A stretch of DNA of 64,000 nucleotides from Yuukianura sp. NJ FZ-2021 (Eukaryota), in NCBI GenBank assembly GCA_046563655.1, contig CM102284.1, forward strand, positions 6,696,001 to 6,760,000. Reading direction: 5' to 3'. Shown piece after piece: positions 1-64,000 of this stretch. The position numbers were made by a program, and so were the translations under genes. Position 1 is the first letter of the stretch. Every line of letters starts with the position of its first letter. The notes beneath the pieces are model-generated. The model was not told the DNA's origin. It searched no databases and was given only the letters and a program-made list of their open reading frames with translations.

Positions 1-3000
1 ATCTTTTTTCCAATGGAAAATCTTTTTTCCAATGGAAAATCTATTTTCCAATGGAAAATCTATTTTCCAATGGAAAATCTATTTTCCAATGGAAAATCTA
101 TTTTCCAATGGAAAATGGAAAATCTTTTTTCCAATGGAAAATCTATTTTCCAATGGAAAATGGAAAATCTCAATGGAAAATCTTTTTTCAATGGAAAATC
201 TTTTTCCAATGGAAAATCTTTTTCCAATGGAAAATTTATTTTCCAATGGAAAATTTATTTTCCAATGGAAAATCTTTTTCCAATGGAAAATCTTTTTCCA
301 ATGGAAAATCTTTTTCCAATGGAAAATCTTTTTCCAATGGAAAATCTTTTTTCCAATGGAAAATTTATTTTCCAATGGAAAATCTTTTTTCCAATGGAAA
401 ATTTATTTTCCAATGGAAAATCTATTTTCCAATGGAAAATCTTTTTTCCAATGGAAAATATATTTTCCAATGGAAAATCTTTTTTCCAATGGAAAATCTT
501 TTTTCAATGGAAAATCTTTTTTCCAATGGAAAAGCTTTTTCCAATGGAAAATTTATTTTCCAATGGAAAATTTATTTTCCAATGGAAAATCTTTTTTCCA
601 ATGGAAAATCTATTTTCCAATGGAAAATCTATTTTCCAATGGAAAATCTATTTTCCAATGGAAAATCTATTTTCCAATGGAAAATCTATTTTCCAATGGA
701 AAATCTTTTTCCAATGGAAAATCTTTTTCCAATGGAAAATCTATTTTCCAACGGAAAATCTTTTTCCAATGGAAAATCTTTTTCCAATGGAAAATTTATT
801 TTTCAATGGAAAATCTATTTTCCAATGGAAAATCTATTTTCCAATGGAAAATCTATTTTCCAATGGAAAATCTATTTTCCAATGGAAAATGGAAAATCTT
901 TTTTCCAATGGAAAATCTATTTTCCAATGGAAAATCTATTTTCCAATGGAAAATCTATTTTCCAATGGAAAATCTTTTTTCCAATGGAAAATGGAAAATC
1001 TTTTTTCCAATGGAAAATCTATTTTCCAATGGAAAATCTATTTTCCAATGGAAAATCTATTTTCCAATGGAAAATCTATTTTCCAATGGAAAATCTATTT
1101 TCCAATGGAAAATCTATTTTCCAATGGAAAATCTATTTTCCAATGGAAAATCTATTTTCCAATGGAAAATGGAAAATCTTTTTTCCAATGGAAAATCTAT
1201 TTTCCAATGGAAAATCTTTTTCCAATGGAAAATCTTATTTTCCAATGGAAAATTTATTTTCCAATGGAAAATCTTTTTTCCAATGGAAAATCTTTTTCCA
1301 ATGGAAAATCTTTTTTCCAATGGAAAATCTATTTTCCAATGGAAAATCTATTTTCCAATGGAAAATCTATTTTCCAATGGAAAATCTATTTTCCAATGGA
1401 AAATCTATTTTCCAATGGAAAATCTATTTTCCAATGGAAAATCTATTTTCCAATGGAAAATCTATTTTCCAATGGAAAATCTATTTTCCAATGGAAAATC
1501 TATTTTCCAATGGAAAATCTATTTTCCAATGGAAAATCTATTTTCCAATGGAAAATCTATTTTCCAATGGAAAATCTTTTTCCAATGGAAAATCTATTTT
1601 CCAATGGAAAATCTTTTTTCCAATGGAAAATCTTTTTTCCAATGGAAAATCTATTTTCCAATGGAAAATCTATTTTCCAATGGAAAATCTATTTTCCAAT
1701 GGAAAATCTTTTTTCCAATGGAAAATCTTTTTTCCAATGGAAAATCTATTTTCCAATGGAAAATCTTTTTTCCAATGGAAAATCTATTTTCCAATGGAAA
1801 ATCTTTTTTCCAATGGAAAATCTTTTTCCAATGGAAAATCTTTTTCCAATGGAAAATCGTTTTCCAATGGAAAATCTTTTTCCAATGGAAAATCTATTTT
1901 CCAATGGAAAATCTATTTTCCAATGGAAAATCTATTTTCCAATGGAAAATCTATTTTCCAATGGAAAATCTTTTTTCCAATGGAAAATCTATTTTCCAAT
2001 GGAAAATCTATTTTCCAATGGAAAATCTATTTTCCAATGGAAAATCTATTTTCCAATGGAAAATCTATTTTCCAATGGAAAATCTATTTTCCAATGGAAA
2101 ATCTTTTTCCAATGGAAAATCTATTTTCCAATGGAAAATCTATTTTCCAATGGAAAATCTTTTTCCAATGGAAAATCTATTTTCCAATGGAAAATCTATT
2201 TTCCAATGGAAAATCTATTTTCCAATGGAAAATCTATTTTCCAATGGAAAATCTATTTTCCAATGGAAAATCTATTTTCCAATGGAAAATCTATTTTCCA
2301 ATGGAAAATCTATTTTCCAATGGAAAATCTATTTTCCAATGGAAAATCTATTTTCCAATGGAAAATCTATTTTCCAATGGAAAATCTATTTTCCAATGGA
2401 AAATCTATTTTCCAATGGAAAATCTTTTTTCCAATGGAAAATCTTTTTTCCAATGGGGAAAATCTTTTTTCCAATGGAAAATCTATTTTCCAATGGAAAA
2501 TCTATTTTCCAATGGAAAATCTTTTTTCCAATGGAAAATCTTTTTTCCAATGGAAAATCTTTTTTCCAATGGAAAATTTATTTTCCAATGGAAAATCTTT
2601 TTCCAATGGAAAATTTATTTTCCAATGGAAAATCTTTTTCCAATGGAAAATCTTTTTCCAATGGAAAATCTTTTTTCCAATGGAAAATCTTTTTTCCAAT
2701 GGAAAATCTATTTTCCAATGGAAAATCTATTTTCCAATGGAAAATCTATTTTCCAATGGAAAATCTATTTTCCAATGGAAAATCTATTTTCCAATGGAAA
2801 ATCTTTTTTCCAATGGAAAATCTATTTTCCAATGGAAAATCTATTTTCCAATGGAAAATCTATTTTCCAATGGAAAATCTATTTTCCAATGGAAAATCTA
2901 TTTTCCAATGGAAAATCTTTTTTCCAATGGAAAATCTATTTTCCAATGGAAAATCTTTTTTCCAATGGAAAATCTTTTTTCCAATGGAAAATCTATTTTC

Positions 3001-6000
3001 CAATGGAAAATCTATTTTCCAATGGAAAATTTTCTTTCCAATGGAAAATGGAAAATCTTTTTTCCAATGGAAAATCTATTTTCCAAATGGAAAATCTATT
3101 TTCCAATGGAAAATCTATTTTCCAATGGAAAATCTATTTTCCTATGGAAAATCTATTTTCCAATGGAAAATCTATTTTCCAATGGAAAATTTTCTTTCCA
3201 ATGGAAAATCTATTTTCCAATGGAAAATCTATTTTCCAATGGAAAATCTTTTTTCCAATGGAAAATGGAAAATCTTTTTTCCAATGGAAAATCTATTTTC
3301 CAATGGAAAATCTTTCTTCCAGTGGAAAATGGAAAATCTTTTTTCCAATGGAAAATCTATTTTCCAATGGAAAATCTATTTTCCAATGGAAAATCTATTT
3401 TCCAATGGAAAATCTATTTTCCAATGGAAAATCTATTTTCCAATGGAAAATCTATTTTCCAATGGAAAATCTATTTTCCAATGGAAAATCTATTTTCCAA
3501 TGGAAAATCTATTTTCCAATGGAAAATCTATTTTCCAATGGAAAATCTATTTTCCAATGGAAAATCTATTTTCCAATGGAAAATCTATTTTCCAATGGAA
3601 AATCTATTTTCCAATGGAAAATCTATTTTCCAATGGAAAATCTATTTTCCAATGGAAAATCTATTTTCCAATGGAAAATCTATTTTCCAATGGAAAATCT
3701 ATTTTCCAATGGAAAATCTATTTTCCAATGGAAAATCTATTTTCCAATGGAAAATCTATTTTCCAATGGAAAATCTATTTTCCAATGGAAAATCTATTTT
3801 CCAATGGAAAATCTATTTTCCAATGGAAAATCTATTTTCCAATGGAAAATCTATTTTCCAATGGAAAATCTATTTTCCAATGGAAAATCTATTTTCCAAT
3901 GGAAAATCTTTTTCCAATGGAAAATCTTTTTTCCAATGGAAAATCTATTTTCCAATGGAAAATCTATTTTCCAATGGAAAATCTTTCTTTCCAATGGAAA
4001 ATCTATTTTCCAATGGAAAATCTATTTTCCAATGGAAAATCTATTTTCCAATGGAAAATCTATTTTCCAATGGAAAATTTTCTTTCCAATGGAAATTTTC
4101 CAATGGAAAATCTTTTTCCAATGGAAACAATGGAAAATCTTTTTTCCAATGGAAAATCTATTTTCCAATGGAAAATTTTCTTTCCAATGGAAAATCTTTT
4201 TTCCAATGGAAAATCTTTTTTCCAATGGAAAATCTTTTTTCCAATGGAAAATCTATTTTCCAATGGAAAATCTATTTTCCAATGGAAAATCTATTTTCCA
4301 ATGGAAAATTTTCTTTCCAATGGAAAATCTATTTTCCAATGGAAAATCTATTTTCCAATGGAAAATCTATTTTCCAATGGAAAATCTATTTTCCAATGGA
4401 AAATTTATTTTCCAATGGAAAATCTTTTTTCCAATGGAAAATGGAAAATCTTTTTTCCAATGGAAAATCTATTTTCCAATGGAAAATCTATTTTCCAATG
4501 GAAAATCTTTTTTCCAATGGAAAATGGAAAATCTTTTTTCCAATGGAAAATCTATTTTCCAATGGAAAATCTATTTTCCAATGGAAAATCTATTTTCCAA
4601 TGGAAAATCTATTTTCCAATGGAAAATCTATTTTCCAATGGAAAATCTATTTTCCAATGGAAAATGGAAAATCTTTTTTCCAATGGAAAATCTATTTTCC
4701 AATGGAAAATGGAAAATCTATTTTCCAATGGAAAATCTATTTTCCAATGGAAAATCTTTTTTCCAATGGAAAATCTATTTTCCAATGGAAAATCTATTTT
4801 CCAATGGAAAATCTTTTTTCCAATGGAAAATCATTTTTCCAATGGAAAATCTATTTTCCAATGGAAAATCTTTTTCCAATGGAAAATCATTTTTCCAATG
4901 GAAAATCTATTTTCCAATGGAAAATCTATTTTCCAATGGAAAATCTTTTTCCAATGGAAAATCTATTTTCCAATGGAAAATCTTTTTCCAATGGAAAATC
5001 TTTTTTCCAATGGAAAATTTATTTTCCAATGGAAAATCTATCGTCCGATGGAAAATCTTCTTTTCCAATGGAAAATCTATTTTCCAATGGAAAATCAATT
5101 TTCCAATGGAAAATCTATTTTCCAATGGAAAATCTATTTTCCAATGGAAAATGTATTTTCCAATGGAAAATCTTTTTCCAATGGAAAATGGAAAATCTTT
5201 TTTCCAATGGAAAATCTATTTTCCAATGGAAAATCTATTTTCCAATGGAAAATCTTTTTTCCAATGGAAAATCTATTTTCCAATGGAAAATCTATTTTCC
5301 AATGGAAAATCTTTTTCCAATGGAAAATCTTTTTCCAATGGAAAATCTATTTTCCAATGGAAAATCTATTTTCCAATGGAAAATCTATTTTCCAATGGAA
5401 AATCTATTTTCCAATGGAAAATCTATTTTCCAATGGAAAATCTATTTTCCAATGGAAAATCTATTTTCCAATGGAAAATCTTTTTTCCTATGGAAAATGG
5501 AAAATCTTTTTTCCAATGGAAAATCTATTTTCCAATGGAAAATCTTTTTTCCAATGGAAAATCTTTTTCCAATGGAAAATCTTTTTCCAATGGAAAATCT
5601 TTTTTCAATGGAAAATCTATTTTCCAATGGAAAATCTATTTTTCAATGGAAAATCTATTTTCCAATGGAAAATCTATTTTCCAATGGAAAATCTATTTTC
5701 CAATGGAAAATCTATTTTCCAATGGAAAATCTATTTTCCAATGGAAAATCTATTTTCCAATGGAAAATCTATTTTCCAATGGAAAATCTATTTTCCAATG
5801 GAAAATCTATTTTCCAATGGAAAATCTATTTTCCAATGGAAAATCTATTTTCCAATGGAAAATCTATTTTCCAATGGAAAATCTTTTTTCCAATGGAAAA
5901 TCTATTTTCCAATGGAAAATCTATTTTCCAATGGAAAATCTATTTTCCAATGGAAAATCTTATTTCCAATGGAAAATCTTTTTCCAATGGAAAATCTATT

Positions 6001-9000
6001 TTCCAATGGAAAATCTATTTTCCAATGGAAAATCTTTTTTCCAATGGAAAATCTTTTTTCCAATGGAAAATCTATTTTCCAATGGAAAATCTATTTTCCA
6101 ATGGAAAATCTTTTTTCCAATGGAAAATCTATTTTCCAATGGAAAATCTATTTTCCAATGGAAAATCTATTTTCCAATGGAAAATCTTTTTTCCAATGGA
6201 AAATCTATTTTCCAATGGAAAATCTATTTTCCAATGGAAAATCTCTTTTCCAATGGAAAATCTATTTTCCAATGGAAAATCTATTTTCCAATGGAAAATC
6301 TATTTTCCAATGGAAAATCTTTTTCCAATGGAAAATCTTTTTCCAATGGAAAATCTTTTTCCAATGGAAAATCTATTTTCCAATGGAAAATCTATTTTCC
6401 AATGGAAAATCTTTTTTCCAATGGAAAATCTATTTTCCAATGGAAAATTTATTTTCCAATGGAAAATTTATTTTCCAATGGAAAATTTATTTTCCAATGG
6501 AAAATCTTTTTCCAATGGAAAATCTTTTTCCAATGGAAAATCTTTTTCCAATGGAAAATTTATTTTCCAATGGAAAATTTATTTTCCAATGGAAAATCTA
6601 TTTTCCAATGGAAAATCTATTTTCCAATGGAAAATCTTATTTCCAATGGAAAATGGAAAATCTATTTTCCAATGGAAAATCTATTTTCCAATGGAAAATC
6701 TATTTTCCAATGGAAAATCTATTTTCCAATGGAAAATCTATTTTCCAATGGAAAATCTATTTTCCAATGGAAAATCTATTTTCCAATGGAAAATCTTTTT
6801 TCCAATGGAAAATCTTTTTCCAATGGAAAATCTTTTTCCAATGGAAAATTTATTTTCCAATGGAAAATCTTTTTCCAATGGAAAATCTATTTTCCAATGG
6901 AAAATCTATTTTCCAATGGAAAATCTATTTTCCAATGGAAAATCTATTTTCCAATGGAAAATCTATTTTCCAATGGAAAATCTATTTTCCAATGGAAAAT
7001 CTTTTTTCCAATGGAAAATCTATTTTCCAATGGAAAATCTATTTTCCAATGGAAAATCTATTTTCCAATGGAAAATTTTTTTCCAATGGAAAATCTATTT
7101 TCCAATGGAAAATCTATTTTCCAATGGAAAATCTATTTTCCAATGGAAAATCTATTTTCCAATGGAAAATCTATTTTCCAATGGAAAATCTATTTTCCAA
7201 TGGAAAATCTATTTTCCAATGGAAAATCTATTTTCCAATGGAAAATCTATTTTCCAATGGAAAATCTATTTTCCAATGGAAAATCTATTTTCCAATGGAA
7301 AATCTATTTTCCAATGGAAAATCTATTTTCCAATGGAAAATCTATTTTCCAATGGAAAATCTATTTTCCAATGGAAAATCTATTTTCCAATGGAAAATCT
7401 ATTTTCCAATGGAAAATCTATTTTCCAATGGAAAATCTATTTTCCAATGGAAAATCTTTTTTCCAATGGAAAATCTTATTTCCAATGGAAAATCTATTTT
7501 CCAATGGAAAATCTTTTTTCCAATGGAAAATCTATTTTCCAATGGAAAATTTTCTTTCCAATGGAAATTTTCCAATGGAAAATCTTTTTTCCAATGGAAA
7601 ATCTTTTTCCCAATGGAAAATCTATTTTCCAATGGAAAATCTTTTTTCCAATGGAAAATCTTTTTCCCAATGGAAAATCTATTTTCCAATGGAAAATCTT
7701 TTTTCCAATGGAAAATCTTTTTTCCAATGGAAAATCTATTTTCCAATGGAAAATTTTCTTTCCAATGGAAAATTTTTTTTCCAATGGAAAATTTTCCAAT
7801 GGAAAATGGAAAATCTTTTTTCCAATGGAAAATCTATTTTCCAATGGAAAATCTATTTTCCAATGGAAAATCTATTTTCCATTGGAAAATCTATTTTCCA
7901 ATGGAAAATCTATTTTCCAATGGAAAATCTTTTTTCCAATGGAAAATCTATTTTCCAATGGAAAATCTATTTTCCAATGGAAAATCTATTTTCCAATGGA
8001 AAATCTATTTTCCAATGGAAAATCTATTTTCCAATGGAAAATCTATTTTCCAATGGAAAATCTATTTTCCAATGGAAAATCTATTTTCCAATGGAAAATC
8101 TATTTTCCAATGGAAAATCTATTTTCCAATGGAAAATCTATTTTCCAATGGAAAATCTATTTTCCAATGGAAAATCTATTTTCCAATGGAAAATCTATTT
8201 TCCAATGGAAAATCTATTTTCCAATGGAAAATCTATTTTCCAATGGAAAATCTATTTTCCAATGGAAAATCTATTTTCCAATGGAAAATCTATTTTCCAA
8301 TGGAAAATCTATTTTCCAATGGAAAATCTATTTTCCAATGGAAAATCTATTTTCCAATGGAAAATCTATTTTCCAATGGAAAATCTATTTTCCAATGGAA
8401 AATCTATTTTCCAATGGAAAATCTATTTTCCAATGGAAAATCTATTTTCCAATGGAAAATCTTTTTCCAATGGAAAATCTTTTTCCAATGGAAAATAGAT
8501 TTTCCATTGGAAAATCTATTTTCCAATGGAAAATCTATTTTCCAATGGAAAATCTATTTTCCAATGGAAAATCTATTTTCCAATGGAAAATCTATTTTCC
8601 AATGGAAAATCTTTTTCCAATGGAAAATCTTTTTCCAATGGAAAACCTTTTTCCAATGGAAAATCTTTTTCCAATGGAAAATCTTTTTTCCAATGGAAAA
8701 TCTTTTTTCCAATGGAAAATCTTTTTTCCAATGGAAAATCTTTTTCCAATGGAAAATCTATTTTCCAACGGAAAATTTTTTTCCAATGGAAAATCTTTTT
8801 CCAATGGAAAATAGATTTTCCAATGGAAAATCTATTTTCCAATGGAAAATCTTTTTCCAATGGAAAATTTATTTTCCAATGGAAAATCTTTTTTCCAATG
8901 GAAAATCTTTTTTCCAATGGAAAATCTTTTTTCCAATGGAAAATCTATTTTCCAATGGAAAATCTATTTTCCAATGGAAAATTTATTTTCCAATGGAAAA

Positions 9001-12000
9001 TCTTTTTTCCAATGGAAAATGGAAAATCTTTTTTCCAATGGAAAATCTATTTTCCAATGGAAAATCTATTTTCCAATGGAAAATCTTTTTTCCAATGGAA
9101 AATGGAAAATCTTTTTTCCAATGGAAAATCTATTTTCCAATGGAAAATCTATTTTCCAATGGAAAATCTATTTTCCAATGGAAAATCTATTTTCCAATGG
9201 AAAATCTATTTTCCAATGGAAAATCTATTTTCCAATGGAAAATCTATTTTCCAATGGAAAATCTATTTTCCATTGGAAAATCTATTTTCCAATGGAAAAT
9301 CTATTTTCCAATGGAAAATCTATTTTCCAATGGAAAATCTATTTTCCAATGGAAAATCTATTTTCCAATGGAAAATCTATTTTCCAATGGAAAATCCTTT
9401 TTCCAATGGAAAATCTATTTTCCAATGGAAAATCCTTTATCCAATGGAAAATCTATTTTCCAATGGAAAATCTATTTTCCAATGGAAAATCTATTTTCCA
9501 ATGGAAAATCTATTTTCCAATGGAAAATCTATTTTCCAATGGAAAATCTATTTTCCAATGGAAAATCTATTTTCCAATGGAAAATCTATTTTCCAATGGA
9601 AAATCTATTTTCCAATGGAAAATCTTTTTTCCAATGGAAAATCTATTTTCCAATGGAAAATCTATTTTCCAATGGAAAATCTATTTTCCAATGGAAAATC
9701 TATTTTCCAATGGAAAATCTTTTTTCCAATGGAAAATGGAAAATCTTTTTTCCAATGGAAAATCTATTTTCCAATGGAAAATCTATTTTCCAATGGAAAA
9801 TCTTTTTTCCAATGGAAAATGGAAAATCTTTTTTCCAATGGAAAATCTATTTTCCAATGGAAAATCTATTTTCCAATGGAAAATCTATTTTCCAATGGAA
9901 AATCTATTTTCCAATGGAAAATCTATTTTCCAATGGAAAATCTATTTTCCAATGGAAAATCTATTTTCCAATGGAAAATCTATTTTCCAATGGAAAATCT
10001 ATTTTCCAATGGAAAATCTATTTTCCAATGGAAAATCTATTTTCCAATGGAAAATCTTTTTTCCAATGGAAAATCTATTTTCCAATGGAAAATCTTTTTC
10101 CAATGGAAAATCTTTTTCCAATGGAAAATCTATTTTCCAATGGAAAATCTATTTTCCAATGGAAAATCTATTTTCCAATGGAAAATCTATTTTCCAATGG
10201 AAAATCTATTTTCCAATGGAAAATCTATTTTCCAATGGAAAATCTATTTTCCAATGGAAAATCTATTTTCCAATGGAAAATCTATTTTCCAATGGAAAAT
10301 CTATTTTCCAATGGAAAATCTATTTTCCAATGGAAAATCTATTTTCCAATGGAAAATCTATTTTCCAATGGAAAATCTATTTTCCAATGGAAAATCTATT
10401 TTCCAATGGAAAATCTATTTTCCAATGGAAAATCTATTTTCCAATGGAAAATCTATTTTCCAATGGAAAATCTATTTTCCAATGGAAAATCTTTTTTCCA
10501 ATGGAAAATCTATTTTCCAATGGAAAATCTTTTTTCCAATGGAAAATCTTTTTTCCAATGGAAAATCTATTTTCCAATGGAAAATCTATTTTCCAATGGA
10601 AAATCTATTTTCCAATGGAAAATCTATTTTCCAATGGAAAATCTTTTTTCCAATGGAAAATCTATTTTCCAATGGAAAATCTATTTTCCAATGGAAAATC
10701 TATTTTCCAATGGAAAATCTATTTTCCAATGGAAAATCTATTTTCCAATGGAAAATCTATTTTCCAATGGAAAATCTATTTTCCAATGGAAAATCTATTT
10801 TCCAATGGAAAATCTATTTTCCAATGGAAAATCTATTTTCCAATGGAAAATCTATTTTCCAATGGAAAATCTTTTTTCCAATGGAAAATCTATTTTCCAA
10901 TGGAAAATCTTTTTTCCAATGGAAAATCTATTTTCCAATGGAAAATCTATTTTCCAATGGAAAATCTATTTTCCAATGGAAAATCTTTTTCCAATGGAAA
11001 ATCTTTTTCCAATGGAAAATCTTTTTTCCAATGGAAAATTTATTTTCCAATGGAAAATCTTTTTCCAATGGAAAATTTATTTTCCAATGGAAAATCTTTT
11101 TCCAATGGAAAACTTATTTTCCAATGGAAAATCTATTTTCCAATGGAAAATCTATTTTCCAATGGAAAATCTATTTTCCAATGGAAAATCTATTTTCCAA
11201 TGGAAAATCTATTTTCCAATGGAAAATCTATTTTCCAATGGAAAATTTTTTTCCAATGGAAAATCTATTTTCCAATGGAAAATCTATTTTCCAATGGAAA
11301 ATCTATTTTCCAATGGAAAATCTTTTTTCCAATGGAAAATCTTTTTTCCAATGGAAAATCTATTTTCCAATGGAAAATCTATTTTCCAATGGAAAATCTA
11401 TTTTCCAATGGAAAATCTATTTTCCAATGGAAAATCTATTTTCCAATGGAAAATCTATTTTCCAATGGAAAATCTATTTTCCAATGGAAAATCTATTTTC
11501 CAATGGAAAATGTATTTTCCAATGGAAAATCTATTTTCCAATGGAAAATCTATTTTCCAATGGAAAATCTATTTTCCAATGGAAAATCTATTTTCCAATG
11601 GAAAATCCTTTTTCCAATGGAAAATCTATTTTCCAATGGAAAATCTATTTTCCAATGGAAAATCTTTTTTCCAATGGAAAATCTATTTTCCAATGGAAAA
11701 TCTATTTTCCAATGGAAAATCTATTTTCCAATGGAAAATCTATTTTCCAATGGAAAATCTATTTTCCAATGGAAAATCTATTTTCCAATGGAAAATCTAT
11801 TTTCCAATGGAAAATCTATTTTCCAATGGAAAATCTATTTTCCAATGGAAAATCTATTTTCCAATGGAAAATCTATTTTCCAATGGAAAATCTATTTTCC
11901 AATGGAAAATCTATTTTCCAATGGAAAATCTATTTTCCAATGGAAAATCTATTTTCCAATGGAAAATCTATTTTCCAATGGAAAATCTATTTTCCAATGG

Positions 12001-15000
12001 AAAATCTATTTTCCAATGGAAAATCTATTTTCCAATGGAAAATCTATTTTCCAATGGAAAATCTATTTTCCAATGGAAAATCTATTTTCCAATGGAAAAT
12101 CTATTTTCCAATGGAAAATCTATTTTCCAATGGAAAATCTATTTTCCAATGGAAAATCTATTTTCCAATGGAAAATCTATTTTCCAATGGAAAATCTTTT
12201 TTCCAATGGAAAATCTATTTTCCAATGGAAAATCTTTTTTCCAATGGAAAATCTATTTTCCAATGGAAAATCTTTTTTCCAATGGAAAATCTTTTTTCCA
12301 ATGGAAAATCTTTTTCCAATGGAAAATCTATTTTCCAATGGAAAATCTATTTTCCAATGGAAAATCTATTTTCCAATGGAAAATCTATTTTCCAATGGAA
12401 AATCTATTTTCCAATGGAAAATCCTTTTTCCAATGGAAAATCTATTTTCCAATGGAAAATCTATTTTCCAATGGAAAATCTATTTTCCAATGGAAAATCT
12501 ATTTTCCAATGGAAAATCTATTTTCCAATGGAAAATCTATTTTCCAATGGAAAATCTATTTTCCAATGGAAAATCTATTTTCCAATGGAAAATCTATTTT
12601 CCAATGGAAAATCTTTTTTCCAATGGAAAGTGTATTTTCCATTGGAAAATTTCTTTTCCATTGGAAAATTTCTTTTCCAATGGAAAATTTCTTTTCCATT
12701 GGAAAATTTCTTTTCCATTGGAAAATTTCTTTTCCATTGGAAAATTTCTTTTCCATTGGAAAATTTCTTTTCCATTGGAAAATTTCTTTTCCATTGGAAA
12801 CTTTCTTTTCCATTGGAAAATCTATTTTCCAATGGAAAATCTATTTTCCAATGGAAAATCTATTTTCCAATGGAAAATCTATTTTCCAATGGAAAATCTT
12901 TTTTCCAATGGAAAATCTTTTTTCCAATGGAAAATCTATTTTCCAATGGAAAATCTTTTTCCAATGGAAAATCTATTTTCCAATGGAAAATTTATTTTCC
13001 AATGGAAAATCTATTTTCCAATGGAAAATCTATTTTCCAATGGAAAATCTATTTTCCAATGGAAAATCTTTTTCCAATGGAAAATCTTTTTCCAATGGAA
13101 AATCTATTTTCCAATGGAAAATCTATTTTCCAATGGAAAATCTATTTTCCAATGGAAAATCTATTTTCCAATGGAAAATCTATTTTCCAATGGAAAATCT
13201 ATTTTCCAATGGAAAATCTATTTTCCAATGGAAAATCTTTTTTCCAATGGAAAATCTATTTTCCAATGGAAAATCTATTTTCCAATGGAAAATCTATTTT
13301 CCAATGGAAAATCTATTTTCCAATGGAAAATCTATTTTCCAATGGAAAATCTATTTTCCAATGGAAAATCTATTTTCCAATGGAAAATCTATTTTCCAAT
13401 GGAAAATCTATTTTCCAATGGAAAATCTATTTTCCAATGGAAAATCTATTTTCCAATGGAAAATCTATTTTCCAATGGAAAATCTATTTTCCAATGGAAA
13501 ATCTATTTTCCAATGGAAAATCTATTTTCCAATGGAAAATCTATTTTCCAATGGAAAATCTTTTTCCAATGGAAAATCTTTTTTCCAATGGAAAATCTAT
13601 TTTCCAATGGAAAATCTATTTTCCAATGGAAAATCTATTTTCCAATGGAAAATCTATTTTCCAATGGAAAATCTATTTTCCAATGGAAAATCTATTTTCC
13701 AATGGAAAATCTTTTTCCAATGGAAAATCTTTTTTCCAATGGAAAATCTATTTCGCAGTGGAAAAATTATTTTCCAATGGAAAAGCTATTTTCCAATGGA
13801 AAATCTAGTTTCCACTGGAAAAATTATTTTCCAATGGAAAATCTATTTTCCAATGGAAAATCTATTTTCCAATGGAAAATCTATTTTCCAATGGAAAATG
13901 TATTTTCCACTGGAAAATCTATTTTCCAATGGAAAATCTATTTTCCAATGGAAAATCTATTTTCCAATGGAAAATCTATTTTCCAATGGAAAATCTATTT
14001 TCCAATGGAAAATCTATTTTCCAATGGAAAATCTATTTTCCAATGGAAAATCTATTTTCCAATGGAAAATCTATTTTCCAATGGAAAATCTATTTTCCAA
14101 TGGAAAATCTATTTTCCAATGGAAAATCTATTTTCCAATGGAAAATCTATTTTCCAATGGAAAATCTATTTTCCAATGGAAAATCTATTTTCCAATGGAA
14201 AATCTATTTTCCAATGGAAAATCTATTTTCCAATGGAAAATCTATTTTCCAATGGAAAATCTTTTTTCCAATGGAAAATCTTTTTTCCAATGGAAAATTT
14301 CTTTTCCAATGGAAAATTTCTTTTCCATTGGAAAATCTTTTTTCCAATGGAAAATCTTTTTTCCAATGGAAAATCTATTTTCCAATGGAAAATCTTTTTT
14401 CCAACGGAAATTTTTTTCCAATGGAAAATCTATTTTCCAATGGAAAATCTATTTTCCAATGGAAAATCTATTTTCCAATGGAAAATCTATTTTCCAATGG
14501 AAAATCTATTTTCCAATGGAAAATCTATTTTCCAATGGAAAATCTATTTTCCAATGGAAAATCTATTTTCCAATGGAAAATCTATTTTCCAATGGAAAAT
14601 CTATTTTCCAATGGAAAATCTTTTTTCCAATGGAAAATCTTTTTTCCAATGGAAAATCTTTTTTCCAATGGAAAATCTATTTTCCAATGGAAAATCTTTT
14701 TTCCAATGGAAAATCTATTTTCCAATGGAAAATCTATTTTCCAATGGAAAATCTATTTTCCAATGGAAAATCTATTTTCCAATGGAAAATCTATTTTCCA
14801 ATGGAAAATCTATTTTCCAATGGAAAATCTATTTTCCAATGGAAAATCTATTTTCCAATGGAAAATCTATTTTCCAATGGAAAATCTATTTTCCAATGGA
14901 AAATCTATTTTCCAATGGAAAATCTATTTTCCAATGGAAAATCTTTTTCCAATGGAAAATCTATTTTCCAATGGAAAATCTATTTTCCAATGGAAAATCT

Positions 15001-18000
15001 ATTTTCCAATGGAAAATCTATTTTCCAATGGAAAATCTATTTTCCAATGGAAAATCTATTTTCCAATGGAAAATCTATTTTCCAATGGAAAATCTATTTT
15101 CCAATGGAAAATCTATTTTCCAATGGAAAATCTATTTTCCAATGGAAAATCTATTTTCCAATGGAAAATCTATTTTCCAATGGAAAATCTATTTTCCAAT
15201 GGAAAATCTATTTTCCAATGGAAAATCTTTTTTCCAATGGAAAATCTTTTTTCCAATGGAAATCTTTTTTCCAATGGAAAATCTATTTTCCAATGGAAAA
15301 TTTTCTTTCCAATGGAAAATTTTTTTTCCAATGGAAAATCTTTTTTCCAATGGAAAATCTTTTTTCCAATGGAAAATCTATTTTCCAATGGAAAATCTGT
15401 TTTCCAATGGAAAATTTTTTTCCAATGGAAAATCTATTTTCCAATGGAAAATCTATTTTCCAATGGAAAATCCTTTTTCCAATGGAAAATCTATTTTCCA
15501 ATGGAAAATCCTTTTTCCAATGGAAAATCTATTTTCCAATGGAAAATCTATTTTCCAATGGAAAATCTATTTTCCAATGGAAAATCCTTTTTCCAATGGA
15601 AAATCTATTTTCCAATGGAAAATCTATTTTCCAATGGAAAATCTATTTTCCAATGGAAAATCTATTTTCCAATGGAAAATCTATTTTCCAATGGAAAATC
15701 TTTTTTCCAATGGAAAATCTATTTTCCAATGGAAAATCTATTTTCCAATGGAAAATCTTTTTTCCAATGGAAAATCTATTTTCCAATGGAAAATCTTTTT
15801 TCCAATGGAAAATTTATTTTCCAATGGAAAATCTTTTTCCAATGGAAAATCTTTTTTCCAATGGAAAATTTATTTTCCAATGGAAAATTTTTTTTCCAAT
15901 GGAAAATCTTTTTTCCAATGGAAAATCTTTTTTCCAATGGAAAATCTTTTTTCCAATGGAAAATCTTTTTTCCAATGGAAAATCTATTTTCCAATGGAAA
16001 ATTTTCTTTCCAATGGAAAATCTTTTTTCCAATGGAAAATCTATTTTCCAATGGAAAATCTATTTTCCAATGGAAAATGGAAAATCTTTTTTCCAATGGA
16101 AAATCTATTTTCCAATGGAAAATCTTTTTTCCAATGGAAAATGGAAAATCTTTTTTCCAATGGAAAATGGAAAATCTTTTTTCCAATGGAAAATCTATTT
16201 TCCAATGGAAAATCTATTTTCCAATGGAAAATCTATTTTCCAATGGAAAATCTATTTTCCAATGGAAAATCTATTTTCCAATGGAAAATCTATTTTCCAA
16301 TGGAAAATCTATTTTCCAATGGAAAATCTATTTTCCAATGGAAAATCTATTTTCCAATGGAAAATCTATTTTCCAATGGAAAATCTATTTTCCAATGGAA
16401 AATCTATTTTCCAATGGAAAATCTATTTTCCAATGGAAAATCTATTTTCCAATGGAAAATCTATTTTCCAATGGAAAATCTATTTTCCAATGGAAAATCT
16501 ATTTTCCAATGGAAAATCTATTTTCCAATGGAAAATCTATTTTCCAATGGAAAATCTATTTTCCAATGGAAAATCTATTTTCCAATGGAAAATCTATTTT
16601 CCAATGGAAAATCTATTTTCCAATGGAAAATCTATTTTCCAATGGAAATCTTTTTTCCAATGGAAATCTTTTTTCCAATGGAAAATCTTTTTTCCAATGG
16701 AAAATCTTTTTTCCAATGGAAATCTTTTTTCCAATGGAAAATCTATTTTCCAATGGAAAATTTTCTTTCCAATGGAAAATTATGGAAATCTTTTTTCCAA
16801 TGGAAAATCTATTTTCCAATGGAAAATTTTCTTTCCAATGGAAAATTTTTTTTCCAATGGAAAATCTTTTTTCCAATGGAAAATCTATTTTCCAATGGAA
16901 AATCTTTTTTCCAATGGAAAATCTATTTTCCAATGGAAAATTAATTTCCGATGGAGAATTTTTTTCCAATGGAAAATTTTTTTCCAATGGAAAATTTTTT
17001 TCCAACGGAAAATATTTTTCCAATGGAAAATTTGTTTTCCAATGGAAAATCTATTTTCCAATGGAAAATTTTTTTCCAATGGAAAATCTTTTTCCAATGG
17101 AAAATCTTTTTCCAATGGAAAATCTTTTTTCCAATGGAAAATTTATTTTCCAATGGAAAATCTTTTTCCAATGGAAAATCTTTTTTCCAATGGAAAATTT
17201 ATTTTCCAATGGAAAATCTATTTTCCAATGGAAAATCTTTTTTCCAATGGAAAATGGAAAATCTTTTTTCCAATGGAAAATCTTTTTTCCAATGGAAAAT
17301 CTTTTTTCCAATGGAAAATCTATTTTCCAATGGAAAATCTATTTTCCAATGGAAAATCTATTTTCCAATGGAAAATCTATTTTCCAATGGAAAATGGAAA
17401 ATCTTTTTTCCAATGGAAAATCTATTTTCCAATGGAAAATGGAAAATCTTTTTTTCCAATGGAAAATCTATTTTCCAATGGAAAATCTTTTTTCCAATGG
17501 AAAATCTATTTTCCAATGGAAAATCTATTTTCCAATGGAAAATCTATTTTCCAATGGAAAATCTTTTTCCAATGGAAAATCTTTTTCCAATGGAAAATCT
17601 TTTTCCAATAAAAAATTTATTTTTCAATGGAAAATTTATTTTCCAATGGAAAATCTTTTTTCCAATGGAAAATCTTTTTTCAATGGAAAATTTATTTTTC
17701 AATAGAAAATCTTTTTCCAATGGAAAATTTATTTTTCAATGGAAAATTTATTTTCCAATGGAAAATCTTTTTTCCAATGGAAAATCTTTTTTCAATGGAA
17801 AATCTATTTTCCAATGGAAAATCTATTTTCCAATGGAAAATCTATTTTCCAATGGAAAATCTATTTTCCAATGGAAAATCTATTTTCCAATGGAAAATCT
17901 TTTTTCCAATGGAAAATCTATTTTCCAATGGAAAATCTATTTTCCAATGGAAAATCTATTTTCCAATGGAAAATCTATTTTCCAATGGAAAATTTTTTTC

Positions 18001-21000
18001 CAATGGAAAATCTTTTTCCAATGGAAAATCTATTTTCCAATGGAAAATCTTTTTTCCAATGGAAAATCTATTTTCCAATGGAAAATCTATTTTCCAATGG
18101 AAAATCTATTTTCCAATGGAAAATCTATTTTCCAATGGAAAATCTATTTTCCAATGGAAAATCTATTTTCCATTGGAAAATCTATTTTCCAATGGAAAAT
18201 CTATTTTCCAATGGAAAATTTTTTTCCAACGGAAAATTTTTTTCCAATGGAAAATCTATTTTCCAATGGAAAATCTTTTTTCCAATGGAAAATCTTTTTT
18301 CCAATGGAAAATCTTATTTCCAATGGAAAATCTATTTTCCAATGGAAAATCTATTTTCCAATGGAAAATCTATTTTCCAATGGAAAATCTATTTTCCAAT
18401 GGAAAATCTATTTTCCAATGGAAAATCTATTTTCCAATGGAAAATCTATTTTCCAATGGAAAATCTATTTTCCAATGGAAAATCTATTTTCCAATGGAAA
18501 ATCTATTTTCCAATGGAAAATCTATTTTCCAATGGAAAATCTATTTTCCAATGGAAAATCTATTTTCCAATGGAAAATCTATTTTCCAATGGAAAATCTT
18601 TTTTCCAATGGAAAATCTATTTTCCAATGGAAAATCTATTTTCCAATGGAAAATCTATTTTCCAATGGAAAATCTATTTTCCAATGGAAAATCTATTTTC
18701 CAATGGAAAATCTATTTTCCAATGGAAAATCTATTTTCCAATGGAAAATCTATTTTCCAATGGAAAATCTATTTTCCAATGGAAAATCTATTTTCCAATG
18801 GAAAATCTATTTTCCAATGGAAAATCTATTTTCCAATGGAAAATCTTTTTTCCAATGGAAAATCTTTTTTCCAATGGAAAATCTTTTTTCCAATGGAAAA
18901 TCTTTTTTCCAATGGAAAATCTTTTTTCCAATGGAAAATCTATTTTCCAATGGAAAATCTTTTTTCCAATGGAAAATCTTTTTTCCAATGGAAAATCTAT
19001 TTTCCAATGGAAAATCTTTTTTCCAATGGAAAATCTATTTTCCAATGGAAAATCTTTTTCCAATGGAAAATCTATTTTCCAATGGAAAATCTTTTTTCCA
19101 ATGGAAAATCTTTTTTCCAATGGAAAATCTTTTTTCCAATGGAAAATCTTTTTTCCAATGGAAAATCTATTTTCCAATGGAAAATCTATTTTCCAATGGA
19201 AAATCTATTTTCCAATGGAAAATTTTTTTTCCAATGGAAAATTTTTTCCAATGGAAAATTTTTTTTCCAGTGGAGAATAGATTTTCCATTGGAAAATCCA
19301 ATTTTCAAGGGAAAATCTATTTTCCAATGGAAAATCTATTTTCCAATGGAAAATCTATTTTCCAATGGAAAATCTTTTTTCCAATGGAAAATCTATTTTC
19401 CAATGGAAAATCTATTTTCCAATGGAAAATCTATTTTCCAATGGAAAATCTATTTTCCAATGGAAAATCTATTTTCCAATGGAAAATCTATTTTCCAATG
19501 GAAAATCTATTTTCCAATGGAAAATCTATTTTCCAATGGAAAATCTATTTTCCAATGGAAAATCTATTTTCCAATGGAAAATCTATTTTCCAATGGAAAA
19601 TCTATTTTCCAATGGAAAATCTATTTTCCAATGGAAAATCTATTTTCCAATGGAAAATCTATTTTCCAATGGAAAATCTATTTTCCAATGGAAAATCTTT
19701 TTTCCAATGGAAAATCTTTTTTCCAATGGAAAATCTATTTTCCAATGGAAAATCTATTTTCCAATGGAAAATCTTTTTTCCAATGGAAAATCTATTTTCC
19801 AATGGAAAATTTATTTTCCAATGGAAAATCTTTTTTCCAATGGAAAATCTTTTTTCAATGGAAAATCTTTTTTCCAATGGAAAAGCTTTTTCCAATGGAA
19901 AATCTTTTTTCCAATGGAAAATCTTTTTTCCAATGGAAAATCTATTTTCCAATGGAAAATCCTTTTTCCAATGGAAAATCCTTTTTCCAATGGAAAATCT
20001 ATTTTCCAATGGAAAATCTATTTTCCAATGGAAAATCCTTTTTCCAATGGAAAATCCTTTTTCCAATGGAAAATCCTTTTTCCAATGGAAAATCCTTTTT
20101 CCAATGGAAAATCCTTTTTCCAATGGAAAATCTATTTTCCAATGGAAAATCTATTTTCCAATGGAAAATCTATTTTCCAATGGAAAATCTATTTTCCAAT
20201 GGAAAATCTATTTTCCAATGGAAAATCTTTTTTCCAATGGAAAATCTTTTTTCCAATGGAAAATCTTTTTCCAATGGAAAATCTTTTTCCAATGGAAAAT
20301 CTTTTTTCCAATGGAAAATTTATTTTCCAATGGAAAATCTTTTTTTTCCAATGGAAAATCTTTTTTCCAATGGAAAATCTTTTTTCCAATGGAAATCTTT
20401 TTTCCAATGGAAAATCTATTTTCCAATGGAAAATTTTCTTTCCAATGGAAAATTTTTTTTCCAATGGAAAATCTTTTTTCCAATGGAAAATCTTTTTTCA
20501 ATGGAAAATCTTTTTTCCAATGGAAAATCTATTTTCCAATGGAAAATTTTCTTTCCAATGGAAAATCTATTTTCCAATGGAAAATCTTTTTTCCAATGGA
20601 AAATCTTTTTTCCAATGGAAAATGGAAAATCTTTTTTCCAATGGAAAATCTATTTTCCAATGGAAAATCTATTTTCCAATGGAAAATCTTTTTTCCAATG
20701 GAAAATGGAAAATCTTTTTTCCAATGGAAAATCTTTTTTCCAATGGAAAATCTTTTTTCCAATGGAAAATGGAAAATCTTTTTTCCAATGGAAAATCTAT
20801 TTTCCAATGGAAAATCTATTTTCCAATGGAAAATCTATTTTCCAATGGAAAATCTATTTTCCAATGGAAAATCTATTTTCCAATGGAAAATCTATTTTCC
20901 AATGGAAAATCTATTTTCCAATGGAAAATCTATTTTCCAATGGAAAATCTATTTTCCAATGGAAAATCTATTTTCCAATGGAAAATCTATTTTCCAATGG

Positions 21001-24000
21001 AAAATCTATTTTCCAATGGAAAATCTATTTTCCAATGGAAAATCTATTTTCCAATGGAAAATCTATTTTCCAATGGAAAATCTATTTTCCAATGGAAAAT
21101 CTATTTTCCAATGGAAAATCTATTTTCCAATGGAAAATCTATTTTCCAATGGAAAATCTATTTTCCAATGGAAAATCTATTTTCCAATGGAAAATCTATT
21201 TTCCAATGGAAAATCTATTTTCCAATGGAAAATCTATTTTCCAATGGAAAATCTATTTTCCAATGGAAAATCTATTTTCCAATGGAAATCTTTTTTCCAA
21301 TGGAAATCTTTTTTCCAATGGAAAATCTTTTTTCCAATGGCAATGGAAAATCTTTTTTCCAATGGAAAATCTATTTTCCAATGGAAAATTTTCTTTCCAA
21401 TGGAAAATTTTTTTCCAATGGAAACAATGGAAATTTTTTCCAATGGAAAATCTATTTTCCAATGGAAAATTTTCTTTCCAATGGAAAATTTTTTTTCCAA
21501 TGGAAAATCTTTTTTCCAATGGAAAATCTTTTTTCCAATGGAAAATCTTTTTTCCAATGGAAAATCTATTTTCCAATGGAAAATTTTCTTTCCAATGGAA
21601 AATTTATTTTCCAACGGAAAATCTTTTTTCCAATGGAAAATCTTTTTCCAATGGAAAATCTTTTTTCCAATGGAAAATCTTTTTTCCAATGGAAAATTTA
21701 TTTTCCAATGGAAAATTTATTTTCCAATGGAAAATTTATTTTCCAATGGAAAATCTTTTTTCCAATGGAAAATCTTTTTCCAATGGAAAATTTATTTTCC
21801 AATGGAAAATTTATTTTCCAATGGAAAATCTTTTTTCCAATGGAAAATCTTTTTCCAATGGAAAATTTATTTTCCAATGGAAAATTTATTTTCCAATGGA
21901 AAATCTTTTTCCAATGGAAAATCTTTTTTCCAATGGAAAATCTTTTTCCAATGGAAAATCTATTTTCCAATGGAAAATCTATTTTCCAATGGAAAATCTA
22001 TTTTCCAATGGAAAATCTATTTTCCAATGGAAAATCTATTTTCCAATGGAAAATGGAAAATCTTTTTTCCAATGGAAAATCTATTTTCCAATGGAAAATG
22101 GAAAATCTTTTTTCCAATGGAAAATCTATTTTCCAATGGAAAATCTTTTTTCCAATGGAAAATCTTTTTTCCAATGGAAAATCTTTTTTCCAATGGAAAA
22201 TCTTTTTTCCAATGGAAAATCTTTTTTCCAATGGAAAATCTTTTTTCCAATGGAAAATCTTTTTTCCAATGGAAAATCTTTTTTCCAATGGAAAATCTTT
22301 TTTCCAATGGAAAATCTTTTTTCCAATGGAAAATCTATTTTCCAATGGAAAATCTTTTTTCCAATGGAAAATCTTTTTTCCAATGGAAAATCTTTTTTCC
22401 AATGGAAAATCTATTTTCCAATGGAAAATCTATTTTCCAATGGAAAATCTTTTTTCCAATGGAAAATCTTTTTCCAATGGAAAATCTATTTTCCAATGGA
22501 AAATCTATTTTCCAATGGAAAATCTATTTTCCAATGGAAAATCTTTTTTCCAATGGAAAATGGAAAATCTTTTTTTCCAATGGAAAATCTATTTTCCAAT
22601 GGAAAATCTTTTTTCCAATGGAAAATCTTTTTTCCAATGGAAAATCTTTTTTCCAATGGAAAATCTTTTTTCCAATGGAAAATCTTTTTCCAATGGAAAA
22701 TCTATTTTCCAATGGAAAATCTATTTTCCAATGGAAAATCTATTTTCCAATGGAAAATCTATTTTCCAATGGAAAATCTATTTTCCAATGGAAAATCTAT
22801 TTTCCAATGGAAAATCTTTTTCCAATGGAAAATGGAAAATCTTTTTTCCAATGGAAAATCTATTTTCCAATGGAAAATCTTTTTCCAATGGAAAATCTTT
22901 TTCCAATGGAAAATCTTTTTCCAATGGAAAATCTTTTTTCCAATGGAAAATCTTTTTTCCAATGGAAAATCTATTTTCCAATGGAAAATCTATTTTCCAA
23001 TGGAAAATCTATTTTCCAATGGAAAATCTATTTTCCAATGGAAAATCTATTTTCCAATGGAAAATCTATTTTCCAATGGAAAATCTATTTTCCAATGGAA
23101 AATCTATTTTCCAATGGAAAATCTATTTTCCAATGGAAAATCTATTTTCCAATGGAAAATCTATTTTCCAATGGAAAATCTATTTTCCAATGGAAAATCT
23201 TTTTCCAATGGAAAATCTTTTTTCCAATGGAAAATTTATTTTCCAATGGAAAATCTTTTTCCAATGGAAAATCTTTTTCCAATGGAAAATCTTTTTCCAA
23301 TGGAAAATCTTTTTCCAATGGAAAATCTTTTTCCAATGGAAAATCTATTTTCCAATGGAAAATCTTTTTTCCAATGGAAAATCTTTTTTCCAATGGAAAA
23401 TCTTTTTTCCAATGGAAAATCTTTTTTCCAATGGAAAATCTTTTTTCCAATGGAAAATCTTTTTTCCAATGGAAAATCTTTTTTCCAATGGAAAATCTAT
23501 TTTCCAATGGAAAATCTTTTTTCCAATGGAAAATCTATTTTCCAATGGAAAATCTTTTTTCCAATGGAAAATTTATTTTCCAATGGAAAATCTTTTTCCA
23601 ATGGAAAATCTTTTTCCAATGGAAAATCTTTTTCCAATGGAAAATCTTTTTCCAATGGAAAATCTTTTTCCAATGGAAAATCTTTTTTCCAATGGAAAAT
23701 CTTTTTTCCAATGGAAAATCTATTTTCCAATGGAAAATTTATTTTCCTATGGAAAATCTATTTTCCAATGGAAAATTTTTTTTCCAATGGAAAATCCTTT
23801 TTCCAATGAAATCTTTTTTCCAATGGAAAATCTATTTTCCAATGGAAAATTTGCTTTCCAATGGAAAATTTTTTTTTCCAATGGAAAATCTTTTTTCCAA
23901 TGGAAAATCTATTTTCCAATGGAAAATCTTTTTTCCAATGGAAAATGGAAAATCTTTTTTCCAATGGAAAATCTATTTTCCAATGGAAAATCTATTTTCC

Positions 24001-27000
24001 AATGGAAAATCTATTTTCCAATGGAAAATCTATTTTCCAATGGAAAATCTTTTTCCAATGGAAAATCTATTTTCCAATGGAAAATCTTTTTCCAATGGAA
24101 AATCTTTTTCCAATGGAAAATCTTTTTCCAATGGAAAATCTTTTTCCAATGGAAAATCTTTTTCCAATGGAAAATCTTTTTCCAATGGAAAATCTATTTT
24201 CCAATGGAAAATCTATTTTCCATTGGAAAATCTTTTTTCCAATGGAAAATCTATTTTCCAATGGAAAATTTATTTTCCAATGGAAAATCTTTTTTCCAAT
24301 GGAAAATGGAAAATCTTTTTTCCAATGGAAAATCTATTTTCCAATGGAAAATCTATTTTCCAATGGAAAATCTATTTTCCAATGGAAAATCTTTTTTCCA
24401 ATGGAAAATCTTTTTTCCAATGGAAAATCTATTTTCCAATGGAAAATCTTTTTCCAATGGAAAATCTTTTTTCCAATGGAAAATCTATTTTCCAATGGAA
24501 AATCTTTTTTCCAATGGAAAATCTTTTTTCCAATGGAAAATCTATTTTCCAATGGAAAATCTATTTTCCAATGGAAAATCTATTTTCCAATGGAAAATCT
24601 ATTTTCCAATGGAAAATCTATTTTCCAATGGAAAATCTTTTTTCCAATGGAAAATCTTTTTTCCAATGGAAAATCTTTTTTCCAATGGAAAATCTATTTT
24701 CCAATGGAAAATTTATTTTCCAATGGAAAATCTATTTTCCAATGGAAAATTTTCTTTCCAATGGAAAATTTTCTTTCCAATGGAAAATTTTTTTTGCAAT
24801 GGAAAATCTATTTTCCAATGGAAAATTTATTTTCCAATGGAAAATCTTTTTTCCAATGGAAAATGGAAAATCTTTTTTCCAATGGAAAATCTATTTTCCA
24901 ATGGAAAATCTATTTTCCAATGGAAAATCAATTTTCCAATGGAAAATCTATTTTCCAATGGAAAATCTATTTTCCAATGGAAAATCTATTTTCCAATGGA
25001 AAATTTATTTTCCAATGGAAAATCTTTTTTCCAATGGAAAATGGAAAATCTTTTTTTCAATGGAAAATCTATTTTCCAATGGAAAATTTATTTTCCAATG
25101 GAAAATCTTTTTTCCAATGGAAAATGGAAAATCTTTTTTCCAATGGAAAATCTATTTTCCAATGGAAAATCTTTTTCCAATGGAAAATCTTTTTTCCAAT
25201 GGAAAATCTATTTTCCAATGGAAAATTTTTTTTCCAATGGAAAATCTTTTTTCCAATGGAAAATCTATTTTCCAATAGAAAATCTATTTTCCAATGGAAA
25301 ATCTATTTTCCAATGGAAAATCTATTTTCCAATGGAAAATCTATTTTCCAATGGAAAATCTTTTTTCCAATGGAAAATCTTTTTTCCAATGGAAAATCTT
25401 TTTTCCAATGGAAAATCTATTTTCCAATGGAAAATTTATTTTCCAATGGAAAATCTATTTTCCAATGGAAAATTTTCTTTCCAATGGAAAATTTTCTTTC
25501 CAATGGAAAATTTTTTTTGCAATGGAAAATCTATTTTCCAATGGAAAATTTATTTTCCAATGGAAAATCTATTTTCCAATGGAAAATCTATTTTCCAATG
25601 GAAAATCTATTTTCCAATGGAAAATCAATTTTCCAATGGAAAATCTATTTTCCAATGGAAAATCTATTTTCCAATGGAAAATCTATTTTCCAATGGAAAA
25701 TTTATTTTCCAATGGAAAATCTTTTTTCCAATGGAAAATGGAAAATCTTTTTTTCAATGGAAAATCTATTTTCCAATGGAAAATTTATTTTCCAATGGAA
25801 AATCTTTTTCCAATGGAAAATCTTTTTTCCAATGGAAAATCTATTTTCCAATGGAAAATCTATTTTCCAATGGAAAATTTATTTTCCAATGGAAAATCTT
25901 TTTTCCAATGGAAAATCTTTTTTCCAATGGAAAATCTTTTTTCCAATGGAAAATCTTTTTTCCAATGGAAAATCTTTTTCCAATGGAAAATCTTTTTCCA
26001 ATGGAAAATTTATTTTTCAATGGAAAATTTATTTTCCAATGGAAAATCTATTTTCCAATGGAAAATCTATTTTCCAATGGAAAATCTATTTTCCAATGGA
26101 AAATCTATTTTCCAATGGAAAATCTATTTTCCAATGGAAAATCTTTTTTCCAATGGAAAATCTATTTTCCAATGGAAAATCTTTTTCCAATGGAAAATCT
26201 TTTTTCCAATGGAAAATCTATTTTCCAATGGAAAATTTTCTTTCCAATGGAAAATCTATTTTCCAATGGAAAATTTTCTTTCCAATGGAAAATCTTTTTT
26301 CCAATGGAAAATCTATTTTCCAATGGAAAATCTATTTTCCAATGGAAAATCTATTTTCCAATGGAAAATCTTTTTTCCAATGGAAAATCTTTTTTCCAAT
26401 GGAAAATCTTTTTTCCAATGGAAAATCTTTTTTCCAATGGAAAATCTTTTTTCCAATGGAAAATCTATTTTCCAATGGAAAATCTATTTTCCAATGGAAA
26501 ATCTATTTTCCAATGGAAAATTTTTTTCCAATGGAAAATCTTTTTCCAATGGAAAATCTTTTTTCCAATGGAAAATCTATTTTCCAATGGAAAATTTTCT
26601 TTCCAATGGAAAATTTGTTTTCCAATGGAAAATTTATTTTCCAATGGAAAATTTATTTTCCAATGGAAAATCTTTTTTCCAATGGAAAATCTTTTTTCCA
26701 ATGGAAAATCTTTTTCCAATGGAAAATCTTTTTCCAATGGAAAATCTTTTTTCCAATGGAAAATTTATTTTCCAATGGAAAATCTTTTTCCAATGGAAAA
26801 TCTTTTTCCAATGGAAAATCTTTTTCCAATGGAAAATCTTTTTCCAATGGAAAATTTATTTTCCAATGGAAAATTTATTTTCCAATGGAAAATCTTTTTT
26901 CCAATGGAAAATGGAAAATCTTTTTTCCAATGGAAAATCTATTTTCCAATGGAAAATCTATTTTCCAATGGAAAATCTATTTTCCAATGGAAAATCTATT

Positions 27001-30000
27001 TTCCAACGGAAAATCTTTTTTCCAATGGAAAATCTTTTTTCCAATGGAAAATCTATTTTCCAATGGAAAATCTTTTTTCCAATGGAAAATCTTTTTTCCA
27101 ATGGAAAATCTATTTTCCAATGGAAAATCTATTTTCCAATGGAAAATCTATTTTCCAATGGAAAATCTATTTTCCAATGGAAAATCTATTTTCCAATGGA
27201 AAATCTTTTTTCCAATGGAAAATCTTTTTTCCAATGGAAAATCTTTTTTCCAATGGAAAATCTATTTTCCAATGGAAAATTTATTTTCCAATGGAAAATC
27301 TATTTTCCAATGGAAAATTTTCTTTCCAATGGAAAATTTTCTTTCCAATGGAAAATTTTTTTTGCAATGGAAAATCTATTTTCCAATGGAAAATTTATTT
27401 TCCAATGGAAAATCTTTTTTCCAATGGAAAATGGAAAATCTTTTTTCCAATGGAAAATCTATTTTCCAATGGAAAATCTATTTTCCAATGGAAAATCAAT
27501 TTTCCAATGGAAAATGGAAAATCTTTTTTTCAATGGAAAATCTATTTTCCAATGGAAAATTTATTTTCCAATGGAAAATCTTTTTCCAATGGAAAATCTT
27601 TTTCCAATGGAAAATCTTTTTTCCAATGGAAAATTTATTTTCCAATGGAAAATTTATTTTCCAATGGAAAATCTTTTTCCAATGGAAAATCTTTTTTCCA
27701 ATGGAAAATCTTTTTCCAATGGAAAATCTTTTTTCCAATGGAAAATCTATTTTCCAATGGAAAATCTATTTTCCAATGGAAAATCTATTTTCCAATGGAA
27801 AATCTATTTTCCAATGGAAAATCTTTTTCCAATGGAAAATCTTTTTCCAATGGAAAATCTATTTTCCAATGGAAAATCTTTTTTCCAATGGAAAATCTAT
27901 TTTCCAATGGAAAATCTATTTTCCAATGGAAAATCTATTTTCCAATGGAAAATCTATTTTCCAATGGAAAATCTATTTTCCAATGGAAAATCTTTTTTCC
28001 AATGGAAAATCTTTTTTCCAATGGAAAATTTTTTTCCAATGGAAAATCTATTTTCCAATGGAAAATTTTTTTCCAACGGAAAATTTTTTTCCAATGGAAA
28101 ATTTTTTTCCAATGGAAAATTTTTTTCCAATGGAAAATCTATTTTCCAATGGAAAATCTATTTTCCAATGGAAAATCTATTTTCCAATGGAAAATCTATT
28201 TTCCAATGGAAAATCTATTTTCCAATGGAAAATCTATTTTCCAATGGAAAATCTTTTTCCAATGGAAAATTTTTTTTCCAATGGAAAATCTTTTTTCCAA
28301 TGGAAAATTTATTTTCCAATGGAAAATTTTTTTCCAATGGAAAATCTTTTTTCCAATGGAAAATCTTTTTTCCAATGGAAAATCTTTTTCCAATGGAAAA
28401 TTTATTTTCCAATGGAAAATTTATTTTCCAATGGAAAATCTATTTTCCAATGGAAAATCTATTTTCCAATGGAAAATCTTTTTTCCAATGGAAAATCTTT
28501 TTCCAATGGAAAATCTATTTTCCAATGGAAAATCTTTTTTCCAATGGAAAATCTATTTTCCAATGGAAAATCTATTTTCCAATGGAAAATCTATTTTCCA
28601 ATGGAAAATCTATTTTCCAATGGAAAATCTATTTTCCAATGGAAAATCTTTTTCCAATGAAAAATCTTTTTTCCAATGGAAATCTTTTTTCCAATGGAAA
28701 ATCTATTTTCCAATGGAAAATTTTCTTTCCAATGGAAAATTTTCTTTCCAATGGAAAATTTTTTTTGCAATGGAAAATTTTTTTTCCAATGGAAAATCTT
28801 TTTTCCAATGGAAAATCTATTTTCCAATGGAAAATCTATTTTCCAATGGAAAATCTATTTTCCAATGGAAAATCTATTTTCCAATGGAAAATCTATTTTC
28901 CAATGGAAAATCTATTTTCCAATGGAAAATCTATTTTCCAATGGAAAATCTATTTTCCAGTGGAAAATCTATTTTCCAATGGAAAATTTTCTTTCCAATG
29001 GAAAATGGAAAATCTTTTTTCCAATGGAAAATCTTTTTTCCAATGGAAAATCTTTTTTCCAATGGAAAATCTTTTTTCCAATGGAAAATCTTTTTTCCAA
29101 TGGAAAATCTTTTTTCCAATGGAAAATCTTTTTCCAATGGAAAATCTATTTTCCAATGGAAAATCTTTTTTCCAATGGAAAATCTTTTTTCCAATGGAAA
29201 ATCTTTTTTCCAATGGAAAATCTTTTTTCCAATGGAAAATCTATTTTCCAATGGAAAATCTATTTTCCAATGGAAAATCTATTTTCCAATGGAAAATCTT
29301 TTTTCCAATGGAAAATCTTTTTTCCAATGGAAAATCTTTTTTCCAGTGGAAAATCTTTTTTCCAATGGAAAATCTTTTTTCCAATGGAAAATCTTTTTTC
29401 AATGGAAAATCGTTTTTCCAATGGAAAAGCTTTTTCCAATGGAAAATCTTTTTTCCAATGGAAAATCTTTTTTCCAATGGAAAATCTATTTTCCAATGGA
29501 AAATCTATTTTCCAATGGAAAATCTATTTTCCAATGGAAAATTTTTTTCCAATGGAAAATCTTTTTTCCAATGGAAAATCTTTTCAATGGAAAATTCCAA
29601 TGGAAAATCTTTTTCCAATGGAAAATTTATTTTCCAATGGAAAATTTATTTTCCAATGGAAAATCTTTTTCCAATGGAAAATCTTTTTCCAATGGAAAAT
29701 CTTTTTCCAATGGAAAATCTTTTTCCAATGGAAAATCTTTTTCCAATGGAAAATTTATTTTTCAATGGAAAATTTATTTTTCAATGCAAAATCTTTTTCC
29801 AATGGAAAATCTTTTTCCAATGGAAAATTTATTTTCCAATGGAAAATCTTTTTCCAATGGAAAATCTTTTTCCAATGGAAAATCTTTTTCCAATGGAAAA
29901 TCTATTTTCCAATGGAAAATCTATTTTCCAATGGAAAATCTATTTTCCAATGGAAAATCTTTTTTCCAATGGAAAATCTTTTTTCCAATGGAAAATCTAT

Positions 30001-31473
30001 TTTCCAATGGAAAATCTTTTTTCCAATGGAAAATCTATTTTCCAATGGAAAATCTTTTTTCCAACGGAAATCTTTTTTCCAATGGAAAATCTATTTTCCA
30101 ATGGAAAATTTTCTTTCCAATGGAAAATCTTTTTTCCAATGGAAAATCTATTTTCCAATGGAAAATCTATTTTCCAATGGAAAATCTATTTTCCAATGGA
30201 AAATCTATTTTCCAATGGAAAATCTTTTTTCCAATGGAAAATCTTTTTTCCAATGGAAAATCTTTTTTCCAATGGAAAATCTTTTTTCCAATGGAAAATC
30301 TTTTTTCCAATGGAAAATCTATTTTCCAATGGAAAATCTATTTTCCTATGGAAAATCTATTTTCCAATGGAAAATTTTTTTTCCAATGGAAAATCTTTTT
30401 TCCAATGGAAATCTTTTTTCCAATGGAAAATCTATTTTCCAATGGAAAATTTTCTTTCCAATGGAAAATTTTTTTTCCAATGGAAAATCTATTTTCCAAT
30501 GGAAAATCTATTTTCCAATGGAAAATCTATTTTCCAATGGAAAATCTATTTTCCAGTGGAAAATCTATTTTCCAATGGAAAATTTTCTTTCCAATGGAAA
30601 ATGGAAAATCTTTTTTCCAATGGAAAATCTTTTTTCCAATGGAAAATCTTTTTTCCAATGGAAAATCTTTTTTCCAATGGAAAATCTTTTTTCCAATGGA
30701 AAATCTTTTTTCCAATGGAAAATCTTTTTCCAATGGAAAATCTATTTTCCAATGGAAAATCTATTTTCCTATGGAAAATCTATTTTCCAATGGAAAATTT
30801 TTTTTCCAATGGAAAATCTTTTTTCCAATGGAAATCTTTTTTCCAATGGAAAATCTATTTTCCAATGGAAAATTTTCTTTCCAATGGAAAATTTTTTTTC
30901 CAATGGAAAATCTATTTTCCAATGGAAAATTTATTTTCCAATGGAAAATCTTTTTTCCAATGGAAAATCTTTTTTCCAATGGAAAATCTTTTTTCCAATG
31001 GAAAATCTATTTTCCAATGGAAAATCTTTTTTCCAATGGAAAATTTTCTTTCCAATGGAAAATGGAAAATCTTTTTTCCAATGGAAAATCTTTTTTCCAA
31101 TGGAAAATCTTTTTTCCAATGGAAAATCTTTTTTCCAATGGAAATCTTTTTTCCAATGGAAAATCTATTTTCCAATGGAAAATCTATTTTCCTATGGAAA
31201 ATCTATTTTCCAATGGAAAATCTATTTTCCAATGGAAAATTTTCTTTCCAATGGAAAATGGAAAATCTTTTTCCAATGGAAAATCTTTTTTCCAATGGAA
31301 AATCTTTTTTCCAATGGAAAATCTTTTTTCCAATGGAAATCTTTTTTCCAATGGAAAATCTTTTTTCCAATGGAAAATCTATTTTCCAATGGAAAATCTA
31401 TTTTCCTATGGAAAATCTATCTTCCAATGGAAAATGCATTTTTTAATGGAAAATCTTTTTTCCAATGGAAAAT
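1..31473. repeat. 19-bp tandem satellite array (consensus TTTTCCAATGGAAAATCTA), about 1,650 units, running off the window start
   Basis: Directly visible. The core TTTTCCAATGGAAAA is nearly invariant. The 4-nt spacer varies (TCTA, TCTT, TTTA, TTTC, TCCT), with 18-bp deletion variants and ATGGAAA slippage duplications. The array ends abruptly at ...ccaatggaaaat|tacgagg. Confidence 0.99.
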
Positions 31474-31474
31474 T

Positions 31475-31586
31475 ACGAGGTGCTCTTTTCGACGAGGTGC
31501 TCTTTTTTACGAGGTGCTCTTTTTGACGAGGTGCTCTTTTTTTCCAGGTGCTCTTTTTGATGAGGTGCTCTTTTTGACGAGCACTT
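31475..31586. repeat. 17-bp tandem repeat (GACGAGGTGCTCTTTTT) x about 6, ending in a GTGCTC...GAGCAC hairpin
   Basis: Six copies of (g)acgaggtgctcttttt directly follow the last satellite unit. The final copy is followed by the inverted GAGCAC. Confidence 0.93.
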
Positions 31587-31822
31587 AAAAGTAATTAACT
31601 TCTTACAAAACCACTTACGCACTTTCATTTCTTAAGTTTCGGGTCGGAACATTCCAATTAATTGCTTAATTAGCTTAATTAATCAAATTAAATTAAGTAA
31701 ACCCAAACCCAGCCAGAACAAAGTTCTCCCCTTCACTTCAATTGTTACGTTTTTTCAAAATGAACAAAGGATCTAATTTCAGCAATTTTTCAAATTCAAA
31801 AATTTCCCGCTACTACATAAAG

Positions 31823-32015
31823 AGTGACGTCAGGAGTCAGTAAGTGACGTCACAAAAGAAAATTGAAAAAGAGGGGAACCTTTTTAATTCGCATAATTTC
31901 CGCATAGCATCCGGCCAAAATCGACGGTCCACTTTTTGGACAGCAGACTGCACGACACGCAAAAATCAACACACATCACACTGTGACGTTGTAGCATCCG
32001 ACACTCACTGTTGTC
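31823..32015 (+). repeat. Dispersed repeat of about 190 bp, copy 1, with two TGACGTCA palindromes
   Basis: Aligns by eye with 37998-38191. Shared blocks include cgcatagcatcc, ggtccactttttgga, ctgcacgacacgcaaaaatcaacac and cactcactgttgtc. Confidence 0.85.
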
Positions 32016-32106
32016 AATTTTTCTCCTCTGTTATGTCTTATGTCTTACTTGGCGTACAACTTATTCAGAAATTTTGAAAACAATGGACAAGGCTATATGA
32101 CTATAT

Positions 32107-32559
32107 TTTTTTTTTTTGGAGAGTTAATTGACATTAGCATTGAGTTTTATCAACAGGGGTAGGGAATTTCTGGGTTGGGTTGAGGTCCTATGGGATGGGG
32201 CGGTGTCAGATAGTTGGCGAGAAGTTCTGAGGGAAGGACGAAAGGCTTTCTGCTAGAGCTGAACGGGCTAGGGCCCTACCACATATCACAGCTCCAGGCA
32301 AATGACAGGAACAGCATCGTACGCATACCGGCCCACGACCCCCCTCCACAACAGCAACTACTGACCTCTTCACACGCACCCATAACCTCCCAAACTGACC
32401 TATCATCCGAACACCCCATCTGGGCTAGGAAAGTGGAAAAACCATTTCTGGAAAACGACTTTCGTGTCGGCGACGCCGGGACTCGAACCCGCGCCCGTCC
32501 AAGGTGTTAGTAGGATAGAGCCGGAGCTCTAGTCCCCCCGGCTTACAGGCCTTGGACTT
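32107..32559 (-). mobile_element. tRNA-derived SINE with poly(A) tail and 13-bp target-site duplication
   Basis: TATATGACTATAT flanks both sides (32094-32106 and 32560-32572). Poly-T at the left end is poly(A) on the - strand. A B-box GGTTCGAGTCC (32479-32489, -) lies in a T-arm-like hairpin CGGG-TTCGAGT-CCCG near the 5' end. The element is GC-rich relative to its flanks. Confidence 0.85.
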
Positions 32560-32827
32560 TATATGACTATATGAATTTTGATTTTTTTTAATTGAATGTT
32601 AAAGAAATGTTGAAGTTCATTTGTTGTAATTATGAAACAATGTTTTGCAATTTGCGTCGAACAACGGAGTTCTACAAGGCACTAAATAAGAGAAAAACAG
32701 TTATGGTCATGCAATAAGTTTTGTTCTTTGGTTATTTTTGGAAAATGAGGTTATGTTTATTTTGAATTTTGAAAGCGGAAGAGTTCGGGTTTTGTGTTTG
32801 TTGGAAATTCTAAGTTTCACAGTAAGC

Positions 32828-33565
32828 ATGTCCCTCTGGATCGCAATTTGGATTTGTTTAGGTGAGAGCATTAAGTGAAAGCTAAATTGGAATTTTGAAA
32901 AGATTTAATTTTTAAAAATATTTTTAGTATTTGAAATAAGTGCTGCCAGAATCCTCACCAGTACTGGCAATAGCAATTCAAACACTGAAATACTTCTGCT
33001 ACGAAACAGTCAAGAGCGAAAGGACATTCCAAAACCATTGGCTTCAGCATCAGATCTTCCGCCCACTATCGTCAACATTCCAGTTCCAGGAAAACCGGAG
33101 CTACAGGTCAAACCACCCGTGACCTTTGAAATTGAAAAACCCGGGAAACCGGAAGTGGAGTTCGTGGCGGTACCGGATATCCAATTGGAGCTGACGCCTG
33201 TATCCAAGCCAATTCCGATTCCATCTCCCCCCCAAGTGGAAATTACGCAAGGTCAAGCGCCTTTGTTTCAAGTTCCACTGCTTCCGCAAATTTCTTTCGC
33301 AAATCCTTTCGGTGACCTCTTTGGAAATTTTAAACCACTGGAATGGAAACCGCTGGAATGGAAACCGTGGAAACCCCTCACTGGATTAAGTTTGGCCTGG
33401 TCAGATGAACCACCAAAGCCGTTGTACGCCAAAATCAAAGACTTTTTCAAAAATGTCTGTGGAAAGGTCACAGAGGTCGCACCGGAGTTGGCTCAATACT
33501 TCCCAACAGTACGACTTTTCAAGCCAAAGCTGATCTGGCCATTGGTGTACTCAAAGTCCTTATGA
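32828..33565 (+). CDS. Secreted proline-rich protein of unknown family (223 aa, 2 exons)
   Basis: Exon 1 is 32828-32861 (MSLWIAIWICL, then G|gtgaga). Exon 2 is 32928-33565 (ttttag|TA), in frame with ORF 33038-33565. Splicing yields a signal peptide MSLWIAIWICLVFEISA. Internal repeats are PGKPE x2 and KPLEW x2. AATAAA lies at about 33681. Confidence 0.75.
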
Positions 33566-33867
33566 TGGATTCGCCATTTTAGTTATGAAAGTTGATTTAA
33601 ATTATTTACGTTTTACATATTCTTTTATTATATATTTTTACATAACATTTTGTGTTTTGTTTGGATTGGAACAGTCAAGAAATAAAAGTTAGTGAAAGCA
33701 TTTCAACTTACAAAAGTATGAAAATATTGACAGTTTTTACGAAACTTGTCAAACTAAATAGTTACAGTCCACTGCAACCTGTGCTCGAAACCTTTTAAAT
33801 TTTTACCGGTATTCCAATGTACTCAGACCAAGAAATAAACTAACAGTTAATTAAACATTTGAATTAG

Positions 33868-36800
33868 TTAAACAACAATTAAGTTGAAGATCATCAATGT
33901 CAAGGTCATGGAAAACGCAAAGTTGAGTTGTGCAGCTCCGTCGAATGAAAAGATCTGAATCCGGGATTCTTCCTGTTTGTACGGGTCACTTCCATCGTCG
34001 AAATGCATCGGACATTGGTCACCTTGAGTTAAATTAAACTAATTGATGAATAGTTCATTTAAAAACCTTTGTTAAATTTCTCACGTTCTCGTTCATATTC
34101 CTCCATGACAATTGCCACAGCAGCGGCGTGTGTGTGGTTGTAACTGTCGACGTCTTGCTTGAGGTCACAGAATGGTCCAACTGACAGGGACATTAGGACC
34201 CTGGTCAAATCTGACCTCTGGTACACCCAGCAACGGTAGCGACTAAAGGCATCCAATTCATCATAAGTGATCAAGTACGATTTGAGATTCTCCTTCCAGT
34301 AGCCTATGCATTTCATCTTGTAGTCAGGGTCACCTGAAGGTCAAAGGTCAACTTTTAATTTGTCCTCAAAATATACCAAAACAGAAAAAGAAATAGAAAT
34401 GAAAGCAGAGGAGGATTAGTTGTCCGCAAGCAATTTCCGTACCATACAAGACCAATGTAACCAAAAAACATAATTAAATATACTTTAAATTAATCTAACT
34501 AGAAAAAAAATTGATTAAAACCAAAAAATTGTAGCATTTTGTTCAAAATGCCCGAAATTGCATTAGTGCCAGCACCCAAAACAAAAAGTGCTGTGAATTC
34601 CAACCCGGAATTGACCCGGCACCACAAAAACCCGGTGATTGACCTTTGACCTACTGTAAATGTCAACTGGGCGTCCCAAGTAGTCGACACTGAGGCAGTA
34701 GTCAGCATCAATTTGGATTTCCTTCTGGTCCTTGTCACAGGCCGAGAAGTCGGAAATGTTCGTTTTGCAGTAGACGCCAGGACGTGGTGACTGCGTCACT
34801 CCGCCCAAAATACGCGTTTCAAATTTGACCTCCCCCTTTTGCGTAAAATTAAATTTTCCAGCCACAGGGCAGCGGATCGGTACTGGATTCTTGCCTGCGA
34901 CAATTATTCAGTTCAATCAGTTTCTAATTTTAAAACTAATTGTAAAAATTACAGTCAAAACTCTTAAATTTATCGACGACAATGTGCCAAGTTGCCACTT
35001 TGCCACCAACGTTGCCATCAGGCTTGCAACCAGTGTTGCCACTGGAAACCTGGGAAATATAGCTAGGTTGAACTCCGTATAAAATAAAATTCCAGTAAAC
35101 GTATGCAAAATTTCCAACAATTTGATGTATACGGCCATACGGCGTTGAAGACATGCAAGTTGATTAGTTACTGGAAACGCTAAAAATGTTAACATTTTAG
35201 TAAAAGAGGCCAAGAATTGAAATTTCGAAATTTTGAAATTTTGAAAATTGCTAGAAAATAGACAGTTCTTGGGAAGTTGTTTGTGGTTACTGTAAATGTC
35301 GAGGTTTCTTCCTAAATAATCCTGGCAAATGTTTTCTTCTACATCGATCACAAAGTCCTTCCGATCTGCATCGCAGATTCGAATTGATGAAATGTTCAAT
35401 TTGCAATTGAGTTGTGGCCTGGGAGAGTCCGTGACCCCGTTAAGTATCCTCGTTTCAAAGGGAATGGACGCCTTTTGCGTAAAATTGTAGTAACCACTGA
35501 TTGGACAGGGCAAAAACTGCGGATGTTTGGCTAAATTCATAATTTCAACTTTTCCAAATTAGGAGATTTCAAAATGGTCCAGAATTTTTAGAACTTTGGA
35601 AATGTGAAAGATTGACTTGAAGAATCTTGGAAGGTAAAATATGACAGGGATTTGAAAATTGAACCGAATAGTTTGGCTAATGTATTATGGTAAATTTTGA
35701 AGTTTAAAAGTTTGAAAATTGTAAAGGTCAAAAGGTCAACTTTACCGAGCAAGAGGTCGTACTTCCATTCGTCCTTATTTGGAAATTGAACCCAAGAGCA
35801 TACAGTAGAAAAGTCATCTTTGATCATAGCCAGTCCTTTTCGAAATCGAATGATATTTTGATGTCTCGGAACGAAATCGAAACAAATGTAGTCTTTTTGG
35901 CTGAAAATTTAGCAAAGAAAGTAAATTATGCTTCAAATTTTCAAAATTTTGAAACTTTCAATTTCAAGAAACTATTCTAAAAAGTCTACCATCCATCAAC
36001 AGTGAGGCGTGCCATCAAGTAGCGTGATCCTCTTGTTTCTCTACAAACGTATACTGTTTTTCTCCAGCGTCCTTCATCTGGATACCAAGTTTCCGTAATG
36101 TGAGTAGAATTAATTTCAACATCAGCATCCAAATTGGCAGTATTCACCCATTCTCCGGAAAAACTTTCTGGAAGTTTACATCCTGGAGTGACCACTTCAG
36201 CTTTCACTGAAAATCAAAAACATTGGAATCGTGACGACTAGATTTTTTCAAAATTCTAAAATTTTCCAAAAACTTAAAAATCTTCAAATTTTTCTAGGAT
36301 TTCCAGCATACCTGGTGTAATTCGTAACCTCTCCGGGGCAGACTCTGTTCCTTTGAGTGTATTGCATTCAGCGGTAATTGACGCAGCGATGAACAGGTCA
36401 TCGTCACGATTTCTCAGAAAACAGCGATATTTTTCATCCCGTCGAGATTCTTTCGTATTTGCAACTGCAAAGAAATGATTCTTTCCAACAAACCAAGCGC
36501 CGAGACAGGAGTACTCCACACCTTGAAGCAAAATCAAAGTTTTTTCTTGAAAATTTTGAAATTTTGATGTGAAATTTTTGAAATTTGATTTTCTTACTTG
36601 CATCAAACGTTCCAGTCATGCCCTCACAGAGACGATAAGTGATGTTAAACTTATTATTTGTAATAAGAAATTGTGTTCCAGGAGTTTGACACGACTGGAT
36701 GTAAGCATCCGGATGATTACATTCTCCAGTAAATCTGAACCGATTTTGGTAAGCAAATTGCCAAACTCCTTCCAAACTTGATCGACAGTTGATTGGATTG

Positions 36801-37381
36801 TAAGTTTCAGCAAAGAAAGTAATCAGATTCTGATTAGGATCCAGACTTGAGCAAACTTCATCCACAGTTGGAGGATGGAATCGATTTGGAAAGTTGATGC
36901 ACCCCGCTACAGAAAAAAAAAGTCTAAATTGAATTTTTAAAAAAACTTGAATTAAAATTTGATCTTACTTTCAATTTTTTCGAGAATGTTGATTGTGCGC
37001 ACAATGATTCGGACGCAGTGGTAGCATTTGTCTTGTTCAAAGATGAAAGTATAGTTGACAAGATACTCTTCCCTTTTGGCAATGCATCTTCCACGACCTG
37101 ACATTGTGTCAGCAGTGAACCGGGTAACAGTGTCTATGTTATTCTCTCGAGAGTACCACGCTCCGCGGATCTTCGTTGGAATGTCACATGACATGAACAG
37201 CTCAAAAGAGACTAGAATGCCAAAATTACCAAGGTCAAAGGTCAAATCCAATATTTAAATCTAACCCCCAATAAGCGTAATCTGCCTGGTTTAAATTACT
37301 GCAACCAGTTGAAAAGCACTTACGAAAGATGATACACAGTTGGAAAATGACACTTTTGGTGCTGAAATTCCAGTGATTCAT
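33868..37381 (-). CDS. Cys-rich, probably GPI-anchored cell-surface protein (resembles DUF7042/DUF7043-type uncharacterised invertebrate proteins)
   Basis: Exons with phase-consistent GT-AG sites: 37324-37381, 36969-37211, 36598-36906, 36312-36521, 35990-36206, 35746-35900, then 35291-35530 and/or 34655-34894, then 34085-34333 and 33868-34022. There is an N-terminal hydrophobic signal and repeated Cys-spaced modules (CDIPTKIRGAW, CKLPESFSGEW, CLGAWF, CIGYWKEN, YRCWVY). The C-terminus DGAAQ plus hydrophobic tail resembles a GPI signal. The family name is from memory, not a search. Confidence 0.85.
34655..34894 (-). CDS. Duplicated exon 7B (240 nt, phase 1/1)
   Basis: tcgcag|GCAAGAAT ... TACA|gtaggt. 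Encodes KNPVPIRCPVAGKFNFTQKG...GRPVDIY. Confidence 0.85.
35291..35530 (-). CDS. Duplicated exon 7A (240 nt, phase 1/1), candidate alternative exon
   Basis: atttag|CCAAACAT ... TACA|gtaacc. Its 80 aa align without gaps to exon 7B. Confidence 0.75.
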
Positions 37382-37997
37382 GATTAGAAATCGAACAACT
37401 CTTAGCGTAGCGTAGTAGTGGTAAAGTTGGAACGTCTACGTGAATGTTGCATGAACACAAATTAAAGAAAACGGGTTCGGGTCAAAGGTCGCCGTCTCAC
37501 TTTAACTTCAAATTCTTAATATTCATCTTAGCTTATAGAAAACCCGTACTGAAAATTTCGTCTTTGAACGATAACCTGTAATTACAGGAATTTAAAATTG
37601 ACCAAGACTTTAAAGCTATGTCCAGAAATATCATGAGCACAGGTGAATTCTTTTGTGAATCATTCTGCACTAACAGTAAGGTGTTTTTTTTACCACACCT
37701 TGGTTGCAGATAGCAATTGGAACCATATAGACTAGGCTTCATGAACGAAACAACCCTACTACAACCTGTATTGTTGTTCATTTTTTGCCTAGATACAAAA
37801 GTCGCGTAATGTTTAGAATGCTTCTTGTCTTATTAGTAGAAGACCTAGTATTAAACCTTAGTAGAAGACAAGCATTATTACGCTTCAAAATTAATTTCAG
37901 AAAAACTAAAAAAACTAGACGCCACTTGAAAAATAATCATTTTCTTCTTTGGTAAAGGAAATGGGAATGCCGTAGTGTGGGAATGCGAGATAAGATA

Positions 37998-38191
37998 AGT
38001 GACGTCACAAAGTAAACGTGAGCGACGTCACAAAACAGTGAAAAACGGCGTGAACCTTTTTGTTCCGCATAATATCCGCATAGCATCCAGCCAAAATTGA
38101 GGGTCCACTTTTTGGATAGCAGTCTGCACGACACGCAAAAATCAACACTAATCACACTCTGACTTTGTAGCAACCGCCACTCACTGTTGTC
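37998..38191 (+). repeat. Dispersed repeat of about 190 bp, copy 2
   Basis: Direct-orientation copy of 31823-32015, with TGACGTCA at 38000 and CGACGTCA at 38023. Confidence 0.85.
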
Positions 38192-38486
38192 CAACTTTCA
38201 ATTTAAATAGCTTTTAAGCGGCGTACTAGCAATGAAAACTAATAAAACACTTTAACATCTCTTCTACGTGTCAAAGGGCAAAAAGCGTGACTTTTTAGCA
38301 AAAGACACTCACTGTTTCCCACGCTCCGTAAAGCTTTTAGTATTACATGACTCGGCACCAATACATATTATAAGATTATTAATGTTATTAAAATTTACTA
38401 AAATAAATGAAAGTATTAAAATTTAATTATTAAAATTAGTTTTTTTTTATAAAAATTTATTGTTGTTGACATTTCGACGTTTACAT

Positions 38487-38747
38487 ATACCCATGCGGTC
38501 ATTGGTGGGAGTTAACTAATGGCACTACTAAAATAATTAATAAAATAGTGAGGCTCTGACGGCGGACATTTCCATCTAGTCGTTGGTGGGGGTTAATTAA
38601 TGGAGCTATTAGGACTACCTAGGAATACGGCTTTCTATCCTATATTATTACATATAAATTATATTAATATTATCCTATATAAATGGAGGCCGAAGTTGTG
38701 AAGTTTCTGGCGTGCGATATACCCATCTGGTCATTGGTGGGCGTTAA
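38487..38747. repeat. Three dispersed copies of a roughly 30-bp motif CCAT(C/G)(T/C)(G/A)GTC(A/G)TTGGTGGG(N)GTTAA
   Basis: Copies at about 38491, 38572 and 38723. Confidence 0.7.
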
Positions 38748-40411
38748 AGAAGACAATCAGAAGTAGGACCTAAACACCAAGGTTTTAAATGTGTTTGAAG
38801 ACCACTGGGCTGCTCAGCAATTTTTTAAATGTTCAGACGAAAATTTGGAAAAGTTAACTTCTTTTTTTTTGAAAAATCCACTGGGATGACGGCAGCTATC
38901 CAAGTACGCTGAGGCGATATTTTTAATCTTGGATTCTGTCAATCCAAAGTATACCACAATTAGAGTCGAGCATTCATATGTTTTAAATTTCCAATTCTTT
39001 TTTTTAGTAATTTAGTTAGAATTTCAGGACTTACTTTTTGATACTGGTAAAGAAGCGGTCTCTGCGTCTGCCATTTGGGAACCCACAAGATGGAAGCTCT
39101 GAGTTCTGAGCTGGAGTGTGCGCTGATTTAAGGGATGGATTTAACCAACAAAGTGCTTTTAGAATGAACCTTAGAGCCCGAAATCATCTTCGATCCATTC
39201 TGCACCAAGTCTCAGAAGCACCTCAAAGTGACCTGGACATGTCCGCGTTATTTTATAGTACCCGACAAACAATGGAAAGCCGAAACATGGCTGCCCCTTC
39301 AAGGGCCTTCGAAAATTTAGAAAGCGGTGAAGAATACAACATAAAGGCCCAAGGACGCTTCACAAACATTTTGATTGTTCCGTTTCGTCCAAACCTTTTG
39401 GATTCTTTTGAAATTTAGTTTTCAAATTGTATTGAAGTTTATTTCGGGTTTCATTTTGGGATTTTGGAAAACCGTTATTTAGGGTCCGCTCTTTCACTTA
39501 AATTCCTGAATTTCAAACGAAAAGGTTGAACAGGATTGTTGAAAAGTAACAAAGGACTTGAGCAAAATACTATTGCAGTTTGGTCAAACGGCTAACGTAT
39601 TGTTTTGTTGAATTCATCATAAGTTAGAATTTTTGTTTAGCAAGCATTGTCTTTCTTCCGAAATTTTGACGTTTGATACATGAAATGTTTGAATTTATGA
39701 AATTAAAATTACGTAAAATGCTTTAAGCTGTTTTGCTTAACTCAATTAGGACTTTAATAAATCCCTAAACACTGTTGAAAACATTGCGAAATCGGATTTG
39801 ATCTCTGCATCAAATCCAAAGGCGTCATTTAAAAACTGAAGTTCAAAGTTTTTTCCTTCTCACAATTTCCCTTACCTATGAAAGCTATCACTAATTTCTA
39901 AAATGACAAAATAAATCGTAAGCCTGAAAATATTCTTTGAACGAGGCATGATTAATTGAAAAATTAATTAATTGTGCATTAACTCTTGACTTGACCTCTT
40001 GAAAAGGTCATCATTACTTTGACAGAGCAAAACGGCGGTGAGTAGAAAGTTTTATATGAAACTGCTAATGAGTTACGCAAACAACGAGAGAATTTTTTAC
40101 TGGCGCACAATTTGAACTTGGAATTTGCACAATATTGGTGAGAATTATGATTTTTTTTTCACTTGTCATGTCATATTTCCGTCACCTCCAAAGTTGAAGG
40201 TGTGAATTTGCTAATTGTGTCAGCTGACTCTAATTATTTACAGGTGCTTTGACCTCCGCTGGAATACCACAACAGTCAAGATAACGTGGCAGTGACTCAC
40301 CAGTCACCACTCCAGGCAAAAGGCGTTGACGAAATACTTAATTAATCTCGGGATTTGTGAAGCTAATTAACTTAACTAAAGATTGTTCAGCCCAACGTTC
40401 TCTAGATTAAG

Positions 40412-41573
40412 ATGTCGATTTCGTACCAACAGTCGGATGTAGAGTTCAAAAGGAAGGCCCAATCGATTGCCTCCAACATTCTCAAAATATCACAGAATGG
40501 TAAATTGCGAATTACTAATTCTATGGATTCTTAAATTTAGTAATTACTAAATTCTTTAAGTCAAAACGATGAATAACATATGCTTTTGTTCTTGATTTCA
40601 ACAGCCTCATCAATCGATCGACTCCTCAGTTCGTCCCACATGGACAACCAGGCGATTGCCCAAATGTAAGAATAAGAACATTCAATTGTTTATGCTGATG
40701 TGACAAAAAGCTAGAAATGACCTCAACCAATTCTTGACCTTCTTCTGTATCACTCTTTTTAGACATAGCATCACAGCATATACACATACTTTGTCCAAGG
40801 ATACTGCGGAAGACCTCAAAGTCCTTGCCAATCTTGCTAGTGACAAACAGGAGAAGCTGGAAAAGGATAAGCTCATGTCAAACTACACTTCTGCGCTAAA
40901 TTCGTTCCAAGAAGTGCAAAAGTGAGTTACTTGATTTGCAGTTTCTGGGCAACAATCTCAACGTTTTTCGTCTTTGTAGATCCAGTGTCAATCGAGAGAA
41001 GCAACAACTTCGAGAGTTTCGCCATGATATGCAAGCCGACATGCAACTGCCACCGCCCCCACAGTCTAATAAATTGAAACAGATGCAGATGCAACAACAA
41101 GATGAACTACATGAACAGCAGTTGGAGGAAATGCGACAGAGGGAAGAAGCGATTCGGCAACTTGAGGCAACGTTGTTTTGCAACTTTTCACATTGATAAT
41201 CAACTTGGAATTTTGTGCTAATTTTACTTTGTGGATTATAGTCGGACATTCTGGATGTGAATCAAATCTTTCGAGATTTGGCTACATTTGTTCACGAGCA
41301 GGGAGACACGATTGATTCCATTGAAGCCCATATTGAGTCCTCGTCGATCCGAGTGTCCGAAGGCGTTCAACAGCTTCAAAAAGCAAGCGGTTACGCTGTA
41401 AGTCTCCAGAATTTTAGCACATATGAGAACCATGCGAATCTAGCTAGTTATGATTGACTAATCAATTGACATAATTTTATTTCCAGACATCCGCTCGAAA
41501 AAAGAAGTTGTGCCTGTTCGGTACTGGAATACTGATCCTCGTAATTTTGATTTTGATTATCTACTACGCCTAA
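40412..41573 (+). CDS. Syx7: Syntaxin-7/12 family Qa-SNARE (245 aa, 6 coding exons)
   Basis: Exons 40412-40499, 40605-40665, 40763-40921, 40980-41166, 41242-41397 and 41487-41573. It has a Habc-like N-terminus, the SNARE motif [41 protein letters not shown], a basic RKKK and a C-terminal transmembrane anchor. Confidence 0.92.
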
Positions 41574-43496
41574 ATAATCAAGATTCACAGCATCCAGGAC
41601 CACTTGATCAATTGCGGTCAGTCGCTTTAAAGACTTTTCGAGAGCCACGATGATCCAATCAAGAAATCCAAAGAACAGCAATGTCCCTTATAGTTTCATT
41701 ATACATAACATTCCGACTTCAAATAATTTTCGATAAACTGTCGCTAAGTAGTGGGTGCTAAACGATCGATATGCCACTCCAAATGTGAAATAGCCGAATT
41801 TAGTTCACTGCAAATCTAAACAAGTTACGGTTTTAGTAGAAATTAATTACTTTAGTTTAACCAAATCTTTCATTTCCCTTTCTGATTTGGATTTAGATTT
41901 ATTTAAAATTCGAAAAACTTAGGAAAAACTAATTTTGATTGAAATTTAAGCTTAGATAAAAGTATAATTCCCTAAATCTAACAACATTTAACAAAGTAAA
42001 TTATAAACCACGTTGCAAAAAACACAAAAGGTTTCACTATTCAATTTATTTCATTGTTAACATTTAATTATTACTGAGACAAGTTTAACTTTGTTTTAAC
42101 GTTTTAATCAGTAAGGACATTTAACTTCTAAAATTTTGTAAAAACGTTTCAGACCGAAGGAAGTTGTCTTGTTCAAACAACAAAAATCACAAGTTTAGTT
42201 TTTGAAAAAATTCTAACAGCAGCGGGTTGAACAGTTTTTTCAGACTATGTTTAGGTAGGCAGTTTTTTAAATTTGACCAAGTCACCACATTTTATCCTGA
42301 ACTAATTTTTAAATACGTTCTGTTTAACAAGATTACCAGACTTTTCAATTTTGAAAATTTTGAAAAACGAAAAGAATCTCAGAATGAAATGGATTGTCAA
42401 GTAGAGAAATTTTGGAAAATTTTGACAATACGGAAAAAGATTGAAAGAGGAGAAAAAATTTACAAAATCGGATGTAATCAGACCTTTGACCTTTTTGAAT
42501 TTTTAAGTTTCGTGACACAATGAGTTATTTTGGGAGTTTCTAGTTAAAATGATTGTTAGTTTTTACCAGTTTTAATTTTAAGGTTAGGTTAGTTAGGTTA
42601 ACTAAACTAAAGTTAGGTTGCTAATGTTAGCCTAAATTAATTCTCTTGACTTTTTAGCACATTTCCGACGCTACAGCCGAGTTGACCTCTTGAGGTCAAA
42701 AGGAACAAAGACACACTGCTGCTATATTTACATTTTTTTTTGTCTGTTTGTTCTTAACAGTTTGTTTTAAAAATGCAAAAGTTTTCCAAACTTTCCATTT
42801 TTAAAACAATTTAAAAACTTATTCAAATAGTATAGGTTAGGTTTGTACAGAATCTTAAAATAGGAAGTTAACTACGTTATTCCTGTACAAATTGTACAAA
42901 AACAAACTTATCAAATGTACAAAAACATTTGAGAACCACTTTTTAGTACAAAAGTTGTTTTTTAGAACAAGTTTGACTCAACTTTTTTGAAAACTTGAAA
43001 ACATAAGTAATCCTAATTGCCTTAATTTTTTACCACAAGCTACGACAGCTCAACTACTGAAGCTTGTTTGCAGCTTTTTTCTTATTTTTGCTCGTTTTTA
43101 CTCAAGCATGTCACGGAACAAGGCTTTTTGCACTGCAGGGACGTTTTTAACATTTTAGGCAATCAATTCTTAATTTGCTAAAGCCCTGCAGGAGAGGAGC
43201 ACTTAAACAATTTTTTTGGTTACTTTAGCTTTTTTTTTCTAGAAAAACAGTTTGATATGTTTCAATGAGATTATTTTGAAAATTAACCCCCCGTAGAGAT
43301 TCGTTTTTAGAAAAAGAGAAAGCCACCACTGCTTTTTCGAATTTTCCGTAAGTTTATGTTTTTTGGAGGAAATTGTTATTACTTTAGCGAGCCTAATCAA
43401 TCATTTTTACTACAACTTTATTGCTATTTTTGTGGAGAAAGCTATGCTAAGGTCAGAGAAAGTCACAGGTCATTGAACTTTGGAGAAAACGCGGAG

Positions 43497-46400
43497 TCAG
43501 GTCAAGTAATCCTCTTCGCCATTTTCTTCTTTGATGGTGTAGCAGTCCACTTCGAAGGCTTCACGACCTAAAAGTACACAAATTTTGAAATTTTTGAAGT
43601 TTTTTGAAATTTTTGTTGAAGTGTGCCTGAGATTGAACAAAAACAGGCTTACTGTCAAGTGAAGGTGTACGAACCGGCGCAGCGCGGCCTAACCTTGGTG
43701 GAACTGGAGGTGGCATGGCCGGGGGTGACGATGTTGGCGAAGGCTGTGACGGTCTACGGTCTAACCGCGGTGGAACCGGCGGCGGAGTACTAGCAGGAGT
43801 TGGACTGGTAACTTTTGCTGGTGTTCCAGGACTCTGCGCTTGGCCGTTTTCAACGCCCGAAACGTTTTTGAGCGACGACGGAGCCACGGTTGTTGCCCAT
43901 GAGGGAGAACTTGAGGCCGATCCATTGGAATTTGACTGTGGCGGAGACGCTCCAGCGGAAGAAGCCGTTGAAGTTGACCCACCCGAAATACTGTCCACAC
44001 TTCCACTTTTACTTTTGGGTTTCGGTGGAGGTAGAGGAGCTTGTTTAGACTGTTGCGTCTGCGCAGTACTAGAAGAGGCTTCATCTTGACCGTGACCGTG
44101 TCCGTTAGTCTTTTGTTCAGGTTCTGGATTGTCCAATGGCAACGGCGGTGGAAAGTGTTCTGACGGAGGTGGGCCGTTTCCGGCCTTCTGTGGAAGAACT
44201 GCGGGCAAAGAATACTGATGCATGAGGGGGTGGGGATGCTGCGGAGGTTGTGTTGGCAGTGACGGCAGTCTCCTTCTCTCTCGCTCTTCAATTGAATGTC
44301 GCCGTTCAACATGTCCCGGACCAGGACCCGAAAATCGACGAATCGGAAACGGAGACGGAGGAATCGGTTGGGCCTTGGGGTCACGTGACTTGGTAGCTCC
44401 ACCTTCCGGAAGTGGGTGGGGCTGACGATGGTGCTGTTCCTGGCCTTGACCTTGACGTTCCTGACTTTGACCTTGACGTTGCTCCTCGTGGGAATGGGAC
44501 TGATGACGTTGACGGTATTCCTGACTCTGACTTTGTCGCTGGTCGTCATGACCTTGACCTCTCTCCGGATCAACATAAGCGTAGCGTTGAGGTGGTTCAG
44601 GCTCTTTACGAACTTGATCAAACGGAGTTGCGTACTGCGCTTGCGTCGTCGCAGGCAGCGTTTGCTGTTGCTGAGGCGGTGGTGGGACGACCTCAAAGGC
44701 CGACACACGACTGCGTACTGAAACATTTGTAAAGATATCATTACCGGAGCCACCAGGAGGGGCAGTGGTGGGTGAGTCAGTTAGTTTTGGGGTGGTGGAC
44801 AGTTCAGAAGTGAGGGAGTAGTTGGATGAGGTGGTGGCAGGCGTGATGGACTTGGCAGTGGAGCTGACTGGCGTTAGTGAGTTGGGCGTCGTGACGGACG
44901 TGAGGGAACTCGAGGTCGTGGAGGGCGTGAGCGTCGTGATGGAGCCACCAAGATGGTGGGGCCCGGGCCCACCTTTGAGAGTGGGTGAGGGAGAACTCTC
45001 ACTAAGAGAGCCAGGAGACTGCTTTGAAGGGCTTAAGGGGAGAGTGGGATGCATGAGGTTGGTCAGCGGGGAAAGTTGACCCCCTGACCCCCCCTGAGCT
45101 CTGCTCGAAGTCATCTTCTGGGATTTGGACAAAAGAGCGGAAGCTGGGCTGGAACGGGGGAATGGTCGTCCTTTGCCCAAAAGAATAGGTCCCTTCCGTA
45201 CTGCTCCCGCCGCTCCCGCTTCCCGAACTGTCTGCAACATAGGTGTCACTGCTGACCCAAATCTCACGTAACGATTTTACATTTCACCAAAGTGTGATTT
45301 TTTAAGGAAGAAGAAAGTAGAGAAGTGAAAGGAACACAAAAGCAGTCGTGGTTGATGTTTAACACAAATTTCTACTAATGTAAAAGTGTCACAAATCACA
45401 AAAATCCACACAACTGATACGCTGAGGTGTGCCACACAAATTATAATTTGAAGAAGAGAATTGAGGAAGAAATGGCCTAGAAAATGAGTGTTTTAACCTT
45501 GTTCTAGTAAGTTCGAAATACGTTTACCTGATTTTGCTGGCCAAACTTCCAGGAGATACTGGAGCACTTTGATTGGTGGTTGAAAGTCAAGCGAGTCCGG
45601 TGATTGGTCAAAGTAAATCATTAGAATTGGACCAAAACATGTCGCCAATTGTGTAGGACCCATCTTATTTCTGTCGCTTAATGAACAGACCAGACTCAAA
45701 TGCTCCACGATCATCAGCAGTGTACACTGGAAAATTTCAACAACAAAAAAAATCAAAACTTTCAAAAAAGTTTTTAAAAGTGTTGAATTTTTTAAAACTT
45801 TCTAGCCATTCACTAGAAAACCGCCACAACCTAAATTTTGGAGTAGAATTTTTCCTTGTTTGAACAGCTAGATCAAAAACTTGGTTCGCCGCTAGTTTTA
45901 ATTTTCAAAATTTCAAAATTTGAAAAAAAAATTGAAAAAATTCTTACCCTATTAGGTTTTGGTAGACATTCGATAATGGAAAAAAGTAGTCTAGCATTTC
46001 CTTCTGGATCGTCCGGTAGACATACACTCAGAGCATCCACAAGCATTTGATACAAACACTTGGTTAGCAACGGTTCTGGAAGTTCTCTCAAATAGTCTTT
46101 GAGGACACCTATGAAACCACAAGTACAAAACATAAAAACCAAATCACTTTCTCCTGTTCCTTTTTTCGAACATGTCCAAATAGCACTGCTACCGCAGATT
46201 TCCAGATTCCGTCTTACCAGCAATAACATTTATATCCGGAACATTTTCTGCTGACAAGTCCACTGTTCTTGGACTACGCTCAAAGGCTTCTCTCAAAATT
46301 TGTTTTTTCGTAGCCGATCCACAGAGTCGATAGAGTCCAATTATGTCCAATCCTCTTCGTTCAATTTCTTCTATACATTTTTGCACAAGGAGTGGAACGT

Positions 46401-49400
46401 TCAAGCCCGAATCTTCCCGCATAACAACATTTCCCAAATCGGCTCCAAAAATGCCAACTTTTTTGAGTTCTCGCCGAAAGGCCTCTTGTGGTGGCGTATG
46501 TTTGAGCTTAACGTAGAGCGTTCCACGCGGTTCCACTTTGATTGCCAATTGATGAAAGGCTGAAACTGGATTAGTCTCACTAAGAATTTGTACTAAGTTG
46601 ACTGAGCCCTTGTAGCAGAGACGATGTCGCAGTTGAGGATCCCAAGAGTAGATGAGGAAATCAAGTTCTTTGTTGTTGACCAAATCCAGTTCGAAAGTTT
46701 CGTCCCAATCGAAATTTTGGTCACCAGTGCAGACCACCGTTCGAGCTTTGTGGACTCTGTCACATTCGAGAACACAGTAGAGGTCACGAGTTCGCACGGA
46801 AGCATCAGTAGTTCGTACTGTACTGCGCAGAGCTCTTCCAGCGAGTAAATGAACACGAAGAATACCCGAGTGACCGTGGAGTGCCGATCCACCGCCGAGG
46901 CCACCGCCACTGTCCGAGGCTGCTGACGATGGACGTTCAATTTTGTACCGAATGAATTCTGAAGGATTGATTGTAAGCAGTTTCAAGCGGGAGTCGGTTT
47001 GGCCCGTACCGGAACCGCTTCCGGAACTTCCCGAACCTCTACCGGCATTCAGTGCACTGTGGGCTGAAATGAGTCTGCCGCGCTGTTCGGCCGTTTTTTC
47101 GTCTAAACTCATCAAGGGTTCGCGACTCAGGAATTCACGACTCAGAAGACTTCGGTTCAGAATTTCTTTGCGCAGGCCTGAATCTGAGTCTTTGTCGCCT
47201 CCATGCTCAGCCGCCGCGGTGAGTCTGTGTAAGAGAGCAGACGTCGGAGTTGTTCGGCCGTCGGCCGATAAGAGGTCACGTGACCTTGAGGTTGAAAGGC
47301 CCAGTCTCGTCAGCGTTTCGGCACTGAGACTGTCTTTTGTAAATGACGCCGACGTTGTTAGGGTTTCTCGTAGGCCTAGAGAAGCTAGAGCACTGGAGGC
47401 TGACGGTGAACGGCCAGCCAGCGCTCGCGCAAGCGTAGAATCACCTCCTGTCAGAGTCGATCCAGGAGCAACGTGAGGTCTATATGGAGAGGCATAGTAG
47501 GATGACGGCTGATCCTGAAAAAATGTCAAAGGTCAAAGGTCATTTCCAAAAAAAAATTGAAACTTTTATTTTCGAAATTTTTACATACTTTGACTTGCTG
47601 TTGTTGCGCTGCCTGTGACGCTTCCCAAGCTGAAAGTTGAGCATGTGCCTGGTTCTCTCGATCAATATCCTCGTGCAATCGCTTTATCTCCCTCTCCGTT
47701 CGCTGCAGAAAGAAAAAAAGTAAAGTAAAAAATGGAGAAAGCAGGGGCTTTTTGGAGAAAGAAGCGCATTGTCTCAGGAATTCTAATGCAGTTGGGTTCA
47801 ACCTACGCTACGTAGTACATGGTAGTAAAGTTCAAAAGGAAAAGTCCAGCACTTTCCGCTTTGCGATTCGGCGGTTTGAAAAAATAACCTAAGCCTTTAC
47901 CCTATTTTTCTTAGTAAGACTCACTTGTCTCGCACGATCCAGAATACTCAGATTTTCTGCACTGTAGTTGAACTTGGCTGCTCTCTGAGTCTGCAAAAGT
48001 TCCACGTCTCGATTGGTCTTGAGACGTTCATAAATGGCACTCGTCGATGGAGCTCTCGTGAGCCAAGCACGGTAGTCTAACAAAGTAAACAAAAGAATCA
48101 GTCTGATTCTTGGAATCAACAGACATAAAAAAGTTAACGAAAACATTTTTAGTTTGGTTAGGTTTTTAATTCAGTCTATAAACACTTTTGCATCTTCCTT
48201 GAAATTTAAAAAACCTTGCAAAAGCGAGTTCTGGATTTGACCTTTGAGCTCCAGAGGTCACGCGGAGCCAAAAACTAAGATTTTGGACAAAAGATCAGAA
48301 AAGGGGATGAAAAAAGAGAGAGCCGGATCAAAATGGAGGAGAAAGGAAGAAGCTGGAGCGGGAAGAAGCGAAAGCAGAAGTGAAAACAACTTTCTCCTTT
48401 ATAAAAGAAAAGCTTCTTCCAACACTTTCTAATCAAATAATCGATACTCATCGGATTCCCATCAGACAAGATGGAACGGAAAAAGATGGAAACAATGTCA
48501 GGTTCATATACTTTTTCAAAAAAAAAATCTAGAAAAAACTTCACAACTTCGTAAGATACTTCCTCCAAGTTCATTTTTCTTCACACATTTTTTTAAAAAA
48601 AGAAAAGAGAAAGCATTAGGCCTTCTCAATCATCAGTTAATTAATGTTTTCAATTTTACATCGTAAAGGAGCCTGTAATTTCGAAATTAACTGAGAGAGA
48701 TGAACTCATTCAAAAAAGTAATCAACAGGAGGCCTTGGTTTTCGATTTAAAAAAAATCGAAAAAGTAAAACGTAAATGTTAAAGAAAGTTGCCAAAATTG
48801 GAAGATTTTAGGTTTTCAAAGGGACAAATTACGCTTGGTTCTGATTTTCCTTCCTTGTGGCAGAAGGAGATAAGTTTTTCAAAAACCAAAATTTTGAAGT
48901 TTACCTCGATCTTTGCGTGATGACTGCATTTCTGGAGCTGACGTAGCACCACTGTCACTTTCATCTTGACTATCAAGGGCCGATGCCAGCAGAAGAGCCC
49001 TTCGTCCTGACATGCTTGCAGAAGACGTCAAGTCCCCAATCAGTCCGCGCTTATCAAACCTCAAATTCGATTTCCGACCACTTCCGGACGCAGTTCGGCC
49101 GCCCCGAACAAAATCCCGAGGAAGTGAATTGCTTCTGCCATTGGTCAGACCAAGTGATCTTCTAGTTGCTGCCGGAAGGGAGAGACCTGTAGTTGACCTT
49201 AGTGAAGGTGCGTAGGTCATGGCTTCAGAATCAGAAGCATAGTCTAGGACCGGTTTCCTTCGAAGTGGCGCCGCCAAGCGAGAACTCATGCCTGTTTTGA
49301 AAATTTTGAAAAAGAAAGTTCAAAAAATCTCATTAGCCAAATTGCCCTCTCAAGTTTCAGATGTGGCTCATTTACAAAAATTAGCTGTAGTGTGGCAGTT

Positions 49401-52400
49401 CAAAAGAAAATGTTTAAACGAGGAGTGGGAGAAGCGCTGAGGCGTTTAAAATGAAATTAGTCAAAATGCAATCGCTGTTTCAGCGATTCTGCTAGGTTTA
49501 ACCTATTTCCTGCACCACCGAATGAGGATTTAGAAGTGTTTTCGTTTAGTTTAACAAGGCAGGATCAATTTCTTTTCAATTAGACCAGAATGACAAGGAT
49601 TTTGGGAACTAAACGAACAATAGCTAAGCCTCAACGCTTTTCTTGTATTCGGGAAGGACGCTTTTCGACAAACTTTTTTCTGTAAACAATCATGAGAATG
49701 CAGACATTAGGCTAAGGTTAGGTTAACCTAACCTAAGAGAAAACAGGGCTCAGATGCTCCGTTAGGCTAGGGATCCGTCTTTGAAAATTTGTTTTATTAT
49801 CCTTCTCGGGTGTTTCCACACAGCTTCCTTTTGTCACCTAATTTGTCATTTCCATTCTTCAAAGTAAGCAGCAGCACAAGTCTTTTCTTGAAGCAGGAAC
49901 TTAAATTTCCGGTGAAACGCTTGGAGCCGCCAATTTTCAAAATGGAGCAACGCTTTCACTTGGGATTTAAGTTTTCTCCTAGAGTTCAGACTGTGACTGA
50001 CAAGCTCAAGCTTCTTGCAGGAGCTTTTGAAGTCCAGCGGCGCCAGTTTTATTTCTAATTACGAACCATTTCCTGTCTCTGCATGATCCAATAAAATTAA
50101 TTCCTTTTTACAACCATTTTATGGCTTGAAACTGAGCGTTTGAAGTCAAATGAGAAGGAAGAAGTCTAGCGTTAACCTAACCTTAACCTAACGTATGAAG
50201 AGAAAGCAATAAGACATGGTGGCTACTTCCACTCTTTTTCCTTTTGGTTTGGTTCTTGAGGTTACAGAGTCTTGGCCTGTCTCCTTTGGAGTTTGGCCCT
50301 AACCTTACGCTCCAGTGACTCTACAAAGAAGGTCTGCTGTACTGGATGCTTGTGGAAGTATACTGGATGCTTGTGGAAGTTATACTGGATGCTTGTGGAA
50401 GTATACTGGATGCTTGTGGAAGTATACTGGATGCTTGTGAAAGTAGGAAGATAGCCGAAAGTGGAAAATGGCTTGAATCTGCCGCCTGTTCGTAGGTTGG
50501 AGAAAGTGAGCGAGGAAAGGAGTGGAATACAAATCGATGTGTTTCTAGAGGAGCTGCTGCAGGGATGAGAAACGACCTTAAGGAATTGTGTAAATTTTAG
50601 TGACTACGCAACACAACCCTAGTCCTGTCTTGTTTTCCAAATGAAACTACCTACAGGATCAGTTTTTCAAAAACAAAAGTTGTTTCACAAAGTTGGTAAA
50701 TTGAATTTGAAAGAATTTTGAAAAAAAAGAAGGTCTCTTGAATTTCCGAATCAAAACTATCTACTTGCTGAATTTCAAAAACGATTTTCTAATTTGCTGT
50801 GCTAATGCCTGAAAGTTGTGGTGTGGCGCAACAGTAAAATTTTCAAAATTTTGAAAAAGTGAAAAATTGTTTGTTGACAATGGCGAAACGACGTTGTTTC
50901 AAAATGAAGTAATGGATGAAGATGGGAAGAGAGTGAAAGTCTATGTTTTTTCATTCCGCCTTTCTCTTATTCCCCTGTCAAATTTAAAATCGAAAGTTCA
51001 ACATCCCGCTGCTTACCACACGCCTTCACTTTTCACTTCCGGAAATTCCAACGCTTTTCTTTTTTAAAAAAGTCAAAATCTTCGACTTCTTTTAAAAAAG
51101 TTCAAATTCCAAAAATCTTCCTCTTGTTACTTTTTTTTTACAAAAATGAAAAGATCGAAGGTCCTTAAAATCCACCTTCCTCTTGATCCTGAAATTCCGT
51201 TTCGCTTTTTCTAAAGGAATCTCCCCGAAACGATTCCCTGCTGCTTTCTACTTTCTTTTTTTCAAAAAAGTTGAAAAGAAAAAATTTCAAGGAAAAGAAA
51301 CTTTCTCCATCTCCGTCTCCAAAAATTTTGTGTCTGTCTACTTTTTTTCAAGTTATTTTTCCCTCAGCCAAAAACCGGGTTTAAAGCAGGTCAAGTCCTG
51401 CTTTGCTCTGGAGAAAATCTAGTTTTTTTTTTTCTTTTCGTTTTTCTGCGTCTTCGTCTTTCTTTTTGCTTTCTCTCCAGAAAATACTTGTATAAGTGGA
51501 GCTCATTACTTTGGAAATGCAAAAGTTGTAGAGGAAATTGGGAAGTTGGAAAATGATTATGCAAACAAGGTATAGGAGACTACGCATAAGCTGAAACTAC
51601 TTTCTAGTAACTGTTCAAATCCAAGACTTGTCAAGGAAAAAGGAACTTTATTTATTGTAATAGGCAAGACTTCGTTTTCAAATTTTCCGGAATCCTGAAT
51701 CCGAAAAAAGGAATTTCGAAACTTTTTCTTCTTTCTCGGCTCCTAGCATTCTATAGTCAAAGAATGGAATTTAGGAAGATTAGTGTTGGACAGGGGAGAC
51801 TAAACATGTAAAGATTGAAGAGGTCTCTAATGTACTTTGAGAAAGAGGGATTGGCTAGTTTATGGTACTTTATGTTAGGTTAGTACTTTGTTGCTTAGGT
51901 TACGTACGGAAGAAGGAAATGGAGTTAGAGAAGACACGATGGAACTAATATTTTAGACTCATGAAACCTTTCCACTTGATGCCAAATGACTTTCTTCTAC
52001 TTTTCCGGATTTTCACACTTGAGCTTTTGAGTTATGGAAGTCACTTAGGAAAGAAAGCTTGAACCTGAGAAAAAAATTTAGAAAATAAGAGGTGAGAGGT
52101 GTGCAAGTTTTCTGTTTTCACCCAAAATTTTGGTAGGTTAGGCTTATAATTTTCTTCATGTTTGAAATATTTAGTTAGGTTAAGCGAATTTGTCTAACGA
52201 AAGTTTGGTTAAAATATGCCGAGGAGTGAAGTGCTTTATTAAAGAAATTTACATTGTGTGACCTGACTTTTGTTTGGGTTTCTCTTAAAAATTTGATAAA
52301 AAGACAGGCTGGTGACGTGAAGCTAATTTTTGAAATTGACTTTCTCCTGCCTCTTTCTCCCAGGAAATTCAATTGTGCCGCCTAATTTAATTTTCCACTT

Positions 52401-55400
52401 GTTGAAACATGCGAAATAGGCAGAGAGTGAAAGCGGAAATGAAATTTCGCACGGGTTTTCACATATTTCCGGTTCAAATTTTTCAGGAATTCAAATTCAC
52501 TAACTAAAGAAAGTTCGTTACCTGCTCCAGAAGCAGCGTATCGTGGAGGTTGGATTGACAGAGGATGAGCACGGTAGTCAATGGCCGAGGGCCTTTGACG
52601 TGGCATGGATCCATACCACTGCTGTTGGCTATCAGGCGGAAGGCTGCCAGTGGTTCGCCCGAGGCTAAGCCTATGGTCACTTCCAGTTCGTGGCATTCGA
52701 ACTTGTGACCGCGCTCCTTGGCGTACCGGTCGTGGCCCAGTGTAGAACGTATGAACTTTTTCGGCTAGAGATTCAAGTGTCTTCGGATACGCCCTAAAAA
52801 GCAGCCATATTTCAGAAAATGCCGCCATTTTTGAAATTCAAACGCCATATTTGAAATTCAGACGCTTGAATTTGTTGAAATATTGTCCCGAGGAGCAATT
52901 GTCAACCTCCGGACATTCAGACAAACGAAGTCAAATTTACCTGTCAAAAGACTGGAAATGTGCTGGCATGTTAATGGATCTTGGTTGTTCGGTGATGACG
53001 GGTGGAGGCGGTTGATATGAATTTGAAGGGCCAGGCGGTTCTCTGTCCATTTGCGGATGGTGGTAGCGGTCGCCATGGCTTCCAGCAGAACCATACCAGT
53101 CGTATTGTGCTGGAGAAGCATATGTCCCTTGACCTGTTGAAGGGCGCGGCGGAGGTTCAGGTCGGTTGGGATCAAAGTAGTCCGAGTATTGTGCTTTCCG
53201 AAGTTGAGATTGTGCTGCTCCGAGTCTTAAAAATTTTCAAATTTTTCAAAAAATTAGAATTAAAAAAATGAATAGGAGAAGGATAATAAATGAAAGGAAA
53301 CTGAAAATCATTGGAGCCCAAAACTAATTTTTGAACGTTAGAAATTCTGAAATTCTGCTGTAAAAATTGGTTGTTATTTTAGTTTTTTTGGGGAATCGTA
53401 CGAAACTGTTCCACAAAATTGTGGATCGATTAATTGGAAACCAATAGAAATTAGTGTTGTACAACTTCTGGAGTTCACTTTGACCTAGTCACGACACGGG
53501 TCAGTAGTAATGTGAAAATCCGTACCTAAATTCCTCTTGTCTTCCAATCCTGGGCGTGTAGTCCGTGACATCAGGCAACTGAGAATGGTTCATTTGAATT
53601 TGTGAAAAGTTGGCATAGTGTTGATATGCTGTTGGATAGCGTGGAAGAGACTGGATTGACGTTGGATGGATTGGGCCAACAGGACCATGACCCCCGTGGG
53701 GACCGTAAAGGCCGTGACCTTGAGCCCTCTCGCGGTGCATTTGCTGAGCATAGAGTCTCTGCCCTTGAGTCGTCATCATTCCAGCTCCACCGCCCTCTGC
53801 CGACATTCTCCCCCGGCCAATACCTAAGCAGAGTTACGGTCAAAAGTAGGAGTCGCGAATTCGAATTCGAAATCGAATATTCATCTCATTTTTGGAAAGA
53901 ATTTCCAATTTCAAGATCTCGAGTTAGAATTTGACCCAAAAAATAACGGCCAAATGTTGATTTCTACAGCAAATTTAAAATTTTCCTCTAAAATGAATTA
54001 TCGAGGCGTGCAATAGCACGGTAGTTAAAAATCGTTTGATTGCTATGCTATTTGGATTTTTGGTGTTCCGCTACAATTAAGCCTTCAAATTCGAACTTCG
54101 AATATTCGAGTCCTTGAATTCGAAATTCGAATTTAAAAATGCCTTCGAATTTGCGACCCATAGTCAAAAGTGAATTACTTTAAGCCTACCTGACCCCATG
54201 GAGTGAGACAATGAAAAACTATGGGGGCCGTGACCCATATGATTGTTTTCGTCCGTACTTTCTTCAAAGTTTTCCTCCTCCAGTTCTTTTTTGATGACGA
54301 CGACTGGTGGCGGTTTGGCAGAATCCGGACGGAGGAGTGACCCTGTCCCGGTTCGTTGGCCTTTCTGCTGCCTAATGGTGAGGACGAGTCTGCGCGGAAT
54401 GGACATGATGATGACGACATCGTCGAGGCTCATGCGCGTCACGTCAATGAGATTCACAGCCAGGATTTCATCACCGACTCCAAGACAGCCGCTGTTGAAC
54501 ACTGCACTTTCTATGGCTATCCGAGATATAAAAACGCCGTCGTAGCGGTCAAACCCATTGCCTTCGCGAATGTACAGGCCGAGCGTTTGCCCGGGGCGTT
54601 TAACTATCTCGACGAAATGCACCGTGTGAACGCCATCCTGAAATGCAGGTCAAAAGGTCAAGGTCAAATGTTTGACCTGCAGTTACTTCAAGCATACAAC
54701 GCAAATTGCAACACCATACCTGCATCGATACGAATCTTCGCACAAGATCTTGGCGTGACCTTGAAAACTGATTGCGAGGATCCAGCATCCGAACCAGCAT
54801 TTCACCGCGCCGTTCCACAGCATCCAGAGCTGCGGCGGTGGTTGCATCGTGATCATTCTCAACTGCTTCCAACTGCTTAAATACCTCGGACGATATGCCA
54901 CTAACCTGGTGAAAGCAAGAGATTTTCAAAGATGTCAATTTTCAAAATCTTGAAATCAATTTTGTCTTAGCTTTGAAATTTTGACAAACAAGAGACAGTA
55001 GAGCAAATATTTAATCAAAAACTTTCTCATTCTTGACGAGTTTCATTTTGCAAAAATGAAGAAAAGAATGTCAGTTTTTTTCACTCTAGACTTTCCAATT
55101 TTCTCTCCAATTTGGGTTTTGTTGAATTTTGAAGAAAAATGTAACATTTTTACTAGTAAACTAAACTTTCGGCTTTAGAAATGATTGATTGGGCTCAAAA
55201 AAAAAATTTCATTTTCTCGTTGCCAAAAATTTCGACATTCTCTTCCTTGTCATACATATTCCTCATTATGGTTTTTTGAAAACTGTTCCAACCACCGCCT
55301 CCTTTCACTTTGGGGAAAGCCCACCATTTCAACTTTCGGAATTTCCAAAATTGCTTATTTTCAAAATCTTTTTGAACAAGAACAAGCACAGGCTGACTAA

Positions 55401-58400
55401 AAATTATTTGAAAATAAGGAAATCGATCCATACATGATGTGTATGGTGAAATGTTGAAGGTGGGAGTAACTATTACCGTAGATTTCAAAATAATAGACCA
55501 CTTCCCTAGGAATAATTGCTTACTCTGCGTTACTATATACTGCCCTATGTGCATTACTCGGAATTTTACGGTATGCATAAAGAAACATTGGATTCCTATG
55601 AGAGTCCTTTCAGAAGAACCTTTAAGTTTTCCCCAGTTGCAGAGTGAACTGTATCGATTGATTCAGATTCAGAAGCGTACGGAGTATGTTATGTGGTAGT
55701 AGTTGAACACATATATCATTCTGAATAAATGCCCACCAACATCATATGTTGTGTGGAGGCCTTCAGTTCGCTTCCCACTCCAATGCTTTGCTTACAAAAA
55801 TATGAAATAACCACCCAAACACTCTTTCCATCCCAACCTGTCTCTCAAAATCCTTTAAAAGCTTTAGCACAAGCAAAACTAACTCTGACACTTTCTCCAC
55901 TTTTTTCCAAAAACATTTTTTATCCAAAGAATTTTTGGTTTAAAAGGTTTGTCATTATTGGTGAAAACAAAAAAGATCTTACAGATACTAAAACAGAAAT
56001 TTGGAAAAAAAATGAAAGAAATAAAGCAAACCAAAATTTTGATCTCGGCTTTCTCAACCTTTTAGGCTTCTTTGTTAAAAAATTCAAAAATTGGCAAGAG
56101 AAAGTTGTTAGAAAGTGAGTAAGTTAGTGAAGCGTGGGTTGGATCATTGTTAAGGTGATTGATTAGTTTAGTTAGGTTACTGACCTTGCGAAAGTCTTGT
56201 TGTAGTACCATAGGAGGCAACTCACGACCACGACCGACTCCTTGTAACTGCTGCTGATGCTGCGACTGTTGCAGATGCTGCTGCTGGAGTTGATGAGACT
56301 GATGCGGAAGTGTTGAAGCAATTTGACCAAACTGGAGTCTTCTTGGACTTGCGGCTGGCTCTGCGTGAGGTGGAATGTCCCTGCCTTGATCCTAAACATT
56401 TAAAAAAGGTCAGAGGTCAAGGACAAAACTTTACTGTAGTAAAAATAGGACTAAAGAAACATTAGTCACTTTTTAGTAGTTACTATGTTAGTGCAGTGCC
56501 GAAGATTTTGTAAGGCTAACTTCTATCATATTAATTTAGGAATTAAATTAATGAAAATATTTTAAATAATAATAAAGTGCGGGAATTTACAGGACAATTT
56601 ACTTTGCGGCCATTCTTTGAGCTCCCTCTAAATCTTGAGAAGAAACAGACGCCTTGTCCACACTGTGACTTGGGCACTTCGTAAGTCTCACACATTCATT
56701 CACACCTTAACAAAGAGTCTCTTGACCTTGACCGTGACCTTGACCTCCCCCTGAAGCTTCTCACAGCCCCCAAGTCACGAGCAGCACACCATTAACTTTA
56801 ATTTTAGGTGCTAAGAGCTATGCGGGTCACCAACACTTCATGTCAATTTGGTAATTACAAAAAAAAATTTAGTATTTCCAAATTTTTAAAACCCTCAAGC
56901 AGTTTTCAAAACTTTGAGCACGCATCTTCTACGTCGAGTGAAACTGGTGGCGTAATTGAATCTTCAAACATCACTTAACTCAATTACGGTGACTTTAAAA
57001 CAAATTTTGACCTCAAACTTAACTTAACTTTCACTTCCGAAATTTTGAATTTCAAAATTCTCCAACTTTTTCGTCAGTAGCCAAAGGCCATGGTGGTTTT
57101 AACTTTCACCAGTTCATGAATTAGCTTAACTTGGCCTAATCTGCTTAACTTATAGCTCGTTAGGTTTGAACAAAATCCTATTTTTTGGCAGGTTCGTGAC
57201 CGCCTTTGAACAACTTTCTTCGTATTTTTCTTGTAGAAAGAAGAAAAGCCGACTGGCTCTTTTTGGCTCCGGTTGCAACTGCCTAGGGTAGGAATCAAAC
57301 CAAGTTTGGAAGAACACAAAAAGTATTGAACCAGGGTGTAGACGACGACGCTGCTGCGCTTCAACCCTAACTTAAGGCCTATACTCTCTCAAAGTGCCAA
57401 GGGAAATTCTCACTTTCTAACATAGTTGAAAAGAGTACGAGTGCTTATACTTTGTGAGAGGAGCTGCGCCATGTAGCAACTTTCACTACTCGGCGCATGC
57501 TTCCCTCGCTTTCACTCGAGAAAGCGTCTCCAGTGCACTCCACCCTTAGCTCTTTAATACCGTAAATCTTCAAATAGTAAGCGCCGGTCTCTAGCAACCA
57601 TCCATCTCTATCCAGCTCAGACGATAATGCCGGCGGTAAAAGTTGAGATTTTGAATAAGCGCTTTGGTTTTAGTTGGAACTTTTACGGTAACGCTTCCTT
57701 CCTTTTGGATAGCTTTCTCATTTAAACTTTTGTCAAACTAAACCTTCCCATGGGTTTTTACACTTTCTCATCACTCCGATACTCCAGAAATGGTTCTAAG
57801 CAGAAGAGCACCATCAACGAAGACACTATCATCGTAATCAGTACAAAGTTTGGAACGTTTTTCAAAATTTTGAAACTTGAGGAAAATGAAATCCCAGAAA
57901 ATGAAAAGTGAAAGTAGTTCCCAGTAAGAGTAGTGCTGACTTTGTACTTTTTTAAACAGAAAGGACGAGAGTAGAAACGTAGTTTTGTGGTTGGGACCTT
58001 CACTTTCTCCCTGACGTCAAATTTTACGCAAACTTACACACATTTGGAAATTTGTGGAGTTAAAGTGGAAAGCAGAGTCAAGTCACACTTGGACTTGGAT
58101 TGTCTTTGTCAACTTTGAGTCTAATGCATTATGCATGCAACGATTCTCGGTAAACACAGACACACTAGGGACATTGATGGTTTTAATTAGGGCTTGGAAG
58201 CATCCGGGAAAACAACAAAAGTAAACATTTTCACAAAACAGTCAAAATTTTATGAGAAACGAATTCGAGAGTGAAAGCGACTTAGTTATTAGCTTAACTC
58301 TGTTTTTACTGTATAATAGTAGACAATTTTTGTTATAAGGTTGTCATAAGTTATCAATTTAGTTTTACTTTTGCAAAAGAAAGCAAGTGAAAGTCCTCAT

Positions 58401-61400
58401 AGGTTAAACGGAGCAGAGAAAAGCGGTTTCCTGATTCTTCAACTGTGAAAACGACTCTTTGGCCAACTCTGCATTGTGGTCATTCCATTGGTTAGACCAT
58501 TCTTCCTCAAGGGCAGTTCTGCTGCCAAACGTTGTGCTTGTCCCTAAACCTATGACCTGGCACAGAAACTACACTAATTTGGCGTTCTATCAAAACAAAT
58601 AACTTCCGAATCTCAAGAATTTCTGATCCAAAAAATCTTATCATATACCATCTCCGCAAACTTTTCCGCTGTGGATACAAAAATCATAAAAAAAAATGCG
58701 CACTACAACCAGACTTTCTGTTGATCGGAAAAGCTGATTCCCAAGAAAATCCTTCGTCATCGCCTTTTCAAATCCTTAGAATCAAATCAAACAAACAAAC
58801 CAAATTTCGCGGGAAAATATGACACACAATCACGCTCCTGCAAAAGCACACGCTAAAAATTGACTTTCACCAGCCAACAAGGTGCGCAATCCTGACATAA
58901 ACTCGTGAAACGTAAACTTACAATTACAGAAGACATTGTAAAATACAAACTAAAAACCTCATTCTTTTCTCCACTCCATCTCATAGGTCCTCACACAAAA
59001 CTTAAAGGAGGCCTCATTGGAGGGAGTGGAGAAAAGGATGAGGTTTTTAGTTTGTATTTTACAATGTCTTCTGTAGTTATGTTTTACTTCTTAAAATGTT
59101 TTGCTTTTGTTTGATCAAGTTAGCATGTCGAGGTCATCCACGCACCGTCAAGGTCACGTGGACATCGTTATGTTTAGGTGTGGCCTGGAGCGGATAAGGC
59201 TGGTTGAGCCTAATGAAGACGAATGTGGTAAAGAGATGGACGTGGATTTAAGACGTGAAAGTGAGAAGGTGCAGGCGAGAGGCTGAGTGAAAGGTGATCT
59301 TTGTCTTGATTTGAGAAACAAGGAGCCACGGAACATTGACGTGAACATGCTCTAACATAACGTGCGTCCATGGGCCACTGACAGCCACGCAACCATCCTT
59401 AACACACGGAGCCTCCTGTTCATAGTACTACCCGAATTCCCCGAATTCGGAGGGAGAGGAGACGAGAGGCATCAAATCCCGGGTTTGGAAAGTACAGCGG
59501 CACAAGAAGAAAAAAACTTCCGTCTTCGCCTGGATCAATACCACCAGTGGGCATTGCCAGGAAACGACACAAACTAGGAGCAGAGGACCCTTCGTTAAAC
59601 GCATGGAAGTCTACGAGGAATTAACAAATCTTTTATTTAAAGATACTTCAAGTAGAAAGTTTAATTTGTCCAATTTGGAACTCTTTGTTTTCTCTCCAGG
59701 GGTCAGAGGTCAACCGTTTCACATAAAAATTTAACAGGCGGAGCTTGAATTTAAAATTAAAGTCTCCAGTTGCTCATAATTTTTTCACCGAAACAGAAAA
59801 AAAGAGAAAGTTTTCGTTTTTTTTTCCAGCTCAACTTCGTAACTAGTTTTTAACAAACTTTGACAAGAAGTGTTATTTTAATTTTTTTATAATAAGTTTT
59901 GAAATGTAATAAGAAAGAATAAATATTATAATAGTAACAAATTTGTTAACTTATTGCAGAAAGTTGGAAGGAGGGAAGTGGAGTAGTGCAGCCTGAACAT
60001 GATTTTGTAATTTGAGAAACCATTTCCGCCCGGACGTTTCTCTCTCAGAGAAAGTTCCGGCGTCTGGAGGTCATTGCTCTTTTCTTGCAGGCGTAGTACG
60101 GTCCATAATGTGCTATACACTATGTGTAGTAGTAGTAACATGATAGTAGTAGTAACAAAAGTGCAGTAACCGCGTAGAGAAAGTTCAGCTTCGGTGAAAA
60201 CTCGCGCCAGCGCCGCGAGCCGTCGAAAAGTAAAAGTTCTTTTGGAGAAAGTGAAAATTTGAAGCAAGTTCGGCAGATGGAGTTCCGCTTCGAGTTTTCA
60301 AATTTTCAAACAGTGTGATACCCGGACTTGCGTTTTACAAAGTTTGTTACCTTGCTAACTTTCTGTTCGTTTTGTGGTGAAAATTAGGGAAGAAAGGAGA
60401 AAGTCGTTTAGTGGAAAAGTGTTCAAATGAAGTTCCGGTGCGACATTTCAACTGGAACCTTGCAACCTAGCCTAACTGAAGCCTTGTTCCCGTGCTAATG
60501 ACTCTCTTACAGAAAGAAGAAAGAAAGTCAGCTCCTCATCTCCCAGGGAATTAGACACTTTCCCATTTACTCCCTCGCTCTTTATGACTCTGCCTGCCTT
60601 TCATTAAGAACTTTCACCTTTCAAACGATAAGAAACTGCGCCCGTAATTCACGAGATTTTCCTCCTTCAAATTTTAGGTTTCCAAAAAAATACAAATGGA
60701 GTTTCATTTCATTCCGAGCAATTTCCACTTTCATCAAAGAGATTTCAAATATGAGTTGCTTAAATTAGCTCAAAGGAACATAAAAAATTTGAAAAAGAAC
60801 AAAAAGGAAAAGCCAGAACTTTTTTCAAAATGAACCTAGTTAAAATACTTTGTTTACATTTTGGTTTTAAAAAAGATCATTAGAGATGAGGAGCGTCTCA
60901 GAGCTAACCAAGAAAAACAGGCGTTGCTTTCTCCACAGGGAAACTTTTGTAAAACCAAAGGACTTAATTATAATGCCGCCCTCTTGCCTTAATTAAGGAC
61001 TTTCTCCAGAGAAAAGCCTTTTCAACACGCCCTAGCAGGATTTGAGCTGTCAGTTTCTGGAAGACGAAATTCTTTGAAGCTATTTTTCCAAAATGTTCAG
61101 CCCAACATTTTAATTCTTGGGAATTACATCGATTTTGGATTATAATTTTGAATTACAAAAGTCAAAGTTCAGCTAAAAGTTCAAACGTGGGTTCGGTGAA
61201 ATGTCAAAAGCCGACGTGCGATTCTACTCGTCATGAAGCAAAAGTTATGTTTAGTTAGGTGCTGTTTTCTGTTACGTAATAGTAATTATCGTTTAAGTAA
61301 AAGTTATGATCGGTGAAGTAAAAGTTATGCTCGGTTAAGTAAAAGTTATGTTCGGTTAAGTAAAAGTTACACTCACCTTTTGCCGACCACAGCACAACAT

Positions 61401-61739
61401 GGAATCCCCTTTCTTGAAACCAGGCAAAACAGAGTCTGTTCCTTGGAGCCGTCTTAGACGCTCTCTGCGACGTCGTAGTACAAGAAGATAGTTCCGTTTG
61501 ACCTTGCGACAGGCTGACCCACCCGGTGGGGAGGTGGGGCGGGGGAGGTCAAGGGAGAGATCAGAGGGGGCGGCTGACTGACGTTGGTGGGTTTGGTTGA
61601 GGTGGGTGTTGTTGTTGCGGTGGTGGGGCTGCTCCTGAGACCCACCACAGTTTTCGTCCAAAACAAAGTAGCACGGAATTCCACGCTCACTTCTGATTTT
61701 GGCGGTTTGTGGCAGAAGGTCCAAATCCAGAACAACCAT
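43497..61739 (-). CDS. RhoGAP100F: RhoGAP100F / Syd-1 ortholog (PDZ, C2 and RhoGAP domains; presynaptic active-zone organiser)
   Basis: Exons: 61377-61739 (or from Met 61400, MLCCGRQK), 56185-56391, 54720-54905, 54190-54637, 53526-53823, 52941-53225, 52522-52793, 48905-49291, 47925-48076, 47589-47702, 46218-47514, 45948-46108, 45528-45726, 43653 to about 45227 (acceptor uncertain), and 43497-43567. Motifs include QQDFRKVSGISSEVFKQLEAVENDHD, PDZ VEIVKRPGQTLGLYIREGNG, C2 DLYCVLECDRVHKART and GAP GLYRLCGS...KDYLRELPEPL. Confidence 0.95.
50340..50445. repeat. 21-bp minisatellite (TACTGGATGCTTGTGGAAGTA) x about 5, intronic
   Basis: Directly visible near-identical tandem copies. Confidence 0.95.
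52804..52865. repeat. Roughly 20-bp tandem repeat (CGCCATATTTGAAATTCAAA-like) x3, intronic
   Basis: gccatatttcagaaaat / gccgccatttttgaaattcaaa / cgccatatttgaaattcaga. Confidence 0.7.
53847..54162. mobile_element. hAT-like MITE with 8-bp TSD in a RhoGAP100F intron
   Basis: GTCAAAAG is duplicated at 53839-53846 and 54163-54170. Imperfect TIRs are TAGGAGTCGCGAATTCGAA versus reverse-complemented TATGGGTCGCAAATTCGAA. TTCGAA clusters occur subterminally at both ends. Confidence 0.8.
55474..55573. mobile_element. Short Tc1/mariner-pogo-like MITE remnant (TACCGTA...TACGGTA)
   Basis: Left end TACCGTAGATTTCAAAATAAT versus reverse-complemented right end TACCGTAAAATTCCGAGTAAT (16/21 by hand), with TA at both outer edges. 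Confidence 0.5.
57558..57690. mobile_element. Second TACCGTA...TACGGTA MITE remnant
   Basis: Left end TACCGTAAATCTTCAAATAGTAAGCGC versus reverse-complemented right end TACCGTAAAAGTTCCAACTAAAACCAAAGCGC. Confidence 0.55.
61295..61369. repeat. 21-bp minisatellite (AAGTAAAAGTTATGNTCGGTT) x about 3.5, next to the first RhoGAP100F splice donor
   Basis: Directly visible. It begins about 7 nt into the intron on the - strand. Confidence 0.9.
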
Positions 61740-64000
61740 CGATGCTGCATTTATGGAAGGCAACCTATTAGGAAATCACAAAAAAAAATCAAAATTTTGA
61801 AACCCTTTTTACAAAAAAAAATTCTAATTCATGTACGCACTGTGCGTTTAAATTGGCGAATTGAAAGCAAAAGTTTGGAGAAAGTGAAATGAAATTGTGA
61901 GTGAAGTTTAATTGACTCGTTCTGTTTTTCCATTGTCTTGTTAGCAGACGGGTAGGCAGCTAAATGGTCTTTTTAGATTAAGAATCGCTTAAAACAGAAC
62001 CAAAGTGTTCGTCTCTAGAGACACATTAGGAAGAAAGTTGAGGTTAGGTTAGAAAGTTCTCTCTTCCAGAACCAACTTGTGTCCAATGACCTCCCCAACA
62101 AATCTCCAGTCGTGGTCCAAAATGTAAACAACTCTACAACTTTCTCTTTACAAAATTTTTGGTTTTCAAAACCCGTCCTTTTCAAAATGTTCAAAATATA
62201 CAAAGATATGCTCCAAAGGCATTGGAATTCAGCACATGACAAAACGCCCAGAGGTGCTGAAAGTACACGGTCTAAGCTCCCAACTTGATAAGGGCTTGTG
62301 AAAGTTGACGTTTATGAAAAGCTTATGAGGATTTATCACTCGTTCCTTCTAGCTTTGAATACAAGTCCACTTTCTCCTTGTACCGGGAAAGTTATGATGA
62401 CATTTGCCTAGTCTAAGCCTAAAACCTCAAAATTGGAACCTAACCTGAAATCCAAATAGGTTAGGTTCCCTATGCAGAGTTGCGTGAATTCTGGAAGGTG
62501 AGGTAGGGAGCCTTTTATTGCTGTTCCATTATGCTTCCAGGAAGGCTTCAAGTCCTCTTTGGATATTCAGATCATGTCGAAGGATAGTCGTACTATCGAA
62601 GTGCAAATATTGGCGTTTCACAATGAGCATCTCCGTTCACCGTTTCCAAAAGAAGCTTTGGCTTCTGAAGTGGTTTTCAAAAAATAGCGGTTATGTAAAC
62701 TACATCTACAGCTTCTTTTCAGATATACAAAAGTGAAAAGTTACGCCAGGATTCTGAACTAAGAGTTGGATTTAGGTTAGAAATTTCGTTTTTGGAGAAA
62801 GTATTTTTCGAAAAATCCAAATTTGAATAATCAAGTAAAAAATATAACCAGAAATTTTGTTAACTCTGTTTCTTTTTTGCAGCAGTGCGTAAGTGTATAA
62901 AATATAAGTGAACGTGAGATGACTGCGATCAGGACAAAGTTCATATTTTACGTCACGTGTGTGCCTCGACTGTAAAAGTACGTTGGAACTTAGAAGAGAA
63001 AGCACATTGTAAGGAGTCAAAAGCATAAATCAAGGTGTCGCGCGTGAAAGTGGGAAGTGACCTGCGACTTTCTTTTTCTTCCAATTTCGAACAATGTCAA
63101 CGACATTCCTGAATTCAGAAGACCATGGAAGTGGAAAGTGAAAGGTGTGTGAGATCATGGGGAAGGAATTGGGCCTTGAAGAATTCAAAATTTTGAAAAA
63201 AGGATAAAAAAAAGTTCGAAAGCGGTGTAGGTTTAAGATCTTGCTTACTACGCACTATAACTCTGCTCCAAAGTATAGGAAATCACGCACTTTCACTTTC
63301 TTTCTTTTTTTTTTTGATAACTTTCTTTTTCTGAAATGACAAAGTGCTGCAAGATTCTACTGGAGTCTGGAGAAACTATGGACCCGGAGGGACGAATTAT
63401 TAAGGGAATTGACTGATTGAAAAATTTTGGAAACTAAACTTTGGAGGCAGTTCCCACTCTCTAAGGAACCGAACCCCCTTTTCATCAAACAAAGAGTTCA
63501 AATTAGAAAAGTTTTTCAAAAAACGAGGAGAAAAAACTTTGACAACTTGCTTTTGTGACAGGAAAGCTTCTTGAAAGCAAAAAAAGAACTTCCAAATCTA
63601 TCATTTCACAAAAAAGAGAAAGATGACAAGACAAAATTTGGCATTTTTCCCGAAAATTTATTCATTCCCGCTTTCTAAACAATTTTGAACAGGTACTACC
63701 ACATTCTTGTTCATTAAAAATCCAAATTTTGAAAAAAAAAATATTCAATCGTTTAAAAAAAGTGAAAGTGAAGAAATCTTCCGTCGATAATTTGGAAAAA
63801 ATGTGACTGAAATTTCTTTTCGATAATTTAGAGATGAGAAAGAAAGTTTTTTTTAGCAGAAACGAATGGCTGGACGCTTTAGGCTTTTGAACTGAAACTA
63901 AAAAGCGCAGAACTTAATTTATTTAAAATACTTTCTCTTCTTTTGCAAACACGAGCAAAAAAATTCATTTTTTGCTTGCTGTTTTTCCATTTTCTCCAGC

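What the first reader, a model, noticed from the sequence alone, without database searches (positions are those of the whole stretch)
34655..35530. Tandemly duplicated 240-nt exon pair in an uncharacterised Cys-rich surface protein: candidate mutually exclusive exons
Seen: exons 7A (35291-35530) and 7B (34655-34894) are both exactly 240 nt, phase 1/1, with intact AG/GT sites and no stops. They align without gaps at 42/80 aa (hand count). Three Cys are conserved, and the fourth is shifted by two residues rather than lost (7B position 67, 7A position 69), which suggests both copies are still under structural constraint. Known: equal-length, same-phase paralogous adjacent exons are the signature of mutually exclusive splicing (as in Dscam1 and Mhc). 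Inference: the gene swaps one extracellular module to produce two surface isoforms. I do not know of this being described for this family.
Basis: partly seen in the sequence, partly recalled or inferred. Interest (0 to 1): 0.75.

Follow-up and report, generated by a model that had tools for sequence, protein, structure and literature searches.

The report
Alternative exon pair in springtail undicht
Two neighbouring look-alike exons in a springtail-like copy of the septate-junction gene undicht are both kept by selection and most likely used one at a time, as databases already annotate for the same gene in another springtail and in water fleas.

Summary
Exons 35291-35530 (7A) and 34655-34894 (7B), minus strand, are both 240 nt, phase 1/1 and AG/GT-flanked. 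They share 42 of 79 full codons without gaps (E 2e-30).

The gene is not uncharacterised. [quoted passage not shown] Its domain order is DUF7044-DUF7042-DUF7043-DUF7042. Each exon 7 copy encodes the N-terminal half of the second DUF7042, and exon 8 encodes the single C-terminal half.

- 7B is the canonical form, 75-85% identical in 115 single-copy arthropod proteins.
- 7A is a separate conserved type, with 7 springtail sequences in a 100/99 clade.
- Against a relative with saturated synonymous sites, 7A has pN/pS 0.05, as low as the constitutive exons. It is not a pseudo-exon.
- Folsomia candida RefSeq isoforms X1 and X2 (both 643 aa) differ only in this 80-residue segment, 7B-type against 7A-type.
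- Daphnia carinata X1 and X2 do the same at the same position, and two spliced Daphnia contigs carry the alternative exon alone.

Mutually exclusive use is therefore likely (about 0.75) but not shown for this genome, because no RNA data could be reached. I found no cis mechanism that would enforce exclusion, and Daphnia magna X3 contains both exons. This is a new member of a known kind, of moderate interest.

The parts
35291..35530 (-). Exon 7A, the upstream divergent variant. 240 nt, phase 1/1. Encodes the N-terminal half of the second DUF7042 domain.
   Evidence: AG/GT and open frame. Weak DUF7042 match to profile positions 4-44 (E 0.12). 94% identical to L001, 67% to L002 and Allacma, 65% to Folsomia X2. 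pN 0.040 against pS 0.792 versus L001.
34655..34894 (-). Exon 7B, the downstream canonical variant. 240 nt, phase 1/1. Occupies the same domain position as 7A.
   Evidence: AG/GT and open frame. DUF7042 profile positions 2-50, E 1.6e-4. 75-85% identical to the single segment of 115 of 120 arthropod proteins. pN 0.071 against pS 0.716 versus L001.
35531..35745 (-). Intron 6 (215 nt), between exon 6 and 7A.
   Evidence: GT at 35745-35744 and AG at 35532-35531. The acceptor region has the poorest pyrimidine tract of the 9 acceptors in the gene (0.32). Not conserved with L001, L002 or L003.
34895..35290 (-). Intron between 7A and 7B (396 nt).
   Evidence: Far too long for steric exclusion. The donor GTAACC is not U12-like. 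No sequence conservation with L001 or L002.
34334..34654 (-). Intron between 7B and exon 8 (321 nt).
   Evidence: Alignment to the L001 intron is barely above shuffles (z 2.2).
35746..35900 (-). Exon 6 (155 nt), the C-terminal part of DUF7043. It ends in phase 1.
   Evidence: Pfam DUF7043 profile positions 60-103, E 3e-9. Boundaries. 88% identical to L001.
34085..34333 (-). Exon 8 (249 nt), the only C-terminal half of the second DUF7042.
   Evidence: Pfam DUF7042 profile positions 55-112, E 7.8e-9. Boundaries. 98% identical to L001 over 52 codons, 84% to L002.
33868..37381 (-). The whole undicht-like gene. Exons: E1 37324-37381 (ATG, hydrophobic N-terminus), E2 36969-37211, E3 36598-36906, E4 36312-36521, E5 35990-36206, E6, 7A/7B, E8, and E9 33868-34022 (stop, hydrophobic C-terminus).
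   Evidence: Exon reading. Pfam hits for DUF7044, DUF7042, DUF7043 and DUF7042. With either exon 7 the spliced frame is open for 611 aa and 71-76% identical to the Folsomia isoforms over 587 aa.

Best explanation
The window holds the orthologue of undicht (udt) in a springtail-like hexapod. Undicht is a secreted, GPI-anchored, Cys-rich protein that Drosophila needs for septate-junction assembly.

Its seventh coding exon has been tandemly duplicated. Each copy encodes the N-terminal half of the second DUF7042 domain, which is three beta strands and four Cys. The next exon encodes the only C-terminal half. The protein therefore has one structural slot and two alternative fillers.

The pre-mRNA most likely includes either 7A or 7B, giving two 611-aa isoforms. 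They differ in 37 of 79 residues of that half-domain. The differences include four positions fixed differently between the two types across springtails: Y/K at 13, S/D at 48, N/C at 66 with the Cys moved to 68, and L/V at 76.

Shown here:
- the anatomy of the exon pair;
- purifying selection on both copies;
- conservation of both types across springtails;
- annotated either/or isoforms in Folsomia and Daphnia.

Inferred, not shown:
- that this species splices the exons in the same either/or way;
- that the choice is regulated, perhaps by tissue or junction type;
- how double inclusion is avoided. None of the simple cis mechanisms applies, so I infer trans-acting regulation of two weak exons.
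For: 1. Homology and intact exons. 42/79 identities, E 2e-30. AG/GT, 240 nt and phase 1/1 for both.

2. Domain logic. 7A and 7B match DUF7042 profile positions 4-44 and 2-50. Exon 8 matches positions 55-112. The first DUF7042 is split in the same way between E3 (2-57) and E4 (43-122).

3. 7A is not decaying. Against L001, synonymous sites are saturated (pS 0.79) while pN is 0.040. That gives pN/pS 0.051, compared with 0.075 for 345 pooled constitutive codons and 0.100 for 7B. AG and GT are kept at both exons in L001 and L002, and the acceptor AG of 7A is kept in L003.

4. The 7A type is conserved. Seven upstream copies form a clade with support 100/99: window, L001, L002, Folsomia (P0182 is the same peptide as in X2), P0183, Allacma and Orchesella cincta. 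38 of 79 positions are invariant among them, including the shifted Cys.

5. Either/or isoforms in relatives.
- Folsomia candida X1 (P0270) and X2 (P0261), both 643 aa, differ only within residues 425-504. X1 is 86% identical to 7B and X2 is 65% identical to 7A.
- Daphnia carinata X1 and X2, both 621 aa, differ only in the homologous 80 residues.
- Two Logan contigs of 2093 and 2145 nt encode full-length 620/621-aa Daphnia proteins with the alternative exon alone joined to exons 6 and 8. They must be spliced RNA.

6. AlphaFold2 models.
- In Folsomia X2 the 7A-type segment is folded. Most 10-residue blocks score 87-92, and strands lie at 435-445, 467-476 and 483-494.
- In the Orchesella cincta model that holds both copies, the upstream copy (417-493) scores below 50 with no regular structure. 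The downstream copy forms the equivalent three strands.

7. In the window, both variant exons have the weakest pyrimidine tracts of the 9 acceptors (0.32 and 0.45 against 0.55-0.77) and weak donors (4 and 5 of 9 consensus matches).
Against: - No transcript data for this organism could be reached, so none of the junctions 6-7A, 6-7B, 7A-8, 7B-8 or 7A-7B is observed.
- The Folsomia and Daphnia XP_ records are automatic Gnomon models. I could not see their RNA support.
- Daphnia magna isoform X3 (701 aa) contains both exons. Five of the 120 listed gene models (Lepidurus, O. cincta, Artemia, Allacma, Eurycercus) also string both copies together, although these look ab initio.
- Double inclusion and double skipping both keep the frame: 691 aa and 531 aa open. 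Nonsense-mediated decay therefore cannot police the choice.
- The intron between the copies is 396 nt (376 in L001, 171 in L002), so steric exclusion is out. All donors are U2-like.
- No inter-intron pairing exceeded shuffles consistently, and the introns are not conserved.
- The low pLDDT of the upstream copy may only reflect its shallow alignment, with 6 of 94 rows filled.
- The weak-acceptor pattern is not consistent across loci. In L001, 7B scores 0.64. In L002, exon 8 is as weak as both variants.
Confidence: 0.75

Rival explanations
1. The choice is not strictly exclusive. 7A is a regulated cassette placed in front of a mostly constitutive 7B. Transcripts would then be 7B-only, 7A+7B, and perhaps 7A-only. 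The double form would carry an extra, loosely structured 80-residue insert.
For: Daphnia magna X3 (701 aa) holds both exons in frame. Double inclusion is in frame here as well (691 aa). No steric, U12 or NMD mechanism, and no detectable RNA-pairing mechanism, would prevent it.
Against: Folsomia X2, Daphnia carinata X2 and two spliced Daphnia contigs show the alternative exon replacing the canonical one, not added to it. A second N-terminal half-domain has no partner half and is predicted to be disordered (with the alignment-depth caveat). The strong constraint on 7A (38/79 invariant including four Cys; pN/pS 0.05) fits a folded role better than a linker.
Confidence: 0.13
2. Constitutive internal duplication. 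Both exons are always included and the protein simply has an extra half-domain repeat.
For: Gene models of Orchesella cincta (708 aa) and Allacma fusca include both copies, 80 residues apart. The frame is kept.
Against: Those models carry 'hypothetical' or 'unnamed protein product' names and look ab initio. Orchesella dallaii (629 aa) and both Folsomia RefSeq isoforms (643 aa) carry one copy only. No Pfam architecture here shows an N-terminal half of DUF7042 without its C-terminal half. The upstream copy is unstructured in the both-copies model.
Confidence: 0.07
3. 7A is a dead or dying pseudo-exon left by a duplication and never spliced in.
For: 7A diverges from the arthropod consensus (48-58% against 75-85% for 7B). 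In the window it has the weakest acceptor tract and a weak donor.
Against: The frame is open, AG/GT are kept and the length is kept in the window, L001 and L002. pN 0.040 against saturated pS 0.79. Seven springtail sequences form one conserved type. Folsomia X2 uses it.
Confidence: 0.03

Closest known systems
Folsomia candida LOC110853068, RefSeq isoforms X1 (XP_021956989.1) and X2 (XP_035710143.1)
   Same: The same gene, the same exon position and the same two exon types. X1 is 86% identical to 7B and X2 is 65% identical to 7A. The two isoforms are of equal length (643 aa) and differ only within residues 425-504. The shifted Cys of the 7A type is present.
   Different: It is another springtail species. 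Its isoforms are automatic annotations whose read support I could not see. For the window no transcript evidence exists at all.
Daphnia udt-like genes: D. carinata LOC130692253 X1/X2 and D. magna LOC116916250 X1/X3
   Same: A tandem pair at the homologous exon, with the alternative copy upstream. There are equal-length either/or isoforms (621 aa), and spliced contigs carry the alternative exon alone. Upstream copies of branchiopods and springtails group together in the exon tree (92/98).
   Different: The branchiopod alternative exon keeps the canonical Cys spacing. A both-exons model (X3, 701 aa) is annotated. Common origin with the springtail pair is only weakly favoured (AU p 0.03, with a long-branch warning).
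Classical arthropod mutually exclusive exon clusters: Mhc, Dscam1, 14-3-3zeta (recalled; MXE literature seen only as search listings)
   Same: Tandemly duplicated, homologous, same-phase exons that replace one another within one structural unit of the protein.
   Different: Only two variants. No docking or selector pairing was detectable and the introns are not conserved. Double inclusion would stay in frame.
Drosophila Undicht (Udt), GPI-anchored septate-junction assembly factor (Petri et al. 2019, Cell Rep 26:1641; seen only as a citation and in one passage of PMC12822584)
   Same: The same protein family, judged by the names of close relatives and by the DUF7044/7042/7043 domains. It has a hydrophobic N- and C-terminus as expected for a GPI-anchored protein.
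   Different: All 115 single-copy proteins, insects included, show only the 7B type. Whether insect genomes hide a 7A-like exon was not tested. I did not compare directly with the Drosophila sequence.

Membership tests
Mutually exclusive (tandem-duplicated, substituting) exon pair | Adjacent exons that are homologous to each other | tested here: met
   42/79 identities, no gaps, E 2e-30. The exons are separated by one 396-nt intron. There are only two copies in the window.
Mutually exclusive (tandem-duplicated, substituting) exon pair | Same reading phase and compatible length, with intact splice sites on both | tested here: met
   Both are 240 nt, phase 1/1 and AG/GT-flanked. The same holds in L001. 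In L002 the lengths are 240 and 249 nt, still in phase.
Mutually exclusive (tandem-duplicated, substituting) exon pair | Both copies maintained by purifying selection | tested here: met
   pN/pS is 0.051 for 7A and 0.100 for 7B, against 0.075 for the constitutive exons, window versus L001. 38 and 57 of 79 positions are invariant within each type.
Mutually exclusive (tandem-duplicated, substituting) exon pair | Mature transcripts contain exactly one of the exons | tested here: inconclusive
   Not observable for this genome, because no RNA data could be reached. In relatives, Folsomia X1/X2 and Daphnia carinata X1/X2 are either/or, and two spliced Daphnia contigs carry the alternative exon alone. 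Daphnia magna X3, however, has both.
Mutually exclusive (tandem-duplicated, substituting) exon pair | A recognised mechanism of exclusion: steric hindrance, U2/U12 incompatibility, frame-shift with NMD, or competing RNA pairing (the list of mechanisms is recalled) | tested here: not met
   The intron is 396 nt (376 and 171 in relatives). Donors are GTAACC and GTAGGT. Double inclusion stays in frame. Of 9 intron pairs tested, the best duplex was matched by 1 of 20 shuffles, the others by 4 to 20 of 20, with no pair consistent across the 3 loci. RNA pairing is therefore not excluded, only not found.
Undicht (udt) family / DUF7044-DUF7042-DUF7043-DUF7042 proteins | Pfam domains in that order, above the gathering score | tested here: met
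   The cut-off is 27 bits for each family. Scores were DUF7044 60.5; DUF7042 37.6 and 54.0 (first copy); DUF7043 29.3 and 37.6; DUF7042 36.0 (exon 8). The exon 7 pieces alone score below the cut-off, at 12.7 and 22.1 bits.
Undicht (udt) family / DUF7044-DUF7042-DUF7043-DUF7042 proteins | Closest full-length relatives are the proteins that sources name undicht/udt | tested here: met
   5 of the 120 listed hits are named 'protein undicht' or 'protein udt', and the rest are unnamed or 'uncharacterized'. Two further udt names appear among cluster members. The spliced frame is 71-76% identical to Folsomia LOC110853068 over 587 aa. No direct comparison with Drosophila Udt was made.
Undicht (udt) family / DUF7044-DUF7042-DUF7043-DUF7042 proteins | Signal peptide and C-terminal GPI-attachment signal | not tested
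   A hydrophobic stretch after the ATG at 37381 and a hydrophobic C-terminus before the stop near 33870 are visible in the sequence. Homologue models show terminal helices. No signal-peptide or GPI predictor was available.
Dscam1-type docking/selector exon cluster | A conserved intronic docking site complementary to a selector next to each variant exon | tested here: not met
   No conserved intronic block between the window and L001, L002 or L003; the longest exact matches are 9 nt, E at least 0.18. No duplex beyond shuffles is shared by the three loci.

The most novel reading that the evidence does not exclude
The exon 7 pair of undicht arose once, before springtails and branchiopods split, which would make it among the oldest arthropod either/or exon pairs. 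It was then lost in insects, Drosophila included. The two isoforms would give the septate-junction assembly factor two partner specificities, for example for different junction types or tissues. The specificity would be set by the fixed differences at positions 13, 48, 66/68 and 76 of the swapped half-domain.
Probability: 0.25. Interest if true: 0.55.

Novelty: new member of a known kind. Interest (0 to 1): 0.35.

Why it matters
Undicht is one of the few known non-cell-autonomous factors for septate-junction (barrier) assembly, and it has been studied only in Drosophila. Every insect protein seen here shows one exon 7 form.

A conserved second form in springtails and water fleas would mean that the barrier machinery of non-insect pancrustaceans has an isoform switch that the fly model lacks. 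It also points to the N-terminal half of the second DUF7042 domain as the part where binding specificity is tuned.

For annotation, the case shows that several deposited gene models (Orchesella cincta, Allacma, Lepidurus, Artemia, Eurycercus) probably fuse two alternative exons into one over-long protein. As a splicing case it is ordinary in kind. It is unusual only in that none of the simple cis mechanisms of exclusion applies.

Tried and rejected
- **RNA evidence.** The look-up of sequencing runs on 33800-37300, kind rna, listed no RNA holder (none was listed, which does not mean none exists). Read laying could therefore not be used.
- **Own genome and earlier findings.** No genome is held for this window.
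- **Word-index search with 7A alone.** With longer proteins allowed, it found only Allacma, 1 of 6 candidates. The profile of four 7A-type peptides was needed to find Folsomia X2.
- **Exhaustive search with 7A**. 75 proteins had E ≤ 0.001. Only the top three (65-67% identity) are 7A-type, and all three are short genomic reading frames, not transcripts. The library is clustered at 50% identity, so isoforms are hidden.
- **Conserved intronic elements.** Short-word blastn of the three introns against L001, L002 and L003 gave only 7-13-nt matches with E ≥ 0.18. Global alignment scores were z 1.2-2.2 over shuffles.
- **Inter-intron RNA pairing.** The first script timed out. The rerun with 20 shuffles gave z from -1.99 to +1.99 for the 9 pairs and nothing shared between loci. 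The method folds whole introns against each other and is crude, so short selector-like helices could be missed.
- **Splice-site strength as a signature of regulated exons.** It is clear in the window but not consistent in L001 and L002, so I give it little weight.
- **Fold comparison.** The whole Folsomia X2 model against the PDB gave only weak multi-domain matches. The best were transferrin-binding protein B chains, with probability up to 0.72 but TM 0.13-0.16. This is uninformative and I dropped it.
- **Tree-based dating.** The grouping of all upstream copies (92/98) carries a long-branch warning. The AU tests (p 0.031 and 0.030) were framed after the tree had been seen. I treat single origin as only weakly favoured.
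- **dN/dS error.** In one search the exon 5 row and the pooled row were mis-registered by one base and are void. One search gives the corrected values.
- **tRNA and Rfam scans** of 31400-64000 found nothing.
- **Literature.**
  - 'undicht' with 'mutually exclusive': 1 paper, irrelevant.
  - 'undicht' with 'isoform': 8 papers hold both terms and 6 were listed; none concerns udt isoforms, judged from titles and abstract starts.
  - DUF7042, DUF7043 or DUF7044: 0 papers.
  - 'Folsomia candida' with 'mutually exclusive': 24 papers hold both terms and 10 were listed; none concerns this gene, judged from titles.
  - The original Undicht paper is not held. Supplements were not consulted.
Full report
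**1. The observation**

I read the minus strand and printed the splice contexts.

| Exon | Runs from | Preceded by | Followed by |
|---|---|---|---|
| 7A | 35530 down to 35291 | AG | GTAACC |
| 7B | 34894 down to 34655 | AG | GTAGGT |

Both exons are 240 nt. Each begins with two bases that complete a split codon, holds 79 full codons without a stop, and ends with one base of the next codon. That is phase 1 on both sides.

BLASTP of the two peptides gives 42/79 identities, 54/79 positives, no gaps and E 2e-30. Cys residues lie at 8, 42 and 52 in both. The fourth is at 68 in 7A and 66 in 7B. tblastn against the whole window finds no third copy; the next match has E 0.38.

**2. What the gene is**

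The window starts with a 31.5-kb array of a 19-bp satellite (1-31473, 1651 copies). Ordinary gene-bearing DNA of 36-48% G+C follows.

The exons belong to a minus-strand gene that I read:

| Exon | Coordinates | Note |
|---|---|---|
| E1 | 37324-37381 | ATG, hydrophobic start |
| E2 | 36969-37211 | |
| E3 | 36598-36906 | |
| E4 | 36312-36521 | |
| E5 | 35990-36206 | |
| E6 | 35746-35900 | |
| 7A / 7B | 35291-35530 / 34655-34894 | |
| E8 | 34085-34333 | |
| E9 | 33868-34022 | stop, hydrophobic end |

With either exon 7 the spliced frame is open for 611 aa.

Pfam gives this order:
- DUF7044 on E2, 60.5 bits;
- DUF7042 on E3 (profile 2-57) plus E4 (profile 43-122);
- DUF7043 on E5 plus E6;
- a second DUF7042.

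The N-terminal half of that second DUF7042 (profile 2-50) is matched by 7B at E 1.6e-4 and more weakly by 7A (profile 4-44, E 0.12). Its C-terminal half (profile 55-112) is matched by E8.

A search with 7B found 209 proteins at E ≤ 0.001 among 213 candidates. Of the 120 listed, 5 are named 'protein undicht' or 'udt' by their sources, and most of the rest are 'uncharacterized'. Two more udt names appear among cluster members.

Undicht is cited as a GPI-anchored or GPI-linked septate-junction protein of Drosophila (Petri et al. 2019). I saw this only in reference lists and in one passage of PMC12822584. The paper itself is not held. The gene therefore belongs to a named family with a known role in flies.

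The closest relatives of both exon types are springtails: Orchesella, Allacma and Folsomia. The organism is therefore probably a springtail.

**3. The two exon types in other species**

I compared both peptides with the 120 listed proteins.
- 115 hold one matching segment. In all 115 it is 75-85% identical to 7B and only 48-58% identical to 7A. 7B is the canonical arthropod form; even the centipede Strigamia is 75% identical.
- 5 hold two adjacent segments exactly 80 residues apart: Lepidurus, Orchesella cincta, Artemia, Allacma and Eurycercus.
- In the two springtails the upstream segment is nearer to 7A (62% and 67%) and the downstream one nearer to 7B (85% and 81%).

An exhaustive search with 7A returned 75 proteins at E ≤ 0.001. 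The top three (65-67% identity) are short reading frames from genomic contigs. They run from an AG-compatible codon into 'SK', which is the read-through of A|GTAAG.

A scan of metagenome contigs with a profile of four 7A-type peptides matched 472 stretches, of which 3 encode relatives.

| Locus | 7A copy | 7B copy | Other exons held |
|---|---|---|---|
| L001 | 94% identical | 89% identical | exons 2-6 and part of exon 8 |
| L002 | 67% identical | 82% identical; 249 nt because of a 3-codon insert | exons 8 and 9 |
| L003 | first 50 codons, at the contig end | not reached | exons 2-6 |

The AG and GT of both exons are kept in L001 and L002, and the acceptor AG of 7A is kept in L003.

**4. Selection**

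Between the window and L001, synonymous sites are saturated (pS 0.60-0.81 per exon). The introns no longer align.

| Region | pN | pS | pN/pS |
|---|---|---|---|
| 7A | 0.040 | 0.792 | 0.051 |
| 7B | 0.071 | 0.716 | 0.100 |
| 345 pooled codons of E3-E6 and part of E8 | 0.054 | 0.718 | 0.075 |

The exon 5 row and the pooled row were mis-registered and are void.

Among seven springtail 7A-type peptides, 38 of 79 positions are invariant, including all four Cys and the shifted one. Among six 7B-type peptides, 57 of 79 are invariant. Four positions are fixed differently between the types: 13 Y/K, 48 S/D, 66 N/C and 76 L/V. 7A is therefore a maintained coding exon. The pseudo-exon reading is rejected.

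**5. Evidence for either/or use**

- **One slot.** The protein has only one C-terminal half for the second DUF7042. The first DUF7042 shows the same two-exon split.
- **Folsomia candida.** The profile search found LOC110853068 isoform X2. Its cluster mate is isoform X1. Both are 643 aa and differ only within residues 425-504. X1 is 86% identical to 7B and X2 is 65% identical to 7A.
- **Daphnia.** D. carinata X1 and X2 (both 621 aa) differ only in the homologous 80 residues. Two Logan contigs of 2093 and 2145 nt encode full-length 620/621-aa Daphnia proteins. In these, the alternative exon alone sits between exon 6 and exon 8 sequence. An uninterrupted 1.86-kb frame on a 2.1-kb contig must be spliced RNA.
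- **AlphaFold2, Folsomia X2.** The 7A-type segment is folded. Most 10-residue blocks score 87-92, and three strands lie at 435-445, 467-476 and 483-494.
- **AlphaFold2, Orchesella cincta model with both copies.** The downstream copy forms the equivalent three strands. The upstream copy (417-493) scores below 50 and has no regular structure.

The last point is weak. Only 6 of 94 alignment rows cover the upstream copy.

**6. What speaks against strict exclusivity**

- Daphnia magna X3 (701 aa) contains both exons.
- In the window, both double inclusion (691 aa) and double skipping (531 aa) stay in frame. Decay of frame-shifted products therefore cannot enforce the choice.
- The intron between the copies is 396 nt (376 and 171 nt in L001 and L002). 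That is far above what steric hindrance needs.
- The donors are U2-like.
- I found no conserved intronic block and no inter-intron duplex beyond shuffles shared by the three loci. The best of 9 pairs was matched by 1 of 20 shuffles.
- In the window, 7A and 7B have the poorest pyrimidine tracts of the 9 acceptors (0.32 and 0.45 against 0.55-0.77) and weak donors. That would suit regulated exons, but the pattern is not consistent in L001 and L002.

How exclusion is achieved therefore remains open. I infer trans-acting control of two weak exons. The list of known exclusion mechanisms I compare against is recalled. The MXE papers were seen only as a search listing.

**7. Age of the duplication**

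I built a maximum-likelihood tree of 48 exon-7 peptides over 79 columns.
- The seven springtail upstream copies form a clade with support 100/99.
- The downstream springtail copies sit with the insects.
- All upstream copies of springtails and branchiopods group together (92/98). The program warns of long branches at this node.

Forcing all hexapod copies together costs 7.4 log-likelihood units (AU p 0.031). Forcing all springtail copies together costs 7.5 units (AU p 0.030). These groups were named after the tree had been seen.

A single duplication before the springtail-branchiopod split, followed by loss in insects, is weakly favoured but not established. I did not test insect genomes for hidden copies.

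**8. Comparison, novelty and verdict**

In kind, this is a tandem-duplicated substituting exon pair, a well-known class. The same event is already present in automatic RefSeq annotation of Folsomia and Daphnia.

I found no paper that describes it:
- 'undicht' with 'mutually exclusive': 1 irrelevant paper;
- 'undicht' with 'isoform': 8 papers hold both terms and 6 were listed, none on udt isoforms by title or abstract start;
- DUF7042, DUF7043 or DUF7044: 0 papers;
- 'Folsomia candida' with 'mutually exclusive': 24 papers hold both terms and 10 were listed, none on this gene by title.

Supplements were not consulted.

I rate it a new member of a known kind. Either/or use in this genome has probability about 0.75. 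Interest is 0.35. The points of interest are:
- the gene's role in barrier junctions;
- the apparent absence of the second form from insects, where the gene has been studied;
- the probable mis-annotation of several deposited models that contain both exons.

Noticed in passing
window 1-31473: A 31.5-kb tandem array of a 19-bp unit (1651 copies, 93% matches, about 26% G+C) fills the first half of the window and ends about 2.4 kb from the 3' end of the udt-like gene. At 31473-31590 a different short repeat (a unit of about 15-16 bases) follows.
   Followed up: partly
window 32180-32550: A G+C-rich island contains a stretch that, from memory, looks like the reverse complement of a tRNA T-arm, possibly a tRNA-derived SINE. 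ARAGORN and Rfam found nothing there.
   Followed up: partly
window 32909-33565 (+): A 218-codon open frame on the plus strand, rich in Pro with repeated 'PGKPE'-like motifs. It converges on the 3' end of the udt-like gene. Not analysed.
   Followed up: no
window 40700-41700 (+) and 43561-45276 (-): The plus-strand frames at 40700-41700 contain a t-SNARE/syntaxin-like peptide (recognised from memory, not tested). At 43561-45276 on the minus strand there is a 571-codon low-complexity Ser/Pro/Gln-rich frame in a 47-48% G+C island.
   Followed up: no
L002 713-958: In this relative the canonical exon 7B carries a 3-codon insert (249 nt against 240 nt for its 7A). Equal length of the two variants is therefore not strictly conserved, although phase is.
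   Followed up: yes
proteins P0001, P0002, P0003, P0004, P0005, P0124, P0127: Deposited gene models of Lepidurus, Orchesella cincta, Artemia, Allacma, Eurycercus, Daphnia magna X3 and Daphnia galeata string both exon 7 variants into one protein about 80 residues too long. At least some are probably annotation artefacts.
   Followed up: partly
window gene introns: The three introns flanking the variant exons (215, 396 and 321 nt) are two to six times longer than the other six introns of the gene (62, 62, 76, 89, 105 and 112 nt).
   Followed up: no
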